DNA of 64,000 bases from an uncultured Verrucomicrobiae bacterium (lineage in GTDB: Bacteria; Verrucomicrobiota; Verrucomicrobiia; Chthoniobacterales; UBA10450): positions 256,001 to 320,000 of the forward strand of contig CAVTMK010000001.1 in the NCBI GenBank assembly GCA_963735805.1. Direction: 5' to 3'. The position numbers and the translations under genes were made by a program. The notes beneath the pieces are model-generated. The model made no database searches, was not told the origin of the DNA, and saw only the letters and a list, made by a program, of their open reading frames with translations. Positions 1-64,000 of the stretch are shown piece after piece; the stretch's first letter is position 1; each line of letters begins with the position of its first letter.

Positions 1-36
1 AAGGGAGCGTCGAACGCGCCAGATGCCCTTCGACGT

Positions 37-681
37 TTAAGCCTCCGTCGGTGAGGCAACCGGTTCCTGGTTTTCAGCCTCTTTTGTCGGCGCAGTAAAT
101 CGCCTCTTCCGGCGGTTGGCGGGCAGAGGCGCCAGGGTCATTGTGATATTGCGGCCTGTGATTTTCGGGTCCATTTCCACCTGCGACATCCCGGAGAGAT
201 CATCTCGAACTTTCTGCACGAGCTGCATGCCAAATTCCTGGTGCGCCATTTCCCGGCCTCGAAACTGCAGTTGCACCCGCACCTTATTTCCCCGGTCCAG
301 GAACTCTTCGCCGTGCCTGATCTTCGTCAAATAATCGTGATCGTCGATATTTACGCGAAACTTGATCTCCTTCAGCTTTGCGCCGGCCGATCTTTTATCC
401 TTGGTGTGCTTGGAAATATCGTACCGAAATTTTCCGAAATCGACGATCTTGCACACCGGTGGATTAGCCGTTGGGGCAATTTCCACGAGGTCAAGACCGA
501 GACCTTGAGCCTTGCGCAAGGCGTCGGTTAATTTCAAGACGCCCAGCTGTTCACCGGTGGACCCCATTATGACTCGGACTTCCCGGGCTCGGATCCGACC
601 GTTTACACGAATTTGTGGTTGCAGATTCTGACTAGCTCCTGGCCGACGAAGCGGGAGTGCGCCGCGTCGCCGTATTTCCAT
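37..681 (-). CDS. infC: Translation initiation factor IF-3
   Basis: IRVNGRIRAREVRVI, GLDLVEIAPTANPPVCKIVDFGKFRY, KEIKFR and FRGRE motifs; start codon uncertain. Confidence 0.97.
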   Translation of the reverse strand: MEIRRRGALPLRRPGASQNLQPQIRVNGRIRAREVRVIMGSTGEQLGVLKLTDALRKAQGLGLDLVEIAPTANPPVCKIVDFGKFRYDISKHTKDKRSAGAKLKEIKFRVNIDDHDYLTKIRHGEEFLDRGNKVRVQLQFRGREMAHQEFGMQLVQKVRDDLSGMSQVEMDPKITGRNITMTLAPLPANRRKRRFTAPTKEAENQEPVASPTEA

Positions 682-860
682 TTATCGCAATCCTCGGCGC
701 CGCCTTTGGCGAACGCCCGAGCACCCTAATCTCGCCACGGCTGCGATCGACCGCGACGAAGAACTCGCATTCATAATCGCGAGTCGAAGGGAAGTTGTAG
801 GCAACAATTTTGCGCTGGCAAGGCGAATCTCGTGACAATCACGTTTCGGTCTTCCAACGC

Positions 861-1520
861 TTATTTGGCCGGCGGGTCACCAAAATGCGCCTTGTGCGCT
901 GCGTATGCTGTGGCGTCGTCGAGCATCGAATCGAGTGTGGCGGTCAAGGGTTCAAGTCTCACAACCCCGGAAAACACCGCGCGATCGCCAATTTCCGCGT
1001 CGATCACAAACGCGGGGCGTTGCGTGATCTGGAGTGCATGAAACTCTGCCGTCGATGCCCGAACGCGCTTCTCGATCTCAGGCGATTTGGCGCGCTCGAG
1101 CAGCTTTTTCCTGTCAAACTTGCCGGCCTCCGCTCCAATCTCGGCAGCGACGTCCCAATCGCTTACTTTCTTTCCTTCGCGAAGCGCGGAGTAAGACAGC
1201 GCGAGGCGAACGCGATCATCGACGAAACCAAAGTCCTTGGCGGCTTCGGCCATGCAGTTCGGGGCGAGCCACTCCGAGAGACTAGGATCGTACCAGTCGG
1301 TGTTGAGCATGAACGGGGAATGCATGATCATTCCGCTGCGCCGATAGAACCATTGCTCCTGCTCGCGCGAAGTCGGCAAACCACCTGGATCCATCAACGC
1401 GATCTTCCATACAAACTCGACGCGACCGTCGTAACGCCTCTTCAATTCCGCCCAGGTCGGCTCGGACCAGAAACACCAGGATGAAACAACGTCGAGATAA
1501 TTGGTTACAGTGATTCGCAT
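861..1520 (-). CDS. DsbA/FrnE-like thioredoxin-fold protein (SxxC variant)
   Basis: N-terminal YLDVVSSWCFW matches the DSBA-family D-x-x-CPWC position; C-terminal ITQRPAFVI cis-Pro loop. Confidence 0.8.
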   Translation of the reverse strand: MRITVTNYLDVVSSWCFWSEPTWAELKRRYDGRVEFVWKIALMDPGGLPTSREQEQWFYRRSGMIMHSPFMLNTDWYDPSLSEWLAPNCMAEAAKDFGFVDDRVRLALSYSALREGKKVSDWDVAAEIGAEAGKFDRKKLLERAKSPEIEKRVRASTAEFHALQITQRPAFVIDAEIGDRAVFSGVVRLEPLTATLDSMLDDATAYAAHKAHFGDPPAK

Positions 1521-1671
1521 GCTTGAATGTTAAAAACGCTTGAAAAGTTACAAGGTTGAAAAGTTTTGTCGCTGAACCGTTAACCCATTTAGGATGAAGC
1601 CTCTGATTCTTGTTGCCGCTTTCGCGCTTCACCGCTTTAACGAATAACCTGGGCTAGCTCCGACGTTATCT

Positions 1672-2691
1672 GTGAACCTGAATCATATATTTCTTTTTCT
1701 GGCAGTGATTTCACCGCTGATCGTGCTGACCAAAGCGTGGCGTCCCGGAGCGCCTAATCGTGGCTGGCGTATCTCTGCAATTGTGGTGCTTGGAATCACC
1801 GCTCTCGCGTGGATTCTTGCGGCCCGCGTGGCTGGTTACATTGGCGGTTTGGCCTGGGTCGTTCTGCTCTTCCTTCCTGCGATTGGATTGCGCAAAATGA
1901 CAGATCTCGCAACAAAAGGAGACTACCAATCGGCCGCAAAGCTCGGCGCGATTCTTCAACCCCTGCATCCGAGTGCGGCGTTGCGCGATCAGGTCCGCTT
2001 ATTTCGGCATTTGGAATCCCATCGAAACCCCAGAGTCGTAATCGGCGCTGTTCCAGCCGGCGGACGCACGCGACATAGTCAGTTGCGAAGCGCTCCTGCC
2101 GTTCTCGTGTTGATTCTGCTCAACTCGATCGCATTTCTCTACGAAATTTCCGTTGGCGATTTGAACGATCCAGAGGTGCTGCATCGAGTCGGCGCACTCG
2201 AGCCTTATGCTGTTGTAATCCAAGGAGAATATTGGCGGCTTTTTACTGCCTTGTTCTTACACGGAGGTTTCACCCATCTCCTTTTCAACCTTTTCGCGCT
2301 TTATATCCTTGGCCCTCCCCTTGAACGATCCATAGGCACAATTCGGTTCGTCGTGTGCTATCTGATTTCCGGGCTTGCTTCCAGTGCAGGTGTTGTGGCG
2401 TTGGCAGTAATCGGTTTCGTACAAGTCGGCCAGCTCGTTGGCGCGTCGGGATGTATCATGGGAATCGTCGGCGCGTGGGCCGGATTTTTAGTGCGACATC
2501 GTCATGTGCCACAGGCGAAACAGCGTCTGGGAAACATTGGGTTGATCGTCGTGATTCAAATCGCCTTCGATCTTTCTACTCCCCAGGTCAGCATGGCGGC
2601 GCATCTGTGCGGACTGATCGCCGGTTTTTTTTTGGGACTGATTCTTGCGCCACGAGCTGGAGCCGGGATCCGGGACTCTGACAGTCACTAA
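1672..2691 (+). CDS. Rhomboid family intramembrane serine protease
   Basis: WRLFTALFLH, HLLFN, catalytic GASG and AHLCG motifs; extra N-terminal membrane domain. Confidence 0.93.
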   Translation: MNLNHIFLFLAVISPLIVLTKAWRPGAPNRGWRISAIVVLGITALAWILAARVAGYIGGLAWVVLLFLPAIGLRKMTDLATKGDYQSAAKLGAILQPLHPSAALRDQVRLFRHLESHRNPRVVIGAVPAGGRTRHSQLRSAPAVLVLILLNSIAFLYEISVGDLNDPEVLHRVGALEPYAVVIQGEYWRLFTALFLHGGFTHLLFNLFALYILGPPLERSIGTIRFVVCYLISGLASSAGVVALAVIGFVQVGQLVGASGCIMGIVGAWAGFLVRHRHVPQAKQRLGNIGLIVVIQIAFDLSTPQVSMAAHLCGLIAGFFLGLILAPRAGAGIRDSDSH

Positions 2692-2879
2692 GATCCAAAG
2701 CATTCAACGGATTGTGAAACGAGCGAAGAATCCTAGCCGTCATGCAAACACAACAGAGCAACTGACAAGGCGCCATTTATGGCGGCAACGGCTTCGCAAT
2801 AGAATCTTCGTTTTTCTTGGCTACCTTCTGTGAAAATTTGTCAGTGACCGGGGCCACCGACTCCGGCAGAGGAACTCGA

Positions 2880-5435
2880 ATGCCGACTTTTCAAACGTAT
2901 AACGTCACTCCAATCCTGCCAGGGGCGCTTGAGCCGTTGCGCGAGATGAGTTTCAACTTGTGGTGGACTTGGGAACCGGCTGCGCGCCGGCTGTTTCGCC
3001 ATTTGGATCCCGAGCTTTGGAACCGGACCAATCACAATCCCGTCCGAATGCTTCAGCTTTCGCGGCAATCCAGACTGGAAGAACTTGCACAGGACAAAAC
3101 TTTCCTGCGCGAGCTGAAACAGGTCTTCGAGGAATTCGAAAAATATCTCGGACGCCACGACACTTATGGAAAGGCGGGAGCCGCCAGCGCGATCAAGAAT
3201 CCGATCGCTTATTTTTCGGCCGAATTTGGTTTTCACGAGTCGATCCCGAATTATTCCGGCGGTCTCGGGATACTCGCTGGCGATCATTGCAAGTCAGCGA
3301 GCGATCTGGATTTGAATTTTGTTGCGATTGGTCTGCTCTATCGACACGGCTATTTCCGGCAGCAAATAGATAAGGACGGCGTTCAGGCAGCGATCAATCT
3401 GAATCAAAATTTTTATCATCTGCCGATCCGAGAAGCCCTGCGTAGTAATGGAAAACCGCTTATTTCCGTACCCATTCTGGATCGCCAGGTTTTTGCCAGA
3501 CTTTGGGAATTACGTGTCGGAAGAGTGAGCCTCTATTTGCTCGACACTGATATTCCGGAAAACAGCGCAGAAGACCGATTGATCACTGCCGAGCTTTATG
3601 GCGGCGACCTCGAAATGCGGATGCGCCAGGAGATCATGCTCGGAATTGGCGGCGTCAAAGCGCTCGCTGCGCTCGGCATTCAGCCATCTGTGTTCCACAT
3701 GAACGAGGGTCACTCGGCGTTTCTGGCGCTCGAACGCATTCGTCTCAATGTCGCGGAGAAGAAGCTCGATTTTTATTCGGCACTTCAGCTAGTAGCGGCC
3801 GCCAATGTCTTCACCACGCACACTCCGGTTCCCGCCGGCAACGATTCGTTCCCGCGCGAGATGATGCGGAAATATTTCGGGAATTTTGCCAAGGAATTAA
3901 GCATTCCCTTCGATGAGTTGTTCTCGTTCGGTCAGACGCGCATCGATCCAAACGATCCTTTTAGCATGACCATCCTGGCGCTGCGTCTCAGCCGACAGGC
4001 AAATGGGGTAAGCAAATTGCACGGTGAGGTCACGCGGTCGCTTTGGAAAGATGTCTGGGCCGGCGTGCCGGTCCAAGAAGTGCCCATTACCAACATCACA
4101 AACGGTGTGCATACCAAGACCTGGATGGCGCCGGAGTTTGCCGCACTTTATCGCAAGCATCTGGGTGCATGGGAGGAACACCTGGCCGAGCCGGAGTTCT
4201 GGCGGGGCGTCATCGATATTCCCGACGCCCAACTTTGGGACACGCATCAAAAACTCAAGCTCCGCCTGATCGAATTTGTGCGCGACCGGGAACGACGGCG
4301 CCGCGAACGAATGGGGGAATCGCCCGAGTCCATTCGCAAGGTCAACCGCATTCTTGATCCCGAAATTTTGACAATCGGTTTTGCGCGCCGTTTCGCGACT
4401 TACAAGCGGGGCACGCTTCTATTTAGCGACAAGGAACGCTTGAAACGATTGCTGAACGACGCCACGCGGCCGGTGCAATTTATTTTTGCAGGCAAAGCGC
4501 ATCCACGTGATGAAGCTGGCAAGGCGTTGATCCAGGAAGTCTACAAACTTAGCCACGAAGCTGGCCTGGAAAATCGCATCGTCTTTCTGGAGGACTACGA
4601 TAGCTACATCGCACGGCGCCTGGTGCAGGGTGTCGATCTTTGGCTAAACCATCCCCTGCGCCCCCTGGAGGCGAGCGGAACCAGCGGGATGAAAGCTGCT
4701 CCCAACGGCGGAATCAATCTGAGCGTGCTCGATGGTTGGTGGCGGGAAGGTTACAACGGCAGTAACGGCTGGGCTATCGGCGCGGAAATCAATGATGGTA
4801 CCACGGAATTTCAAAATGAAGTAGACGCCAGCAGTCTTTACCAATTGTTGGAGAACCAAATTGTTCCGCTCTATTACGCAAAGCCGGATGGCAAACTTCC
4901 CCTGGCCTGGTTACAACTGATGCGTGAATCGATCCGCAGCGTCACGCCCGTCTTCAACACACAGCGGATGGTGAAGGAATACACCGAGCAACTTTATATC
5001 CCGGCTGCGAACTCGTATGAGAATTTTTCCTCCGACGGTTGCGGCGCCGCGACACACCTGAGCCGGTGGAAAACGCAAATGCGCAAGGATTGGCCAGCGG
5101 TAAAGATTTCGGACGTTCAGATCGGAAACAAAGATCGACAAAGCATTTTGGTCGGTGAATCGCTGCACGTCACAGCGCGAGTTCATCTCGGGACGGTCGA
5201 TCCACAGCATGTGCGAGTGGAAGCGTACCACGGCGAGGTGGACAATGGTGACATTCGCAATCCTTCGGCGACCGTTCTCAATCAGACCGGACGCGCAGAC
5301 GGAGACGGCAATTACGTCTACCAAGGAGCAGTTCCTGCGTCGGAAAGCGGTACCTACGGCTTTAGCGTGCGCGTCGTGCCAACGCATCCCTGTCTGATGC
5401 AGATGCACGAATTGCGCCTGATCACCTGGTCGTGA
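2880..5435 (+). CDS. glgP: Alpha-glucan (glycogen) phosphorylase
   Basis: YSGGLGILAGD, HMNEGH, GFARRFATYKR and PLP site EASGTSGMK; ATG at 2880 preferred over TTG at 2817. Confidence 0.97.
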   Translation: MPTFQTYNVTPILPGALEPLREMSFNLWWTWEPAARRLFRHLDPELWNRTNHNPVRMLQLSRQSRLEELAQDKTFLRELKQVFEEFEKYLGRHDTYGKAGAASAIKNPIAYFSAEFGFHESIPNYSGGLGILAGDHCKSASDLDLNFVAIGLLYRHGYFRQQIDKDGVQAAINLNQNFYHLPIREALRSNGKPLISVPILDRQVFARLWELRVGRVSLYLLDTDIPENSAEDRLITAELYGGDLEMRMRQEIMLGIGGVKALAALGIQPSVFHMNEGHSAFLALERIRLNVAEKKLDFYSALQLVAAANVFTTHTPVPAGNDSFPREMMRKYFGNFAKELSIPFDELFSFGQTRIDPNDPFSMTILALRLSRQANGVSKLHGEVTRSLWKDVWAGVPVQEVPITNITNGVHTKTWMAPEFAALYRKHLGAWEEHLAEPEFWRGVIDIPDAQLWDTHQKLKLRLIEFVRDRERRRRERMGESPESIRKVNRILDPEILTIGFARRFATYKRGTLLFSDKERLKRLLNDATRPVQFIFAGKAHPRDEAGKALIQEVYKLSHEAGLENRIVFLEDYDSYIARRLVQGVDLWLNHPLRPLEASGTSGMKAAPNGGINLSVLDGWWREGYNGSNGWAIGAEINDGTTEFQNEVDASSLYQLLENQIVPLYYAKPDGKLPLAWLQLMRESIRSVTPVFNTQRMVKEYTEQLYIPAANSYENFSSDGCGAATHLSRWKTQMRKDWPAVKISDVQIGNKDRQSILVGESLHVTARVHLGTVDPQHVRVEAYHGEVDNGDIRNPSATVLNQTGRADGDGNYVYQGAVPASESGTYGFSVRVVPTHPCLMQMHELRLITWS

Positions 5436-5534
5436 TCACGCTCAACGACTGCGGTCCAATTGGGACATCCAAGCAAAATTTTCAAACCGCCCAGGCAGAA
5501 GCAAAATCGCCTGCGTATTCTAACAGTTGTATAT

Positions 5535-6467
5535 TCATAGGCCTCGCGCCGGAGGCGTAACCCCTAGGCACGCAACGATCGTCACCACTGCCACGGCGAG
5601 GCAGGTCTCGCCGATCACATTGCGACGAAGCTGAGCCAGAAAATCCGCGGTTTCGGAAACTCTAGTCAACCTTGTTTTGATGACGAATCGATTCCGCGCG
5701 CCCAGGCAGACGAGAATGCCGAATGCCGTGAGCTTGGCAAGTAAGAGCCAGCCGTAACGTGTCGTGAGCAACGCGTGGATCGAACCGACCAACAACCAGG
5801 AGTTGGAAATACCGGTAGCAACAAGAACACCCACGCAAGTCACGCTGAGCGTGGAAAAACGCTGGAGTACGGGCAGAGTCTGTTCGCCTAACGACGACGA
5901 TGCGCGGGCGCGCGTCAGAAAAATGGCCAGTGGCAGAAGTCCGCCGATCCAGATACTCGCCGCACAAAGATGGAGCGCATCACCTAAAACACCGAGCGGT
6001 TGCACGCTGGCAGCTGCGGCATGGCTGACCCAGGCGAGCGAAATGAGTAAAAGAACGCTAATCAAAAACACAGCCATGTTCAGCGCGTGTCGTGCTCGAG
6101 CTCGTGCCAAGCCGAGCGCGATTAGTGCAAACGCCAAGGCGATCAATTCCAGGCGAAGCTGCCAGACGCGACCGAAGTTTGTTTCAAACAAAACCGTCTG
6201 CCACGCTGCGACAGAAAAGGCACGCATGAGCGGCAATCCGTTCATGTTCGCGACTTCCAGCCAAAACCAAAGCAGCGCGGACAAAAGAGCCGCGACGAGA
6301 CTCCATCGAAGTAGGCGGAGCAAACGCCCGTGGACCTCGCGAAAATCGTCCCCCCCGGCCCGCCCCGCCGGACCAAGCGTGATCACTTCGAACGTACACG
6401 TCCCAACCAGCAGCATCGACGCGCCAATGTGCACGGTGCGAGCGATAATGAGCAGCGTGATAAGCAT
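5535..6467 (-). CDS. copD: Copper transport membrane protein CopD
   Basis: Multi-TM protein; SHAAA, LHLCAASIWIGGL, RFS, YGWLLLAK motifs; directly downstream of copC. Confidence 0.9.
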   Translation of the reverse strand: MLITLLIIARTVHIGASMLLVGTCTFEVITLGPAGRAGGDDFREVHGRLLRLLRWSLVAALLSALLWFWLEVANMNGLPLMRAFSVAAWQTVLFETNFGRVWQLRLELIALAFALIALGLARARARHALNMAVFLISVLLLISLAWVSHAAAASVQPLGVLGDALHLCAASIWIGGLLPLAIFLTRARASSSLGEQTLPVLQRFSTLSVTCVGVLVATGISNSWLLVGSIHALLTTRYGWLLLAKLTAFGILVCLGARNRFVIKTRLTRVSETADFLAQLRRNVIGETCLAVAVVTIVACLGVTPPARGL

Positions 6468-6491
6468 CGAGCGTCCTCTACGTAAGAATGC

Positions 6492-6851
6492 CTAACGAGT
6501 TACCCGGAATGTGAAACTTCCATTGGTCACGTGCGTATCGACAGAAACCACGCGCCAGGCGACTTTGTAGATTCCCGCTGGGAGCCGCGGCAGAGAAACG
6601 TGCAACAGCCCGTGATCGGAGCGATCCAAGTGTACATCGCGTTTATCCATTTCCTTTCCAGACGCGTCGAATACCTGGATGCTACTGAAGGCTGGCTCGA
6701 CGTTTTCCGTAAATCGGATTCGCACCTCACTGGGCGACGTTTGAACCGTGCTACCCGCACTCGGCTGTGCGTCCCTGAGAAAGGCATGCGCTTCAACTTG
6801 CGCCGTGGCTGCCAAAATGATCAGAGATAAACTGACAACCGTGCGCTTCAC
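6492..6851 (-). CDS. copC: Periplasmic copper-binding protein CopC
   Basis: Signal peptide ending AEA-like before mature N-terminal His (HAFL); WRVVSVDTHVTNG Cu(II) site. Confidence 0.95.
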   Translation of the reverse strand: MKRTVVSLSLIILAATAQVEAHAFLRDAQPSAGSTVQTSPSEVRIRFTENVEPAFSSIQVFDASGKEMDKRDVHLDRSDHGLLHVSLPRLPAGIYKVAWRVVSVDTHVTNGSFTFRVTR

Positions 6852-7810
6852 TTGGTTCCTCCAAACAGGGGACGACCAATGCTGTGTGGAAAAAGATCGT
6901 CCACAAAGAAATGTAGTTGTGCAATCACGCCGACGTTAGTTCCCGTCCGTTCGTTGATTGGAACAACCGCCTCCACACCAACCTGGAAATATTGGCCAGC
7001 CCAGATAACGCCGGGATTGATTGTTCCGGTGGTTTGGCCTCGCTCCCCTCGGTTGAGCGGAGTTTCCAGTGCGAATTCCACCAGCGGAATCAAGCGATTA
7101 ATCGGCGCCGGCAAGTGCAGGTCCTGCACTTGCGACTGAAGATAGATAACGCTGTACTCCAGAGCAAAGCCCCATTCTAAGACGTCGGGATTTCGATCGA
7201 TCTCGACCTCGCGTTCCCCCGTCTCGTCATTCACCGTGACGCTGCGCGTGCTCGCGCTCGTTGGAATCTCAATTCCGGCCAATCCGGTAATGGCGAACGG
7301 CTTGAGGAACCGCAATCTCTCGGGCAAATCGCCGAAGCCCTTACCGAAAAAAATTCCTGGCTCCCATGTAGTGAACGAGTCCGCGTCAACTGAGCTCGAT
7401 CCAGTGCCGCCAACTTCAACACCAAGCCCCAACGAGACGATCGCTTCATGCGCGTCATTCTTCAGGATCTGATATTTGCCACCCAATTCCAAGTTGCCGA
7501 AGCCATTTGTCGCGCGTTCTTCATGTGGATTCAGCGCCGTAAAAGTATCACCGACTTCGATCGCAAATTCTGGGGTGATTCGCTTGGAGATATCTATGGA
7601 GATATCCGTTTCGCGCGTTCCGCCGTCATCCAGCGTTCTAATGCTGCTTACGGTTGGAAGCGAAAGCTCATCGGAGACAAACGGATCATCGGTTGAAAGC
7701 GTCGCGGGGAAAAATCGCGCGCCGGCAAAGCCATGGCCATACGCCTGGCTCGTTGCGCCGAGCTCATATGCCGCACAGACGAGCCAAAAGATTAAAGATA
7801 AATGTTTCAT
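6848..7810 (-). CDS. Putative outer-membrane beta-barrel associated with copper uptake
   Basis: Signal peptide, mature N-terminal His (HGFAGARFFPATLSTDDPFV), amphipathic beta-strands; stop overlaps copC start; SD AAGGAGG. Confidence 0.65.
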   Translation of the reverse strand: MKHLSLIFWLVCAAYELGATSQAYGHGFAGARFFPATLSTDDPFVSDELSLPTVSSIRTLDDGGTRETDISIDISKRITPEFAIEVGDTFTALNPHEERATNGFGNLELGGKYQILKNDAHEAIVSLGLGVEVGGTGSSSVDADSFTTWEPGIFFGKGFGDLPERLRFLKPFAITGLAGIEIPTSASTRSVTVNDETGEREVEIDRNPDVLEWGFALEYSVIYLQSQVQDLHLPAPINRLIPLVEFALETPLNRGERGQTTGTINPGVIWAGQYFQVGVEAVVPINERTGTNVGVIAQLHFFVDDLFPHSIGRPLFGGTK

Positions 7811-7872
7811 GAATATTCCTCCTTCGTGATGAGAAACGTCCGCGCCAAGGGCATGACGGTTCTCGAGTTGCG

Positions 7873-7913
7873 AAAGGAAAAACTGCCACTCCGTGCACTC
7901 GCACGGCGCAGTT
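7873..7913 (-). promoter_or_regulatory. Hairpin plus pyrimidine tract between the leader ORF and the copper genes (terminator/attenuator-like)
   Basis: Minus strand AACTGC-G-CCGTGC-GAGT-GCACGG-AGTG-GCAGTT followed by TTTCCTTT. Confidence 0.55.
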
Positions 7914-7927
7914 GACTCAAGCGCGAA

Positions 7928-8308
7928 CTAACTCAGGAGCGAGCGCGGCGGCGGAACCGGCGGAGAATGCTCGATTTCAGAAACGGAAAAATCGCGAAGG
8001 GTGTATTGGAACGGAGCGCTGGGCGATATCAGTTTGATCACGCGCGCGACGCAGATGATATCGATCTTTGGCACCGGGGATTGCATGTCGGACTTTTTTT
8101 CTGAGGCTTTTCCTTTGGCGACGATATGACAAAGCGAACATGGATGGGCTCCGTCAAACGTCTGAGCGATCGCCTGACATAGCGGCGCGCGCTTCGAATA
8201 CTCAATAAGCATGCTAGTCCAGGCGAACGACTGGAGTGCAACCCAATGCAACCCGATCGCGCAGCAAAGGGCAGCGATCGTAGCAATGCGGCCGGCCTGT
8301 CGAAGCAC
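7928..8308 (-). CDS. DUF2946/CruR-like membrane-targeted leader protein (CxxC plus C-terminal polyproline)
   Basis: Hydrophobic N-terminus, HPCSLC, C-terminal HSPPVPPPRS; upstream of barrel-copC-copD; GTG at 8308 preferred. Confidence 0.7.
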   Translation of the reverse strand: MLRQAGRIATIAALCCAIGLHWVALQSFAWTSMLIEYSKRAPLCQAIAQTFDGAHPCSLCHIVAKGKASEKKSDMQSPVPKIDIICVARVIKLISPSAPFQYTLRDFSVSEIEHSPPVPPPRSLLS

Positions 8309-8315
8309 AATTGCG

Positions 8316-8344
8316 AGGCTAGGTGTCGCAAATTTTGATGTCAA
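8316..8344 (-). promoter_or_regulatory. Sigma70-type promoter, probably giving a leaderless transcript
   Basis: TTGACA-N17-TAGCCT ending 7 nt before GTG 8308. Confidence 0.65.
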
Positions 8345-9919
8345 TCACTCTTTCCTTTCATGGTTCGGAGCAAAGGCGCCGCTGCCTTCATCGAGATAAA
8401 TTGTCGAACCGACGCGTGAAATGCGAAGCGATTGTTGCCAGCTTCCTGTCGCGAAATCTTTCTTAGCGTCAATTGTCTTCGCTTCTTGTTTTCCTGCGAC
8501 TGGGACTTGATCGACACTAGTCATTGCTTCGGACAGGATTCTGCCGTCCATTTCTTTCGGCACTTTAGTTCCAAGAATGTGCAAAATCGTTGGCGCAAGG
8601 TCGACATTGCCCGTAGGCAAATCATCCGTTTGACCGGAATGAAAATCCGGGCCCGCGGCAACCAGAGTATTATGCATGTCGAATCGGCTCAGCGTAGCGT
8701 GAGTCCCCTCCCCGGCTTTGCGTTGCCAGTCGGCGTCGATCATTCCCGGGGTGCCGAACTGATTTTTCGAATCATTCCAGCGGAAAGCCATGACAACGTC
8801 GGGCGCCCTGGGGTTGTCGATTTTGGCCTCATTCAAATCGAAGGTTCCTGGCAAACCCTCTTTGGTGAAAATCACTCCCGCAAAATCCGATTGCTGCAAG
8901 AATTCGACAAGACGACGCGTCACCATCGTATCGTGTCCGACGACGTAAAAGAGAACACTGCCACCGTTCCCAGCCAGCATGATGTCTCCGGGTTTCGGCT
9001 GATCATCAAATTCCGTCTTCGCAACGAAGCCGGCATCGCTCAGAATTTTTCGTAAATCGATCGATCGCCTGATCGTCGAGAATCCATGATCGGAAACAAC
9101 AAAAACGTCCGTTGTTTCGCGCGCAGTTTTTCGATCCAACGCGGAAAGAACGACAGCGAGATTTTCATCGGACGATTTAATTGCAGCAAGCGCGGGCGGC
9201 GCACCGGGCGCAGTTTCGTGCTGCGTCAAATCCGGCTGGCCCAGCCAAATCACTGACAGAGCTGGCACTCCATCTCTCCAAAGGAAATCAGTGACTGCCT
9301 TGGTCGTCCATAGATCGTGTTGTGAGCGCTCAGATGGAAACGGCCCAATCGCGGTAACTATGGGACTAAGAACATCACGTGGAACCGCCTGACCAGCGAA
9401 GAGCGTGACACAGTTTTTTGCCGGTCCAACACCTGCATGTCGATCCAGCAAAAGACCAACAGTTTTAGCGCTCGCAATCGCCGTTCGTCCACCCCCACGC
9501 TGAACGAGCTCGGCGATGGTCGGAACGGAAATGTATTTGCCAGCGGAAAGTTCATCTCCTTTACTCACGGCCGATGAGCTCTCGACATTAATTGATCGCT
9601 TGCGGTCAACTTCCGGGCGGTACTCATAATTTGCGATCACGCCGCTCTTCCCTGGGTAAACACCGGTCATTAATGCTGTTCCGTTCACCATCGTTGCACT
9701 GAGATATACCGGATGGTGATTGCGAAAAGTGACTCCTTCCCTGGCAAGTCGCCAAAGTGTCGGAGTTGTTTTCTCGCTGACAAAGTCCGGGCGCATTCCA
9801 TCCCAGACCACCATCACTACATGCCGGTCGGGTTGTCGCGTATCCGCCGCAAAACCAATGGTCCTCAGAGAAAAAACCAGGGCGAGGATCGACATCGATG
9901 TGCAATATTTCTGAGACAT
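8345..9919 (-). CDS. Alkaline phosphatase superfamily nucleotide pyrophosphatase/phosphodiesterase
   Basis: VVWDGMRPD, SATMVN (Thr nucleophile), PDLTQH, VVSDHG, GTHA motifs; signal peptide; start trimmed to ATG 9919. Confidence 0.9.
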   Translation of the reverse strand: MSQKYCTSMSILALVFSLRTIGFAADTRQPDRHVVMVVWDGMRPDFVSEKTTPTLWRLAREGVTFRNHHPVYLSATMVNGTALMTGVYPGKSGVIANYEYRPEVDRKRSINVESSSAVSKGDELSAGKYISVPTIAELVQRGGGRTAIASAKTVGLLLDRHAGVGPAKNCVTLFAGQAVPRDVLSPIVTAIGPFPSERSQHDLWTTKAVTDFLWRDGVPALSVIWLGQPDLTQHETAPGAPPALAAIKSSDENLAVVLSALDRKTARETTDVFVVSDHGFSTIRRSIDLRKILSDAGFVAKTEFDDQPKPGDIMLAGNGGSVLFYVVGHDTMVTRRLVEFLQQSDFAGVIFTKEGLPGTFDLNEAKIDNPRAPDVVMAFRWNDSKNQFGTPGMIDADWQRKAGEGTHATLSRFDMHNTLVAAGPDFHSGQTDDLPTGNVDLAPTILHILGTKVPKEMDGRILSEAMTSVDQVPVAGKQEAKTIDAKKDFATGSWQQSLRISRVGSTIYLDEGSGAFAPNHERKE

Positions 9920-9968
9920 GGTCCTTCGCAGACTACACAGATTGTGTGAGATTGGTAGAACGCGACCA

Positions 9969-10991
9969 TTGAGCGCGCTGCGATCGAGCGTGGTGCTTGC
10001 CCTGCTTTTTTTGCCTGCCTCGGCGCTGGCCGCTCCTCTGGTTCCTGTGAATCCCGGAACGACGTGGCGATACAGCATGACGGAGGAAGTTGGAAAAGGC
10101 CTGACTATTTCCAATTTGAAACCAGGCGCCGATGGGAAGGTTAGATTACCGGTGATCTATCGCCTTGATGGAATAGAGAACCTCGATGGGAGACAACTTC
10201 TCAAGTTCGAAATGCACCGAGCCGGTTCGATCACGAATACAGACCTTGTTACTGTCGACGAACACGGAATAACCTGTTGGGCGCGAATCAATCTGGACGG
10301 CGAGCTTATCAAGTTTAATCCGCCGCAGACAATGATTGCCGCACCGCTAAAGCAGGGCGCGAACTGGAATTTTGACGGTCAGGCCGGCGATTTAAAGGTG
10401 CATCAGCGGTACGACGTGAGTAATGAAGAAGATATTGAAGTTCCCGCCGGCGAATTTCATGCCTTTCATATTCGCGGGGAGCAAAGCTCACCCAGCCCGA
10501 TGACGATCGATCGCTGGTTCGTGCCCGGCACAGGAATTGTCAAAGATGTTACCACCATGCGCGCCGCGGACGGCGACTTGCTCGAGCGAATTTCCCTTGA
10601 ACTGACCGAGCGACCCAAAATCGAGAATAGGCCAGAGGTGAGGGCTGACACGGCGTCGAAAAGGGTGTCGGTGAGTTTCGCCGAAGATCAATTCGGGAAA
10701 GCAAGCTCAGTGTTTTCATCAGACACTCCCCAGATTTGCGTGCGATGGCAGGGACAGCGCCTGCGGAAGGGTGGAAAATTGAAGGCCGTCTGGGTGGCAG
10801 AGAACATCGGCGAAGATTTTCCGCCAGATTACAAGATCGATGAAGCTTCTGCGACCGTCGAAAGCCAAAATGCTCACGGAGTTTTCACACTGGCACGACC
10901 CGAAAATGGTTGGGCGGTCGGTGATTACCGCGTCGAATTTTACGTCGATGACGTTTTCGTAGACACGGCCAAGTTAAAGATCGTGCAGTAA
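9969..10991 (+). CDS. Secreted two-domain hypothetical protein (beta-rich N domain plus Ig-like C domain)
   Basis: Signal peptide; PVNPGTTWRY, EDIEVPAGEF, WFVPGTGIVK pattern; C-terminal GWAVGDYRVEFYVD; start uncertain. Confidence 0.7.
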   Translation: MSALRSSVVLALLFLPASALAAPLVPVNPGTTWRYSMTEEVGKGLTISNLKPGADGKVRLPVIYRLDGIENLDGRQLLKFEMHRAGSITNTDLVTVDEHGITCWARINLDGELIKFNPPQTMIAAPLKQGANWNFDGQAGDLKVHQRYDVSNEEDIEVPAGEFHAFHIRGEQSSPSPMTIDRWFVPGTGIVKDVTTMRAADGDLLERISLELTERPKIENRPEVRADTASKRVSVSFAEDQFGKASSVFSSDTPQICVRWQGQRLRKGGKLKAVWVAENIGEDFPPDYKIDEASATVESQNAHGVFTLARPENGWAVGDYRVEFYVDDVFVDTAKLKIVQ

Positions 10992-11108
10992 AAGCGATGC
11001 GGACAACCTGTCTGCGATTGTGGTGTACTTTGATTGCCTGGCATCATAGGTTTTTCTTGAATCCAAAGTCACCGCTTGGTTCATCGTAACAATAGAAAGC
11101 ACATTTTC

Positions 11109-11753
11109 ATGAAGAAGATCACGATTGTATTTCTAACTGTTTGCGTCGCTTTGGCCTTCGGATGCCGATGGGTTGGAATTCGAGGCAATGGCCATCTCAA
11201 AACAGATGACCGAACCGTTGACGCCTTCACTGAGATAGACACGGGTGGAGCATTCGAAATCGAATGGCAAGGAGGATCCCCCGCCCTTCACATCACGACC
11301 GACGAAAATCTTCTTTCTTATGTCAAAAGTGATGTTTCGGGCGACACGCTTCGTTTGCGCACACACGAGCAAATTTGGCCAACACATGGAATCAAGGTCG
11401 TAATTTCCAGCCCAACAAGGGCAGGCGCCAGGATACGAGGCGCTGTCAAGCTCACTGCAAAACAGCTGACCGGACCCAGGTTTGCTCTCGAAGCCAGCGG
11501 TGCATCACGTGTTTCGCTTGATGGAAAAATCGACGAACTCCTTGCCGATATGACCGGCGCGAGCGACCTTGAGGCGGGCGGGCTTCAAACAAAAATCGCC
11601 GAAATCTCCACGACAGGCGCCGGGGACGCAGAAATCGCAGTCGCCGAAACGCTAAAAGTCTCCATTACCGGCGCGGGAAAAGTCAGCTATTCTGGTAATC
11701 CCACGATTGAAAAGCACATCACGGGCGCTGGCTCAGTCCGTCGCAAGGAATAA
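11109..11753 (+). CDS. Head GIN (DUF2807) domain lipoprotein
   Basis: Lipobox LAFGC, IRGNG, repeated SGAS/TGAG beta-helix units, YSGNP. Confidence 0.88.
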   Translation: MKKITIVFLTVCVALAFGCRWVGIRGNGHLKTDDRTVDAFTEIDTGGAFEIEWQGGSPALHITTDENLLSYVKSDVSGDTLRLRTHEQIWPTHGIKVVISSPTRAGARIRGAVKLTAKQLTGPRFALEASGASRVSLDGKIDELLADMTGASDLEAGGLQTKIAEISTTGAGDAEIAVAETLKVSITGAGKVSYSGNPTIEKHITGAGSVRRKE

Positions 11754-11926
11754 GGCATTCAGTCCTTCTCGCGACGTGCCCCATTTTTGACGCAAGATCC
11801 TTGTTCATTTGTAGGAAGTCCCGTGTCGGCTGTTTTGTTGAAGAAACGCAGGCGGCAAACCTCTTACCATAGAGTGGGGAAACGGATAGTTTGCGACCGT
11901 TACATATCGCTACAAAATATTCCACG

Positions 11927-12733
11927 GTGGAAAACTTTATCTGCGTTCAATGCGGAACCCAGTTTGATGAAAGCGCACAGTCGCCAGCCTCCTGTCCCAT
12001 TTGCGAAGATGAACGGCAATTTGTGCGTCACGAAGGCCAGGCGTGGACGACGCTTAAACGCATGGCGGCTCGGTATCGGAACCGCTTGGAAGATGAGGCG
12101 CCGCACCTTGTAGGAATCGGGACCGAGCCGGAATTTGGCATTGGTCAGCGCGCTTTGCTTTTGCGATCACCAGACGGAAATCTGCTTTGGGATTGCGTCA
12201 CCTTCCTCGATGAAAAAACCATAGAAACAATCAAGGCGCGCGGCGGCATTCGCGCCATTGCAATTTCCCACCCCCATTATTATTCGGCGATGGTGGCATG
12301 GGCTGAGCACTTCGATGCGCAAATCTTCCTCCATGCCAAGGATCGCCAGTGGGTGATGCGTAAAAGTCCGCGTATTCAATTCTGGGAAGAAACGATGTTG
12401 CCACTTTGGGATGACCTGATGTTGATCAATTGCGGTGGACACTTCGAGGGCGGCACTGTCTTGCACTGGCCAGCAGGCGCAAATGGAAAAGGGGCGCTGC
12501 TGACTGGCGACATCATTCAAGTCGTGCAAGATCGCGGGTATGTGAGTTTCATGCGGAGTTATCCGAATCTGATTCCGCTAGGACCTCCTGCAATCCATGA
12601 AATCCTTGAAAGAATCGAAGGGTTCCCATTCGAACAAATTTACGGTGCATGGTGGGGGGCGAACGTGCTATCGGATGCGAAACGGGCTGTTGTGCGATCC
12701 GCGAAGCGTTACCTGCGCTGGATCGGTTCATAA
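11927..12733 (+). CDS. MBL-fold metallo-hydrolase with N-terminal Cys cluster (YmaE-like)
   Basis: CVQCG and CPICEDERQ; ISHPHYY, GGHFEG, TGD. Confidence 0.88.
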   Translation: MENFICVQCGTQFDESAQSPASCPICEDERQFVRHEGQAWTTLKRMAARYRNRLEDEAPHLVGIGTEPEFGIGQRALLLRSPDGNLLWDCVTFLDEKTIETIKARGGIRAIAISHPHYYSAMVAWAEHFDAQIFLHAKDRQWVMRKSPRIQFWEETMLPLWDDLMLINCGGHFEGGTVLHWPAGANGKGALLTGDIIQVVQDRGYVSFMRSYPNLIPLGPPAIHEILERIEGFPFEQIYGAWWGANVLSDAKRAVVRSAKRYLRWIGS

Positions 12734-12892
12734 AAGCGCAAGCGTACGGCCAGCATTCAAAAAGGCCACGAGCACACGCAACCACTCTTAAAGTTCGCCC
12801 TCGGACGGAACTAGTCCCATGGCGTCGCGAAACAAAATGGCGTCTAAATTGGACTTGGAGCTTCCCGGCATCGCTTTGAATTTCCAGATGTC

Positions 12893-13606
12893 CTAGGAAC
12901 GGGCGATTTGATCAACAATCCGCGGCAATGCTGCCGCCGCTGGCTCACGCACCAATTGTGTCGCAAATTGGGAGAGGGGTGTTTCCTCGGGATTTACCTC
13001 GATGAGCCTGCCACCGCGATGGCTAGCGCGCAGCGCCCAATCAATGATGTATCCGAACGTCGCCGTTGTTCCCGCCACAATCACAACGCCGCAGGAATCG
13101 CGCTGTAAATAGTTCTCAACGCGTTCCGTTTCCTGCAAAGGCAAAGGCTCGCCGAACCAAACCACTCCAGGCCGCATGAACGCGTCACATCGCGGACACC
13201 TTGGGAGTGTTCCGCCGTCGCGCTCGTGATCGTGATCGTGCTCCTGCTCGAAACTACACCGGGAACATCGCGTCTTGAAAATGTCTCCATGAATTTGCAC
13301 CATCTCGGCCCTGGTGACACCAGCGCGCTCGTGGAGATCGTCGACGTTCTGTGTGACGAGCAGAAATTCATCGGCACGTTGCGCCAGTTTCGCTATCGCT
13401 TCATGGGCTGGATTGGGTCGGGCGTTGCAAATACCCCGGCGCCGCTCGCGATACCATTGCCAAACCAGGTCCGGATCGCGGGCGAAAGCTTCCGGTGTCG
13501 CCAACTTTATCGGATCCAGATTGCGCCAGTAGCCATCTTTGCCGCGAAAGGTTGGAATTCCGCTTTCAGCCGAAACACCGGCACCTGTGACAACGAGAAC
13601 ACGCAT
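12893..13606 (-). CDS. cobB: NAD-dependent protein deacylase (class III sirtuin)
   Basis: TGAGVSAESGIPTFRG, YxxR, TQNVDDLH, IHG, two CxxC, RPGVVWFGE. Confidence 0.93.
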   Translation of the reverse strand: MRVLVVTGAGVSAESGIPTFRGKDGYWRNLDPIKLATPEAFARDPDLVWQWYRERRRGICNARPNPAHEAIAKLAQRADEFLLVTQNVDDLHERAGVTRAEMVQIHGDIFKTRCSRCSFEQEHDHDHERDGGTLPRCPRCDAFMRPGVVWFGEPLPLQETERVENYLQRDSCGVVIVAGTTATFGYIIDWALRASHRGGRLIEVNPEETPLSQFATQLVREPAAAALPRIVDQIARS

Positions 13607-13717
13607 GACCTAAGATCGATCAGCAGTCGCGAATTCCAAGTCAGCTGCCACGGAATATTCCCGTCGCTCGGACAGTTAATGTTGCCACCGCCGTGTCGGC
13701 TTTGCCAGACTCGCTCC

Positions 13718-14956
13718 ATGAATGACCATGAAATTGAATCTGGCGCTATCCGTGAAATTGAACCTGAAGTACGGACATTATTTACGAAGCTGGTCGAACG
13801 CGACCCGCGGGAGGCAGCCAAGATGCTCGAGCCATATCCGGACGAGTTTGTTGTCCAAATGCTGGAACTGCTAAATCCGGGATCGGCACTCAAGATACTC
13901 CAACGCTTCAATCCCTCACGACGCCAAACGATTTTGGCCACAGCCTCCCCCGAAACCAATAAGCAATGGATGCGGAATCAAACGTATCCCGAGCGGACGA
14001 TCGGACGATTAATGCAACCGCCATTGGCAGTTTTCCGTCCACAGACAACAATTGCCGAAGCGACCGAACAAATTCGGCGACTCGCCAGGAAAGCGATTAT
14101 TACCTACGGCTTTGTCACAGACGAACAGGAGAAACTCCTTGGAGTTGTCGTGATGCGAGACATGCTCCTGGCGCAAAGCAGTCAGCGCCTCGAGGAAATC
14201 ATGCTCACGAATCCGTTTTACCTCACGCCAGAGATGTCACTCCCCGACGCGATGAGAGCGGTACTTGTTCGACATTATCCCGTTTATCCAGTCTGCGAAA
14301 AAACGGGACGGCTCGTCGGCCTATTGCGTGGCCAGATGCTGTTTGAGGCTGAGGCAATTGAATTAAGCGCGCAACCGGGCGAAATGGTCGGCGTAGAAAG
14401 CGAAGAGCGTCTTACTACGCCATGGCTGCGCAGCCTGAAATTTCGACACCCCTGGCTTCAGGTAAATTTATTCTGCGGATTACTTGCTGCGGTTGTGGTG
14501 GGATGTTTTCAGGAAACGATCGACCGAATCATTGCGTTGGCAGTATTTCTACCGGTCCTCATCGGACAGGCAGCAAACACCGGAGTGCAGGCACTGGCAG
14601 TATGTTTGCGCGGGATGACCCTGGGCGATTTACGGTCGGGCAGACACCGGACGCTCCTGATCAAAGAGATGTTGCTAGGAACATTCAACGGAGCCCTGAC
14701 CGGTGTCACAGGCGGAGTCGCGATGTACATCTTCGCAACAATGGTGAAAAGCCACCTGGCACCGATGCTAAGTCTTGTCGTGTTCCTCGCTATTACCATC
14801 AGCTGCTGCTTTAGCGGGATCGCTGGCGCGATGGTGCCCTTGGCTCTTAAGAAATTTGGTGCTGATCCGGCAACGGCATCCAGCATTGTCGTCACCACTT
14901 TCACAGATGTTGGTTGTCTCCTCGTTTTTCTTGGACTAGCTGCCTTACTGATCTAA
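13718..14956 (+). CDS. mgtE: Magnesium transporter MgtE family
   Basis: Tandem CBS domains, RHPWL, GQAANTGVQ, DPATASSIVVTTFTDV; start trimmed to ATG 13718. Confidence 0.92.
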   Translation: MNDHEIESGAIREIEPEVRTLFTKLVERDPREAAKMLEPYPDEFVVQMLELLNPGSALKILQRFNPSRRQTILATASPETNKQWMRNQTYPERTIGRLMQPPLAVFRPQTTIAEATEQIRRLARKAIITYGFVTDEQEKLLGVVVMRDMLLAQSSQRLEEIMLTNPFYLTPEMSLPDAMRAVLVRHYPVYPVCEKTGRLVGLLRGQMLFEAEAIELSAQPGEMVGVESEERLTTPWLRSLKFRHPWLQVNLFCGLLAAVVVGCFQETIDRIIALAVFLPVLIGQAANTGVQALAVCLRGMTLGDLRSGRHRTLLIKEMLLGTFNGALTGVTGGVAMYIFATMVKSHLAPMLSLVVFLAITISCCFSGIAGAMVPLALKKFGADPATASSIVVTTFTDVGCLLVFLGLAALLI

Positions 14957-15021
14957 GCAGACACGATCGCTGCTCGAAAAAGATCGCCTTATTGCCAATG
15001 CAGGATTATCACTCGGTTTCC

Positions 15022-15465
15022 ATGCGAAAATATACCTTTAGCCTGACGATCCTAACTCTCATCATGTCGTGTGCGCTTGCGTTCAGTGCATCTGATACTC
15101 CAGAAACCCGACGTCGAGAAGCCGAGCGCTATCTACAAGCTACCCCACCCAAAGCGTTGTTCGAAGACATGGCCGACAAGATGGCTGCGAACCTTCCCTC
15201 TGACCAACGCGATCAATTCAAGAAATTAATGACTTCGCAGCTCGACATCGCCGCACTGACGAAAGCGATGATTGACGCCATGGTGAAACATTTCACCACT
15301 GAAGAATTGAAGGCATTGGCAGATTTTTATGGTTCTCCGGTTGGGAAATCCGCGATGCAAAAGTTCGGTGCTTATATGGCGGACATCATGCCGACGATGG
15401 AAGCCGAGATCATGAAAGCGCAGGCGAAGATGAATCAGTCGCTACCCAATTCATCACCGAAGTAG
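15022..15465 (+). CDS. DUF2059 domain secreted protein
   Basis: Signal peptide; KHFTTEELKALADFYGSPVGK. Confidence 0.85.
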   Translation: MRKYTFSLTILTLIMSCALAFSASDTPETRRREAERYLQATPPKALFEDMADKMAANLPSDQRDQFKKLMTSQLDIAALTKAMIDAMVKHFTTEELKALADFYGSPVGKSAMQKFGAYMADIMPTMEAEIMKAQAKMNQSLPNSSPK

Positions 15466-15524
15466 ATCAGACCATTTGAAGTAGGCCGCGTCGGCCATGG
15501 CGAACCCGTTGACTCGCCATTTCG

Positions 15525-15578
15525 CCGAGGGACGCGCCGTAAAGGATTTTGTGCAAGCTCACGGCGCGAACCCCGGCG
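15525..15578. terminator. GC-rich hairpin between convergent genes
   Basis: CGCCGAGGGACGCGCCGT ... ACGGCGCGAACCCCGGCG imperfect inverted repeat. Confidence 0.45.
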
Positions 15579-15612
15579 CGTCCTGGATTTTCTTGATTGA
15601 TCTGTGCTCGCT

Positions 15613-17898
15613 CTAATGCCGACGTCGATAGTTAATCGACCAGTTTTGCTGCTGAACGTTCGGAACCGGCGTGCCGGTTGCTGCGTCGTAGATGGAACGC
15701 GAGAAGAAAATCACTTGGTTCCCAGTGTTGTCCGGATCAAAGAATGGATCGCCCGGAGGCACGGGGATATCGAATTCCTCATCGCCTGAAGTAGTCAGAT
15801 CGAGATCGTGATCAATGAATTGGCCCCAGCCGTAAGTCCAATCCGAAAGATTGCGTGCGTCGGGCAGGCTTTGGTCGCCTTGATCGACAACGCTGTTACT
15901 AATGAAACGCGCACTGGGACGGGTCGCGCCCGCCGGCGACGACAATGAATCGCCATAGGCGGCCGAGACGAACCGCATGAGGTCCGAGCCCGCTGCGCCC
16001 CAGAACCGATGCGAGTTATTGTTTCCTACCCCGTCGATTGGCGCCGGATTGAATTGGGTGACATGGGCGCCGATCAACGCCGGAGGAAGAAATCCCGGCC
16101 GTGGCTGCAATCCTTGCAGCGTTGTGTCATCAAAGAAGAAAACGTTGTCCTGAATCTTCGTGAGGACGGTGTTGCGCCGAATGATGTCGGAAAGCCGCGT
16201 TTGCTGGAGCGCCTGCAGTTGTGTGCCGAAAAAAACTCGCTGATACCAGAAGCGGTCTCCGTCACGAACACGCTCGAATTGGTTCGCGATAATTCTCCGG
16301 AAGGTAGGACCGACGCTGCCGCCGGGAACATGATCTTCGGCAAGGCCGCCGATCCAAAGATCGATCGAATCGACATTTCCATAAAGCTGGAACAACTTCG
16401 CCTGAAGATCGGGATCGCTCGTAATCTGACTGAAATTCGTGACGCGCGGCAGCCCAAATGCGGCGCGCGTGCTGTTATAGTCCGCAAGCCCATGGTCGCG
16501 GCCGCGCTGAATATTCAGGGAGGCTAGATCAAAACCACCCGCGCCAGGAGGCCCAAACAAGAAATTACGCAGGTCGCCAACTATTTTTGTATCAACCGCC
16601 TGGGCATTGTCGGTTGCGAGATATTTGAGGATCGGGTCCGGACCGGTTTCCTTCAGCGGATCAGGATTAAAGAACGCGTCATCCAGATCAAGCTCTTCGC
16701 GGATGGGATTGCCTTCGTTGTCTAGAAACTCGACATCGTCATTGACGAGCGTATGGCCAATACGATAAGCCGCAGTCGAGAACTCAGTCGCGATTCCGGA
16801 ATTCACGTTATCCTTATACCCAGAATATGCCCGCAAGGCGTTCGGTCCGAGCAGCGCCGGAAGAAACTCGCGATAAGTAATCACCTGCAGTTCGCCGGCG
16901 ACGATTCGTCGCGTCATTTGGAAAATCTTTTCGTCGTTTAACGAATGATTGGCCGCGGCGATAGCGGCGGCTATTTGATTGTGTTCCCGCACAAACAGCG
17001 CCTGAATGGCGGTCAGTTCGACATTCTCGTTCGACCGCACATCTCCGCACAAAAACAATTCGTTATCGGGAACTCGATGCGCGTCGTTTGCGTTTGGCAG
17101 GCCGTTAACGTTGAGCGGAGGCAGATTGCCAGTACTCGTTTTCAGAGCTCCGCCTTGAAACGTGCGCAGGGCAGCAGTACGTCCCGCGTCGGAACCATAA
17201 ACAACCGAACCATCAAGATACGCCGTAATCTGACTGACTTGTTGCCGTGGATTCGACTCACTCGCCCGCAATTGAAAGCTATTGGTTCCCTGGTGCAGGT
17301 TCACTGGGACACTAAAGTTTCCTGCCAAATCCAGCGGCACTGGCGAACCGTTTATCGAAAAGGAAATCATCCATGGCGCACAAATGTCGTCCGTAACCGT
17401 GCCCCGCAAAACAATGCTTTGCGAAGTGACCGTGCTTCCGTTCGGTGGGTTCAGATTGGCGAACTCACCCGAAGTATTCTCCGTATTCGGGCTCCGGATT
17501 TCTTGAACACTCGAATTGATTCTCGGCCCGGCTGCCTGCCCGTTGCGATTGCGAATTTGCCGCTCCGCCACCCAGCCATCCAAGCCATCGTCAAACCGGA
17601 CCTTCCACCACCAAACATCAGCAGAGCGCACGGGACCTTCTGTGATTGCGCCTTGAAGCCCGACCGGTTCAGTCGTGATGAACTGGCCGGCGAATGGCGG
17701 CGCTAAAAATATTGCGCTTTGACTAATTGTCCGCACTTGTTCGCCGATGTAAAACGGCGAGGCGGCGGCAGCACCCTGGCTTCGTCCGTTGATCCCGCAA
17801 CAGATCAGAACTAACAGCAGGGAGGCATACCAGTGCCTGAACCGAATGAACGTGATGTTTTCAAAGAACCAAATGAGGTTGAGAGTATTGGTTTTCAT
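15613..17898 (-). CDS. Secreted heme peroxidase (peroxidase-cyclooxygenase superfamily), circularly permuted, with SH3b-like and Ig-like domains
   Basis: ITAYLDGSVVYGS, GDVRSNE, REHN, AYRIGH, NIQRGRDHGL, RDGDRFW; the normally N-terminal IDGVGNN...WGQFIDHD...FFSRS block lies at the C-terminus. Confidence 0.92.
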   Translation of the reverse strand: MKTNTLNLIWFFENITFIRFRHWYASLLLVLICCGINGRSQGAAAASPFYIGEQVRTISQSAIFLAPPFAGQFITTEPVGLQGAITEGPVRSADVWWWKVRFDDGLDGWVAERQIRNRNGQAAGPRINSSVQEIRSPNTENTSGEFANLNPPNGSTVTSQSIVLRGTVTDDICAPWMISFSINGSPVPLDLAGNFSVPVNLHQGTNSFQLRASESNPRQQVSQITAYLDGSVVYGSDAGRTAALRTFQGGALKTSTGNLPPLNVNGLPNANDAHRVPDNELFLCGDVRSNENVELTAIQALFVREHNQIAAAIAAANHSLNDEKIFQMTRRIVAGELQVITYREFLPALLGPNALRAYSGYKDNVNSGIATEFSTAAYRIGHTLVNDDVEFLDNEGNPIREELDLDDAFFNPDPLKETGPDPILKYLATDNAQAVDTKIVGDLRNFLFGPPGAGGFDLASLNIQRGRDHGLADYNSTRAAFGLPRVTNFSQITSDPDLQAKLFQLYGNVDSIDLWIGGLAEDHVPGGSVGPTFRRIIANQFERVRDGDRFWYQRVFFGTQLQALQQTRLSDIIRRNTVLTKIQDNVFFFDDTTLQGLQPRPGFLPPALIGAHVTQFNPAPIDGVGNNNSHRFWGAAGSDLMRFVSAAYGDSLSSPAGATRPSARFISNSVVDQGDQSLPDARNLSDWTYGWGQFIDHDLDLTTSGDEEFDIPVPPGDPFFDPDNTGNQVIFFSRSIYDAATGTPVPNVQQQNWSINYRRRH

Positions 17899-17944
17899 TA
17901 TTATCGCTACGTATCAGCCATCCCTGCGCGACCCAAAGAACTTT

Positions 17945-17977
17945 GGGATAAAGCCGTCGGATTTTGTGATGAAGCGG
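17945..17977 (-). promoter_or_regulatory. LytTR-type direct repeat pair facing the peroxidase gene
   Basis: Minus strand CCGCTTCATCAC (17977-17966) and CGGCTTTATCCC (17956-17945), 21-bp period. Confidence 0.65.
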
Positions 17978-18063
17978 TTTATGGACGTTATCGAGGCATT
18001 CCGGCGACCGCGGATCTGATTTTTACGTCGCTGCGTTGATAGGACCTACACAGGTTCTTTCAC

Positions 18064-18096
18064 CCACTTCGTCACGCTAACGAGCCGCTTCGTCAC
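18064..18096 (+). promoter_or_regulatory. LytTR-type direct repeat pair facing the kinase gene
   Basis: CCACTTCGTCAC (18064-18075) and CCGCTTCGTCAC (18085-18096), 21-bp period. Confidence 0.7.
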
Positions 18097-18193
18097 AACC
18101 TTATTGCGATTTCCCCTCTTGCAGTCCGCTATTTTCTCATAAGGTGGCGGGATTCGAGAACAACAGCCTCCGCAGATTTGTCTGATAAACCAA

Positions 18194-19288
18194 GTGATAA
18201 AATTCTTTCGACCCATTCGGCCCTTGGTTTGCGGCTGGTTTCTCTCTTTCGCCGGCTGGGGTTTGGTCGCGTTTGTTCTCGGAGTAAACTTTGTCGGCAG
18301 CACAGATATTCCATGGACTCGCGCGCTTCACGCGGCGATTCGCGATCAATTGCCATGGGCAGTGCTGACTCCGTTGATCTTCCGATTCGCCACGCGCCAC
18401 CTGATCGATCATGCGAACTGGAAAAGGAATCTAGTACTGCAATTGATGACCGGCATCGTGGTGATCTGGGGAATCCACCAATGGAAACTTCTCATCGACC
18501 CGAATGGACCAGGCCCACACCATCGGCGGCCCATCTCTGCAAGAGATTTCGGCGGATCCGCAGGTCCGCAATTGGCAGCGCCACCGCCAGCCTGGGATTT
18601 TTTCCACTTCGCGAGTGTCGAAATTCCAATTTACCTCATGATCATTAGCGCCGCCCACACCTTGCATTTTTATCGGCGCGCCGAAATGCGATCCGGCCAG
18701 CTCGCCCGCGCGCGATTACACGCGCTGCAAACGCAGATTCATCCGCATTTTCTTTTTAATACGTTAAACACCATCGCGGGACTCATTCACAAGGCTCCGG
18801 ACAAAGCCGAGGTCGTCGTGCAGATGCTTGGCGATTTATTGCACTTCCTGCTAAGGGCGAATCCCGAGTCGGAGGTTCCATTGGAACGGGAAATTGAGTT
18901 CGTCGAAAAATATCTCGCCATCATGCACGTCCGCTTTGATAATCGCGTCCGGTACGAGTTCCAGATCGCGCCCGAGACTCTGGCCGCATCCGTTCCTGCC
19001 TTGCTTCTCCAGCCGATTGTCGAGAACGCAATCAAGCACGGTCTCGAACCCAAGCCGCGGGGTGGCAAGATCACCATCCAAGCGCAGCGCGACATGAGTT
19101 TTCTTCACCTTCGAGTCTCGGACACCGGTGTGGGCATCCGCAATTTGGAGAACGTCGAAGAGGGCATCGGTCTGACCAGCACGCGCGCGCGATTGCAGGA
19201 ATTGTATGGCGATGCCGCTTCGCTGGAGATTTTCAGTGACGGCGGGACCACTGTGTTAATCGAGATTCCATTTCGCCTGACCGCATGA
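18194..19288 (+). CDS. LytS/YehU-family membrane sensor histidine kinase
   Basis: QIHPHFLFNTLN H-box, LLQPIVENAIKHG, DTGVG, GIGL. Confidence 0.93.
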   Translation: MIKFFRPIRPLVCGWFLSFAGWGLVAFVLGVNFVGSTDIPWTRALHAAIRDQLPWAVLTPLIFRFATRHLIDHANWKRNLVLQLMTGIVVIWGIHQWKLLIDPNGPGPHHRRPISARDFGGSAGPQLAAPPPAWDFFHFASVEIPIYLMIISAAHTLHFYRRAEMRSGQLARARLHALQTQIHPHFLFNTLNTIAGLIHKAPDKAEVVVQMLGDLLHFLLRANPESEVPLEREIEFVEKYLAIMHVRFDNRVRYEFQIAPETLAASVPALLLQPIVENAIKHGLEPKPRGGKITIQAQRDMSFLHLRVSDTGVGIRNLENVEEGIGLTSTRARLQELYGDAASLEIFSDGGTTVLIEIPFRLTA

Positions 19289-19482
19289 GACTCGCCTCGC
19301 CTGCGAACGTTTTCAGAGGTCGAATTGAAAAAAGATTTCACGTGAACACTGTTGAAATCATTGTTCCGATACTTAAGGTTCGCTGATCGTCGATTGTCAG
19401 CATATGCTGACATGGGCGTCGTCGAGTCCCGGTCGGTGCGCCATATAGTCGTAAAATCAGTGCGGGCGAATAGGGAGGAACA

Positions 19483-20253
19483 ATGGCAACTCTGGAAAAT
19501 AGGACAAGCCTGGGAGAGCGACTGATCCAGCAGGCGCTGCGCGTCCTGATTGTCGATGACGAACGAATCGCGCGACAGCGCCTACGGTGGCTGCTGGAGA
19601 AAGAACAAAACGTTGAAGTCGCAGGCGAATGCAGCGACGGCGGGTCGGTCCTGAGCGCCGTGCAAGAACATCGGCCCGATCTCGTGCTGCTCGACATTAA
19701 GATGCCGGACATGAATGGCTTCGACGTCATTCATGCGCTCGAACCATGCGACCGACCAGCAATTGTCTTTGTCACTGCTTTCGACAAGCACGCCGTTCAC
19801 GCTTTTGAAACATGTGCGCTCGACTATCTGCTCAAGCCGGTCGCCGCCCCGCGCTTGGAAAAGACCCTTATGCGGGTCCGGGACTATTTGCGCTCAACCG
19901 GATCGACGCCGTCACCACTTACACTTAGCGCAAACCGTCGCTTCAGCGTTCGCTGTGGATACCGCACCACATTTATCACGCCTGAGCAGATCGACTGGAT
20001 CGAGGCCAGTGGCAATTACGCAATTCTTCACGTGAACGCGCAAAACCACTTGCTTCGCGAAACAATGGCCCGTCTCGAATCCCTGCTACCGTCCGGCGGC
20101 TTCATGCGCGTTAGCCGCTCCGCCATCGTCCGTCTCAGTCGCGTTAAAGAAATTCAAACTACGCCCACAGGCCATCACTTCGCCGTATTGCGTAGCGGCA
20201 TGCACGTGTGCGTGACCAAGAGCATTCGCGAAGTCGCCGCCCGCCTGCACTGA
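19483..20253 (+). CDS. LytTR-family response regulator
   Basis: REC domain (IVDDE, LLDIKMP, DYLLKP) plus LytTR domain (IDWIEASGNY, FMRVSRSAIV). Confidence 0.94.
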   Translation: MATLENRTSLGERLIQQALRVLIVDDERIARQRLRWLLEKEQNVEVAGECSDGGSVLSAVQEHRPDLVLLDIKMPDMNGFDVIHALEPCDRPAIVFVTAFDKHAVHAFETCALDYLLKPVAAPRLEKTLMRVRDYLRSTGSTPSPLTLSANRRFSVRCGYRTTFITPEQIDWIEASGNYAILHVNAQNHLLRETMARLESLLPSGGFMRVSRSAIVRLSRVKEIQTTPTGHHFAVLRSGMHVCVTKSIREVAARLH

Positions 20254-20427
20254 CAATCTTGCTGCCGCGAACGCGACGGGCAAGAGCAAGACATGATCGT
20301 AAGGACGCAGACGAGTGCGTTGCGGTGCATCACGCGGACATTAAGCGAAGCAAACATCGCCGGCTAAGCGCTGGCCTGGCTGGCTACAGATGCTCTGCGC
20401 CATCCGTGCTTCGCATCCCGATCTACG

Positions 20428-20958
20428 TTAGCTGCGATTCAACGCCTTCGACTTTGGATGTTTATATGAAAGCCACAGAAACACGAATCCGACGACCGGA
20501 ATAAGAATATCGCTGGGAAGAACCAATCCGACGTTCCCTGGAGAAAAATTGTGTGCCGCGATCATCTGATAGATATGACCTCCAGCTGCGCCCAATGAGA
20601 AAGCAGCGGGCGGAATAAAGGCAGCTACTCGAAACGGCAAGCTTGCCTTGTACGCGAGGACTCCTGCTATGCCGACGCCGAGACTTGCAAATCCCACTTC
20701 AGCTTGAAATGGACTGTTTTCCCAGCCGATAAACTTTGCTGCCGTATCACCGAAGAAAACATGGAAAACGAAGTTGATCAGATTACTTATGCCTACGGGG
20801 AAAAGCATGTAGTAAGACAGGAGTGCTTCGGCAACGGTATTAATTTTCAGCGGCTTGGGTTTCCTTAGAAGCGATGTCCAGGCCGCAACCAACCCGATGA
20901 TAAGAAGGGTGAAGAAATAATTGCCGACTAGAAGAAACAAGAAGGAGTGCATTTTCAC
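20428..20958 (-). CDS. Membrane protein, DUF6790-like
   Basis: Several TM segments; AKFIGWENSPFQAEVGFA, AHNFSPGN. Confidence 0.75.
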   Translation of the reverse strand: MKMHSFLFLLVGNYFFTLLIIGLVAAWTSLLRKPKPLKINTVAEALLSYYMLFPVGISNLINFVFHVFFGDTAAKFIGWENSPFQAEVGFASLGVGIAGVLAYKASLPFRVAAFIPPAAFSLGAAGGHIYQMIAAHNFSPGNVGLVLPSDILIPVVGFVFLWLSYKHPKSKALNRS

Positions 20959-21102
20959 ACCATCCGTATCAGCTCAGCGTATTTGTCTTTGGACGCGTTT
21001 GTGAAGTGCATTCGTGATTCCGCTCGTGCCACCGCGTTTCCGTGATGTCTAACCATCAAAACCTGGCAGCAGTGCTCAGCGCTCGCACCGGTAATGAGAA
21101 GA

Positions 21103-22632
21103 TTATGACGGGTGAAATTCCTCGCCGCGTTCCAGCGCCAGTTCAGCTTTGAGATTCTCTGCGTCGCGACCAACGCTTGCAACAGCGGTGAGTTTCCCGC
21201 CGTCGCGGAAAATCACGGAGGCGTCTTTAGCTTTCAAATTGCCAGAGACGCTCACCTGATCGGCTCCGCTGCCATGGCCAACGTAATGAATGTGCAGATC
21301 AAAGTGATTGCTCCAGAAAAATGGCGGAACAACGAACGGCTCGCCTGCGCCGAGAATATTTCGCGCGGCGGTCTGCCCTTGCCGCTCTGCCACAACCCAA
21401 TGCTCGACTCGAATACGGCCCGCGCACGGATCGGGCCAGCGCGCAATATCACCCGCGGCAAAAATTCCCGACACGTTCGTTTCCAAAAATTCGTTGACTA
21501 ACAGGCCGTTGTCGGTCGCGATGCCTGCTTTTTCAGCAAGGGCTGTGTTCGGACGCACACCGATTCCTATGACCACCAGGTCACAATCTAAAACCGTTCC
21601 GTCATCGAGCCGCACGTTTCGATCTTGGATGGCTGCAGGTGTTCGCCCCAGATGAAATTTCACACCGTGCGCCTTGTGAGTTTCGTGTATCGCGTTGCCC
21701 AGTTCGGTTCCGAGAATCTTTTCTAGCGGCAGCGATCCCTTTCCGACCACTGCAACTTCCAGCTTGCGCTCGCGCAGCGATGCCGCCACTTCCAGACCGA
21801 TGAAACTCGAGCCGATCACGACCGCTCGCTTCGCGTGTTTCGCTTTCTCAATGATGCGTCGGCTGTCAGTGAGAGTCCGCAAATAACAAACGTGCGGAAG
21901 ATCGGTCCCGGGAATCGACAGCTGAACCGGCTCCGCGCCAGTGGCCAGCAGCAGCGCGTCATAACCTAACGCGCGGCCATCCGACAACATCACCTGCTTA
22001 GCCTTCGGGCTGATCGCGGTAACAGATGTGCTTGTCATAGTGTCAATCTTCCGTTCGTGATAAAAATCCGCAGAGCGCAACGGAATCCATTCTTCGGGTG
22101 CAGCCCCAGCAAGATAGTCTTTCGAAAGATTTGGCCTATCGTATGGCAAAAATTCATCCGCGCTGATCAACGTGACGACGCCGTCGTAACCTTCACGCCG
22201 CAGTGTTTCCGCCGCGGCATTGCCAGCTGCCCCTCCACCAATGATTACGACGCTTTCTGGGGATGACTTTGGCTTGCGCGCCGGTCTGCTGGTAACCTTT
22301 CCTGTGACAAAAAACTTATCACCGCGTCTGTCGATCCTGTAGCAAGCGACGTCAGTTAACGCCGGCGCAGCAATCGCTTCACCTGTGCGTAAATCGAAGC
22401 GCGCGTGGTGCCACGGACACCGCACGGTGCAATTCACCATTAAACCTTCTGCTAGCGGTCCACCGTAATGCGTGCATGTCGCGCCGATCGCGAAAAGCTG
22501 AGACCCTTCTTTTCCTACAAGAATTGCTTCGTTAAATGCGTGCCCCAAAAGCATTCCTCCATCAGGCACCTCGCTGAGATCGCAGCCTTTTTCGAAATTC
22601 GGGCCTTTCAGATCTCGCGGTGCCTCAGCCAT
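21103..22632 (-). CDS. Rieske domain plus FAD/NAD-dependent ferredoxin reductase (AIF-like)
   Basis: CTHYG and CPWHH Rieske ligands; GGGAAG, YDRPNLSK, GSSFIG, AAGD, PFFWS. Confidence 0.93.
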   Translation of the reverse strand: MAEAPRDLKGPNFEKGCDLSEVPDGGMLLGHAFNEAILVGKEGSQLFAIGATCTHYGGPLAEGLMVNCTVRCPWHHARFDLRTGEAIAAPALTDVACYRIDRRGDKFFVTGKVTSRPARKPKSSPESVVIIGGGAAGNAAAETLRREGYDGVVTLISADEFLPYDRPNLSKDYLAGAAPEEWIPLRSADFYHERKIDTMTSTSVTAISPKAKQVMLSDGRALGYDALLLATGAEPVQLSIPGTDLPHVCYLRTLTDSRRIIEKAKHAKRAVVIGSSFIGLEVAASLRERKLEVAVVGKGSLPLEKILGTELGNAIHETHKAHGVKFHLGRTPAAIQDRNVRLDDGTVLDCDLVVIGIGVRPNTALAEKAGIATDNGLLVNEFLETNVSGIFAAGDIARWPDPCAGRIRVEHWVVAERQGQTAARNILGAGEPFVVPPFFWSNHFDLHIHYVGHGSGADQVSVSGNLKAKDASVIFRDGGKLTAVASVGRDAENLKAELALERGEEFHPS

Positions 22633-22789
22633 AAGCTTCCTGCTTTAAATTAGAATCGGGCAGGCACAACGCAACGCGCGTTCAGATCTATTCATATTCG
22701 AAAACTACATCCGCACGAGGTTTGGCCTACGCGTGCTCGTCACGTTACCGACCAGAAGATTTTCCTGATAAGACTGGGTTGAGGACACG

Positions 22790-23617
22790 TTAGCGATTAT
22801 TGCTCGCCTCTAAAGATTGCGCCGACTCGCTTTTGCTTCCTGAAAGCAAATCGACACGAATGAGCGGATCATTCGGCAACAGAGTTGGGCCTTCCCAGCG
22901 AAGGAAGCCAGCAGGCGCAGGATTTGTCAGCCAAATTTTCGTATCGGGCACAGTGATAAACAATTTTGCGATCGCGGGAACTTCCGGATGAACAATGAAT
23001 CGATCACCTTTCAGCGAACGCCCGGACATTTTCAGTCGGTCAAGCCCACTGTACGATACTTTCACCGATACAATCTGGGGTTGGAGCGTTGGAAACGGCG
23101 AAAAACCAACTGCCTTCAGGTCAATTTGTTCGCCACGAAGGAGCCGCTTGCGCAGATTACTCAACGCGATCGTAAAACCGAACCTGGCAAACGTCCGCCC
23201 CGGGTCGATGTTGATCTTTTTGGATGCGTCCTTGTTGTCCTTGCGGATGTGCGCACTAGCAATTCCCGAGAGAAAATCCGCAGCGAATTCGCGTTGCGAC
23301 TTTCCATCTTTAAGTTCCTTCCAGGACCATTGTTCCTGAATCAGTTGCCGGTCTTGCCGAAAGCGCGCCTTTTCTTCACGCAACTCGCCGTCGGGGAACT
23401 TGTAGGTGATGACCACGTAAAGGTAATGATTTTCTACCCATTGCCTGAACTCTCCATCGGCAAGTTTCTTTCCGTTAATATCGCACAGTCCCGGATAACC
23501 ATGTGCGGCGCCCGCGGGCTCAGTTACTTCAAGTGCAAATATTGGTCCGGTGAAAAACCAGGCAGCAAGGATCGATAGGAGGCGCCTCCAATTTTTCTTC
23601 GCCCACATGTGTATCAT
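22790..23617 (-). CDS. Secreted hypothetical protein
   Basis: Long ORF with signal peptide and beta-rich body; start uncertain. Confidence 0.7.
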   Translation of the reverse strand: MIHMWAKKNWRRLLSILAAWFFTGPIFALEVTEPAGAAHGYPGLCDINGKKLADGEFRQWVENHYLYVVITYKFPDGELREEKARFRQDRQLIQEQWSWKELKDGKSQREFAADFLSGIASAHIRKDNKDASKKINIDPGRTFARFGFTIALSNLRKRLLRGEQIDLKAVGFSPFPTLQPQIVSVKVSYSGLDRLKMSGRSLKGDRFIVHPEVPAIAKLFITVPDTKIWLTNPAPAGFLRWEGPTLLPNDPLIRVDLLSGSKSESAQSLEASNNR

Positions 23618-23786
23618 GGGAACGCGAAGCAGGATAAACACGGTCGCCCCCGGTCGACGCGACTATTGTGAGATTTGGTAACATAAAAGTTACTTTTGCA
23701 CTTCCTCCGAGGTGAAATGCGCTTTGCCGCCGGGGCGTTGACACAAAGCAGTCGGCTGATCAACCTATTTGACCGATAATTATTGA

Positions 23787-23814
23787 TCGACATTAACCAG
23801 ATCGATCTTATACT
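23787..23814 (+). promoter_or_regulatory. Sigma70-like promoter of the trp leader
   Basis: TCGACA-N16-TATACT, 8 nt before ATG 23823. Confidence 0.5.
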
Positions 23815-23822
23815 TTTTGGTA

Positions 23823-23906
23823 ATGAGCGCTGGAACTCATTCTCCTACGCAGCCGGAAAATAGCGGGCTGCCCGTCTTTTTGTCAGCGCTCGTTTGGTGG
23901 CGATAG
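23823..23906 (+). CDS. trpL: trp operon leader peptide (27 aa, ends WWR)
   Basis: MSAGTHSPTQPENSGLPVFLSALVWWR*, tandem TGG TGG at 23895-23900, just upstream of aroF-trp; absent from the ORF track. Confidence 0.8.
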   Translation: MSAGTHSPTQPENSGLPVFLSALVWWR

Positions 23907-24008
23907 AAAGCGACCGTTTCTCAACGGGACGCTGAATTTCTCTCTTTCTCTCAAGCGAGAGATCTGGCGTTTGCACCAATGAAATAACCCAAACCTCTTT
24001 GTAAACCC

Positions 24009-25052
24009 ATGTTGATCGTAATGAAACCCAGCGCTTCTGCGCAGGACGTCGAAGCAATTGTAAACGTGATCCAGAAAATTGGGCTGCGGCCGCATCCGAT
24101 GCCCGGCGCGACGCGAACGGCCATTGGCATCACCGGTAACCAAGGTGCTATCGACGGCCGGCGTTTTGAAAACCTTCCGGGCGTCGCGGACGTCATCCGA
24201 GTCACCAAGCCGTACAAATTGATTACGCTTGATCTGCGTCCGGAAAAAACAGTCGTGCAAATTGGGGATGCCACCATCGGAGGCAGTGAGCTCGCGATCA
24301 TCGCAGGTCCGTGCGCGATCGAGAGCCGCGATCAGGCAGTCGCCGTAGCACAAGCAGTTCAGCGAAGCGGTGCACGCTTTTTTCGGGGCGGCATCTGGAA
24401 ACCCCGTACGTCCCCCTACGCATTTCAAGGTCTGGGCGAGAAAGGGTTGGAAATCATCACCGAGATCCGCAAGGCGTTTGGGCTAAAGATCGTTACCGAA
24501 GCGCTCGAAGAACCTCACATCGATCTAATCGAACAGTACGGCGACATGATTCAAATCGGCGCTCGTAACATGCAAAACTTTTCGCTCCTCAGGCGAGCTG
24601 GCCGATCGCGACTGCCGGTCCTGTTGAAGCGTGGGATGGCTGCCACTCTAGAAGAATGGTTGCTCGCGGCGGAATACATCATGGGAGAGGGCAATTACAA
24701 CGTAATCTTGTGCGAGCGCGGCGTTCGCACTTTCACTCAGCATACACGCAACACGCTGGATCTGGCTTCTGTGCCGGCGATCCGGCGGATTTCTCATTTG
24801 CCGATGATCGTGGATCCATCCCACGGCACTGGCACCGCGCACATGGTTACTCCCCTCGCCCGGGCTGGCGTCGCCGTGGGAGCCGATGGGCTCATGGTGG
24901 AGGTGCACGATCACCCGGAACTCGCCCTTTCCGACGGCGCGCAAGCGTTGACGCCATCAGAGTATGCGCAACTGGTCAGCGAGGTCCACGCGATACACGA
25001 GGTCACCGCTCCGATTGCAAACCAGAGTCGAATAGAAACGAAAGTCGCCTAA
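24009..25052 (+). CDS. aroF: DAHP synthase (type I-beta, N-terminal regulatory domain)
   Basis: [34 protein letters not shown]. Confidence 0.95.
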
Positions 25053-25065
25053 CGAGTCAAAGCCG

Positions 25066-25641
25066 ATGCTCCTCTTGATCGATAACTACGATTCTTTCAC
25101 TTACAACCTTGTGCAGTACTTTGGTGAGCTCGGATGCGAGCTGGTTGTTAAGCGAAATGACGAAATCTCGCTTGATGAAATCGCTGCATTTGCGCCCGAG
25201 CAAATCTGCATCTCGCCGGGGCCTTGCACGCCGCGCGAAGCGGGAATCAGCAAAGACCTCGTCCTACGCTTTGGGACGAAGATTCCAATCCTCGGCGTTT
25301 GTCTTGGGCACCAGTGCATCGCCGAAGCGTATGGAGGAAAAATCGTGCGCGCTTCCAGGCTTGTACACGGCAAGTCATCCACGATAAGACACAACGGGAA
25401 CGGACTTTTTACCGATTTGCCAAGGCCGTTTGAAGCCGGTCGATACCACTCGCTGATCGTCGAGCGGAGTTCTCTCCCAGGGTGCCTTGAGATCATCGCG
25501 GAAAGCGAAGAGGGCGAGATCATGGCGTTGCATCATCGCGAGTTCCCCGTGCATGGGATGCAATTTCACCCGGAATCCGTTCTCACGCGCGATGGTAAAC
25601 AAATTCTCGCGCGCTTTCTATCGCATCCACGAAACCGATGA
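25066..25641 (+). CDS. trpG: Anthranilate synthase component II (glutamine amidotransferase)
   Basis: IDNYDSFTYN, SPGP, GVCLGHQ, RYHS, QFHPES. Confidence 0.95.
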   Translation: MLLLIDNYDSFTYNLVQYFGELGCELVVKRNDEISLDEIAAFAPEQICISPGPCTPREAGISKDLVLRFGTKIPILGVCLGHQCIAEAYGGKIVRASRLVHGKSSTIRHNGNGLFTDLPRPFEAGRYHSLIVERSSLPGCLEIIAESEEGEIMALHHREFPVHGMQFHPESVLTRDGKQILARFLSHPRNR

Positions 25642-27129
25642 AAGCGCAGCTTACACCCACTGTGGAAGAGTTCTCCGAGATTGCGCGACGCGGCAACGTC
25701 GTCCCGATTTTCGCCGAGTTTATCGCGGACAACGAAACGCCCGTTTCGGCATTCAAGAAGTTGGACGCGTCTCGGACCGACTACAGTTTCCTCTTCGAAT
25801 CGACTGAGAAAAACGATGTGTCGGGACGCTTCTCCTTCGTCGGAATCAACCCGCGGATCGTGATGAAAAACTACGGGCGCGAGCTGCAAATCGTCGAGTT
25901 AGGAATCGAGCGACGGGTCGCAGCGACAGACAACCCGTTAGATCAGCTCCGGAGATTGATGGCGCGGTATCAGTTTGTCTCGCGTCCAGAACTGCCGCGA
26001 TTCAGCGGAGGCGCTGTCGGTTTTCTCGGCTACGAAGCAATTCACTTCTTCGAACCCAAAGTGCCAGTCGCTTCCCGGGACGAACTGCAATTACCAGAAG
26101 CCGTTTTCATCATTCCAAGCAATCTGCTCATCTTCGACCATCGGCTACGCACGTTGAAAATCGTTGCTAACGCGTTCCTTGAAGATGGCTCACCGGAAAA
26201 CGTCTACGCGCGAGCGGTTGATTCGATCGACGCTATCGCACGCACACTTACAAAATCGGTTGAACTTTCGATGCTTCCAACTGCCGACTTGGTCCCAGAG
26301 GCGGCTCACAGCAATATTCACCCGAACGAGTTCATCCATGCGGTGGAACGAGCCAAGGATTACATCCGCGCGGGTGATATCTTCCAGGTCGTGTTGTCGC
26401 AGCGATTCGAATCCGATTTCAGCGGTGATCCGCTCGATTTCTATCGATGCCTTCGTTTCGTCAATCCTTCGCCTTACATGTTTTGTCTTAAGTTCGGAAC
26501 GGATTTTGCGTTTGTTGGAAGTTCGCCGGAAATGCATGTCCGGCTAACCGGCGACGCGGTCGAGATTCGCCCGCTTGCTGGCACGCGCCCGCGTGGGGCT
26601 ACCTCCGCGCAGGACGAGGAGAATGCGGCCGACCTTCTCGCCGATCCCAAGGAACGCGCCGAGCACATCATGCTGGTCGATCTCGCGCGCAACGACATCG
26701 GTACGGGTCTCGGAGTTCGGCACGGTGCGCGTGACCGAATTGATGGGAATCGAGCGTTACAGCCACGTCATGCATATTGTTTCGAACGTCACTGGTCGCC
26801 TGCACAAGCGTTGCACTGGCTTCGAGCTGATCAAAGCGACGTTTCCAGCGGGCACCGTTTCCGGAGCGCCGAAAATTCGCGCCATGCAAATTATCAGCGA
26901 ACTGGAAAAGACCAGACGCGGCTGTTACGCGGGCGCGGTCGGCTACTTCGGATTCGATGGCAATGTTGATTCCTGCATCGGGTTGCGCTGCGCGGTTTTA
27001 AAAAATGGGAAGGCATATTTTCAAACCGGCGCGGGCATCGTCGCCGACTCAAATCCACATTCGGAATACGAGGAAACCGTTAATAAAGCGCGTGCGATGG
27101 CAAAAGCACTCTCAATGGTAAAACAGATC
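25638..27129 (+). CDS. trpE: Anthranilate synthase component I; N-terminal part of an apparent TrpE-TrpD fusion; +1 insertion at ~26703
   Basis: LFES, GDIFQVVLSQ, NPSPY, EHIMLVDLARND; continues in the next frame with YSHVMH, GTVSGAPK, GAGIVADS. Confidence 0.92.
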
Positions 27130-27180
27130 AGGCCACCGGCGACCGCACGCAATTGCAATGGGACTGGCATTGGCGATTTC

Positions 27181-28213
27181 GAACTGTGTGAAATAACGCA
27201 ACGCCTGATGCGGGGCGAAAATCTCAGCCATACTGAGGCCGGAAATTTTTTAGGGTGTCTGCTTAATCCCGTAGCTACCGATGCACAAATAGCGGCGGCA
27301 CTTACCAGTCTGACCAAAAAGGGAGAGACCTCCGACGAGCTCGCAGGCATTGCTGAAGCGATGCGGGATCGTGCATTGCCAGTGAGATCGCGTCACTCGC
27401 GTTTTATCGATACAGCCGGTACGGGATCAAGCGCTACAAAAACCTTTAATGTTTCAACAGCAGCAGCATTCGTGATTGCGGGTGCCGGCCTGCCTGTAGC
27501 GAAACACGGCTCTCGGGCTGCAACATCTCGTTGCGGCAGCGCCGACGTCCTTCAGGCGTTGGGCGTCAAGACAGACGCTTCACCGGCGACCGTAGAGCGC
27601 TGCCTTAACGAACACGAAATCTGTTTCATGTTTGCGCCGCTTTTTCACAGCGCTGCGGCCCGTGTTGCGCAGGTGCGGCGCGAGCTCGGAGTGCACACGG
27701 TATTCAACTTGCTCGGTCCCCTAACAAATCCCGCGCGGGCGCCGTTCCAGATCCTGGGCGTCTGGCAACGTTCATTACTTGAACGCGTCGCGTCAGCACT
27801 TGTTCGCCTCGGCGTTAGAAAAGCGTGGATTGTGCATGGCGCCGACGGACTGGATGAAATAACAATTGCGGACAAAACCCACGTCGCCGCCTGTTCGTTC
27901 ACAGGAGAAGTAGAAACGTTTACCGTCTCACCTGAAGACTTTGGCTTGGAACGTCAGGCCTTCGACGGATTTCGTGGAAAGGGCCCCGGAAGGAAACGCA
28001 GAACTGATCCGCGCAGTTTTGCAAGGCGTTAAGACCAGCGCTGTGACTGTAGCGCGCGATCTGGTCATCATTAATGCCGCTGCCGCGCTCCATCTCGCCG
28101 GCGTTGCCCGGGATCTCCATCATGCGGCTGACCTCGCTCGTGAAAGCATCGACAGCGGTCGAGCCGCGTCGAAACTGGATATGCTGATCCGGGAGACAAA
28201 TCGAAGTTCATGA
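27181..28213 (+). CDS. trpD: Anthranilate phosphoribosyltransferase domain, in frame with the TrpE C-terminus; +1 insertion at ~27984-27987
   Basis: DTAGTG, FNVST, KHGSR, GSADVL, GLDE; C-terminal NAAAAL in the shifted frame. Confidence 0.92.
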
Positions 28214-29059
28214 TCGAAAACATTCTCTTCCAAATCCTCGATCGAAAACGAGAAGCAACAGCGCGGCTTCGAGCAGATCCTTCCTCACGAGATTTTCACG
28301 AACGCGCATTGGAAATTCGAAAGAACGCTAAACCGCATCGGTTTCGACGAACGCTGGAGTCGGATTCACCACGATTAAAGATCATCGCCGAGTTCAAACG
28401 CAGATCGCCGTCAGCTGGAATCATCCGAGACGATTTATCAGTCAGCGAGATTGCTCGCTGCTATAATCGCGGTGGCGCCTGTGCGATCTCGATTCTCACC
28501 GACGAACAATATTTTGGCGGTTCGATTGCCGACCTTTGCGCTGCGCGTTCCAGCACGAAGCTGCCTCTTTTGCGCAAGGATTTCATTATCGACCCAATTC
28601 AAATTTTCGAAGCTGCCATCGCGGGAGCCGACGCCGTGTTGTTGATTGTCGCCGCACTGGACGATACTTCGTTAAAACGGCTGCGCTCGCTCGCCGAAGA
28701 TGAATTCGGACTCGATGCGCTCGTCGAAGTGCATGGCTCCGGGGAATTGGAACGAGCGCTGAACGCGGGCGCGAAAATTATCGGAGTAAATAATCGCGAT
28801 CTTAGGCACCTTTCGCGTTTCGTTGAAAACAAGCGAGCGCTTGATCGCCAAAGCTTCACCTGACCGAATCCTAATCAGTGAAAGTGGACTGCAAAGTGCA
28901 GACTCGCTGGTTCACCTTCGTAAACTCGGATTTCGCGGTTTCCTCATTGGCGAAGCGTTGATGCGAGCGGTCAATCCCGAAACTGCTCTTCGCGATTTGG
29001 TTGCTGCTGCCGAAGGTCGGCAACCCACAGGAACTTCAATCGGAGTTTGCCAACCATGA
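28210..29059 (+). CDS. trpC: Indole-3-glycerol phosphate synthase; +1 insertion at ~28807
   Basis: IAEFKRRSPS, LRKDF, LVEVH, GVNNRDL; C-terminal ISESG and LIGEALM in the shifted frame. Confidence 0.93.
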
Positions 29060-29691
29060 CTCCGGTGCAAATCAAGATCTGCGGGGTCACGAATTTGCAA
29101 GACGCTCAGGCGTGCGCACAACTGGGCGCCAACATGATTGGGTTCAACTTCTATCCGCAAAGTCCACGTTACATCGAACCAAAGATCGCCCGGCAAATAA
29201 TCGAAGCAGTACCGACTGAAGTTTGTGCGGTCGCAGTTTTCGTAGATGGCCGCGCCGAAAAGATTCGAAACATTGCCGATGCAGCCGGCGTTCGATGTCT
29301 GCAATTGCACGGGTTTGTGTCGCCCGATACAAGCAGCGAATTGGCGGGTGAATTTCGTGTGATCCGCGCGTTCTCAACGGATTGTCAGTTTCGACCCGAA
29401 GATGTCTCTTTCTTTGGCGAGTGCGACGTTCTGGTTGACGCGCATCATCCCAACCTCCATGGCGGAACTGGTCTGACATGTGATTGGCAAGCCGCACGAA
29501 CAGCCCGTTCCTTAGCGCGGTTTCTCATTCTTTCCGGAGGTTTAACCGAGCAAAACGTTGGTGAGGCCATCGCAACTGTTTCGCCGCACGCTGTTGATGT
29601 TTGCAGCGGGGTTGAGAGCGCACCCCGGGCAAAGGATCACCGCGCGCTTGAAAATTTTATCAGAGCCGTGCGAATGGCGGATTCCTGCTGA
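29056..29691 (+). CDS. trpF: Phosphoribosylanthranilate isomerase
   Basis: KICG, SPRY, QLHG, GGTG, LSGGL, VDVCSGVE; ATGA overlap with trpC. Confidence 0.95.
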   Translation: MTPVQIKICGVTNLQDAQACAQLGANMIGFNFYPQSPRYIEPKIARQIIEAVPTEVCAVAVFVDGRAEKIRNIADAAGVRCLQLHGFVSPDTSSELAGEFRVIRAFSTDCQFRPEDVSFFGECDVLVDAHHPNLHGGTGLTCDWQAARTARSLARFLILSGGLTEQNVGEAIATVSPHAVDVCSGVESAPRAKDHRALENFIRAVRMADSC

Positions 29692-29709
29692 GCGCTTCCT
29701 TTCGTTCGA

Positions 29710-30930
29710 ATGAAACCACGGATTACAAAGAGCGAACCGGACGAGCACGGGCATTGGGGGAAGTTTGGTGGACGATATGTTCCGGAAACATTAGTGGCAC
29801 CACTCGATGAGTTGACGAACGAGTTCATGCTCGCGCGAGAGGATCCGAATTTCCGGGATGAATTTAACCGATTACTGCGAGATTACTGTGGCCGGCCGAC
29901 ACCGCTGTTTCATGCGCGACGACTGACAGCGCACGCCGGAGGTGCGCAAATCTATCTGAAGCGCGAGGACCTTTTGCACACAGGTGCGCATAAGATCAAC
30001 AACGCTGTAGGACAGGCATTGCTCGCGCGCCGAATGGGCAAAAAACGCATTATCGCTGAAACAGGTGCGGGACAGCACGGCGTGGCAACCGCAACGGTTT
30101 GCGCCTTGTTCGGATTGCGTTGCGTCATTTACATGGGTGCGCAAGACATGCAACGACAGGCGCTGAATGTTTTTCGAATGCGTTTGCTCGGTGCCGAAGT
30201 CGTCAGCGTAAACACCGGCACGCGTACGCTGAAGGACGCAATCAACGAAGCGCTGCGCGACTGGGTAACAAACGTGCATGATACTTATTATTTGTTAGGC
30301 AGTGCTCTGGGTCCGCATCCGTATCCATTCATGGTACGCGAATTTCAAAGCGTCATTGGGCGCGAGGCACGCGAACAGATTCTGTCTGCAACGGACAAAT
30401 TGCCTCGCGCTCTGATTGCATGCGTGGGTGGCGGTTCAAACGCAATCGGTTTGTTTTATACTTTTATTGCAGACCGCGAGGTCCGATTAATCGGCGTAGA
30501 AGCGGGAGGACGAGGAGATTCATTGGGTGAGCATGCTGCAAGGTTCCATTGCGGAGGGTTCAGTGGCGGCGGGCAGGTCGGCGTCCTGCAGGGCACGATG
30601 TCGTATGTACTTCAGGATGCGAACGGTCAGATTGCAACGACTCATTCGATCTCAGCCGGTCTCGATTATTCCGCGATTGGCCCTGAGCATGCATATCTCC
30701 ATGACTGCGGACGAGCCGAATACATATGGGCGAGCGACGCTCAAGCACTCGAAGGATTTCGACTTTGCGCCAGGCTGGAAGGAATCATTCCCGCGCTGGA
30801 GACGTCGCACGCCATTCTGCCTGCTATCAGTTTGGCGCGTGACTTGCCGCAAAACGACAGCATCATTGTTAACCTGTCCGGCCGGGGAGATAAGGATGTG
30901 CAGGTCGTTGCAGATCTGCCGTCGCAATGA
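29710..30930 (+). CDS. trpB: Tryptophan synthase beta chain
   Basis: [39 protein letters not shown]. Confidence 0.98.
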
Positions 30931-31730
30931 GTCGGCTCGACGACACGTTCGTCCAGCTAAGGCGCTCTGGACGCGGCGGTCTAATCCCGTTCATCACCGC
31001 TGGCGACCCCGATCTCGAGACAACTGAGCTGTTGCTAATCGAACTCGCGAAAGCAGGAGCCGACATCATCGAGCTCGGCGTCCCTTTCAGCGATCCAGTT
31101 GCCGACGGTCAGGTAATTCAGCGAGCATCTGAGCGCGCACTGAAAAAGGGTGTAACGCTCTCCGACACGCTCCTGTGTGTTTCGCACGCAAAGAAGCGCG
31201 TCGACGTGCCAATTGTGCTCTTCAGTTATCTCAACCCTCTCTTGAAATTCGGCAAAGATCGCCTGGCAGACGAAGCCAACAAGGCCGGCGTGGACGCGGT
31301 GCTCGTCACCGATCTGGTCCCTGAAGAGGCTGGGCCCTGGGTGGCGGCCTTTCGTGACCGCGGGATGGACCTTGTCTTTCTCATCGCACCCACAACGTCG
31401 GACGAACGGTTAGCCCTCATCGCGCAGCAAGCCAGCGGGTTTATCTACGTTGTTTCGCGAACTGGTGTTACCGGGGAGCGAAATGAAATGCCGCGCGACG
31501 CCGAATCTCTTGTAAAACGTGTACGAGCAGTGAGTGATTTGCCGGTCGCAGTTGGGTTTGGCATCTCAACGGAGGAACAGGTTCGGCAGGTCTGGCACTT
31601 TGCAGACGCCGCCGTCATTGGAAGCGCCATTGTTCGCCAAATCGAGGAACTGGGTGGTAAGGCAGACATGGTTCTGCGCGTAGGTGAATTCGCCCGGTCG
31701 TTCCTCAAATCGAGACTTGTTGATCAATAG
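30927..31730 (+). CDS. trpA: Tryptophan synthase alpha chain
   Basis: [32 protein letters not shown]. Confidence 0.98.
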
Positions 31731-31896
31731 GCGATTGGTCGTGGAAATTGGCGGTACGCACCTCTCTCTGAATATCTGGCCAATTAGCCTGTCGAGATTC
31801 GTTCTTTAAAATCGACGTGCACGGGGAACCAAGTAAGAGGATTGCTCCGATTCACATGCAGAATTGGTGTCTTTATCCGCGATGGGTGATCGATCT

Positions 31897-33420
31897 ATGA
31901 AGTCGCAGCCGGGGCAGACCGAGGAACAGTTTCATATTTTGGTAGATAGCGTCGAAGAGTACGCCCTCTACATGCTCGATCTGACCGGGAACATAACGAC
32001 TTGGAATGCTGGCGCACAGAAAATCAAACAGTACACTGCAGACGAAATTATTGGGAAGAACTTCGCCTGCTTTTATACGGCGGAAGATGTGGCCGCCGAA
32101 AGGCCCCAGCGCAATCTGCGCGAAGCCGCTCGCACAGGGCGAATCCGAGATCAAGGCCCACGCGTTCGGAAAGACGGATCGGTCTTTCAGGCGGAAATTG
32201 TCCTGACTGCACTGCGTGATAGCTCAGGCAACCTTCGTGGTTATTCCAAAGTCACACGCGACATCACCGACCAAATTCGCAGCCGGGAACTTGAAGCAGA
32301 AAAAATTGCGGCCGAAAAAGCTGGCAAGGCCAAGGACGATTTTCTCGCGGCACTCAGCCATGAACTGCGCACGCCTCTGACGCCAGCCTTGGCCGCCGCC
32401 AACTACCTGGCAAGCAATGCGTCGAAACTTCCAGCAGAATTCGTGGAGGACCTGGAAATAATTAAACGTAACGTGCGATTACAGGCGCGATTGATTGATG
32501 ATTTGCTGGATCTCACCCGGATCACCCGCGGCAAGCTGCAACTCCATTTGGAACCCGTTGATGCGAACGCGGTTGTCCGCGACGCGGTCGAGATTGCAAA
32601 TTCAGCTATCCTATCAAAGAAACTAAAAATTTCGACGGAGCTCAAAGCCGAGAAACACCACATCCGCGCTGACTCGATCCGCCTTCAGCAAATATTTTGG
32701 AACCTGATCAACAATGCTGTGAAGTTCACGCCGCCCGGCGGACAGATTGCGATCCGTACCTATAATGATAATGCTGGTCATTTTCGTTTCGAGATTACGG
32801 ATAATGGGATTGGAATTGAACGCGAGCGTCTGGTTTCGATCTTCACTCCCTTTGAACAGGCGGATCCGTCCGTCAGCCGTCAGTTCGGAGGCCTTGGGTT
32901 AGGTCTCGCTATTTCAAAGCATCTTATCGATCTTCACCACGGCGGAATTGAAGCAGAGAGCCGCGGCCGTAGTTTCGGAACTACCGTCAAGATCACGCTC
33001 GACACGCTGCCAGAAGGAACCAATGAAGCTTCGACGGACTCTGCCTTTCCGAAACACGAGGCAAAGCCGTTGCGTATTCTTTTAGTGGAAGACCATCGCG
33101 ACACCCGACATGCGATGTCACGCCTGCTTACCCATTTTGGCCATCAAACTTCGGTAGCCGATAGTACCCGGAGCGCGTTAGAAATGATGGCGTCCCAACG
33201 GTTCGATCTGGTTTTGTGTGACATCGGTCTCCCCGATGGCACCGGTTATGACGTTGTTTCAAAAGCTAAGACAAAGGGGCCGATCAAGGCAGTCGCGATC
33301 ACTGGCTTTGGCACGGATGAAGATATCCGACGGTCCAAGGAGGCGGGATTTGATTTCCACCTCGTCAAGCCGGTAGACTTTCAGGAGTTACGAACTGTCC
33401 TTGAGCAAGTCGGAGCTTAG
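31897..33420 (+). CDS. Cytoplasmic PAS hybrid histidine kinase with receiver domain
   Basis: PAS (WNAGAQKI), LSHELRTPL, NAVKFT, GGLGLGL, C-terminal REC (GFDFHLVKP); start may be 31882. Confidence 0.93.
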   Translation: MKSQPGQTEEQFHILVDSVEEYALYMLDLTGNITTWNAGAQKIKQYTADEIIGKNFACFYTAEDVAAERPQRNLREAARTGRIRDQGPRVRKDGSVFQAEIVLTALRDSSGNLRGYSKVTRDITDQIRSRELEAEKIAAEKAGKAKDDFLAALSHELRTPLTPALAAANYLASNASKLPAEFVEDLEIIKRNVRLQARLIDDLLDLTRITRGKLQLHLEPVDANAVVRDAVEIANSAILSKKLKISTELKAEKHHIRADSIRLQQIFWNLINNAVKFTPPGGQIAIRTYNDNAGHFRFEITDNGIGIERERLVSIFTPFEQADPSVSRQFGGLGLGLAISKHLIDLHHGGIEAESRGRSFGTTVKITLDTLPEGTNEASTDSAFPKHEAKPLRILLVEDHRDTRHAMSRLLTHFGHQTSVADSTRSALEMMASQRFDLVLCDIGLPDGTGYDVVSKAKTKGPIKAVAITGFGTDEDIRRSKEAGFDFHLVKPVDFQELRTVLEQVGA

Positions 33421-33440
33421 ATTGCCGGCACAATCAAGCC

Positions 33441-34490
33441 CTAACGATTTGCCCCTGCCGGGAACATCACTTTCTCTGGCGCCGTATTCAGCGCGGCGAG
33501 AAGCTTTCTGATCAAGCGCGTTTTGACACGGCCCGCTTCGCGTGGCGCGACCAGATAGCGGACAATGGCTTCGAGCCAGGTGTTTTCGCTTACCCGAAAA
33601 AAAACGCGCGGCCGCTCGCGCACTTCGAGTTCGTCGATGGGTGTACGGGCAAGCAAGTCCCGAAATGTTTCGATACGTTTGATCATTTCCTCGCCTAGCT
33701 CCTCCTCAGTAATTTTTTGCATCGTATTCGCGATGAACTCGAGGTCAGCGTTGAAAGCGACATAGAACTTGATCTCGTTCCAAACGTACGGAAAAAGCGG
33801 CCACGAATAATTATAAACGATCTCGTCTAGCACTTTCTCATTCGGAAACTTGATCAAGCGACCGCTCGGATGATCGCCGGAAAGATATTTGCCGCCGAAT
33901 TCCCAGAGAGTGGTGTCGAGATATCCCACATCAATTACGTCGCCCGTGGCTTCGCCGATTTGTATGCGATCACCCACGCGGAAAGGCTGGCGGACGAGAA
34001 TGTAAATCCAGGCGATGAAGCTTTTCATCGGTGTTTGGACAGCGAGGCCGATGATCACTGAGCCAATACCGAGTGCGGCAAGCGCTCCATACCAATTGAC
34101 GAAAATGATCGATATGGCGATGACTACGACAATCAGCGCGACAACCAAATGCATCACACGCTGAAGCGTGAAACGGGTGGAAGAATCCTCGATCCGTCCC
34201 AGCCCGTAAACGGAAATGGCTCGCGCGATGGCGAGGATGACCACGATCAGGGCTGTGCTGCGTAGAATTCGTTCGACAACGCCGGCAATTCCTTGCGGCA
34301 GCGGAATCAGCTTGGAGCCGACGAGAAGATATGCCGCGGTGCAACCCAATAAGATAACTGCTTTTATGACGAACCAGAACTTGTCTTTGCCGCCGGCCTT
34401 GATTGCGTCGGTATGCTTTCCGCCGGTGGTCCGTTGGAGCTCCTTGCGAATTTCCGGTCTCTGCGAAATTTCCTCCGGTGTCTCAGCCAT
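33441..34490 (-). CDS. Mechanosensitive channel MscS family
   Basis: TM helices then PFRVGDRIQIG, GDVIDVG, FPNE; start trimmed to MAETPEE. Confidence 0.9.
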   Translation of the reverse strand: MAETPEEISQRPEIRKELQRTTGGKHTDAIKAGGKDKFWFVIKAVILLGCTAAYLLVGSKLIPLPQGIAGVVERILRSTALIVVILAIARAISVYGLGRIEDSSTRFTLQRVMHLVVALIVVVIAISIIFVNWYGALAALGIGSVIIGLAVQTPMKSFIAWIYILVRQPFRVGDRIQIGEATGDVIDVGYLDTTLWEFGGKYLSGDHPSGRLIKFPNEKVLDEIVYNYSWPLFPYVWNEIKFYVAFNADLEFIANTMQKITEEELGEEMIKRIETFRDLLARTPIDELEVRERPRVFFRVSENTWLEAIVRYLVAPREAGRVKTRLIRKLLAALNTAPEKVMFPAGANR

Positions 34491-34594
34491 CATTAGTAAG
34501 TTCGCATTCGGCGAAGAAATGAGTGCAGAATACTGCGGTCCCATGCCATGGATTTTGAAGCCGCTGAAGTTCTCATCGCAATCGATTCTCAGAT

Positions 34595-35647
34595 GTGCTC
34601 TCGAACACCGATATTGCGGAATTGCTTGCAGCCAAGGCGGAGCGCGAGAGCGGAATCCTCTCACGTGCGTTTCGCCGAGCGGCTCGCAGCGCTTTTTTGT
34701 GGCCGGAAGAAGCAGCTCACGTTGCGGCACAGAACCGATCGCTGACCGAGTTGCGCGCAATTGGACCGTTCATCGAGAAGCAAATTCGGCGCTGGCTTGA
34801 TAAACCTCCTCCGGTAATCAAACGGGTTCCCGCGATTCGGCGCAACTTCATTTCGCTGGCTAAAGCAAGACAACTATTGGCCGCGAAACAAACATGGGCG
34901 AAGAATCTGCGCGGTGATTTGCAAATGCACACGCGCTGGAGCGATGGATCAGGTACGATCGCCGAAATGGCCGATGCAGCGATCGAGAGATCGTATGAAT
35001 ACATCGCAATCACTGATCATTCAAAAGGCTTAAAGATTGCCGGCGGCATCGACGAAAGGGCTTTGAAAAAACAGGGAAACCAGATCGCCAAGCTAAACGT
35101 GTCACTGCGAAAATCCGGTAAAGACCTGGTAGTGCTTCGCTCCATCGAGATGAATCTTAACCTGCGAGGTGAAGGAGACATGTCACCGGCGTCCCTAGCA
35201 GCTTTGGACCTTGTGTTGGGCGCGTTTCATTCTTCCTTGCGACTAGTTGACGATCAAACCGACCGTTACCTGGCCGCGTTGCGTAATCCGAACATTCATG
35301 TTCTCGGGCATCCACGTGGCCGTATATACAATTATCGATTGGGCCTGAGAGCAGACTGGCCTCGTGTTTTCGCCGAAGCTGCCAGGCTCGGTAAGGCGTT
35401 AGAAATTGATTGTTACCCGGATCGACAGGATCTGAGTATCGACTTACTCAAGGTAGCGCGTAACCACGGAGCCTTGATCTCCTTAGGTACAGATGCCCAT
35501 CATCCGTGGCAATTGGAGTTCATCGTGCTTGGGCTCGCCGCTGCATCGCAGGCGAAGATTCCAGCAAAACGAATTGTGAATTTCATGTCAGCTCCGGATT
35601 TAGAAAATTGGACACGGCGGCTACGTGACCGCAGCCTGGGGAAGTGA
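34595..35647 (+). CDS. PHP-domain protein with PolX-type N-terminal helical/HhH domain and no polymerase domain
   Basis: NTDIAELL, RAFRRAA, IGPFI joined directly to GDLQMHTRWSDG, TDHS, GHP, TDAH. Confidence 0.85.
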   Translation: MLSNTDIAELLAAKAERESGILSRAFRRAARSAFLWPEEAAHVAAQNRSLTELRAIGPFIEKQIRRWLDKPPPVIKRVPAIRRNFISLAKARQLLAAKQTWAKNLRGDLQMHTRWSDGSGTIAEMADAAIERSYEYIAITDHSKGLKIAGGIDERALKKQGNQIAKLNVSLRKSGKDLVVLRSIEMNLNLRGEGDMSPASLAALDLVLGAFHSSLRLVDDQTDRYLAALRNPNIHVLGHPRGRIYNYRLGLRADWPRVFAEAARLGKALEIDCYPDRQDLSIDLLKVARNHGALISLGTDAHHPWQLEFIVLGLAAASQAKIPAKRIVNFMSAPDLENWTRRLRDRSLGK

Positions 35648-35783
35648 TAAGTCCATTCCTTCGACAACCGGGCAACGCACCGCGCCCGATTCCATGATGT
35701 AAAAGTGAGCTTCAGCCCCACGAGCCATGAACGCTCGTTAGCGGAGGGTTCGCCCACGGAAAAAACGAAAGGAAAACAACAAA

Positions 35784-36113
35784 ATGAAAAAGATACTATT
35801 GAGTATAGCCCTTGCAGTTGCGGCTCCATTCGCATGGGCTCAGGTCTCAGAGACCACCACAACGACGACCACAACAGAAGGCAACGGCACGATCACTGAG
35901 TACACTCCGGGAAACACCATCGTACTCAGAGAAAGCAGCGGACCACGGAGCTACCACTTCGGAAAAACAGTCACTTACGTGACGCGTAGTGGCAGGACCC
36001 TGGACGAAGAGGCCGTGAGGACGAGAGTTAAGGTCGGTATTCCCGTCCGGGTTCACTACGTCGGGACAGGCGACAACATGATGGTCGATCGGGTAATTCT
36101 TGACGAAGATTAA
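35784..36113 (+). CDS. Small secreted beta-rich protein with Thr-rich N-terminus
   Basis: SD AAAGGA, signal peptide ending AWA, ETTTTTTTTEG. Confidence 0.8.
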   Translation: MKKILLSIALAVAAPFAWAQVSETTTTTTTTEGNGTITEYTPGNTIVLRESSGPRSYHFGKTVTYVTRSGRTLDEEAVRTRVKVGIPVRVHYVGTGDNMMVDRVILDED

Positions 36114-36144
36114 GAACGAAACCTGAGCTCGCTTGTTTTCCTCG

Positions 36145-36183
36145 CGTCCTTCCTGTTCTGTCGATTACGGAACAGGAAGGACG
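36145..36183 (+). terminator. Intrinsic terminator-like hairpin
   Basis: CGTCCTTCCTGTTC / GAACAGGAAGGACG 14-bp stem followed by TTGCTTGTTT. Confidence 0.7.
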
Positions 36184-36506
36184 TTGCTTGTTTGGGCTTG
36201 ATCGAAGCGTATGATGGGCTGTTCTGCCATCAGTAACCTAAAGCGGGTCCGGCTCACCTCTAAATAACTCAGCTCCGCAAACCGAACGAGAACGTCCCGA
36301 AGATTTTTTAGAATTCGCTGAGAACAATGTCGAATGAGGAGAAACCCGGTTCGCGTCTTTGCTTTCGCTCGGTTTCTCCATTCTCCATTTCTTCCTGGTA
36401 TAGAAAAGTACCCAGGATAATTCCCCCCTTATCTAGGCGGCCGCAGCTGAAGCGCTATACTGCGTCGCTAGCTGCGGCCATCTAAACGTATCACGCATCC
36501 TACCCC

Positions 36507-36677
36507 TTACGGGACGCCTCTTCCTCTCCATCCAAAGATGAAAAAGATCACGCACATCACCAGGAATATGAAGAACAGAATCTTCGCGATTCCCGCAGAA
36601 GCCGCAGCAATCCCTCCAAATCCCAGCACCGCTGCCACTAGCGCAATTATTAAAAATGTAACAGCCCAGCCTAACAT
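36507..36677 (-). CDS. DUF1328 (YtjA-like) small membrane protein
   Basis: [46 protein letters not shown]. Confidence 0.93.
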
Positions 36678-36859
36678 CTTCTCACCTCCTTTTACGAGGG
36701 AATCGCATTCACCATTAACTGTGCGCGGCTTTCGTTTTCTAATCAGGCCCCTGATCAGCAAACCGCCTAGGAATTTTGTGCCAGGCATTGGGCTTACAAC
36801 ATCCAAGACGCGACCTTATAGTTGCTATCCTAGCTAGTCCTCGACAACACACAAAAAGC

Positions 36860-36887
36860 AAACGGCGGGAGTCGCCTCCCGCCGTTT
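36860..36887 (-). terminator. Intrinsic terminator
   Basis: AAACGGCGGGA / TCCCGCCGTTT stem with U-tract on the minus strand, downstream of the 36911 microprotein. Confidence 0.8.
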
Positions 36888-36910
36888 CTTCTTAACTTAA
36901 CGAACAAGGC

Positions 36911-37075
36911 TTATCGTCCGCCTTGCTGGCCACCGCCCTGTTGACCAGCTTGTTTTTCGCGCTCCCGCTGTTGGCGTTCACGTTCCTGTCTCTCGCGCTC
37001 TTCTTGTTGTCCGCCACCTTGCTGTCCGGGACCACCAGGTTTACCCGGTTCGTTCGGATTGTGTTGTGTTTCCAT
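36911..37075 (-). CDS. 54-aa Gly/Gln/Glu/Arg-rich hydrophilin-like microprotein
   Basis: METQHNPNEPGKPGGPGQQGGGQQEERERQERERQQREREKQAGQQGGGQQGGR*; SD GAAAGG; own terminator; absent from the ORF track. Confidence 0.8.
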   Translation of the reverse strand: METQHNPNEPGKPGGPGQQGGGQQEERERQERERQQREREKQAGQQGGGQQGGR

Positions 37076-37234
37076 ATTACCTTTCATTTTTGTTGCTAAC
37101 GTTTACCTTGCCACATCGCGACTGCGATGAAGACCTCGTCTTGCTCTCGAATCGCCTTCAAACGTGTTGCTGGATGGGACAATCTAATAAGAAGGTTTAC
37201 CTTTGGTGTTGAGGGTAGCCGCGGTAACAGTGTG

Positions 37235-37759
37235 TTATCGATTAGGACCCGCGCCGGCCAACTCCGTCTCCATTAGAGCTTCCGGATTTACAATGGTTTC
37301 CGCCAGTCTGTTGAGAACCTCATTCGTTTCCGCTTCTTCATCCAGCGTAGTTTGCAAAAGCTCTGCGGCCTTGTTTTGGCCAAGCAAATGCGCAAAGGTG
37401 CGGACACTGCCATAACTGGCGATCTCGTAATGTTCGACCTTTTGCGCCGCTACAATGATACCAGCATCCAGTACGGATTCGTCGCCATCTTGTTCCAGGA
37501 TTTCTGATCCTTCCTCGATAAGTCCTTTCATAGCCCGGCATGTTTTACCTTTTGGCTTCTCGCCAAGTTCTCCAAAGATTTCTTCAAGGCGTTCGACGTG
37601 GGTTTTGGTCTGTTCGAGATGTTTCTCGAAAGCGTCTTTCAATTCATCTGATGACGCTCCTTTAGCCATCTTTGGCAACGCTTTCAGTAACTGAGTTTCC
37701 GCATTATAAAGATCCCGCAGCTCGTCGGTATAAAGTTTTTGTAGTGTATCCACCTTCAT
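37235..37759 (-). CDS. Ferritin-like DUF892 (YciF-like) protein
   Basis: ELRDLYNAETQ, HLEQT, AAQKVEHYEIASYG. Confidence 0.94.
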   Translation of the reverse strand: MKVDTLQKLYTDELRDLYNAETQLLKALPKMAKGASSDELKDAFEKHLEQTKTHVERLEEIFGELGEKPKGKTCRAMKGLIEEGSEILEQDGDESVLDAGIIVAAQKVEHYEIASYGSVRTFAHLLGQNKAAELLQTTLDEEAETNEVLNRLAETIVNPEALMETELAGAGPNR

Positions 37760-37901
37760 GATCGTGTTTTTCTCTTTCCTTTTTTATTCCTGAGTTTTTT
37801 CCCTGATGTTTATTGGCATCGCGCGTTTGAAGCGTCAGCCCAAGGAATAAACGCCGCCAGTTGTGTGACTGCGCGTCTTTGATTTTAGAATTTTCCAAAA
37901 G

Positions 37902-38987
37902 TCATGTTTGAGCGGTAATCTCGCGTCGGGACGATTCGATACACCGATCAAGATGCCTCATGCGACGGTCAATCGTACGTTTGTATACGTTGACATAGTC
38001 CCTTGCCATCCGCGCGGCAGTAAAATGCTTATCAAATACTCCGCGACAATGCGCGCGGCTGAGCTCGGAGACGCGATGAACTGCTTCAGCTGCCTGCTCA
38101 AGGTCCTTTACAATAAATCCTGTCTCGCCTTCCGTTATCACTTCAGGCACCGCGCCGCCGTCATACGCGATTACGGGCGTCCCACACGCCATGGCTTCAA
38201 TCATCACAAGACCGAATGGTTCCGGCCAATCTATGGGAAAGAGCAGAGCGTAGGCATTACCCAGAAAGTCGTCCTTTTCTTGATCACTGATTTCGCCGAC
38301 CCATTCCACGTGAGACTCCTGTAGCAGCGGTTCGACGACCCTCTTGAAATATCTTTTGTCCTTTCGGTCAACCTTGGCGGCAATCTTGAGCGGCATTCCC
38401 GCCTGCTTGGCAATTTCTATTGCTCGATCCGCGCGCTTTTCTGGCGATATCCGCCCAAGAAAAGCGAGATAGGTGCCAGGGGTTGGCCGAAATCGCAATA
38501 AGTCTTGTGGCAAGCCATGGTAGATCGTTCCGACCCAATTCGCCCACGGCAAAGGTTGGCGTTGTCCGTTTGAAATTGAGATAACAGGTACATCGCGAAA
38601 GCGATCGTAAACCGGGATCAGGTCTGGCATATCGAGCCGGCCATGCAGCGTCGTAATGTGTGGAACAGGCAGATACCGAGAAACTGGAAACTGAAGGTAA
38701 TCAGTATGAAAATGGATCACATCAAAGTCGAGAGCGTGTTCCAATACTCGATCTATCATTGCTAGGTGGTGCGCCAGATGGTCCACGCACTGTTTGTTCA
38801 GACGCAGCGAGCGATGACACCCCGGGATTAGGCGGGCTTGTGTGACCGAGTCGCCGCTTGCAAATAGAGTAACATCATGCCCCGCACGAACCAATTCCTC
38901 CGTAAGGTAAGAGACGATCCGTTCCGTACCTCCGTACTTTTTTGGAGGCACACTTTCAGTTAATGGCGCAACTTGTGCGATTCTCAT
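37902..38987 (-). CDS. Glycosyltransferase family 4
   Basis: MRIAQVAP, PPKKYGGTER, GRISPEK, EPFGLVMIEAMACGTPV. Confidence 0.94.
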   Translation of the reverse strand: MRIAQVAPLTESVPPKKYGGTERIVSYLTEELVRAGHDVTLFASGDSVTQARLIPGCHRSLRLNKQCVDHLAHHLAMIDRVLEHALDFDVIHFHTDYLQFPVSRYLPVPHITTLHGRLDMPDLIPVYDRFRDVPVISISNGQRQPLPWANWVGTIYHGLPQDLLRFRPTPGTYLAFLGRISPEKRADRAIEIAKQAGMPLKIAAKVDRKDKRYFKRVVEPLLQESHVEWVGEISDQEKDDFLGNAYALLFPIDWPEPFGLVMIEAMACGTPVIAYDGGAVPEVITEGETGFIVKDLEQAAEAVHRVSELSRAHCRGVFDKHFTAARMARDYVNVYKRTIDRRMRHLDRCIESSRREITAQT

Positions 38988-39152
38988 GTTTATATCCTTC
39001 GCATCCCGATTCCGCGGCAATCCATAAATTACTTAAACACAAGGTAGTCGAGGGTCATTTGCTAGGGATGCACTGATCACTGGTTATCTCGTCGCAGAAT
39101 AATTGAAGACCTACTTCTTGGACTGGGATTTCGTGATGCTAGGAAGTCGAAC

Positions 39153-39269
39153 TCAATTGCAGCCCCGTAGCAAAAAGATAAGAAACAAAATCGGGATCGG
39201 AATACCTAATAGCCACAGCAAAATGTAGCCAGTTGCACCTGCTTCCTTGATTTTAGTAGTTAGACGCAT
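39153..39269 (-). CDS. 38-aa single-pass membrane microprotein
   Basis: MRLTTKIKEAGATGYILLWLLGIPIPILFLIFLLRGCN*; SD GAAAGGA; decayed paralog at 42562-42678. Confidence 0.8.
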   Translation of the reverse strand: MRLTTKIKEAGATGYILLWLLGIPIPILFLIFLLRGCN

Positions 39270-39535
39270 CCCGGATAATCCTTTCTCCACGCGGTTGATT
39301 TCTGCTAACCCACAAATTGCATCGGTTGATCAAACACTCAATCCGGCGAGTGGATGATTGTCCTATGAGACAATTTCCTATAGTGCGCCCGTGCCGCTAC
39401 AAAGTGGGAACTGTGGCCAATAACATCGTCCGCGTTTAGTTTCTTCTTTCTGCTCGGAATTCAGCGGCTTACAGACGTGGGCAAGTCTTTGCGACCATTT
39501 TCCCGATTGTGTGCGAAGTTAAAGCAGACTCGCTG

Positions 39536-40012
39536 ATGAAAAGCCAAGGCGAAAAGCTAAAAACACAGGAAAAGAAGCGGGATTTCTTTTGCCTTATAAG
39601 CGATGCATTTCGCATTTTTGCCCGTCATTCCGCTAGCGCGCTCGGGAGTGCATGGGCCTTTGCGGGAGCCGGAATCGTAATTTTGGTCTGGATTATCTCC
39701 GGCCCAGCGTTTCATTTTTCCGATACCTGGCAGTTGGTCATTAACACCGCAACAACGATCGTGACCTTCCTTATGGTGTTTCTGATTCAAAATACACAGA
39801 ACCGCGACGCCAAAGCAATGCATCTCAAGTTGGACGAGCTGATCCGCGCCCTTAAAGGCGCACGTAATCACCTTGTCGATCTGGAAGATTTATCTGACGA
39901 GGAGCTGCAAAAGTTGGAAAAGCAATTCCAGAACTTGCGCAAACGAGCTGAGAACGATGGGACTCCTTCGCGTCAGGGAAGATCCTCGAATCGCGCCAAG
40001 GACGCACGTTGA
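39536..40012 (+). CDS. Low-affinity iron permease family protein
   Basis: FSDTWQLVINTATTIVTFLMVFLIQNTQNRD, KLDELI. Confidence 0.92.
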   Translation: MKSQGEKLKTQEKKRDFFCLISDAFRIFARHSASALGSAWAFAGAGIVILVWIISGPAFHFSDTWQLVINTATTIVTFLMVFLIQNTQNRDAKAMHLKLDELIRALKGARNHLVDLEDLSDEELQKLEKQFQNLRKRAENDGTPSRQGRSSNRAKDAR

Positions 40013-40158
40013 CATGTGCGTTGGTTCTCTTTTGCCTTAGCGCGGCTGGTACCAACTTTAATTTCATAAACGGAGGACATTAGGCACAAATCACGTGTGC
40101 GTGCCGCCCTAAGTTTCCTTGGGGTCGCGGCTAAACGCTTTTGCCTTTGGCACCGCGC

Positions 40159-40623
40159 TTAGCGCGCCTTCACTCGCCTCATGCCGCTATGGTTCTTTCC
40201 GTTCCGCGCCGCTTTTTTGCGAACCCGTTCGAAGTGTTTCTCAAGGCTTGCGAGATCTTCGTCGGAAAGGTTTTCTAGATCAATCAGTTCATTTCGAGCG
40301 CCTTTCAGCGCTCGAATTATTTCGTCGAGTTTCAAGTGAGCCGCTTTGGCGTCGCGGTTCTGCGTGTTCTGAATAAGAAAGACCATCAGAAAAGTAACAA
40401 TTGTCGTCCCGGTGTTAATAATCAGCTGCCAGGTATTCGAATAATGAAACGCGGGGCCGGTTAGTCCCCAAAATAGGATAATAAGAATAGCGGCTGCAAA
40501 AGCCCAAGCGCTACCCAGCACCATCGACGAGCGCCTTGCAAAAATCCGAAAAGCATCGCGTGCTACGCAAAAGAAATCTCGTGACTTTTCTTTTTGCTCG
40601 AATTTTTCCTTCTGTGTTTCCAT
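40159..40623 (-). CDS. Low-affinity iron permease family protein (paralog)
   Basis: YSNTWQLIINTGTTIVTFLMVFLIQNTQNRD; start may be 40686. Confidence 0.92.
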   Translation of the reverse strand: METQKEKFEQKEKSRDFFCVARDAFRIFARRSSMVLGSAWAFAAAILIILFWGLTGPAFHYSNTWQLIINTGTTIVTFLMVFLIQNTQNRDAKAAHLKLDEIIRALKGARNELIDLENLSDEDLASLEKHFERVRKKAARNGKNHSGMRRVKAR

Positions 40624-40682
40624 CGCCACAAATAGCATCTGATCAGGAGTTGCGGAGTCGCAGGTCCTGCCGTCGACTGCCT

Positions 40683-40973
40683 TCAACGACGAAAGATCAA
40701 ACCGAGTACGAAACCGACTCCAAGCGCTGTAAAGACCGCCTTCGTCGGATTCTGACGGACGTATTGCTTGCTGTCGTCCTGAAAACCGCGTACGCGATCG
40801 AGAGCGTCGTCCAACATTTCTTTTCCACGCTCCCGATATTCATCGGCTATTGACCCTGCAGCTGAGCTAAGATCCGCCGCCGCCTTGCTTGCATGAGTCA
40901 CGCCACGCTTTGCTTCTTTTTTCACCTGCGGCGGGACCGCAGGGCCTTGTTCCGGTTGGTGTTGGTCACCCAT
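40683..40973 (-). CDS. DUF883 / ElaB-YqjD-like tail-anchored protein
   Basis: Helical N-terminus, YVRQNPTKAVFTALGVGFVLGLIFRR. Confidence 0.87.
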   Translation of the reverse strand: MGDQHQPEQGPAVPPQVKKEAKRGVTHASKAAADLSSAAGSIADEYRERGKEMLDDALDRVRGFQDDSKQYVRQNPTKAVFTALGVGFVLGLIFRR

Positions 40974-40998
40974 AGAATTCCCCTATCTTTATTGTTTG

Positions 40999-41523
40999 TT
41001 AAACCTTCGGTGCGGATGCTTCGCTGACGGTGCTGATATCTTCAGCGCCGGCGGTCTTGAAAATGTCTTTCGCTCGATCAACGTCTTCGCTTTCGTCTGT
41101 GTGCACGGCGATCAGGTAATTCCCTTTTTTCAACTTCTCGTCATAGCGCTTTGCTTCGATCTCTGGAATGCCCAGGCCGACCAAACCGCCGACAACACCG
41201 CCGGTCGCCGCTCCGACAGCCGCGCCGCTAAGCGCCGCCATAATTGGACCCGCGGCGATAAAGGGACCAATACCAGGAATCGCCAAGGCGCCAACTCCCG
41301 CCAGCAATCCGATCACGCCGCCCGTGGCGCCCCCGGTAGCTGCACCGGCGGTTGCGCCCTCCGGCGCCTTTGTCGCTTTAACGTGACCAACGTCACGCGT
41401 GCCGCCTGTATCAGGCATGAGCACTGAAATTTCCGAGGTGGCGAAGCCTTGACCTTGGAGCTGTTGTACAATTCGTTCGCCTTGGCCGTGTGTGGTTGCA
41501 ATACCGAATACTGATTTAGACAT
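40999..41523 (-). CDS. General stress membrane protein (YflT-like with Gly-zipper hairpin)
   Basis: EISVL, GGVIGLLAGVGALAIPGIGPFIAAGP, GLGIPEIEAKRY. Confidence 0.8.
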   Translation of the reverse strand: MSKSVFGIATTHGQGERIVQQLQGQGFATSEISVLMPDTGGTRDVGHVKATKAPEGATAGAATGGATGGVIGLLAGVGALAIPGIGPFIAAGPIMAALSGAAVGAATGGVVGGLVGLGIPEIEAKRYDEKLKKGNYLIAVHTDESEDVDRAKDIFKTAGAEDISTVSEASAPKV

Positions 41524-41557
41524 AATGATTTTCTTTCGTTTTTCTTAGGTTGTTTGG

Positions 41558-41932
41558 TTAGTTCGATCCTTTGACGTTGAGTTGATTCTCGATCTTTGCG
41601 CCGCCAGCCGCCGATTTTGCAAGCTGATCGATTTTTGACTTTTCTTGCGCAGTCTTGACGGGGCCGCGAAGTGTCACGTGGCCGTTGGCAGTAATGACTT
41701 TAATGTTCTTCGCAGTCGTTGAAAGTTCGCCGTCTTTCATCAGCGCCTGCCTGATAGCCTGCGTGGTTTTTAAATCCGCGGAATTGTTTAACTGGTCGCC
41801 AGAAGTCTTGGTTTCACCCGAGCGATCGCGCTCGTTTATTGCTGTGTTATCGGGTTTCGTCTTCTCATTACCAGCCAATGCCGCCACGCTTAATGCGCCG
41901 AGACAAGCTAGAGTTAGTAAAGTTTGTTTCAT
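41558..41932 (-). CDS. BON domain (OsmY-like) secreted protein
   Basis: Signal peptide, DNTAINERDR, IKVITANGHVTLRGPV, IENQL. Confidence 0.92.
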   Translation of the reverse strand: MKQTLLTLACLGALSVAALAGNEKTKPDNTAINERDRSGETKTSGDQLNNSADLKTTQAIRQALMKDGELSTTAKNIKVITANGHVTLRGPVKTAQEKSKIDQLAKSAAGGAKIENQLNVKGSN

Positions 41933-42000
41933 GGGTTCTTTCGTTTGAGTTTGTGGGTGCCGGTATTACGAATCGCAACCAGGAGACCCATTGGTTTTAG

Positions 42001-42489
42001 TTATTTAGCCACGACGTTGATGGTGGATTTGGCCAACTTGGTTAGCTTTTTGTCTGTGTCTGATTCTTCGTTCAAGGTAGTCTGAAGTAACTGCGTCCCA
42101 TCCCGATCCTCCAGCAACTCGGCGTATGTCCGAGCACAGCCATAACCAGCCATTTCATAATGCTCAACGCGCTGCGCCGCAGCAATTAGCCCGGCATCGC
42201 GCACTTCCTCTTCAGCATCTTCTTCGATCATTTCCTCTCCCTCTTTAAGAAGACCCTCCATGCCCTCACACTTAGGGCCCCTGGTCGACTCGTCATGATT
42301 CGTTAAAATCTGTTCGAGACGCGCCACGTGTTTCTTCGTCTGTTCGAAATGCTCCTGGAACCCGGCAGCAAGCTGCTTGTTAGTAGCGGCTTTAGCCATT
42401 TTAGGCAACGCTTTTATAATCTGCTTTTCCGCGCTGTATAGGTCCTTGAGTTCGTGAATGTATAAATCTTTAAGTGTTTCAAGTTTCAT
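42001..42489 (-). CDS. Ferritin-like DUF892 (YciF-like) protein, second copy
   Basis: ELKDLYSAEKQ, AAQRVEHYEMAGYG. Confidence 0.94.
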   Translation of the reverse strand: MKLETLKDLYIHELKDLYSAEKQIIKALPKMAKAATNKQLAAGFQEHFEQTKKHVARLEQILTNHDESTRGPKCEGMEGLLKEGEEMIEEDAEEEVRDAGLIAAAQRVEHYEMAGYGCARTYAELLEDRDGTQLLQTTLNEESDTDKKLTKLAKSTINVVAK

Positions 42490-42561
42490 ATGTGTGGATT
42501 TAATAATCGGTGGTCTCGCTCGACCTGGTCTTGTTTAAATTAAGCACCCTCGAATGAATCT

Positions 42562-42678
42562 TTATGTGCACCCTCGCAATAGAAAAATTAGGTGCAAAAT
42601 CGGAATCGGAATTCCCAGACATTAAAGTAAAATGTATCTAGTCGCCCCCGCTTGTTTTATTTTATTAGTTAGACGCAG
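42562..42678 (-). pseudogene. Decayed copy of the 38-aa membrane microprotein
   Basis: CTG-RLTNKIKQAGATRYILL*CLGIPIPILHLIFLLRGCT*; same length and SD as 39153-39269; start lost and internal TAA. Confidence 0.8.
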
Positions 42679-43018
42679 CTTAGATATCCTTTCGTCAAGT
42701 TATCGATTCGGAACTCTTCGTGTGAGCAGGAACCTGCTTCGACTAATGAGAATAGGCAATAGGGCCGACGGATGAGTGTCTAATAGGACAAAAGCCTATA
42801 ACGCGCGACGGTCGACTAAAGATCGTAGTTATGTGCACAGTTCCGCTGTTACCTACTTGTTGCCGCACTTTTCGTCATTGTACCTGGTGGCTCCTGCTAA
42901 GCAAATTTCGCGCTATTCTTGTCTCCGGCCAGGTTACGGGCAGCGCACTTCGCATGTTTTAACGGCCAGCCCGGAAAGCAGTCGCGTATATAGGTAGTCA
43001 GAAAATGAAATTCGAATT

Positions 43019-43324
43019 ATGACCTTACGTAAGACATGCGTTTTATTATCGCTTTTCGCCTGGTTGTTAGTCGCGGTGAGTTGTAACCGAAGCGTTGTTA
43101 CAGGATCGAAATTGACCCCCAATAATTACGATCAAGTCACCACCGGAATGACTAAGGCACAGGTGGAAAGAATTCTCGGGCCGCCCACTACAGTCGAAAC
43201 CAAGGAGATGGTGATCTTTAAGAAAACGACTTATCGGTACGAAGATGGCAAGAAATTCGCTATGTTCACATTCAAAAACGACGAGCTAGATGGTAAAGAA
43301 GGTAATCTTCACCGCGACCTGTGA
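43019..43324 (+). CDS. SmpA/BamE-like (DUF3862-like) small lipoprotein
   Basis: Lipobox-like VAVSC, YDQVTTGMTKAQVERILGPP. Confidence 0.78.
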   Translation: MTLRKTCVLLSLFAWLLVAVSCNRSVVTGSKLTPNNYDQVTTGMTKAQVERILGPPTTVETKEMVIFKKTTYRYEDGKKFAMFTFKNDELDGKEGNLHRDL

Positions 43325-43402
43325 TACCCTGTTTGCGCTCGTTCGATCATCTGCTGGTGTTTGCCGCCGCTGAAGTTTTCTTTTTCTTAAACAGAGACCA
43401 AA

Positions 43403-43705
43403 ATGGGCTGGTTCCTTTTCATCCTGGGGTCGCTAGCAACCTTCAGATTGAGCCATCTTGTTGCGAAGGAGCGTGGCCCGTTTGCTGTTTTTGAACGTTT
43501 TCGCAATGCAACGCCAGGTGGGCGTGGCTCCGCCAAAGAATGGCTAAGCTGCATCTTTTGTTTTTCGCTCTCTGCAAGCGCTCTGGTTTGCCTGATTCTT
43601 TGGCTGGGAGGAGTGAAGCTTGACTGGGGAGAATGGGTCCTCAATTGGCTCGGCTTCAGCGCTCTGACGCTGATAATAAATCAAGCTCTTATGTTTCAAA
43701 AATGA
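43403..43705 (+). CDS. DUF1360-like membrane protein
   Basis: LATFRLSHLV, GPF, CIFC. Confidence 0.75.
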   Translation: MGWFLFILGSLATFRLSHLVAKERGPFAVFERFRNATPGGRGSAKEWLSCIFCFSLSASALVCLILWLGGVKLDWGEWVLNWLGFSALTLIINQALMFQK

Positions 43706-43766
43706 GAGGACGCGGAGGCGACGATAGCCCATACCGCTGAAACCACTCCTGTCTCAGCGAAATTCG

Positions 43767-44460
43767 ATGCCCGGCAAAAACTCCGACCTGCACGGCAGCG
43801 CACCCGACAAACATAAACTTGCGCTGCTCCTAATTGACGTCATCAACGACTTCGATTTTCCCGAAGCGGACCAATTACTGAAACATGCTCGGCCGATGGC
43901 CAGAAATCTCTTGCGTCTGAAACGACGCGCGCAAAAAGCAGGCCTACCGGTCATTTATGTAAACGACAATTTCGGGCGATGGAAGTCCGATTTCCGGCGC
44001 ACAGTCGAGCACTGCACACGTCACGGCCGCGGTCGCGAGGCGGTGAAATTACTGCAGCCGGAAGAAAACGATTATTTCGTGCTTAAACCAAAACATTCCG
44101 GATTCTTTTCTACCACGCTCGAGACCCTTCTCCGTTACCTGGAAACGCAAACTCTAATTCTCACCGGCATTGCCGGGAATTTTTGTGTCCTTTTCACAGC
44201 GAACGATGCCTACATGCGCGACTTTAACTTGTTCGTGCCTTCGGATTGCACGGTATCAAACACAAAGAAGGAAAATGACGCGGCGCTCGGGACTCATGAA
44301 GAAATTCCTGAAAGCTGATACGCGCTCGTCGACCAAAATCGTGTTGCGCACGGAATCAAGACGGCTGAAAGCACCCGGCGACTCAGGACGAAACACAAAG
44401 GCGATCTCAAAAGTTTCCCGTCAAAGCGAGAATAATTACGATCAAAACAATCAAACCTAA
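43767..44460 (+). CDS. Cysteine hydrolase / isochorismatase family; +1 insertion near the C-terminus (~44289-44291)
   Basis: ALLLIDVIND, KPKHSGF, GIAGNFCV, DAYMR; corrected reading ALGLMKKFLKAD. Confidence 0.87.
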
Positions 44461-44559
44461 TCCGCCACTTGGCCAGTAACCCCAGCCTGAGCTGTATGGC
44501 CAAGCTGGTAGCGCACCTATAAGCAGGAGGATTAGGATGATTAATAGAATTGTGCTCAT
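44407..44559 (-). CDS. DUF3309 family small membrane protein
   Basis: MSTILLIILILLLIGALPAWPYSSGWGYWPSGGLGLIVLIVIILALTGNF*; SD AAGGAG; absent from the ORF track. Confidence 0.9.
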   Translation of the reverse strand: MSTILLIILILLLIGALPAWPYSSGWGYWPSGGLGLIVLIVIILALTGNF

Positions 44560-44668
44560 AGCCTCTCCTTTCTTGAACTAGATTCGTGTTTGTTTCGATT
44601 TTGGACGCCAATCCAGTTAGAATCGGGAACATTCCGACGGTCGACCACCCATCAACGAAGACGTTTCG

Positions 44669-45604
44669 TTACTGGTTCTCAACTTCCGTCGTAGTGACGC
44701 GAACTGCATATTCGTCCGGTATAAATTCGCGATTGGCCCGCGCGGCATAGACCTGTGTAAACTCAGCGCCGAAAAGAAGAATCTGCGATGTGTAGTAAAC
44801 CCAAAGTAACAATGTGATAAGTGAGCTGGCCGCTCCATAAGCCGAACCAGCAGCGCCGCTGCCCAGATACAAACCCAGCAGCCATTTCCCCAGGCCAAAA
44901 AGCATCGCAGTTATGACCGCGCCGATCCAAACGTCCCGCCATTGAATCTTAACATCGGGCAAAAACTTGAAGATCATTGCAAAGAGCAGAACGACGACGG
45001 AAAAGTCAAAGATCAAGTACACAGTTAACGCGACCGCAACCCCGCCTGGCAACACAGATTGCACATAACTACTGAATACTTTAAGCATGGCTTCGGCTGC
45101 CAATGAGACGAGCAGAAGGAAGCAGATACCCGCGACCATGGCAAAGGAGAGAAAGCGCGCTCGAAGAAACCCCCAGATACCGCGACCGGGCTTCGCTTTT
45201 ACGCCCCAAATTGTGTTTAACGCGTCTTGAAGTTGGCCAAAGACGCCACTCGCACCGAAAACGGCAAGAACAATACCCACGATTGTTGCCATTACTCCCT
45301 TGTGAGATTCTGAAGCCTTTCGAGCGATGCCTTGTACAACACTGACGACGCTTGAATCGAGAAAATAGCTCATTTGTTGCGTGATCTTGTCCCAGGCTCC
45401 TGCCGGGTCATCCCGGAAGATGACACCGACGATTGCGAGTAGAATGAGTATCAGTGGCGCTAGTGAAAATACCGTGTAATAGGCAAGCGCCGCGCCCAGC
45501 TGCGGCGCTTTATCTTGCAACCATTCCTGAAACGTTTGCTGTAACAGGCTTAATGTATTGCCAAAAAACGATTCTGACGAATTGGAGTTGCGCTGCCTAG
45601 ACAC
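44669..45604 (-). CDS. YihY/BrkB family membrane protein
   Basis: AALAYYTVFSLAP, LNTIWG, YGAASSLITLLLWVYY, GAEF. Confidence 0.94.
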   Translation of the reverse strand: MSRQRNSNSSESFFGNTLSLLQQTFQEWLQDKAPQLGAALAYYTVFSLAPLILILLAIVGVIFRDDPAGAWDKITQQMSYFLDSSVVSVVQGIARKASESHKGVMATIVGIVLAVFGASGVFGQLQDALNTIWGVKAKPGRGIWGFLRARFLSFAMVAGICFLLLVSLAAEAMLKVFSSYVQSVLPGGVAVALTVYLIFDFSVVVLLFAMIFKFLPDVKIQWRDVWIGAVITAMLFGLGKWLLGLYLGSGAAGSAYGAASSLITLLLWVYYTSQILLFGAEFTQVYAARANREFIPDEYAVRVTTTEVENQ

Positions 45605-45723
45605 AAGAGACCTCTAACAACATACGCGGAGAACGCTGTGTTTGGTTTGCAAACCGACCTTCCCGTCGATGAGCAAGGGATGAAGCATCCACCACTGGCT
45701 GCGCTGCGAACTACACTTAACAG

Positions 45724-46743
45724 ATGCAATTGAAACCGCCTTTGCCGCCGATGGAAGCGCATTCGGTAGAGGAGATTCCCGTTGGCTCCGGCTGGCAGTA
45801 CGAGCCGAAGTGGGATGGCTTTCGCTGCATTGCGTTTCGTAATCGCGAGGAGATTCACTTACAATCGAAATCGGGGCAGCCTCTCGCTCGTTATTTTCCT
45901 GATATTGCCAGCGCTCTCGTCAACCTGCCCGAGAAACACTTCGTCTTGGATGGCGAACTTGTAGTTCCAGTTAGCGGCGCGCTTTCATTCGATGAATTGC
46001 AACTGCGTCTGCACCCCGCCGCGAGCCGCGTCCAAAAGCTGGCGAAAGCTCATCCAGCGATCTACATCGTATTCGATCTACTTGGTGAAGGGGTGCGATC
46101 GTACGTGAAGCAGCCTCTGTGCGAACGCCGGCAACTCCTCGAAAAGTTCGCACTTTCAAATTTTAAGTCCGCCAAGTCTGTGCGCCTTTCTCCGGCGACA
46201 ATTGATTATCGGACTGCGGGCGCATGGTTCAAAAAAGCGGGCGGCGACCTTGATGGGATCATCGCGAAACGCCTTGAATCTGAGTACGCTTCGGGTGAAC
46301 GCACCGCAGCAGTCAAGATAAAGCAGATCCGCTCGGCCGACTGCGTCGTTGGCGGATTTCGTTACGGACGTAACACGCGCCTGGTTGGTTCCCTCTTACT
46401 TGGCCTGTACGGAGAACATGGTTTGCTGCACCATGTGGGATTCACATCTTCTTTCAAAGCATCGGAACGCCGTGCACTTACAAAGAAATTTGAAGCGCTC
46501 AGGAAACCGCCTGGATTCACTGGCAACGCCCCCGGCGGACCGAGTCGCTGGAGCACGGATCGCACTGGCGAATGGGAACCAGTCGCACCAAAAGTGGTCG
46601 TTGAAGTCACCTACGACCATTTTACGGGCGGTCGATTCCGACATGGTACAAAGCTGGTTCGCTGGCGTCCGGACAAAGCGCCTCGCCAGTGCACGATGGA
46701 CCAGGTAGAGCATCGCGAAGGTAAATCGCTCGCGCTTTTATAA
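45724..46743 (+). CDS. ligC: ATP-dependent DNA ligase, LigC type
   Basis: YEPKWDGFR, LDGELV, ADCVVGG, PGGPSRW, RWRPDK. Confidence 0.9.
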   Translation: MQLKPPLPPMEAHSVEEIPVGSGWQYEPKWDGFRCIAFRNREEIHLQSKSGQPLARYFPDIASALVNLPEKHFVLDGELVVPVSGALSFDELQLRLHPAASRVQKLAKAHPAIYIVFDLLGEGVRSYVKQPLCERRQLLEKFALSNFKSAKSVRLSPATIDYRTAGAWFKKAGGDLDGIIAKRLESEYASGERTAAVKIKQIRSADCVVGGFRYGRNTRLVGSLLLGLYGEHGLLHHVGFTSSFKASERRALTKKFEALRKPPGFTGNAPGGPSRWSTDRTGEWEPVAPKVVVEVTYDHFTGGRFRHGTKLVRWRPDKAPRQCTMDQVEHREGKSLALL

Positions 46744-47832
46744 TCATCGGTTTTGAGATCTCAGGAATCTCAACACCGCGGCTTCAGCCAATCGAAGCTG
46801 CCTGCTCCCCGACTTTTGCATCGCCTCGCTGAGTCCAGGAATTCGGCTGTTAGTCAGGTATGCTTCGAGTACGGCAGGATGGACATAACATTTGCGACAA
46901 ATCGCGGGAGTGTTGCCAAGAAGCTCCGCTACTGCACAGATGGCAGTCTTGATATTCGCCTTTGCCTGCTTCTTCGTTTCAAACTCTCCCTGCACGTTAA
47001 GTGCCAATGCCGACAGCAGCGTACCGGCCCATGTTCGGAAATCTTTCGCCGTAAAATTCTCACTCGTAATTTCCCGCAGATAGTCGTTCACATCCTGTGA
47101 TCTTACATCTCGCACCTCGCCATCATCGTCGATGTATTGGAATACATCCTGTCCTGGCAAGTCCTGCAGCTTGGAAATGATCTTGGCGACTTGGCCATCT
47201 CTTACATCCACTTCGTGGTGTCGCCCGCTCTTTCCACGAAAACGAAAACGCAGATGTGCGCCCCTTACAGTCACGTGTCGATCTTTGATTGTGGTTAAAC
47301 CAAAGGATTTGTTTTCGCGCGCGTATTCGTCGTTGCCGATACGGATAAAAGTTCGCTCCAATAGTCGCACAACTGTTGCGAGCACTTTTTCCCGCGGAAG
47401 GCCGCGCAGTTTGATATCGCGCTGAACTCGCTTCCGAATTTGCGGAAGCGCTTTGGCAAAATCCGCGAGCCGAGCGAATTTATTTTCATCGCGCAACTCG
47501 CGCCAACGCTCGTGATAACGGTACTGCTTTCGCCGGCGCGCATCCCGGCCGGTGGCCTGCAGGTGCCCGTTTGGTGAGGGACTAATCCACACCTCGTTCC
47601 ACGCCGGTGGAATCGCCAAGCGTCTGATTCTGAGGAGCCGTTGTTCGTCGCGAATTCTCTTGCCTTCTGTATCCAGATACTCGAAATCCCCGTTCTTTGG
47701 CCTCCGGACGTAGCCCTGACGCTCGTCGCTCACATATCGCAGCCCTGCTTCCTCCGCTGCCTCCGCGGAGTCGTTAGCGAGCCGAGTGTCGGGGGTTTTC
47801 CCGTTACAGTTGTTTGTTACAGGCACCCCCAT
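46744..47832 (-). CDS. Bacterial DNA topoisomerase IB
   Basis: AIPPAW, GRDARRRKQYRYH, IRIGN, FRGKSG, KDFRTW, GNTPAICRKCYVHP. Confidence 0.95.
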   Translation of the reverse strand: MGVPVTNNCNGKTPDTRLANDSAEAAEEAGLRYVSDERQGYVRRPKNGDFEYLDTEGKRIRDEQRLLRIRRLAIPPAWNEVWISPSPNGHLQATGRDARRRKQYRYHERWRELRDENKFARLADFAKALPQIRKRVQRDIKLRGLPREKVLATVVRLLERTFIRIGNDEYARENKSFGLTTIKDRHVTVRGAHLRFRFRGKSGRHHEVDVRDGQVAKIISKLQDLPGQDVFQYIDDDGEVRDVRSQDVNDYLREITSENFTAKDFRTWAGTLLSALALNVQGEFETKKQAKANIKTAICAVAELLGNTPAICRKCYVHPAVLEAYLTNSRIPGLSEAMQKSGSRQLRLAEAAVLRFLRSQNR

Positions 47833-48302
47833 TAGCAAAACATCGCTACGAAGCCTTCGTCCACGTGTCCCCAGCTCCAACTGAGCCGGGGCGCATCAAC
47901 CGATCCAGTAAAATGATCGTTTAAGTATAAGCTTAACTCTTTCATAAGAGAGGGGTGTTCCCGGAATTCAGGCAACCGGCACCCCTACCCATCGTGCGGC
48001 CTATCCGATAGGAACATTCTTCATCTTTCATTGTTCGCAGCGGACGCGCCTATCAGCCGTGTCACACGACTAATGGCTGCTTTGCGGACCCGGCGTGGTC
48101 AGCGACATATCGTGAATCTGAAAAATCTCAACACGCGCACATCTCTGCAGGCATCAAAGCATTCCACGATCGCATCAGAAACCTTCGCGACGCCAAAAAC
48201 AGCTGACTACGTCCGAATCAAGTTATGGGCTGTGACAGACGCGCACCTGAAGGGCATGGTTTAGTGACATCCGAATGCCTCGCTAGCGGCGAAACAATCA
48301 TC

Positions 48303-48749
48303 ATGCCAGAAGAAGAAACAGTTAAGCGGGCGCGTGAAGACGAGCGCGAAGGGAAATCTCCTTCCACTCAGGCCGGCGAGTTCGTGCGCGAGGAAATGGA
48401 ACATATTCGGGAAGGAGAACATGGTGCTCGGTCGCCTGAACAGGCGATCGCCATCGGCCTCTCGAAGGCAAGGAGAGCCGGTGTGAAGTTGCCTCCTCCC
48501 AAACGGGGCAAAGCGCGAACAAAACGCCAAGCTAAACGCGATCTGACTAAGGGTCGCGGAGGCCGCCGCAAAAAGGCTTCGCGCAAACGTTCGCGTGCCA
48601 CAAAAAGCGCGCTGAAAAGGGAGAGCCGCCGGTCGGCGTCGAAAAGAGCATTGTCACGACATGCTAAGCGGGCGGCCGCACGACGTTCTGCGCGGTCGCG
48701 CTCTGCCGCCGCTGAGAGGGCCGCACGCACACGCAAACGTCGGCGATGA
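48303..48749 (+). CDS. DUF6496-like protein with long basic tail (putative DNA-binding)
   Basis: PSTQAGEFVREEM, QAIAIGLSKARRAG, Arg/Lys-rich C-terminus. Confidence 0.85.
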   Translation: MPEEETVKRAREDEREGKSPSTQAGEFVREEMEHIREGEHGARSPEQAIAIGLSKARRAGVKLPPPKRGKARTKRQAKRDLTKGRGGRRKKASRKRSRATKSALKRESRRSASKRALSRHAKRAAARRSARSRSAAAERAARTRKRRR

Positions 48750-48868
48750 AATTTTTGCCGCGATTTTGCCTCCGCAGCGGGAGAACTTATGTCGAAAAAG
48801 TGAACCTTCAGCCGCCTTGCATTCGCACGCTTACCGCTGCGGTTAGGATGTTTGTTAGGTAAGGCGGT

Positions 48869-49099
48869 TTATTTCCGGCCGCCTTTTCTTCCACCTCTTC
48901 GGGAACTGGATTTATTCCGCGTTTTCCCGCGACCACCCCCGCCCTTCTTTCGGCCACCTTTATCGGATTTATTTACCGTAGCCCATGCGCGGCGCTCCGC
49001 TTCCTTGGTGCTGACGCCGCGTTTCTTATACCCTTGCTCGATCTTGGATGCTTTCCGTTTTTGTTTTGATGTATATTTCTTTTTGCTTCCTTGTGCCAT
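48869..49099 (-). CDS. Small basic stress-cluster protein
   Basis: KYTSKQKRKA, EAERRAWATVNK, GG/K-rich tail; SD GGAGG. Confidence 0.85.
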   Translation of the reverse strand: MAQGSKKKYTSKQKRKASKIEQGYKKRGVSTKEAERRAWATVNKSDKGGRKKGGGGRGKTRNKSSSRRGGRKGGRK

Positions 49100-49188
49100 T
49101 GTCGCCTCCGTTGGAACTTTCCGTTATAAAAACGAATCTCGCTTCGGGACTGGATTTGGCTTTCTTCCTCTAAGTTCAGGCTGATTTA

Positions 49189-50643
49189 GTGAGCGAGAAA
49201 TACGACGCGGTCGTGGTTGGTTCGGGACCCAATGGTCTTGCGGCCGCGATTACGCTGGCACGCGCGGGATGTTCGGTTCTGGTTTGCGAAGCAAACGCGA
49301 CGATCGGCGGCGGCACACGCTCCGCAGAACTAACGCTACCGGGATTTGTTCATGACGTGTGTTCGGCAATCCATCCGCTGGCGGCAGGTTCTCCATTTTT
49401 CAAGACTGTCCCCCTCGACCGCTTGGGTCTCACATGGATACAACCTGAAATCCCGCTAGCACACCCGCTCGATAATGGTTCTGTGGCCTGTCTTCATCGG
49501 GACATCGATCTTACGGCGGACCAACTCTGCGACGATTCGCACGCTTATCGGCGACTGATGCAGCCGCTCGCAGACAATTGGGAACGATTGGCCAATGAAT
49601 TGTTGCAACCAATGCTACACTTGCCGCGGCATCCGTTGGCGCTAGCGCGTTTCGGAATTCCCGCCATCTGTCCGGCAACCGTTCTGTCGAAGTTTCTGTT
49701 CAAACACGAAGCCGCGCGCGCACTTTTTGGCGGAATCGCGGCGCACTCATTTCTTCCTTTGGAGGCTGTGGGCTCCTCAGCGTTTGCGCTGGTGCTTGGG
49801 CTCGCAGGTCACGCCGTAGGCTGGCCGATTCCGCGCGGCGGGTCGCAACAAATCGCAAATGCGCTCGCCAGTCATCTCCGAGAACTTGGCGGGAAGATCG
49901 AGATCAATCAGCCAGTCGAAAATCTGAACGACCTGCCGAAATCGCGAGCGATTCTTCTGGACGTTTCGGTATGGGAATTTCTACGCATCGCCGGCGGCCA
50001 ACTGCCTTCCGCATACCGGCGCCGTCTGGAATCATTTCAACATGGCCCCGGGATTTTTAAAATCGATTATGCGCTGAGCGAGCCAGTTCCATGGAAAACC
50101 GCGGCTTGTCGTCTGGCCGGCACAATTCATCTCGGCGGCAGCATCGACCAAATCGCAGCGGCAGAACGCGATGTCGCTTGTGGAAAAATTCCCGAGCGCC
50201 CATTCATGCTCGTTGCTCAGCAGAGTCTTGTTGACGAAACCCGCGCGCCGCGGGGACAACACACGCTCTGGGCATACTGTCACGTTCCACTGAATTGCCA
50301 GATCGATATGACTGAGCGTATGGAATCCGAAATCGAGAACCTTGCTCCAGGCTTTCGGGATTGCATTCTCGCACGTCACAAAATGAGTGCCGCTGATCTT
50401 GAAAGATCGAACCGCAATCTTTCCGGTGGCGATATCAACGGCGGTGCGGCAAATCTAATGCAATTAGTTGCACGGCCGATTCTGAGTCCGACTCCTTACC
50501 GCACTCCTCTTCACGGAGTTTATTTATGTTCAGCTTCAACTCCGCCCGGTGGCGGTGTCCACGGGATGAGCGGCTACCACGCCGCGAGATCAGCAATGCG
50601 TGACATTTTCTCAAAGACTCCCCGCGTAAAGGAATCTTTCTAA
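49189..50643 (+). CDS. FAD-dependent oxidoreductase, phytoene dehydrogenase-related
   Basis: GSGPNGLAAA, HDVCSAIHP, TPPGGGVHGM. Confidence 0.92.
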   Translation: MSEKYDAVVVGSGPNGLAAAITLARAGCSVLVCEANATIGGGTRSAELTLPGFVHDVCSAIHPLAAGSPFFKTVPLDRLGLTWIQPEIPLAHPLDNGSVACLHRDIDLTADQLCDDSHAYRRLMQPLADNWERLANELLQPMLHLPRHPLALARFGIPAICPATVLSKFLFKHEAARALFGGIAAHSFLPLEAVGSSAFALVLGLAGHAVGWPIPRGGSQQIANALASHLRELGGKIEINQPVENLNDLPKSRAILLDVSVWEFLRIAGGQLPSAYRRRLESFQHGPGIFKIDYALSEPVPWKTAACRLAGTIHLGGSIDQIAAAERDVACGKIPERPFMLVAQQSLVDETRAPRGQHTLWAYCHVPLNCQIDMTERMESEIENLAPGFRDCILARHKMSAADLERSNRNLSGGDINGGAANLMQLVARPILSPTPYRTPLHGVYLCSASTPPGGGVHGMSGYHAARSAMRDIFSKTPRVKESF

Positions 50644-50712
50644 TTTTTCAAGACGTTAGCAATCGCATCGGGATATACGACCAGCGACGCTTCGAGAGCC
50701 GTCAATAAGTTG

Positions 50713-51153
50713 ATGGGAGATCCACGAAATATCGCGCACACAAAAAAAGTCGTTCAAGAGAAACACCATAGGCACCAGGATGTTTCCAAGTCCGGCGTTA
50801 CCAGTCCCCGGCCGGAAAAGAAGACCCAAACCGAAAAGAAAAAACAGGGCGGCGCCGGCGAGAGCTCGTCTCCTAAGAATGAGGCCGAGAAGCCGGCGCA
50901 ACCGACAGATTCAGCGCAATTGGAGAAATCGCTCGCTGTCCTTTCCAATCTCAAGGATTTGGAATTTCACTCTCGGGCAAACATCGAAAAACTCGCCGAA
51001 CTTAGTTTGACGATCGAGGAAGAGCTAAAACAAAAGCAGTTTGCTGAAGCCCTGAGTGCAGTTTACTCCGCGCAGGATGTTTTTGAGTCCAAAATCGTGA
51101 AATTGATTGAAGACTACGACACGGAGTGCACGCGCTTGAAACCCGCAGGGTAA
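50713..51153 (+). CDS. Hypothetical protein (disordered N-terminus, helical C-terminus)
   Basis: Fills the gap between genes; coiled-coil-like composition. Confidence 0.6.
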   Translation: MGDPRNIAHTKKVVQEKHHRHQDVSKSGVTSPRPEKKTQTEKKKQGGAGESSSPKNEAEKPAQPTDSAQLEKSLAVLSNLKDLEFHSRANIEKLAELSLTIEEELKQKQFAEALSAVYSAQDVFESKIVKLIEDYDTECTRLKPAG

Positions 51154-51348
51154 AGTACGCCTGAACGCCAAGAACGCGGGATTCGAAGCCAGTTCACCGG
51201 CACGACAAAAAGATGTGAAACGGAGTCTGAATAAAATCACCAAGCTTCTGAAAAATACTGGGGCAACGTTTGGATCTTGTCGGGTGCTGCCTGACATAAG
51301 TTTTCAATTCGAACAAGACGGAGACTTAACGGTCAAAAATTAATAGAC

Positions 51349-51663
51349 ATGAAAACAAAAAGACTGTTCACAGTAGCAGTATTAAGCGTTGGCCTGGCAG
51401 TCACCGTTGCCGCACAAGCGAAGGAAAGAAAACACGAAGAGCAAACTATTAGCAGCTCTGATGTGCCTGCGGCGGTGCAGCAAGCTGCTCAGTCCGAGGC
51501 AAAAGGCGGAGCAATTGTTCGCTGGGAGAAGGAGGGCGCCAACTTTGAGGCCGTGATCGAGAAAAGCGGTAAACAAATTGGCGTCGAAATGGATGCCAAC
51601 GGCAAAGTGCTCAGCAAGCATAACGAAGGCAAAGAGCACAAGGAAAAAGGCGCGAAATACTAG
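51349..51663 (+). CDS. Secreted PepSY-like protein
   Basis: Signal peptide, DVPAAVQ, EKEG, FEA, MDANGKVL. Confidence 0.8.
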   Translation: MKTKRLFTVAVLSVGLAVTVAAQAKERKHEEQTISSSDVPAAVQQAAQSEAKGGAIVRWEKEGANFEAVIEKSGKQIGVEMDANGKVLSKHNEGKEHKEKGAKY

Positions 51664-52038
51664 TGAGTCTGGGTGGATCGCGTTGTCCCCTGCTATACCG
51701 AGGTGGCTCAACGCGATAGTGGGTGAAGCGCGGCGAAGGCGGATCGTTTCCTAACATCGTCTTCGCCGCCTTCTTTAGCACTAAAAGCGCCGGCTGATGT
51801 CAAGTCTCCTCGCTTAAGCAAACGCTAAAAAGCGCAAGTCAGTGCCCGAAATCACCGATCCGGTACAAGTTATACAATGCGCGAATGCCTGAATCGGAGC
51901 GATTGTCCCCAACTTTTTCGATGTAATGCGCGCCAGTAATTACAAAAATCAACGAGGGTATTTTCGGCACGCTCGTACACGCAAAAAATATCAAGACCCC
52001 CCTCTGGCACTGAAGAATGTTAGAGGGGAAGTTAAGTA

Positions 52039-53082
52039 GTGCGTTCCATTCCTCGATGCCTAAGTGCCTGTTACTTTGTCCTGATTTGCGCGACGGCACT
52101 GGGCAACGATGCGTACCAATTCGTAACTGAGATACCGATTGGAGGCGAAGGCGGTTGGGATATTTTAACGATCGAGTCGACCGCAAGCCGTCTTTACCTT
52201 TCGCACGCAACCAAAGTTGTCGTTGTCGATTTGATTAAAAATACCATTGCGGGCGAAATTGCCGACACCCCGGGCGTCCACGCATTCGTAACCGTACCCG
52301 AAGTGCAACGGGGTTTCTCGTCGAATGGCAAAGAATCGAAATCGAGCGTTGTCGATCTAACAACGTTGAAGACGACTTCGAAAATTGATACCGGGCAAAA
52401 TCCCGACGCCATTGTTTACGAACCACGTCACGGTGAGGTCTACGTTTTCAATCACACTGGCAATTCGGTCACCGTTATTAACGCGAAAGCCGCCACGGTT
52501 TCAGCAACGATTCCGCTCGGAGGAAATCCGGAATTTGCGGTGGCAGATGAAGAAGCCGGGCGAGTTTACTGCAACATCGAAGACAAAAGCGAAGTCGCGG
52601 TGATCGATGTGGACAAACATAAAGTCGTCGCGCATTGGTCGCTGGCGCCGGGCGAGGAACCAAGCGGAATCGCCTTGGATGCAAGGCATCATCGCTTGTT
52701 CTCGGGTTGCCACAACAAAATGATGGTGATGCTCGATACCGAAACCGGAAAGGTCGTCGACACTGTTCCAATTGGAGCTGGCGTCGATGGCTGTGCGTTC
52801 GATGACGCAAAGCAGCTCGCGTTCGCTTCTTGTGGAGACGGCACGACAACAATCGCGAGAGAAGAATTGCCAGACAAATTGACAGTCCTTCAAACTTTGA
52901 AGACCGAGCGTGGCGCGCGAACGATGGCGCTCGACGCTAAATCGCATTTCATATATTTGCCGTCAGCGCAGTTTCGGGCGTCACCATCGCCTTCTCCCGG
53001 CGCATCCCCGGGACGGCCCAGCGTTGTGCCCAACACACTTAAGCTTCTCGTTTACGGTCCCCCTGAATCCGTGAAACATTAG
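52039..53082 (+). CDS. YncE/YVTN-type beta-propeller protein
   Basis: GGEGGWD, repeated TGQNPDA/GGNPEF/GEEPSG blades, GARTMALD. Confidence 0.88.
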   Translation: MRSIPRCLSACYFVLICATALGNDAYQFVTEIPIGGEGGWDILTIESTASRLYLSHATKVVVVDLIKNTIAGEIADTPGVHAFVTVPEVQRGFSSNGKESKSSVVDLTTLKTTSKIDTGQNPDAIVYEPRHGEVYVFNHTGNSVTVINAKAATVSATIPLGGNPEFAVADEEAGRVYCNIEDKSEVAVIDVDKHKVVAHWSLAPGEEPSGIALDARHHRLFSGCHNKMMVMLDTETGKVVDTVPIGAGVDGCAFDDAKQLAFASCGDGTTTIAREELPDKLTVLQTLKTERGARTMALDAKSHFIYLPSAQFRASPSPSPGASPGRPSVVPNTLKLLVYGPPESVKH

Positions 53083-53085
53083 AGT

Positions 53086-53826
53086 GTGCGACGGTTAACG
53101 ATTGCGATATTGATCGCAACCGCGGCGCGAGTTGCATTTGGGCAAGGCGGACCGCCGATGATCACCGATGATCCTGGCACGCCCGGAAACGGCAAATGGG
53201 AAAATAATTTTGCGATCGCATTCGAACACCGTCCAAATGAGACCTCGATCGACGTACCAGCGATCGACCTCAACTACGGAGTGGGCGATCACATCCAGCT
53301 CACATTGCAAACGGCTCCCGTACTTCTCAAGCGAAGCGACCATGGACTGATTGGCGGACTCGCCGGAACAGAAGCGGCGGTGAAATGGCGCTTTTTCGAT
53401 GAGGCGACGAGCGGCTTCGACATGTCGATGTTTCCCCGCGTTATATTTAACATCGTCCAATCATCCGTGCGCCGCGGTCTCGCTGAAGATGGCACCCGTT
53501 TTCAAATTCCATTTCAAATTGCAAAGACCTTCGGCCGCTGGCATGCGGACGGCGAGGTGGGTCCACTTGCCAGCAGTGTTGGCCGAAGCGAATGGCTTTA
53601 TGGAATTGTCGGCGGATTTGATGTTTCAAAATCCACAATGCTCATGGCGGAACTGCATGGAACGTCGCAAATGAATTTCACCAATGATGTCTGGACCTTG
53701 AACTTCGGTTTGCGCCACGAATTTACCGAAAACTACATACTGATTGTGTCGATGGGACACGAGCTTCGTTCGCCTGATCAGCCGGCGGCGTTAATCGGCT
53801 ATTTCGGGATGCAATTCGTTTACTGA
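53086..53826 (+). CDS. Putative outer-membrane beta-barrel transporter
   Basis: Signal peptide, GGPPMITDDPGTP, DLNYG, KWRF, aromatic C-terminus YFGMQFVY. Confidence 0.7.
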   Translation: MRRLTIAILIATAARVAFGQGGPPMITDDPGTPGNGKWENNFAIAFEHRPNETSIDVPAIDLNYGVGDHIQLTLQTAPVLLKRSDHGLIGGLAGTEAAVKWRFFDEATSGFDMSMFPRVIFNIVQSSVRRGLAEDGTRFQIPFQIAKTFGRWHADGEVGPLASSVGRSEWLYGIVGGFDVSKSTMLMAELHGTSQMNFTNDVWTLNFGLRHEFTENYILIVSMGHELRSPDQPAALIGYFGMQFVY

Positions 53827-53832
53827 ATGAGA

Positions 53833-54627
53833 TCAATGCGCTTTTGAAGCGGGCTTTTGCGGGAAAATCAAGATCAGCGCAATGATCACTACCAGGAGCG
53901 CTAGCGACGCGGTGTAACGGCTCAAAGCCAAGCCGCCTTGCGCGATTGGCTTGTCGAGGAAATCGCCGACAACGGCTCCGAGCGGACGAGTCAAAATAAA
54001 TGCAGCCCAAAACAAAATGACGCGGGAAACGCTGGTCAGGTAGCAAAGAAGAGCAATCAACAAAAGTAACCCGCCGAAAACGGAAGCAGCGCCGAGATAA
54101 CCCATATCATTTGTGTCGGCCACCCAATCGCCAAGCGCCGTCCCCAAGGTCTGGGAAAACATGATTGTCACCCAATAAAAAATTTCGACCTTCGGCGTAC
54201 TTACCGTTTCGATCGATATGCTACCAGTCGACCAGCGCCAAATCAAAAGCGACGCGATCACACAGATGAGCAAGATGGTTGAACCACCGGTGTAGCCGAT
54301 GCCGAGCGATCTCGTGCAATAATCGGCCAGCGTTGTACCGATCGTCGTCGTGGCGACAATCGTCAGCCAGTAAAGGAATGGGTGAAATTTCTTGGCCCTG
54401 ATTTGAACCAGAACGACGACGACAAAAATGACGCCGAAAATCCCTGTACCAATAAGATAGCCTGTGCCTTTGGCCTCCGGGCTCGTTTCGCCGAGCCATG
54501 ACATAGTGACGGCATCGCCGCCCGTTTCACCTAGCGTCGTCGCAAGGATCTTAGTGATCCAGAAGAGAAACGTAACCTGCGGAACCTTAGCGGCGATCGC
54601 GTCGAGATTTGAATCACGTGGGTACAT
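53833..54627 (-). CDS. COG4705/DUF347 repeat membrane protein
   Basis: KVPQVT, KILATTLGETGGD, TLGTALGD, LTRPLGA. Confidence 0.9.
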   Translation of the reverse strand: MYPRDSNLDAIAAKVPQVTFLFWITKILATTLGETGGDAVTMSWLGETSPEAKGTGYLIGTGIFGVIFVVVVLVQIRAKKFHPFLYWLTIVATTTIGTTLADYCTRSLGIGYTGGSTILLICVIASLLIWRWSTGSISIETVSTPKVEIFYWVTIMFSQTLGTALGDWVADTNDMGYLGAASVFGGLLLLIALLCYLTSVSRVILFWAAFILTRPLGAVVGDFLDKPIAQGGLALSRYTASLALLVVIIALILIFPQKPASKAH

Positions 54628-54770
54628 TGGTTTTGCGCTCGGTTAGCCATGGCCCAACAAATTTGGCCAGGCGGTGCGCATTTTAGCCGGTGTTTTAGAT
54701 TCGTCGCTGCATCGTTAAGGGGCCTCTTAAGGTTGTTTGGCAACTCAAAAGCGCACCGTCCGTCGCTGCG

Positions 54771-55418
54771 TCAACGCGATTTATCCAAACCAAGCTTTAG
54801 ACCAACCGCTATCAGAACGGCACCCATCAGGCTGTCGAGCGCCATGATCACGCGGCGCTGTCTTAGCCAACCCGAAAGTAATTCGGTGGCACTGGTTAAC
54901 AAAAGAAACCAAAGCATGCCTTCTGCTGCATGAATCGACGCCAGCAGAATGCTGAACGACCAAACCTGAACGCCCGCCGGAATAAATTGCGGCAGGAAGC
55001 TCAGATAAAAAACGCCAACCTTAGGATTAAGAAGATTCGTCAACAAACCGCGTTTAAACCAAAGGGAATGGACTCTTTGGTCATCTTCCTTCCAGACTGG
55101 TTTCACGGCGACGTTTTCAGAAGTGGAACCGAATGCGCGAACAACCAATTTGATTCCCAAATAACTTAGATAAATAGCGCCAACGATTCGCAGCACATTG
55201 TAGGCAAACCCGGAAACGGCGAGAAGTGTGCTTAATCCGAAAGAAGCCGCCGCGCCCCACAGCAAGCAACCGGAACAGATGCCTATCCCGGCAAGCATTG
55301 CTGGTTTTCTGCCCTCCACCGCCGCGGTTCGCAAAACCAGCGCTGTATCCAACCCGGGTGCGATAGTCAGCAAACCAGCCGTTAAAGTGAACGAAAGCAA
55401 CGCTTGCCCAACTGTCAT
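54771..55418 (-). CDS. LysE/RhtB family exporter
   Basis: IAPGLD, GAIYLSYLG, NLLNPK, FLPQF; start trimmed to ATG 55418. Confidence 0.93.
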   Translation of the reverse strand: MTVGQALLSFTLTAGLLTIAPGLDTALVLRTAAVEGRKPAMLAGIGICSGCLLWGAAASFGLSTLLAVSGFAYNVLRIVGAIYLSYLGIKLVVRAFGSTSENVAVKPVWKEDDQRVHSLWFKRGLLTNLLNPKVGVFYLSFLPQFIPAGVQVWSFSILLASIHAAEGMLWFLLLTSATELLSGWLRQRRVIMALDSLMGAVLIAVGLKLGLDKSR

Positions 55419-55525
55419 AGAAACCGAGTTAGTAATTGCATTCTCTCTTCCGGAGTACAAAGCAATCTCGAAAAAACAAGTTGGCGACGCGTCCAACGCA
55501 TTCGATAACAAATAGTCAAATCAAG

Positions 55526-55879
55526 ATGACGATTTCGCTTTTTCGGATTGCAGCTGTTCTTTGTTTCCTTGCGGTGGCGCTCGGCGCTTTCGGGTCCCAT
55601 GGCCTCAAACAAACGCTTCAAGCACATGGAATGGTCGATGTTTGGAATAAGGCTGTGCTTTATCATTTCATCCACGCGATCGCGCTGTTGGTCCTCGCGC
55701 TTTATGGCGCCGCCAGCCGCAACGCATGGTGGCTGCTCTTTGCCGGCATCTTCATTTTTAGCGGCAGTTTGTATGTGATGGCGCTCACAAATCTTCGCTG
55801 GCTCGGAGCGATTACGCCAATTGGTGGTCTATGTTTTTTAGCTGGCTGGGCATGGTTAATTGTTACACCGCGTCAGTAA
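55526..55879 (+). CDS. DUF423 (YgdD-like) membrane protein
   Basis: LGAFGSHGL, YHFIH, FSGSLY, GAITPIGG. Confidence 0.93.
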   Translation: MTISLFRIAAVLCFLAVALGAFGSHGLKQTLQAHGMVDVWNKAVLYHFIHAIALLVLALYGAASRNAWWLLFAGIFIFSGSLYVMALTNLRWLGAITPIGGLCFLAGWAWLIVTPRQ

Positions 55880-55935
55880 GTCAGTTCGTCGCGTCGTGCG
55901 GTCCCTATTTTTTGCAGTTTCGACAAGAGTTTGGT

Positions 55936-57036
55936 ATGCCGATGACGTTAGATGACTTGCGACATTTTGCCGTCGCGCGCAGTCTTTTCAACCCCACGAC
56001 ATTAAAACGCGCTGTCGACCTGATGGGCTTTGTTCAAGCGGACCCGATTCGTGCACCGGCTCGCGCTCAAGACCTGATATTGCGCCACCGCGTCAAAAAT
56101 TACCGCGCAGGTGAGCTCGAGCGCCGTTATGCGAAACTCGGAATCGAGGAGGATTTCTTCATCACTTACGGCTTTGTATCAAAGTCCATACACGCTCTGA
56201 TGCATCCACGTTCGACTGTTGGTGTACCCGCCGAAGGTCCTCGACCCTGGCCCACAACACGCAAACGGCGCGCAGGACTCCTATTAGAGTTTGTGCGGGA
56301 ACGCGGTGAAGTTCATCCACACGAAGTAGACGAACACTTTGCCCATGGGAGAGTCAGAAACTATTGGGGCGGCTTCTCGAACGCAACAACGCACCTGCTC
56401 GCAGCGATGCATTATCGCGGTTTGCTGCGTGTGGCGCGGCGCGAGAAGGGTATCCGTGTCTACGCTGCCTACCAACCCGGCTCAGAGCCATCCGACGCCG
56501 GGGAGCGTCGTAGTCGGATTGACGCGCTCGTTGATGCTGCCGTAAACGTCTACGGACCGTTGCCAGGCACCTGTTTGTCGGACCTTGTGCGACGTTTACG
56601 CTTTGCTGTTCCGCAATGGCGTGGCGAGCTAAAAAGCGCATTATACCGCGCTAAGGAACGGCTTTCTCGCACCCGGGTCGATGGCATCGACTGGTATTGG
56701 CCAGTGGACGAAGACCCGACGGGTTGTTCGACGTCGGCTAAAGTACGTTTGTTAACACCATTCGATCCCGTCGTTTGGGATCGGGACCGCTTTGAACTGC
56801 TGTGGGGTTGGGTGTATCGCTTCGAGGCTTATACTCCAGCAGTGAAGCGCAAGCTTGGTTATTACGCTCTCCCGCTGCTTTGGTGCGATCGAGTGATTGG
56901 CTGGGCCAACGTATCTGCCAAGAATGGGGACTTGAAGTGCGAATTGGGTTACGTCACCTCGCCACCGCGCGGTCGTGTCTTCAAACGTGAACTTGGAGCC
57001 GAATTGGATCGAATGCGTACTTTTCTGGCCCAGTAG
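55936..57036 (+). CDS. HTH_42 winged-helix DNA glycosylase (AlkZ/YcaQ-like)
   Basis: QADPI (QxD, YcaQ-type), LLTPFDP, YRFEAYTP, RKLGYY. Confidence 0.88.
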   Translation: MPMTLDDLRHFAVARSLFNPTTLKRAVDLMGFVQADPIRAPARAQDLILRHRVKNYRAGELERRYAKLGIEEDFFITYGFVSKSIHALMHPRSTVGVPAEGPRPWPTTRKRRAGLLLEFVRERGEVHPHEVDEHFAHGRVRNYWGGFSNATTHLLAAMHYRGLLRVARREKGIRVYAAYQPGSEPSDAGERRSRIDALVDAAVNVYGPLPGTCLSDLVRRLRFAVPQWRGELKSALYRAKERLSRTRVDGIDWYWPVDEDPTGCSTSAKVRLLTPFDPVVWDRDRFELLWGWVYRFEAYTPAVKRKLGYYALPLLWCDRVIGWANVSAKNGDLKCELGYVTSPPRGRVFKRELGAELDRMRTFLAQ

Positions 57037-57205
57037 TCGCGAAATTCTGTTCACGGATAACCCCGTTAAACGTTCGACAATCAACCCCCAGAGTTGAATG
57101 GAATCCGTTGCCCACGATTCAGCGGAATCGAGTGTTAGGCGTTTTGGCCGTCTACAATGCAAGAATGCTGTTCGGGAGATTCTCTTCTGATATACTACCG
57201 GCTCG

Positions 57206-58711
57206 ATGTTTAACGCACTGTCGGAGGCAGAGCGAGCTGCGATCACAGCGGTCGTGTTCGTCGGAACATTCTTTATCGCGCTCTGGGTGGGCCGTTTTCT
57301 AAAGCACCGCGCCGGCGTACGACTTGGCCTTCTATTCCGGCTCTTCTGCTTAATTCTGGCGTTCTACGCAGCCATTAGCGTTTACGGCGTACACGCGTCC
57401 TGGCGAAATCATGTCGGTACGGCTGTCATTCTGTTGAGCACAGCGATCGTGGTCGCTCTGGTGAACCGATACGTATGGGATTTTTACTTCGAAAAGAAAC
57501 GGCATACGCCAATCCCGCATTTTCTTCGTGAGGTTGTCGGTGGGATCATTTTTCTGATCGTACTGCTGTTGGTCCTCAGCTACGGTTATCATGCCGAAGC
57601 GCAGTTGAAAGGGCTGCTCGCAGGTTCCGGAGTAGTCGCAATCATCGTCGGCTTCGCTGGACAGAATCTCTTCGCCGGTATTATCGGAGGCATATCGATC
57701 CAGATTAATCGCCCATACAAAGTAGGCGACTGGTTGCAGGTAGGTGAGCGCTTTGCTGAGGTAATGGAGATCAACTGGCGTTCGACACGATTGCGCACGA
57801 ACGACGCTATTTATCTCGATATCCCGAACAACGAGATGGTCAGTCACACCATCGTCAATCTCCATTACCCGACCGAAGTCCATGCGATGCGGATTCGCGT
57901 TGGGGTTGAGTACAAAAACCCGCCAAATCGCGTAAAGGATGTACTTTTCCGAGCAGCTTCCACAGCAGAAGGTGTCCTGCCGGAGCCGAAGGTAAGGGTG
58001 TTTCTGGTCGACTTTGCCGATTCTGCTATGACCTACGAGATCAAATTCTATATGGGTAACCACGCCAGAATCAACGAAGTCAACGACGCCGTGCGCACCA
58101 ACGTTTGGTATGCGCTCAAACGCCAGGGGATCACCATCCCCTTCCCGATTCGCACGCTGCAAGTGGAGCGCAAACCAGCGGTATCGATTCAAGAAGAATA
58201 TCAGGAAGCCCGGACAATTCTGCGCTCCGAAGCTTTGTTCGAGTGTTTGTCGGACGAGCAGATCGGCAGCCTGGTGCAGCAGTCCCATGTCAGCCATTTT
58301 GGCAGGGGCGAGCGTGTGATCAGGGAAGGCGCTGAGGGTGACTCCATGTTTGTTTTGTTGAGCGGGGCTGCCGAAGTGTCGATCTCGAAAAACGGCACCT
58401 CAATTCCCGTGGCTACCTTGAAGGCGCCCGATTGTTTCGGAGAAATGTCTCTTCTCACGGGCGAAAGCCGAACAGCAACGGTGCGCGCCGAGACCGATTG
58501 CCAGGTAATGGAGATTGGCAAGGTAGTAATGGCAGAGGTGCTCCGCATCTCTCCCGATTGCCTCGAACGGCTCAGCGAATTGCTGGCCAGGCGAAAAATG
58601 GAAACTGAAGGTTTACTTAAAGAGGCGGTTTCCCATACCCATCACGAGAGAAAAGAACGCGAATACAGGGCGAACTTCCTGAACCGTTTGCGGACATTTT
58701 TCGAATTGTAG
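57206..58711 (+). CDS. MscS-family channel with C-terminal cNMP-binding domain
   Basis: RPYKVGDW, WRSTRL, IPFP; CNB motifs EGAEGDSMFV and FGEMSLLTGESRTATV. Confidence 0.92.
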   Translation: MFNALSEAERAAITAVVFVGTFFIALWVGRFLKHRAGVRLGLLFRLFCLILAFYAAISVYGVHASWRNHVGTAVILLSTAIVVALVNRYVWDFYFEKKRHTPIPHFLREVVGGIIFLIVLLLVLSYGYHAEAQLKGLLAGSGVVAIIVGFAGQNLFAGIIGGISIQINRPYKVGDWLQVGERFAEVMEINWRSTRLRTNDAIYLDIPNNEMVSHTIVNLHYPTEVHAMRIRVGVEYKNPPNRVKDVLFRAASTAEGVLPEPKVRVFLVDFADSAMTYEIKFYMGNHARINEVNDAVRTNVWYALKRQGITIPFPIRTLQVERKPAVSIQEEYQEARTILRSEALFECLSDEQIGSLVQQSHVSHFGRGERVIREGAEGDSMFVLLSGAAEVSISKNGTSIPVATLKAPDCFGEMSLLTGESRTATVRAETDCQVMEIGKVVMAEVLRISPDCLERLSELLARRKMETEGLLKEAVSHTHHERKEREYRANFLNRLRTFFEL

Positions 58712-58884
58712 CAACGCGCTCTGCCGCCGCGTCGCGGATTGCATAATGAACGCCTCTACACGGCGAGGCTGACATAGGACACTCGGCAGAAAAAGTCGAA
58801 ATGGGGACTTCACATTTGTTTTCAATAACGAATTGCCAGCGCAAGAAAACCTACTAAAGTCCCCAACTTTCACCCGGAAGGTTC

Positions 58885-60963
58885 ATGAGCACTTTACTTG
58901 GCCTAACGATTCTCGATTCAGGCATTCAACTGTCAATGGTGTGCGGCCTAATCGCACTCGTGGCCGCATTCATTTTGATTGCCATAGTCGTTCGTGCGCC
59001 CGCGGGCAACGAGCGGATGCGGCAGATCGCCGGCGCGGTTCAGGAGGGCGCCAAGGCGTATCTGAATCGCCAGGTGATCACCATCAGTTCCATCGCAGTA
59101 ATCATTTTTATTTTGCTCTTTATTTTCAAGGATCGGGCCACGGCGATTGGCTTTTTGATCGGTGCGTTTTGTTCGCTTTCGGCAGGTTACATTGGGATGC
59201 GCATAGCGGTCGTAGCTAATGTTCGCACGACTCAAGCTGCAACCGTGTCGATGACCAAGGCTCTGCGAATGGCATTCAACGGCGGTGCTGTGACAGGTCT
59301 GCTCGTCGTGGGGCTCGCGCTTCTGTCGGTTTCGATTTTCTACACTGCAGTCTCACGTATTGCGGGCCCGCGAATGGCGGTCAGTAGCCTGGTTGGTCTC
59401 GCCCTTGGGGCCAGTCTTATCAGCGTGTTCGCAAGACTTGGCGGCGGCATTTACACTAAAGCCGCCGATGTCGGCGCGGATCTCGTCGGCAAAATCGAGA
59501 AAGGCCTCGAAGAAGACGATCCACGCAATCCCGCCACGATTGCAGACAATGTGGGCGACAACGTCGGGGATTGCGCCGGCATGGCCGCCGACGTGTTCGA
59601 GACCTACGCGGTGAGTTTGATCGGCGCGATACTGGTTGGCGCGCTCACGTTGCCGGGCAATTCAGCGGCCGTGGTTTATCCATTCGTCCTCGGCGGAATC
59701 TCCGTGTTTGGTGCAATCTTGGGCGTGCTGTTCGTAAACTTTGCCGGTGGCAAACCGGCCAGCGTGCTGATGGGCGGCGTGGTCACCAGTGCAATTATTT
59801 CGGCGGTTCTGTTCTGGCCGGCCACGCACTACCTGTTTCCGACAGGCATCACGGTGAGCGGACAGATGCGCTCACCAACACAATTATACTGGGCGTCGGT
59901 GGTTGGACTGGTCATGACCGCTGTCGTCGTCGCAATCACCAATTACTACACATCGATGCGCTACCGGCCCGTGCAAAAAATTGCCCGCGCCTCAGAGACA
60001 GGCCATGCGACAAACATCATCGCCGGACTCGCGGTTGGCCAGCACGCCACTGCGTTGCCAGTCGGCTTTATCGCAATCGCTATTTTGGTGAGTTTTCATT
60101 TTGCCGGCCTTTACGGAATCGCCATCGCCGTGATGGCGATGTTGTCCATGGCCGGCATCATCATATCGCTCGATTCGTTCGGTCCGATTACCGACAATGC
60201 CGGCGGCGTAGCGGTAATGAGCAATCTGCCGAAGGAGGTACGCAACGTCACCGATCAACTCGACGCCGTGGGCAACACAATGAAAGCGGTGACCAAGGGC
60301 TACGCAATTGCTTCAGCAGGTCTGGCCGCCCTTGTTTTGTTCGGCTCGTACGTACAAGAGCTGAAAGAGCACGTGACACGCAACGGCCAGCCGTTTGTGT
60401 TCGAGTTTTCGCTTACCGACCCGAAGGTGATCATCGGCTTGTTCCTTGGTGGATTGCTTCCGTTCCTCTTCACCGCGTTCAGTATGGATGCGGTAGGTAA
60501 AGCCGCCGGCGCGGTCGTACGCGAGGTGCGGCGGCAATTGCAGGCGCATCCCGGTATCATGACCGGACAGGACACGCCTGAGTACGGCACCTGCGTGGAT
60601 ATCGTAACCAAAGCGGCGTTGCGCGAGATGATCGTGCCGGCACTCCTGCCGCTGATCTTCGTGGTGGCTGTCGCCGTGATTCCACAGTTAGGTCCGGTCG
60701 TTCTCGGAGGATTGCTCGTGGGAACGATTGTCACCGGACTATTTGTTGCGATTGCCATGACTTCCGGCGGCGGCGCTTGGGACAATGCGAAAAAATTTAT
60801 CGAGGAAGGAAATCTGGGCGGCAAAGGCTCGTTTGCTCACGCCGCTGCGATAACAGGCGATACGGTGGGCGACCCTTACAAAGACACTGCAGGTCCTGCG
60901 ATCAATCCGATGATCAAGGTTGTCAACATCCTGGCGATCTTAATCATCCCGATTTTCTTCTAG
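58885..60963 (+). CDS. hppA: Membrane-bound pyrophosphatase, probably K+-independent H+-pumping
   Basis: [36 protein letters not shown] (Lys determinant), [11 protein letters not shown]. Confidence 0.95.
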
Positions 60964-61053
60964 AGCCATCGCTGATGCTACCGCCCTCTTATTGCGGGCT
61001 AAAAACGCTTGGTTTCCTCACGAACGCGTGGCAAAGTCGGGCGCTCTCGCGCC

Positions 61054-61974
61054 ATGCCTAGCGTTTCAGCATCGCCCACACGATTAAAGTTTTGGGGGAC
61101 GCGCGGTTCCATTTCCGTACCCGGGCCTTGCTCACTGCGCTACGGAGGAAACACCACTTGTGTCGAGATACGCGCGGACGGTGAGATTATTGTGCTCGAT
61201 GCGGGTTCAGGGATTCGCCCCCTCGGGCTCGCTTTAGAAAGAGAGTTCCGCATGGAGCCGATCAAGCTCCATCTATTGATCACTCATGCTCATTGGGACC
61301 ATATCCAAGGACTACCTTTCTTTGCCCCGGCATATGAAAAGAAGAATGAAATCCGTGTACGCGGCTACGACGGCGTCGATACAAGCTTCGGCAAAATCAT
61401 GGCTGAGCCAATGAAGGCGCCCTTTTTTCCCATCGCGATGCGCGAGCTTTCCGCCAGGATTGATATTAAGAAACTAACCGAGATGGAATTCTCGGCTGGT
61501 AAAGTGCAGGTGCGCGCAAGGTTTGTAAATCACCCGGGGGTATGTGCTGGTTATCGCCTGTTTACCGATGCCGGCTCAATCGCCTTTCTTCCGGACCACG
61601 AGCCATATCGGTTTCTGCATTCAGCAAAGGCCAATGACCTGAACCCTGAACAGGCGAAGAAGATTGGGATAGAGGAGCGAATCGGCCTGGTCGAATTTCT
61701 CAAGGGCAGCGACGTTCTGATTCTCGACGCCCAATACACCGATGCAGAATACGAGAGCCACATCGGATGGGGGCACGGTTCGGTTTCCAGTGCCGTCTCG
61801 CTTGCGCTCGACGCTGAAGTTAACAGGCTTCTACTTTTCCATCACGACCCAAGTCATGATGATGCCATGGTCGATGCGATGGTTGACGATGCGCGGCGAC
61901 TAATTCACGAAAGTGGAAAAGCCCTGGAAGTGGCTGGCGCGCGCGAAGGTGAGGAATTGGTTCTCAGCAACTAA
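61054..61974 (+). CDS. MBL-fold hydrolase (phosphodiesterase-like)
   Basis: FWGTRGS, YGGNTTC, THAHWDHIQG, DAQY, GWGH, FHHDP. Confidence 0.9.
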   Translation: MPSVSASPTRLKFWGTRGSISVPGPCSLRYGGNTTCVEIRADGEIIVLDAGSGIRPLGLALEREFRMEPIKLHLLITHAHWDHIQGLPFFAPAYEKKNEIRVRGYDGVDTSFGKIMAEPMKAPFFPIAMRELSARIDIKKLTEMEFSAGKVQVRARFVNHPGVCAGYRLFTDAGSIAFLPDHEPYRFLHSAKANDLNPEQAKKIGIEERIGLVEFLKGSDVLILDAQYTDAEYESHIGWGHGSVSSAVSLALDAEVNRLLLFHHDPSHDDAMVDAMVDDARRLIHESGKALEVAGAREGEELVLSN

Positions 61975-62139
61975 GAGAAATCCAAAGACCAACCCCGAAT
62001 ATCGAAACAAATCCGGATATCAAAAGTTCAAATCGCAACGTTGCCGTGAAAAAACACGCTTTCGCGCTTTAATCATTTCCGTATTTTTGAGCTGGTTTCG
62101 GCTTTCGACGTTCGAATTGCGAACTTTCCGAAGCGCTTT

Positions 62140-62213
62140 TGCCTCGTGGTGTAATGGTAGCACTAGAGACTCTGAATCTCTCTGTCTAGGTTCGAATCCT
62201 AGCGAGGCAGCCA
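62140..62213 (+). tRNA. tRNA-Gln (CTG)
   Basis: Acceptor TGCCTCG/CGAGGCA, anticodon arm AGAGA-CTCTGAA-TCTCT, GGTTCGAATCC, encoded CCA. Confidence 0.97.
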
Positions 62214-62441
62214 TACTCCTCTCTTCGGCTTGCTCCTATTTTGTTGTTGCTGTGTTAAGCGCAAAAGAGACAGAATTCGATCGTAGCAAAGAAATGCCTC
62301 AACCACGTGTCTCTCGATGAACGCTCGCCCATTTAAGGAAAATCGAGCCTGAGCCGTCCCTGAAACGGGCTTTGTAGCACGCAGAGAGATGAATCACCCA
62401 GTTGGGGATAATCGCTTAATTAATTGTCTGGATAAGAAATT

Positions 62442-63629
62442 ATGTACCGCATCGCTCGTTTTGGCCTGATCGTCACGGTCGCGCTTTTGCCGGCAGCGAA
62501 AATTCTCGCACAGCAAGCACGGTCCGCCACTGGTCCGAATCTACAATCCAATGCGGGCGGCGAGGCAGCAGTAGTCAAGCGAGTGGTCGACGGCATCATG
62601 CAGCCGTACCTGGCCCAGGAACAACGGAGGGCCGGTGGCCGCCTATGGAGGCGATCTCCGTATCTGGGAACGATCGTTGCGGTTTCATTGCACGGCCATC
62701 GCTACTTCTTCCCATACGGGAAAGCTACGGACGCGGGCGCTCCGTTCACGAGCGACACTCTGGTGGAGATCGGCTCCTGCACCAAGACCTTCACCACCAC
62801 GCTTTTGGCGCTAGCCATCAACCGCAACCAAATCGTTCCAGACGCTTCCGCTCAGAAATACATGCCCACCGGTTACACGCTCCGGGCGCAGGACCTAACA
62901 CCGCTGGAGTTGGCAGACTTTACCTCCGGAATGCCGGACGATCCGACCAACCTGCCGCGCGGACTCGAACAGCGAAGCATCGAGCACTACACAGTGAAAG
63001 ATTTTCTCACCTGGGCTTCGAACTACGAACCGACGACCCGATTGCCTGCGCCCTATAAGTACTCCAACGCAGGAATCGGTCTGCTGAGCTACCTGGTCGC
63101 GACCGCGACGGGCAAGAACTGGGACGATCAGGTGATTACCGAGATTCTCCAACCGCTCGCCATGGCCGACACGACGCTGCGGCCCACGCCTGAACAGCAG
63201 GAGCGCCTGGCACAAGGACATAACCGCGCCGGCCAGAATGCGCCACGCTGGCCCGTCTACGCATGGTACGCTGCCGGCGGGCTGCGCTCGACGGCACACG
63301 ACATGATCAGTTTTAGCGAGGCCTATCTCGGCCATAACGAAGTGAATGAGAAACCGGTTTCCGCTGAATTGATCGCGGCGATGCAGCTGGCGCAAAAGCC
63401 GATCTTTACGATGCCGAACGGCAACAAGCAGGCGATGGCCTGGGTGAATAATATGGGCGGAGGCAATCCGAACCTTCATCCCGTGATTGTAAAGAACGGA
63501 GGAACGTCAGGATTCGGCACTGTCATCGCGATCAATCCAACCAAGGACGCAGCGATCTTCATCGGCATGAACCAGGTCGGAGCTAACCCAGCCGCGAAAG
63601 GGGTTGAAATCCTACGGCACCTCCCTTAG
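62442..63629 (+). CDS. Class C beta-lactamase-like serine hydrolase
   Basis: Signal peptide, EIGSCTKTFT (SxxK), YSN, KNGGTSGFG. Confidence 0.88.
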   Translation: MYRIARFGLIVTVALLPAAKILAQQARSATGPNLQSNAGGEAAVVKRVVDGIMQPYLAQEQRRAGGRLWRRSPYLGTIVAVSLHGHRYFFPYGKATDAGAPFTSDTLVEIGSCTKTFTTTLLALAINRNQIVPDASAQKYMPTGYTLRAQDLTPLELADFTSGMPDDPTNLPRGLEQRSIEHYTVKDFLTWASNYEPTTRLPAPYKYSNAGIGLLSYLVATATGKNWDDQVITEILQPLAMADTTLRPTPEQQERLAQGHNRAGQNAPRWPVYAWYAAGGLRSTAHDMISFSEAYLGHNEVNEKPVSAELIAAMQLAQKPIFTMPNGNKQAMAWVNNMGGGNPNLHPVIVKNGGTSGFGTVIAINPTKDAAIFIGMNQVGANPAAKGVEILRHLP

Positions 63630-63700
63630 CGATCGGTTACCGACCACTAAGTTCGGCGAAGCTCAGGTTCCAACACCTGCCCGCGTCGGCGAGATCGAGG

Positions 63701-63955
63701 CTAACACCGCCACTTGGCCATAAAGCTCACCATAGCTGCCACATAGGCTCGGAACGCTCTGAATCTGAGGTCGGGATGAAACGGGGCGAGGAACGAGGCG
63801 ACCGTAGTGTGGCCGTCCCGTATTGCCTCGGTTGCCAATTCAACCAACTGATCCGGATCGACTTTCTTGCGAGAGGGTGGCCTTCTCTCAACGGCGGACA
63901 GCCGCTTTGGTTTTCCCCTTCCGGGTCGGGAGAAGGCGGGAGAGTGCTTATCCAT
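63701..63955 (-). CDS. Hypothetical protein
   Basis: Short ORF at the window edge with no recognisable motif. Confidence 0.35.
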   Translation of the reverse strand: MDKHSPAFSRPGRGKPKRLSAVERRPPSRKKVDPDQLVELATEAIRDGHTTVASFLAPFHPDLRFRAFRAYVAAMVSFMAKWRC

Positions 63956-64000
63956 CCCGCTTTTATGGGCTCGTTCGGGGCGAAATTGCAAGTCAAAATT

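Follow-up and report, generated by a model that had tools for sequence, protein, structure and literature searches.

A circularly permuted heme peroxidase, probably inserted in an Ig-like domain, in an uncultured soil Verrucomicrobiae bacterium

Within a window of 64,000 nucleotides (the whole stretch of DNA that was analysed) from an uncultured soil Verrucomicrobiae bacterium, a single unbroken reading frame on the minus strand (15613..17898) encodes a protein of 761 aa. It is best explained, with a probability of roughly 0.8, as an exported, lactoperoxidase-like heme peroxidase that is circularly permuted and placed within the hairpin between strands F and G of an Ig-like domain. All sequence features tested assign the protein to the peroxidase-cyclooxygenase superfamily, with a topology unlike that of all solved members.

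A Pfam search of the 761-aa protein returned PF03098 with a profile score of 507 bits (curated cut-off 25), split into two stretches: aa 213-587 correspond to profile positions 141-530 and the C-terminal 148 aa to positions 4-142, so that the segment order is reversed. The same reversed stretches were obtained in a genome scan, in which this was the sole PF03098 gene found in that genome. An earlier note on this DNA had described one reading frame with the PF03098 halves reversed and had proposed a Pfam search, which agrees with it. The best solved match of the protein is CyanoPOX (8S6C, E 7e-163), where aa 217-597 align with chain residues 132-515 and aa 620-743 with residues 5-129. The opening lies between 8S6C residues 129 and 132, and the peroxidase domain is therefore complete, with nothing lost. 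This alignment also confirms the note's reading that a natural permutation has its opening point between FxRS and RQQ. The canonical order of distal helix, RQQ/Ca loop and proximal His is not that of the window protein, in which the segments are swapped. The residue numbers given in the note (P217, R288, E291, H382 and I621, the last at nt 16038) were all correct on translation. A linker between the old C-terminus and the old N-terminus is present as described; its length, put at ~30 aa, is about 33 residues (32-43 across 155 permuted rows). The note thus had the permuted peroxidase right but overlooked the Ig-like host domain closed by the C-terminal tail. The gene is laid out as follows.

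15613..17898, minus strand: whole gene, 761 aa, with the predicted layout signal peptide - SH3b - Ig(A-F) - permuted heme peroxidase - Ig(G)
17770..17898, minus strand: probable Sec-type signal peptide, aa 1 to about 43 (hydropathy, pLDDT < 50)
17539..17757, minus strand: SH3b-like domain, aa 48-120 (structure search, weak Pfam SH3_3)
17254..17469, minus strand: Ig-like host domain, strands A-F, aa 144-215 (Pfam Big_7 and Glucodextran_B; structure search)
16129..17253, minus strand: peroxidase segment C, normally C-terminal, aa 216-590 (alignment to CyanoPOX)
16039..16128, minus strand: linker from the old C-terminus to the old N-terminus, aa 591-620 (alignment; pLDDT 77-92; dN/dS 0.08-0.25)
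15664..16038, minus strand: peroxidase segments A+B, normally N-terminal, aa 621-745 (alignment to CyanoPOX; Pfam)
15616..15663, minus strand: C-terminal tail, aa 746-761, putative strand G of the Ig domain (AF2 model, structure search, profiles)

For sorting, three segments were distinguished: A, up to the distal DHD; B, the FxIxVPxGDP..RS piece; and C, from RQQ on. Residue roles were assigned by alignment to CyanoPOX. Segment C holds the Ca ligands T225/Y227/D229/S231, distal R288, ester E291, R379, proximal H382, N462 and R465, and segments A+B hold distal Q693, ester D696, distal H697 and the Ca ligand D698, followed by FxIxVPxGDP..FxRS. The distal signature G-Q-x-x-D-H-D is found at aa 692-698. 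Conservation was determined on 101 of 121 proteins, with near-duplicates, fragments and the tandem protein P0114 left out. Q693, D696, H697, R288, E291, R379, H382, N462, R465, D229, S231 and D436 are kept in 101/101 aligned rows, as is N292, and D698 in 100/101; the R-x-x-E motif (R288, E291) and proximal H382 with its Asn partner N462 are accordingly invariant (101/101). These residues map onto the CyanoPOX residues named in the available part of PMC11776367 and onto the superfamily signatures in that of PMC4420034. In the distal Ca2+ site, D698 and T225/Y227/D229/S231 correspond to CyanoPOX D82/T140/W142/D144/S146, and a 231-698 contact is predicted. The catalytic, heme-ester and Ca residues, which the note had reported as all retained, are also conserved across the aligned family. 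Both peroxidase segments gave dN/dS values of 0.03-0.11 against the close homologues L004, L005, L033 and L006; a fifth comparison was partly saturated. It is nearly certain that the permuted family is real and under purifying selection, and judging from conservation, selection and the characterised homologue CyanoPOX the enzyme is highly likely to be active.

The swapped order was found in 119 of the best 120 of 6731 homologous clusters, answering a search for homologues with the same permutation that had been suggested before; the exception, P0114, is a tandem double peroxidase. Among 80 GTDB loci, 26 were permuted, 52 canonical in one frame and 2 broken or partial. All permuted GTDB loci come from MAGs, labelled mostly Verrucomicrobiota, with holders in Ca. 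Udaeobacter (89% identity), Spartobacteria, Akkermansiaceae, Verrucomicrobiaceae and Opitutaceae; single permuted records are labelled Omnitrophota, Planctomycetales and Pseudomonadota. The gene is patchy: 9/301 genomes of the window's family carry it, two of them frameshifted (L010, L012), and about 45 further genomes of that family have strong matches, of which the 22 read show the canonical order. In the ESM Atlas, only the family's own cluster was seen, with 56 members and an automatic name.

A FastTree phylogeny of segment C, built on 106 of 442 rows after removal of near-copies, places all permuted rows (24/24) on one branch side with a support of 99, nested among canonical planctomycete enzymes. 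An IQ-TREE run agrees with this placement (38 rows chosen after FastTree; LG+G4, quick tree, midpoint root). One candidate for a further permutation, G017 (match 219-697), proved canonical once its whole sequence was read. Across the 26 permuted loci no conserved operon or H2O2 source was found, as only the gene itself recurs in more than five. Given this patchy occurrence and the lack of conserved neighbours, nothing points to a particular H2O2 source or pathway. A LytS/LytTR pair adjoins the permuted gene in close relatives, and the canonical peroxidase in G017.

The region upstream of the peroxidase, aa 144-215, matches Pfam Big_7 (E 1.9e-6) and positions 7-67 of the 83 in Glucodextran_B, ending short of the last strand. 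The AF2 model of the protein (pLDDT 82, pTM 0.84) has a strand at aa 747-757, within the C-terminal tail. Segment C of the model superimposes on 8S6C with Z 29.1 and rmsd 2.0 (381 aligned, 54% identity), segments A+B lying outside this superposition, as Foldseek and VIA-align are sequential and align one segment per run. The model range 144-761 was matched to the whole Ig/FN3-type domain 3pe9_A (84/90 residues, Z 7.1, rmsd 3.1) and to 6tn6_A 402-494 (83 aligned, Z 8.8, rmsd 2.5), Z values of 7-9 being in the range that the structure-search tool calls common. Since these matches are longer than aa 144-215 can supply, tail residues would contribute to the Ig domain; in the model, the Big_7/Glucodextran_B-type beta-sandwich is complete only with the C-terminal tail included.

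A G-strand profile was derived from 89 distinct repeats among 144 intact Ig repeats gathered from 21 proteins. The tails of permuted proteins fit it in the same register in 74/106 cases, with a mean of 1.8 bits vs -3.8 for shuffled tails; 39/106 beat 95% of their shuffles and 67/106, several of them close to the window protein, lie below this bar individually. In a two-chain fold of aa 144-600 with aa 615-761, heme and calcium, the score was 0.95 vs 0.00 for the best of three controls, although similar complexes are already solved and the peroxidase part of this score may come from likeness to them. Contacts agreed to at least 98%, with a partner pLDDT of at least 93; the mark applied is reached by 116/157 solved pairs and 2/215 mismatched pairs. 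The predicted contacts link 231/232 with 697/698, and Ig aa 144-216 with the partner interface 741-760. Thus, in the models, the C-terminal distal helix docks back into the pocket, as had been anticipated, and the heme pocket forms while the Ig domain closes. The structure matches, the G-strand fit of the tails and the two-chain contacts combined support a model in which an Ig-like domain of ~85 aa carries the permuted peroxidase of ~530 aa in its F-G hairpin and has the tail as its last strand. Two permuted proteins lack the G-strand signal: L055 stands behind a complete Ig domain, and L059 is without Ig. Together with the 67/106 tails below the shuffle bar, they indicate that the permuted fold can do without insertion.

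A second permuted family was found through P0181, a protein of yet another order among the matches, which seeded a further search. This family comprises 39 proteins in the order B-C-A, including those of Blastopirellula retiformator, J2-11 and JC732 (Planctomycetota), with the opening directly after the distal helix. The ester Asp is lost in at least 13/39. Upstream of segment B lies half a CarboxypepD_reg domain (Pfam profile 2-46 of 82); flanks were aligned for 35/39 proteins, P0251, P0266, P0271 and P0273 being excluded as their flanks differ. The model range 19-651 of P0244 matches the transthyretin-like 9hfj_A (78/80 residues, Z 10.1, rmsd 2.3) and 5aq0_B (79/82 residues, Z 9.8, rmsd 2.0), and since whole transthyretin-like domains are matched, the second family would also be an insert. 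It occupies one branch side in the FastTree phylogeny of segment C (20 rows, support 99). One origin for both permuted families was considered and rejected, as a joint clade has a p-AU of 0.023 in the 38-row IQ-TREE analysis and the cut sites differ. By these sequence comparisons, the second family arose independently of the window's.

For the window's family we suggest, less firmly than for its architecture, a single event in an ancestor close to the canonical planctomycete enzymes. In this event, the turn of an Ig hairpin would have given way to a fragment, a little longer than one unit, of a head-to-tail (tandem or circular) copy, and the permutation itself would have rendered the peroxidase domain insertable. 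According to the available part of PMC13114784, inserted domains require close termini; opening a surface loop supplies these, whereas the native ends need a linker of 24-43 residues. We tentatively extend this, at somewhat less than even odds, to the view that the animal-type heme peroxidase domain of PVC bacteria is an insertable cassette. At least twice and independently, a head-to-tail copy (from a tandem or circular DNA intermediate) would have been permuted and inserted in frame into a small beta-sandwich in a single step, with a different surface loop opened each time and a short terminal redundancy left behind, the split host clamping the new termini and coupling enzyme folding to the surface-display stalk.

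A two-step history seems to us rather doubtful: duplication and end-trimming would first have produced a free permuted peroxidase, with the Ig domain fused later, the tail recruited as strand G and the permutation a tolerated accident. It would follow the usual route of permutation, duplication and truncation (PMC13552848, available in part), and tandem doubles do exist, 45 plus one triple among the matches listed; the known tandems sit elsewhere in the tree, however. L059, permuted without Ig, and L055, behind a complete Ig, would fit such a history, yet both group with P0104 (support 90-94), whose layout includes Ig(A-F) and whose tail is strand-like, so that the Ig state lies on both sides of that split. 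The tails themselves point both ways. In a profile comparison of 115 tails with those canonical rows whose loop is equally long (39 of 114), positions 6-10 agree better with the NPRQQ continuation of canonical enzymes (0.7 bits, shuffled -10.7) than with the Ig turn (-2.2, shuffled -6.8), whereas positions 11-16 fit the Ig strand (3.2 bits, shuffled -5.8) better than the peroxidase (-4.6, shuffled -9.3). In the window protein, the residues ahead of strand G may be a second NPRQQ motif in decay, and the tail end is basic. NPRQQ-like positions 6-10 suggest terminal redundancy, as duplication would leave; this degenerate five-residue redundancy hints weakly at a head-to-tail template. That the second family is likewise an insert also speaks against a late fusion.

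Further candidates for a precursor gave the following results. Tandem Bacteroidota peroxidases as the direct source are ruled out by identity (about 49%) and tree placement, and no tandem sister of the permuted clade was found in the segment C tree. A canonical enzyme with an inserted Ig domain as intermediate was discarded, the 169 canonical rows having no gap of more than 12 (A-B) or more than 4 (B-C) residues. An empty SH3b-Ig host gene was found neither among the best 150 of 878 representatives nor, with this query, in 401 genomes of the phylum.

The protein is probably exported by a Sec-type signal peptide, with a hydrophobic core from aa 26 and a pLDDT below 50 over aa 1-43 in the AF2 model. 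Of the secretion claimed in the earlier note, the N-terminal hydrophobic stretch fits and export itself is read from hydropathy. A hydrophobic 11-mer (mean KD of at least 2.0) lies near the N-terminus in 85/114 Met-starting permuted proteins, and a Tat-like motif in 0/114, the window protein included in having no twin-arginine motif. No outer sorting tail was seen by Pfam in the window protein; at least two basic residues occur within the last 8 aa in 108/114 permuted proteins. The domain behind the signal peptide (aa 48-120) matches endolysin 4krt_B (Z 9.0, rmsd 2.2, 65 aligned) and autolysin 5jqc_A (Z 8.8), as well as KOW/Tudor-type barrels besides several SH3b/GW domains (Z 8-9). Its Pfam SH3_3 match is weak (E 0.049, below cut-off). 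Homologous repeats were found on SH3_3-bearing proteins, some with glucosaminidase/amidase/NlpC domains. This predicted SH3b-like domain, which is missing from part of the permuted family, would probably bind the cell wall.

The proposed enzyme would bind heme b and calcium and sit, outside the cytoplasm, on an Ig stalk behind the putative wall-binding SH3b domain, which would tether it at peptidoglycan, its own or a competitor's. Its new termini would be neighbours in the surface loop that precedes RQQ and run on directly into strands F and G of the Ig domain; the C-terminal segment would return to give the distal helix (Q693, D696, H697), and calcium (D698 with T225/Y227/D229/S231) and heme would clamp the two swapped segments together. 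H2O2 would convert it to Compound I, which could oxidise iodide, thiocyanate and small phenolics, removing peroxide and/or producing antimicrobial oxidants near peptidoglycan. In myeloperoxidase, a Met follows the ester Glu, and its counterpart in the window protein is Asn292. With no Met after E291, a myeloperoxidase-type sulfonium link would not form, and the Asn argues against strong chlorination.

Judging from its homologues, a wall-bound, lactoperoxidase-like iodide/thiocyanate peroxidase is the most likely function. The same architecture might instead work chiefly as a one-electron peroxidase on phenolics, humics and Mn(II), or, with non-covalent heme b, as a sink for peroxide in the periplasm, which we consider unlikely. 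CyanoPOX oxidises 2,6-DMP, guaiacol and ABTS, but iodide is its best substrate, and it is the closest characterised homologue (PMC11776367, as far as available). The bacterial homologue RbMPO shows catalase and classical peroxidase side activities and is reported to accept chloride (available part of PMC10204396). Neither an outer sorting tail (Pfam) nor an H2O2-producing neighbour (26 loci) was seen, in keeping with this alternative, while the invariant distal Gln, linked to halide binding in the available part of PMC4420034, and both invariant ester residues argue against it. Covalent heme is possible, though not assured, in the window protein: the kept Asp and Glu are no guarantee because CyanoPOX, with both ester residues, was crystallised with non-covalent heme (PMC11776367, same part).

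At the level of the DNA, one contig of run X2 covers 15343-16920 across the linker junction with 2 differences and another covers 17024-17372 across the Ig/peroxidase junction with 0 differences, run X2 and the best holder coming from one study and being not fully independent. Both junctions, for which spanning reads had been proposed as a check, are thus bridged, and no joints are listed at the locus in 4/4 runs. RNA support is negligible (two 151-nt pieces, run X18). An assembly artefact or a recent gene scramble yielding a dead protein is extremely improbable: two family members are frameshifted, but the same order recurs in 119/120 best homologue clusters from five data sources, contigs bridge both junctions and dN/dS is 0.03-0.11.

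No permuted PF03098 protein was found described in the literature among the top matches listed, which cover subscription journals thinly. The string 'permut' has zero occurrences in the available part of the superfamily review PMC4420034, and 'peroxidase' has zero in that of the main text of the 2026 permutation survey PMC13552848 and no match in three supplementary tables of PMC13114784, which may use numeric family ids. The two families would represent circular permutants, natural and under selection, of a large enzyme fold with covalent heme, of which we found none in print. Sequential profile and structure searches mislabel such proteins as ordinary or fragmented. As two independent cases, they make the link between permutation and insertion testable, and they provide a ready template for engineering bacterial peroxidases that are single-chain, split or switchable.

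Compared with known systems, the window enzyme is closest to CyanoPOX (8S6C), whose heme-pocket and both calcium-site residues, as given in the available part of PMC11776367, have counterparts here; CyanoPOX differs in its canonical order and in being a single domain with a PEP-CTERM tail and no linker, Ig or SH3b. Dictyostelium DdPoxA (6ERC), lactoperoxidase, myeloperoxidase and eosinophil peroxidase share the fold and motifs. In the last two, the light chain is the counterpart of aa 620-703 of the window protein, and both enzymes tolerate a proteolytic backbone break between light and heavy chain (PMC10679500, available in part). Located in the loop that follows the distal helix, this break precedes the opening in the window protein by about 45 residues and matches the opening of the second family. 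Two tolerated opening points are thereby mapped, one of them the unexplained light/heavy-chain cleavage loop of myeloperoxidase and eosinophil peroxidase, which mammals cut with a protease in the case of myeloperoxidase. Myeloperoxidase has a Met sulfonium link (same part of PMC10679500), where the window protein has Asn292 (101/101 rows).

The canonical short peroxidases of Planctomycetota and Verrucomicrobiota (L058, L060; RbMPO, PMC10204396) are nearest in the tree, with segment C up to 70% identical, and differ in their order A-B-C, in accessory domains placed at the ends and in having no insert at either junction (169 rows). Tandem doubles with a T9SS tail (Bacteroidota, P0114 family) and long peroxicins hold the C-to-N junction on which a duplication route depends (PMC4420034, in part), but in the Bacteroidota tandems both domains are complete, the spacer is ~12 aa, the tree position is separate and identity is about 49%. 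Long peroxicins and MopA-type proteins are described in the same source as very long reading frames with duplicated domains and repeated Ca-binding (PERCAL, hemolysin-type) motifs, whereas the window protein has 761 aa, one peroxidase domain and no such Pfam match. Permuted inserted domains are known among PDZ domains and RNA polymerase inserts (available parts of PMC13552848 and PMC13114784), so that permutation and insertion do co-occur. The median insert length is 115 residues, and in 77% of events the host exceeds its insert in size (PMC13114784, as available). In contrast, the modelled arrangement places a cofactor enzyme of ~530 residues in a host of ~85, the insert being six times as large as the host, which contradicts the usual size rule of domain insertion and suggests that a large enzyme fold can be opened, rejoined and relocated as an insert.

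Nearly all of the permuted proteins (108 of 114, comprising the window protein and its homologues) end in a short basic tail, encoded at 15616-15640 in the window, that is often rich in proline and possibly serves as a sorting or binding signal. Four permuted members from outside Verrucomicrobiota show other layouts:

L055 (GTDB locus), 379-2532, permuted peroxidase
L059 (GTDB locus), 5809-7686, permuted peroxidase
P0104, homologous protein, permuted
P0364, homologous protein, permuted

Among these four, a complete Ig domain in front, no Ig domain, or a second SH3b domain after the tail was observed, and their linker sequences differ. Frameshifts interrupt the permuted genes at loci L010 (genome G254) and L012 (genome G005), reflecting either sequencing error or pseudogenes.

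A two-component gene pair recurs next to peroxidase genes:

Window, 18194-20253 (+), LytS/LytTR two-component pair, divergent from the peroxidase gene
L113 (locus), 4270-6119, LytS/LytTR two-component pair

A divergent LytS/LytTR pair also lies next to the permuted peroxidase in close relatives, and in genome G017 a 59-61% identical pair adjoins a canonical peroxidase as well as a protein resembling, by eye, vanadium haloperoxidase/PAP2. At five of the 26 loci (L035, L036, L037, L039, L053), a gene judged by eye to be ECF sigma factor-like is divergent from the permuted peroxidase.

Tandem double heme peroxidases, with one triple among them, form a further family (P0114, P0122-P0165) in Bacteroidota (Saprospiraceae where named); they carry a T9SS tail, and a spacer of ~12 residues separates the peroxidases.

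A second circular permutation, with the canonical segment order A-B-C changed to B-C-A, was found in 39 proteins (P0181, P0241-P0295), at least 13 of which lack the ester Asp. Its carriers are large surface proteins of Planctomycetota, including cultured Blastopirellula strains, in which the peroxidase is inserted in a CarboxypepD_reg/transthyretin-like domain (e.g., P0244, aa 19-651).

Follow-up and report, generated by a model that had tools for sequence, protein, structure and literature searches.

Among characterised haem peroxidases, CyanoPOX from Cyanobacterium sp. TDX16 (PDB 8S6C) is, in the available part of its description (PMC11776367), a single-domain enzyme of normal order with a PEP-CTERM tail and has neither a permutation nor an Ig or SH3 domain. 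The secreted DdPoxA (PDB 6ERC) and the family 6 peroxidases (peroxidockerins) show the same fold and motifs as the protein studied here (E 1e-97; available parts of PMC5787809 and PMC4420034), but they carry extra domains fused end to end, unlike the nested arrangement of our query. Permutation is not mentioned in the available part of the review of the peroxidase-cyclooxygenase superfamily (PMC4420034), and targeted literature searches returned no published description of either of the two permuted peroxidase types reported below. In these searches no precedent was found for circular permutation occurring naturally in the myeloperoxidase/lactoperoxidase superfamily, of which the enzyme would be a case.

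Glucodextran_B and Big_7 Ig repeats (PF09136, PF17957; domain B of PDB 1ULV) share their strands and a G-x-N motif with the Ig domain of the query, whose model superposes on them including the last strand, but where these repeats possess a five-residue D-x-x-G-N turn the query has a 530-residue enzyme. SH3b and GW cell-wall-binding domains (PF08239; PDB 4KRT, 5JQC, 7PJ3) are 8-14% identical to the N-terminal domain of the query, which is below the Pfam cut-off and often lost. A further natural permuted insert is the plant swaposin insert. Permutation and insertion together are already known from RNA polymerase insertion domains (PMC13114784) and PDZ domains (PMC13552848), as far as the available parts of these reports go. 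For PDZ and swaposin, the insert is a small module and the host is larger, whereas here a large enzyme resides in a host of ~85 residues, an unusual inversion of domain insertion, and, unlike in those cases, the peroxidase family has been nested twice with different cuts.

Gene organization, likely export and proposed location

The window, that is, the whole stretch of 64,000 nucleotides that was analysed, contains a gene encoding, in this order, a signal peptide, an SH3b-like barrel, Ig strands A-F, a circularly permuted haem peroxidase and a terminal beta-strand (Table 1). In the 761-aa protein, Pfam matched An_peroxidase as two separate stretches and Big_7/Glucodextran_B at aa 150-225, with SH3_3 as a weak match. 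There is one copy of the gene in the 3.5-Mb genome. The closest relatives are labelled Candidatus Udaeobacter (89% identity), and the sequencing runs containing the DNA of the window are soil metagenomes; the gene offers a handle on the role of such enzymes in the abundant soil Verrucomicrobiota.

Table 1. Positions of the peroxidase gene, its predicted parts and a neighboring repeat in the window
Feature	Position	Strand	Remarks
Whole gene	15613..17898	(-)	761 aa; exported (predicted) circularly permuted haem peroxidase nested in Ig domain, behind SH3b-like domain
Predicted Sec signal peptide, aa 1 to ~44	17767..17898	(-)	hydrophobic window aa ~25-36; cleavage site placed by eye
SH3b-like beta-barrel, aa 46-120	17539..17763	(-)	fold matches; profile match below cut-off
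Low-confidence linker, aa 121-145	17464..17538	(-)	pLDDT <50 at 134-143
Ig-like (Glucodextran_B/Big_7-type) domain, every strand except the last, aa 146-214	17257..17463	(-)	profile matches
First peroxidase segment (C-terminal in the ancestral order), aa 215-597	16108..17256	(-)	calcium loop T225/Y227/D229/S231, R288, E291, proximal H382, N462
New linker between old C-terminus and old N-terminus, aa 598-619	16042..16107	(-)	alignment to CyanoPOX
Second peroxidase segment (N-terminal in the ancestral order), aa 620-743	15670..16041	(-)	Q693, D696, distal H697, calcium ligand D698
C-terminal tail, aa 744-761	15613..15669	(-)	strand 747-757 (15628-15660), predicted last Ig strand
Perfect 9-bp direct repeat, 21-bp period	18067..18096	(+)	in the promoter region between the gene and the divergent LytS/LytTR pair; putative regulator site

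The observations taken together are best explained by a circularly permuted haem enzyme of the lactoperoxidase type that is exported via Sec, stapled at its ends by an Ig hairpin and tethered by an SH3b-like domain, and we consider this overall reading probable. According to the prediction, the last hairpin of the small Ig domain would staple the new ends of the peroxidase. A predicted signal peptide is present in 110 of 123 family members and neither a Tat motif nor a lipobox was found in the signal region of the 761-aa protein; export via Sec is likely, judging from the sequence.

An SH3b-like N-terminal domain had been proposed in the first-pass annotation, and at the level of fold this proposal holds, as an SH3-like barrel was found whose best fold matches are wall-binding domains of endolysins and autolysins, though the SH3b profile (PF08239) reached 16.5 bits against a cut-off of 27. 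An SH3_3 match at E <1e-5 was obtained for 21 of 37 repeat-bearing relatives. The modeled domain would likely tether the enzyme in the cell wall or periplasm. The endolysin and autolysin matches would also suit a secreted antibacterial protein whose SH3b domain docks on the walls of other bacteria, where the enzyme would make hypoiodite or hypothiocyanite, and DdPoxA, according to the available part of its description (PMC5787809), limits contamination by bacteria and has iodide and thiocyanate as substrates. However, the SH3 domain is missing in 12 of 24 loci with a split Ig, the 761-aa protein showed no recognisable signal for outer-membrane export or sorting, and no conserved peroxide source or immunity gene was found near the peroxidase loci, which makes such an antibacterial role unlikely, and tethering at the producing cell is preferred.

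Reversed order of the peroxidase parts

When the query was aligned to CyanoPOX (8S6C), aa 217-597 corresponded to residues 132-515 and aa 620-743 to residues 5-129. The permutation cut is thus the loop equivalent to CyanoPOX 129/132, between the motifs Y-D-x-x-T-G and N-P-R-Q-Q, which are directly joined in normal-order enzymes, and the old termini are bridged by a linker of 22 residues. The PF03098 profile matched in two stretches with 507 bits (cut-off 25) and the fold is that of the peroxidase-cyclooxygenase superfamily, but the chain runs in reverse of the canonical order, in which the distal His precedes the proximal one. This reversal makes the protein a variant without calling its homology into question: profile, fold and catalytic residues place it within the superfamily, and chain order and nesting are where it differs. 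The circular permutation is real and, against CyanoPOX, exact.

Permutants without a split Ig domain

In the first-pass annotation it had been argued that clamping of the new termini by the Ig hairpin explains why the permutation is viable. A clamp that is essential for folding would fit the retention of the split Ig in 125 of 149 proteins examined and the position of the cut, ~10 residues from the calcium loop, whose ligands now come from both chain ends. Against this, a set of 16 permutants with the same cut site (one of them a fragment) lacks the split Ig, and the distal, proximal and QRGRD motifs are kept in all 16; P0139 terminates right at the cut, and P0132/L023 carries an intact Ig domain upstream while its tail is unrelated. 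We regard an essential clamp as quite unlikely. The set of 16 came from a search with the Ig-less permutant L027, itself a complete gene located on a contig of 779 kb. The permutant at L023:379-2535, from Omnitrophota, combines a complete upstream Ig of the same type with a non-strand tail.

A tree of 56 rows was calculated from only the peroxidase parts; in it, the 34 permuted rows group together as a single clade (99/94) within the normal-order enzymes. The rows with a split Ig fall into two groups, one of them among bare forms, and a single clade of such rows was not rejected (p-AU 0.076). The SH3-Ig permutant P0384 branches deepest and, in a quick tree, even falls outside two sisters of normal order (support 90, on a long branch). 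On the simplest reading, the nested form would be old and the Ig lost more than once; the Ig-nested form may have been the founding one, and in that case the clamp may have played a part initially and become dispensable later. As Ig and SH3 would later have been lost in some lineages, the staple appears helpful but not required, and the earlier claim stands for a possible contribution at the origin but not for a requirement. Because nested, bare, whole-Ig and normal-order forms as well as empty-site hosts exist as natural controls, a role of the staple in folding and stability is directly testable. The deep-branching SH3-Ig permutants P0100, P0134 and P0384, which look like Patescibacteria proteins, have an N-terminal helix resembling a membrane anchor, and P0100 and P0134 have a second SH3 after the closing strand.

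Conserved residues and likely activity

Conservation was checked for a list of residues from CyanoPOX (available part of PMC11776367). Q693, D696, H697, R288, E291, R379, H382, N462 and R465 are present in all 123 members with a split Ig, as are the calcium ligands D229 and S231, while D698 and T/S225 are each found in 122 of the 123. Since the haem and calcium ligands are conserved, the permuted enzyme is likely active. Its closest characterised relatives are CyanoPOX and DdPoxA; family 6 (peroxidockerins) is indicated by best matches only, the trees having contained no reference members of that family. As in CyanoPOX and DdPoxA, an H2O2-driven oxidation of iodide, thiocyanate or phenolics would take place and peroxide would thereby be removed at the cell envelope. 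Manganese oxidation has been credited to animal-type haem peroxidases in Pseudomonas putida GB-1, Aurantimonas and Erythrobacter (available part of PMC13439051). However, these are not the closest characterised relatives and the long RTX-type peroxidases are just 30-36% identical to the query, so that we hold a manganese-oxidising function to be distinctly improbable and favor the iodide-, thiocyanate- or phenolic-oxidising one. The long RTX-type peroxidases are presumably of the MopA kind. For engineering, two tolerated cut sites are now available in a peroxidase type of which a bacterial member expresses well in E. coli.

The split Ig domain and its predicted closing strand

The PF09136 profile matched aa 143-216 with 27.5 bits (cut-off 27) and gave a match at E up to 1 in 24 of 24 members; the match stops at position 67 of 83 and a contiguous last hairpin is absent. 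Residues ~749-757 had been nominated as the missing strand, and in the AlphaFold model 747-757 form a confident strand located in the sandwich. Among 50 matches in a fold search, 10 were intact beta-sandwiches spanning 144 to 757-761, versus none without the tail. These results bear out the proposal that the peroxidase interrupts the Ig domain between its last two strands, with the tail predicted to supply the missing last one. Strand 204-214 would pair with 747-757, and by this pairing the Ig domain would become a rigid arm on an old surface loop, beside the calcium loop.

Alternatively, the Ig domain might be complete without the tail, with the first segment of the peroxidase (aa 217-225) as last strand and the tail as a loose remnant; indeed, the Pfam Glucodextran_B match runs to aa 225 and in the query protein aa 217-225 outscores the tail. 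However, aa 217-231 are invariant peroxidase sequence containing calcium ligands, and in a family-wide comparison it is the tails and not aa 217-225 that match the final strand of intact Ig relatives. In addition, a strand-like tail accompanies the split Ig and is absent where the split Ig is absent. An Ig domain complete without the tail is therefore very improbable, and the tail remains the favored last strand.

Distribution of the permuted order

In a set consisting of the query and its best 120 matches, 120 of 121 proteins have the permuted order. At the level of genome loci (best 80 of 446), 26 have the permuted and 52 the normal order, and 2 could not be classified; a truncated Ig occurs in 24 of the 26 permuted loci, and 12 of those 24 also have the SH3. 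Loci with a split Ig are mostly labelled Verrucomicrobiota. The distribution is patchy, as the permuted gene was found in 1 of 60 relatives searched and in 0 of 36 same-genus relatives searched, and normal-order enzymes were found in seven. This patchiness, in an assembly from an uncultured organism, could raise the suspicion of an assembly artefact or a dead rearranged gene, but conservation rules this out, the same junctions being present in >120 proteins from several sources at 55-90% identity, with invariant catalytic residues and no second copy in the genome.

The linker region (window 16042-16122) resembles a proline-rich stretch before the first motif in the N-terminal regions of L087, L088 and L089, which are some of the normal-order enzymes of the same genus; this may reflect homology or chance. 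At L069:3794-5912, a normal-order peroxidase lies in two frames with the break near the same junction loop, probably owing to a frameshift or sequencing error.

A second permutation in giant proteins

Among the best 120 homologues of >1332 aa, 30 (P0165-P0217; for example, P0172 aa 644-1181) show another permutation, with the cut just after the distal-His helix. Their hosts, giant surface proteins whose annotations include Ig, RHS or dockerin, are assigned by annotation to planctomycetes and cyanobacteria, and most inserts lie between the halves of a domain whose weak CarboxypepD_reg-like Pfam match covers the first half only. At two of the four loci found with the downstream host half the enzyme is absent (L119:2111-2680 and L120), and L119 has eight residues where P0172 has 538. 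In P0168, P0169, P0181 and P0193 the cut is identical but the insertion point in the host seems to be another one, following the first strand of a similar domain; these four fall inside the second-type clade. This clade comprised 12 of 12 rows tested (100/99) and its union with the first type was rejected (p-AU 0.006), which indicates that the second permutation is independent of the first. The second-type host is apparently a different domain of the beta-sandwich type, in which a hairpin may likewise be present. Many second-type permutants have lost the ester-forming Asp but keep the distal His.

With two independent permutations, different cuts and three host positions, bacterial lactoperoxidase-like enzymes may be portable permuted cassettes that were repeatedly recombined into beta-sandwich turns of cell-surface proteins, where a host hairpin would staple the ends and inert stalk domains would be turned into oxidant-producing enzymes of the envelope, a generalization towards which we lean slightly.

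Possible origin

A tandem duplicate would have given rise to a C-then-N unit, and recombination would have placed this unit in the D-x-x-G-N turn of an SH3-Ig gene. Tandem peroxidase repeats with joins of 8-10 residues are found in P0112 and P0151 and constitute raw material for the duplication/deletion model of circular permutation (available part of PMC3281007). Natural tandem double and triple peroxidases are P0112, P0137, P0151, P0153 and P0156. When tails were compared with the normal peroxidase junction, the offset was 0 in 108 of 123, with a mean score that was still negative, and the tail is also in register with the last Ig strand. There is thus a resemblance between the peroxidase loop and the Ig turn that may have guided the recombination, and the tail could descend from either the peroxidase junction or the Ig strand.

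Upstream region

The peroxidase is separated from a divergent LytS/LytTR pair (genes 18194-19288 and 19483-20253), which may regulate it, by a region with two direct repeats. The pattern of the perfect repeat, chosen after being seen, gave 1 match and 0 in 100 shuffles, and the repeat is degenerate in L001; it resembles an AlgR/LytTR box. The second repeat (17941-17970, 21-bp period), near the peroxidase start, is imperfect and also present in L001. At 6 of 28 loci (L003, L004, L005, L007, L021, L083), a divergent three-gene cluster that starts with an ECF-sigma-like gene is located upstream of the peroxidase.
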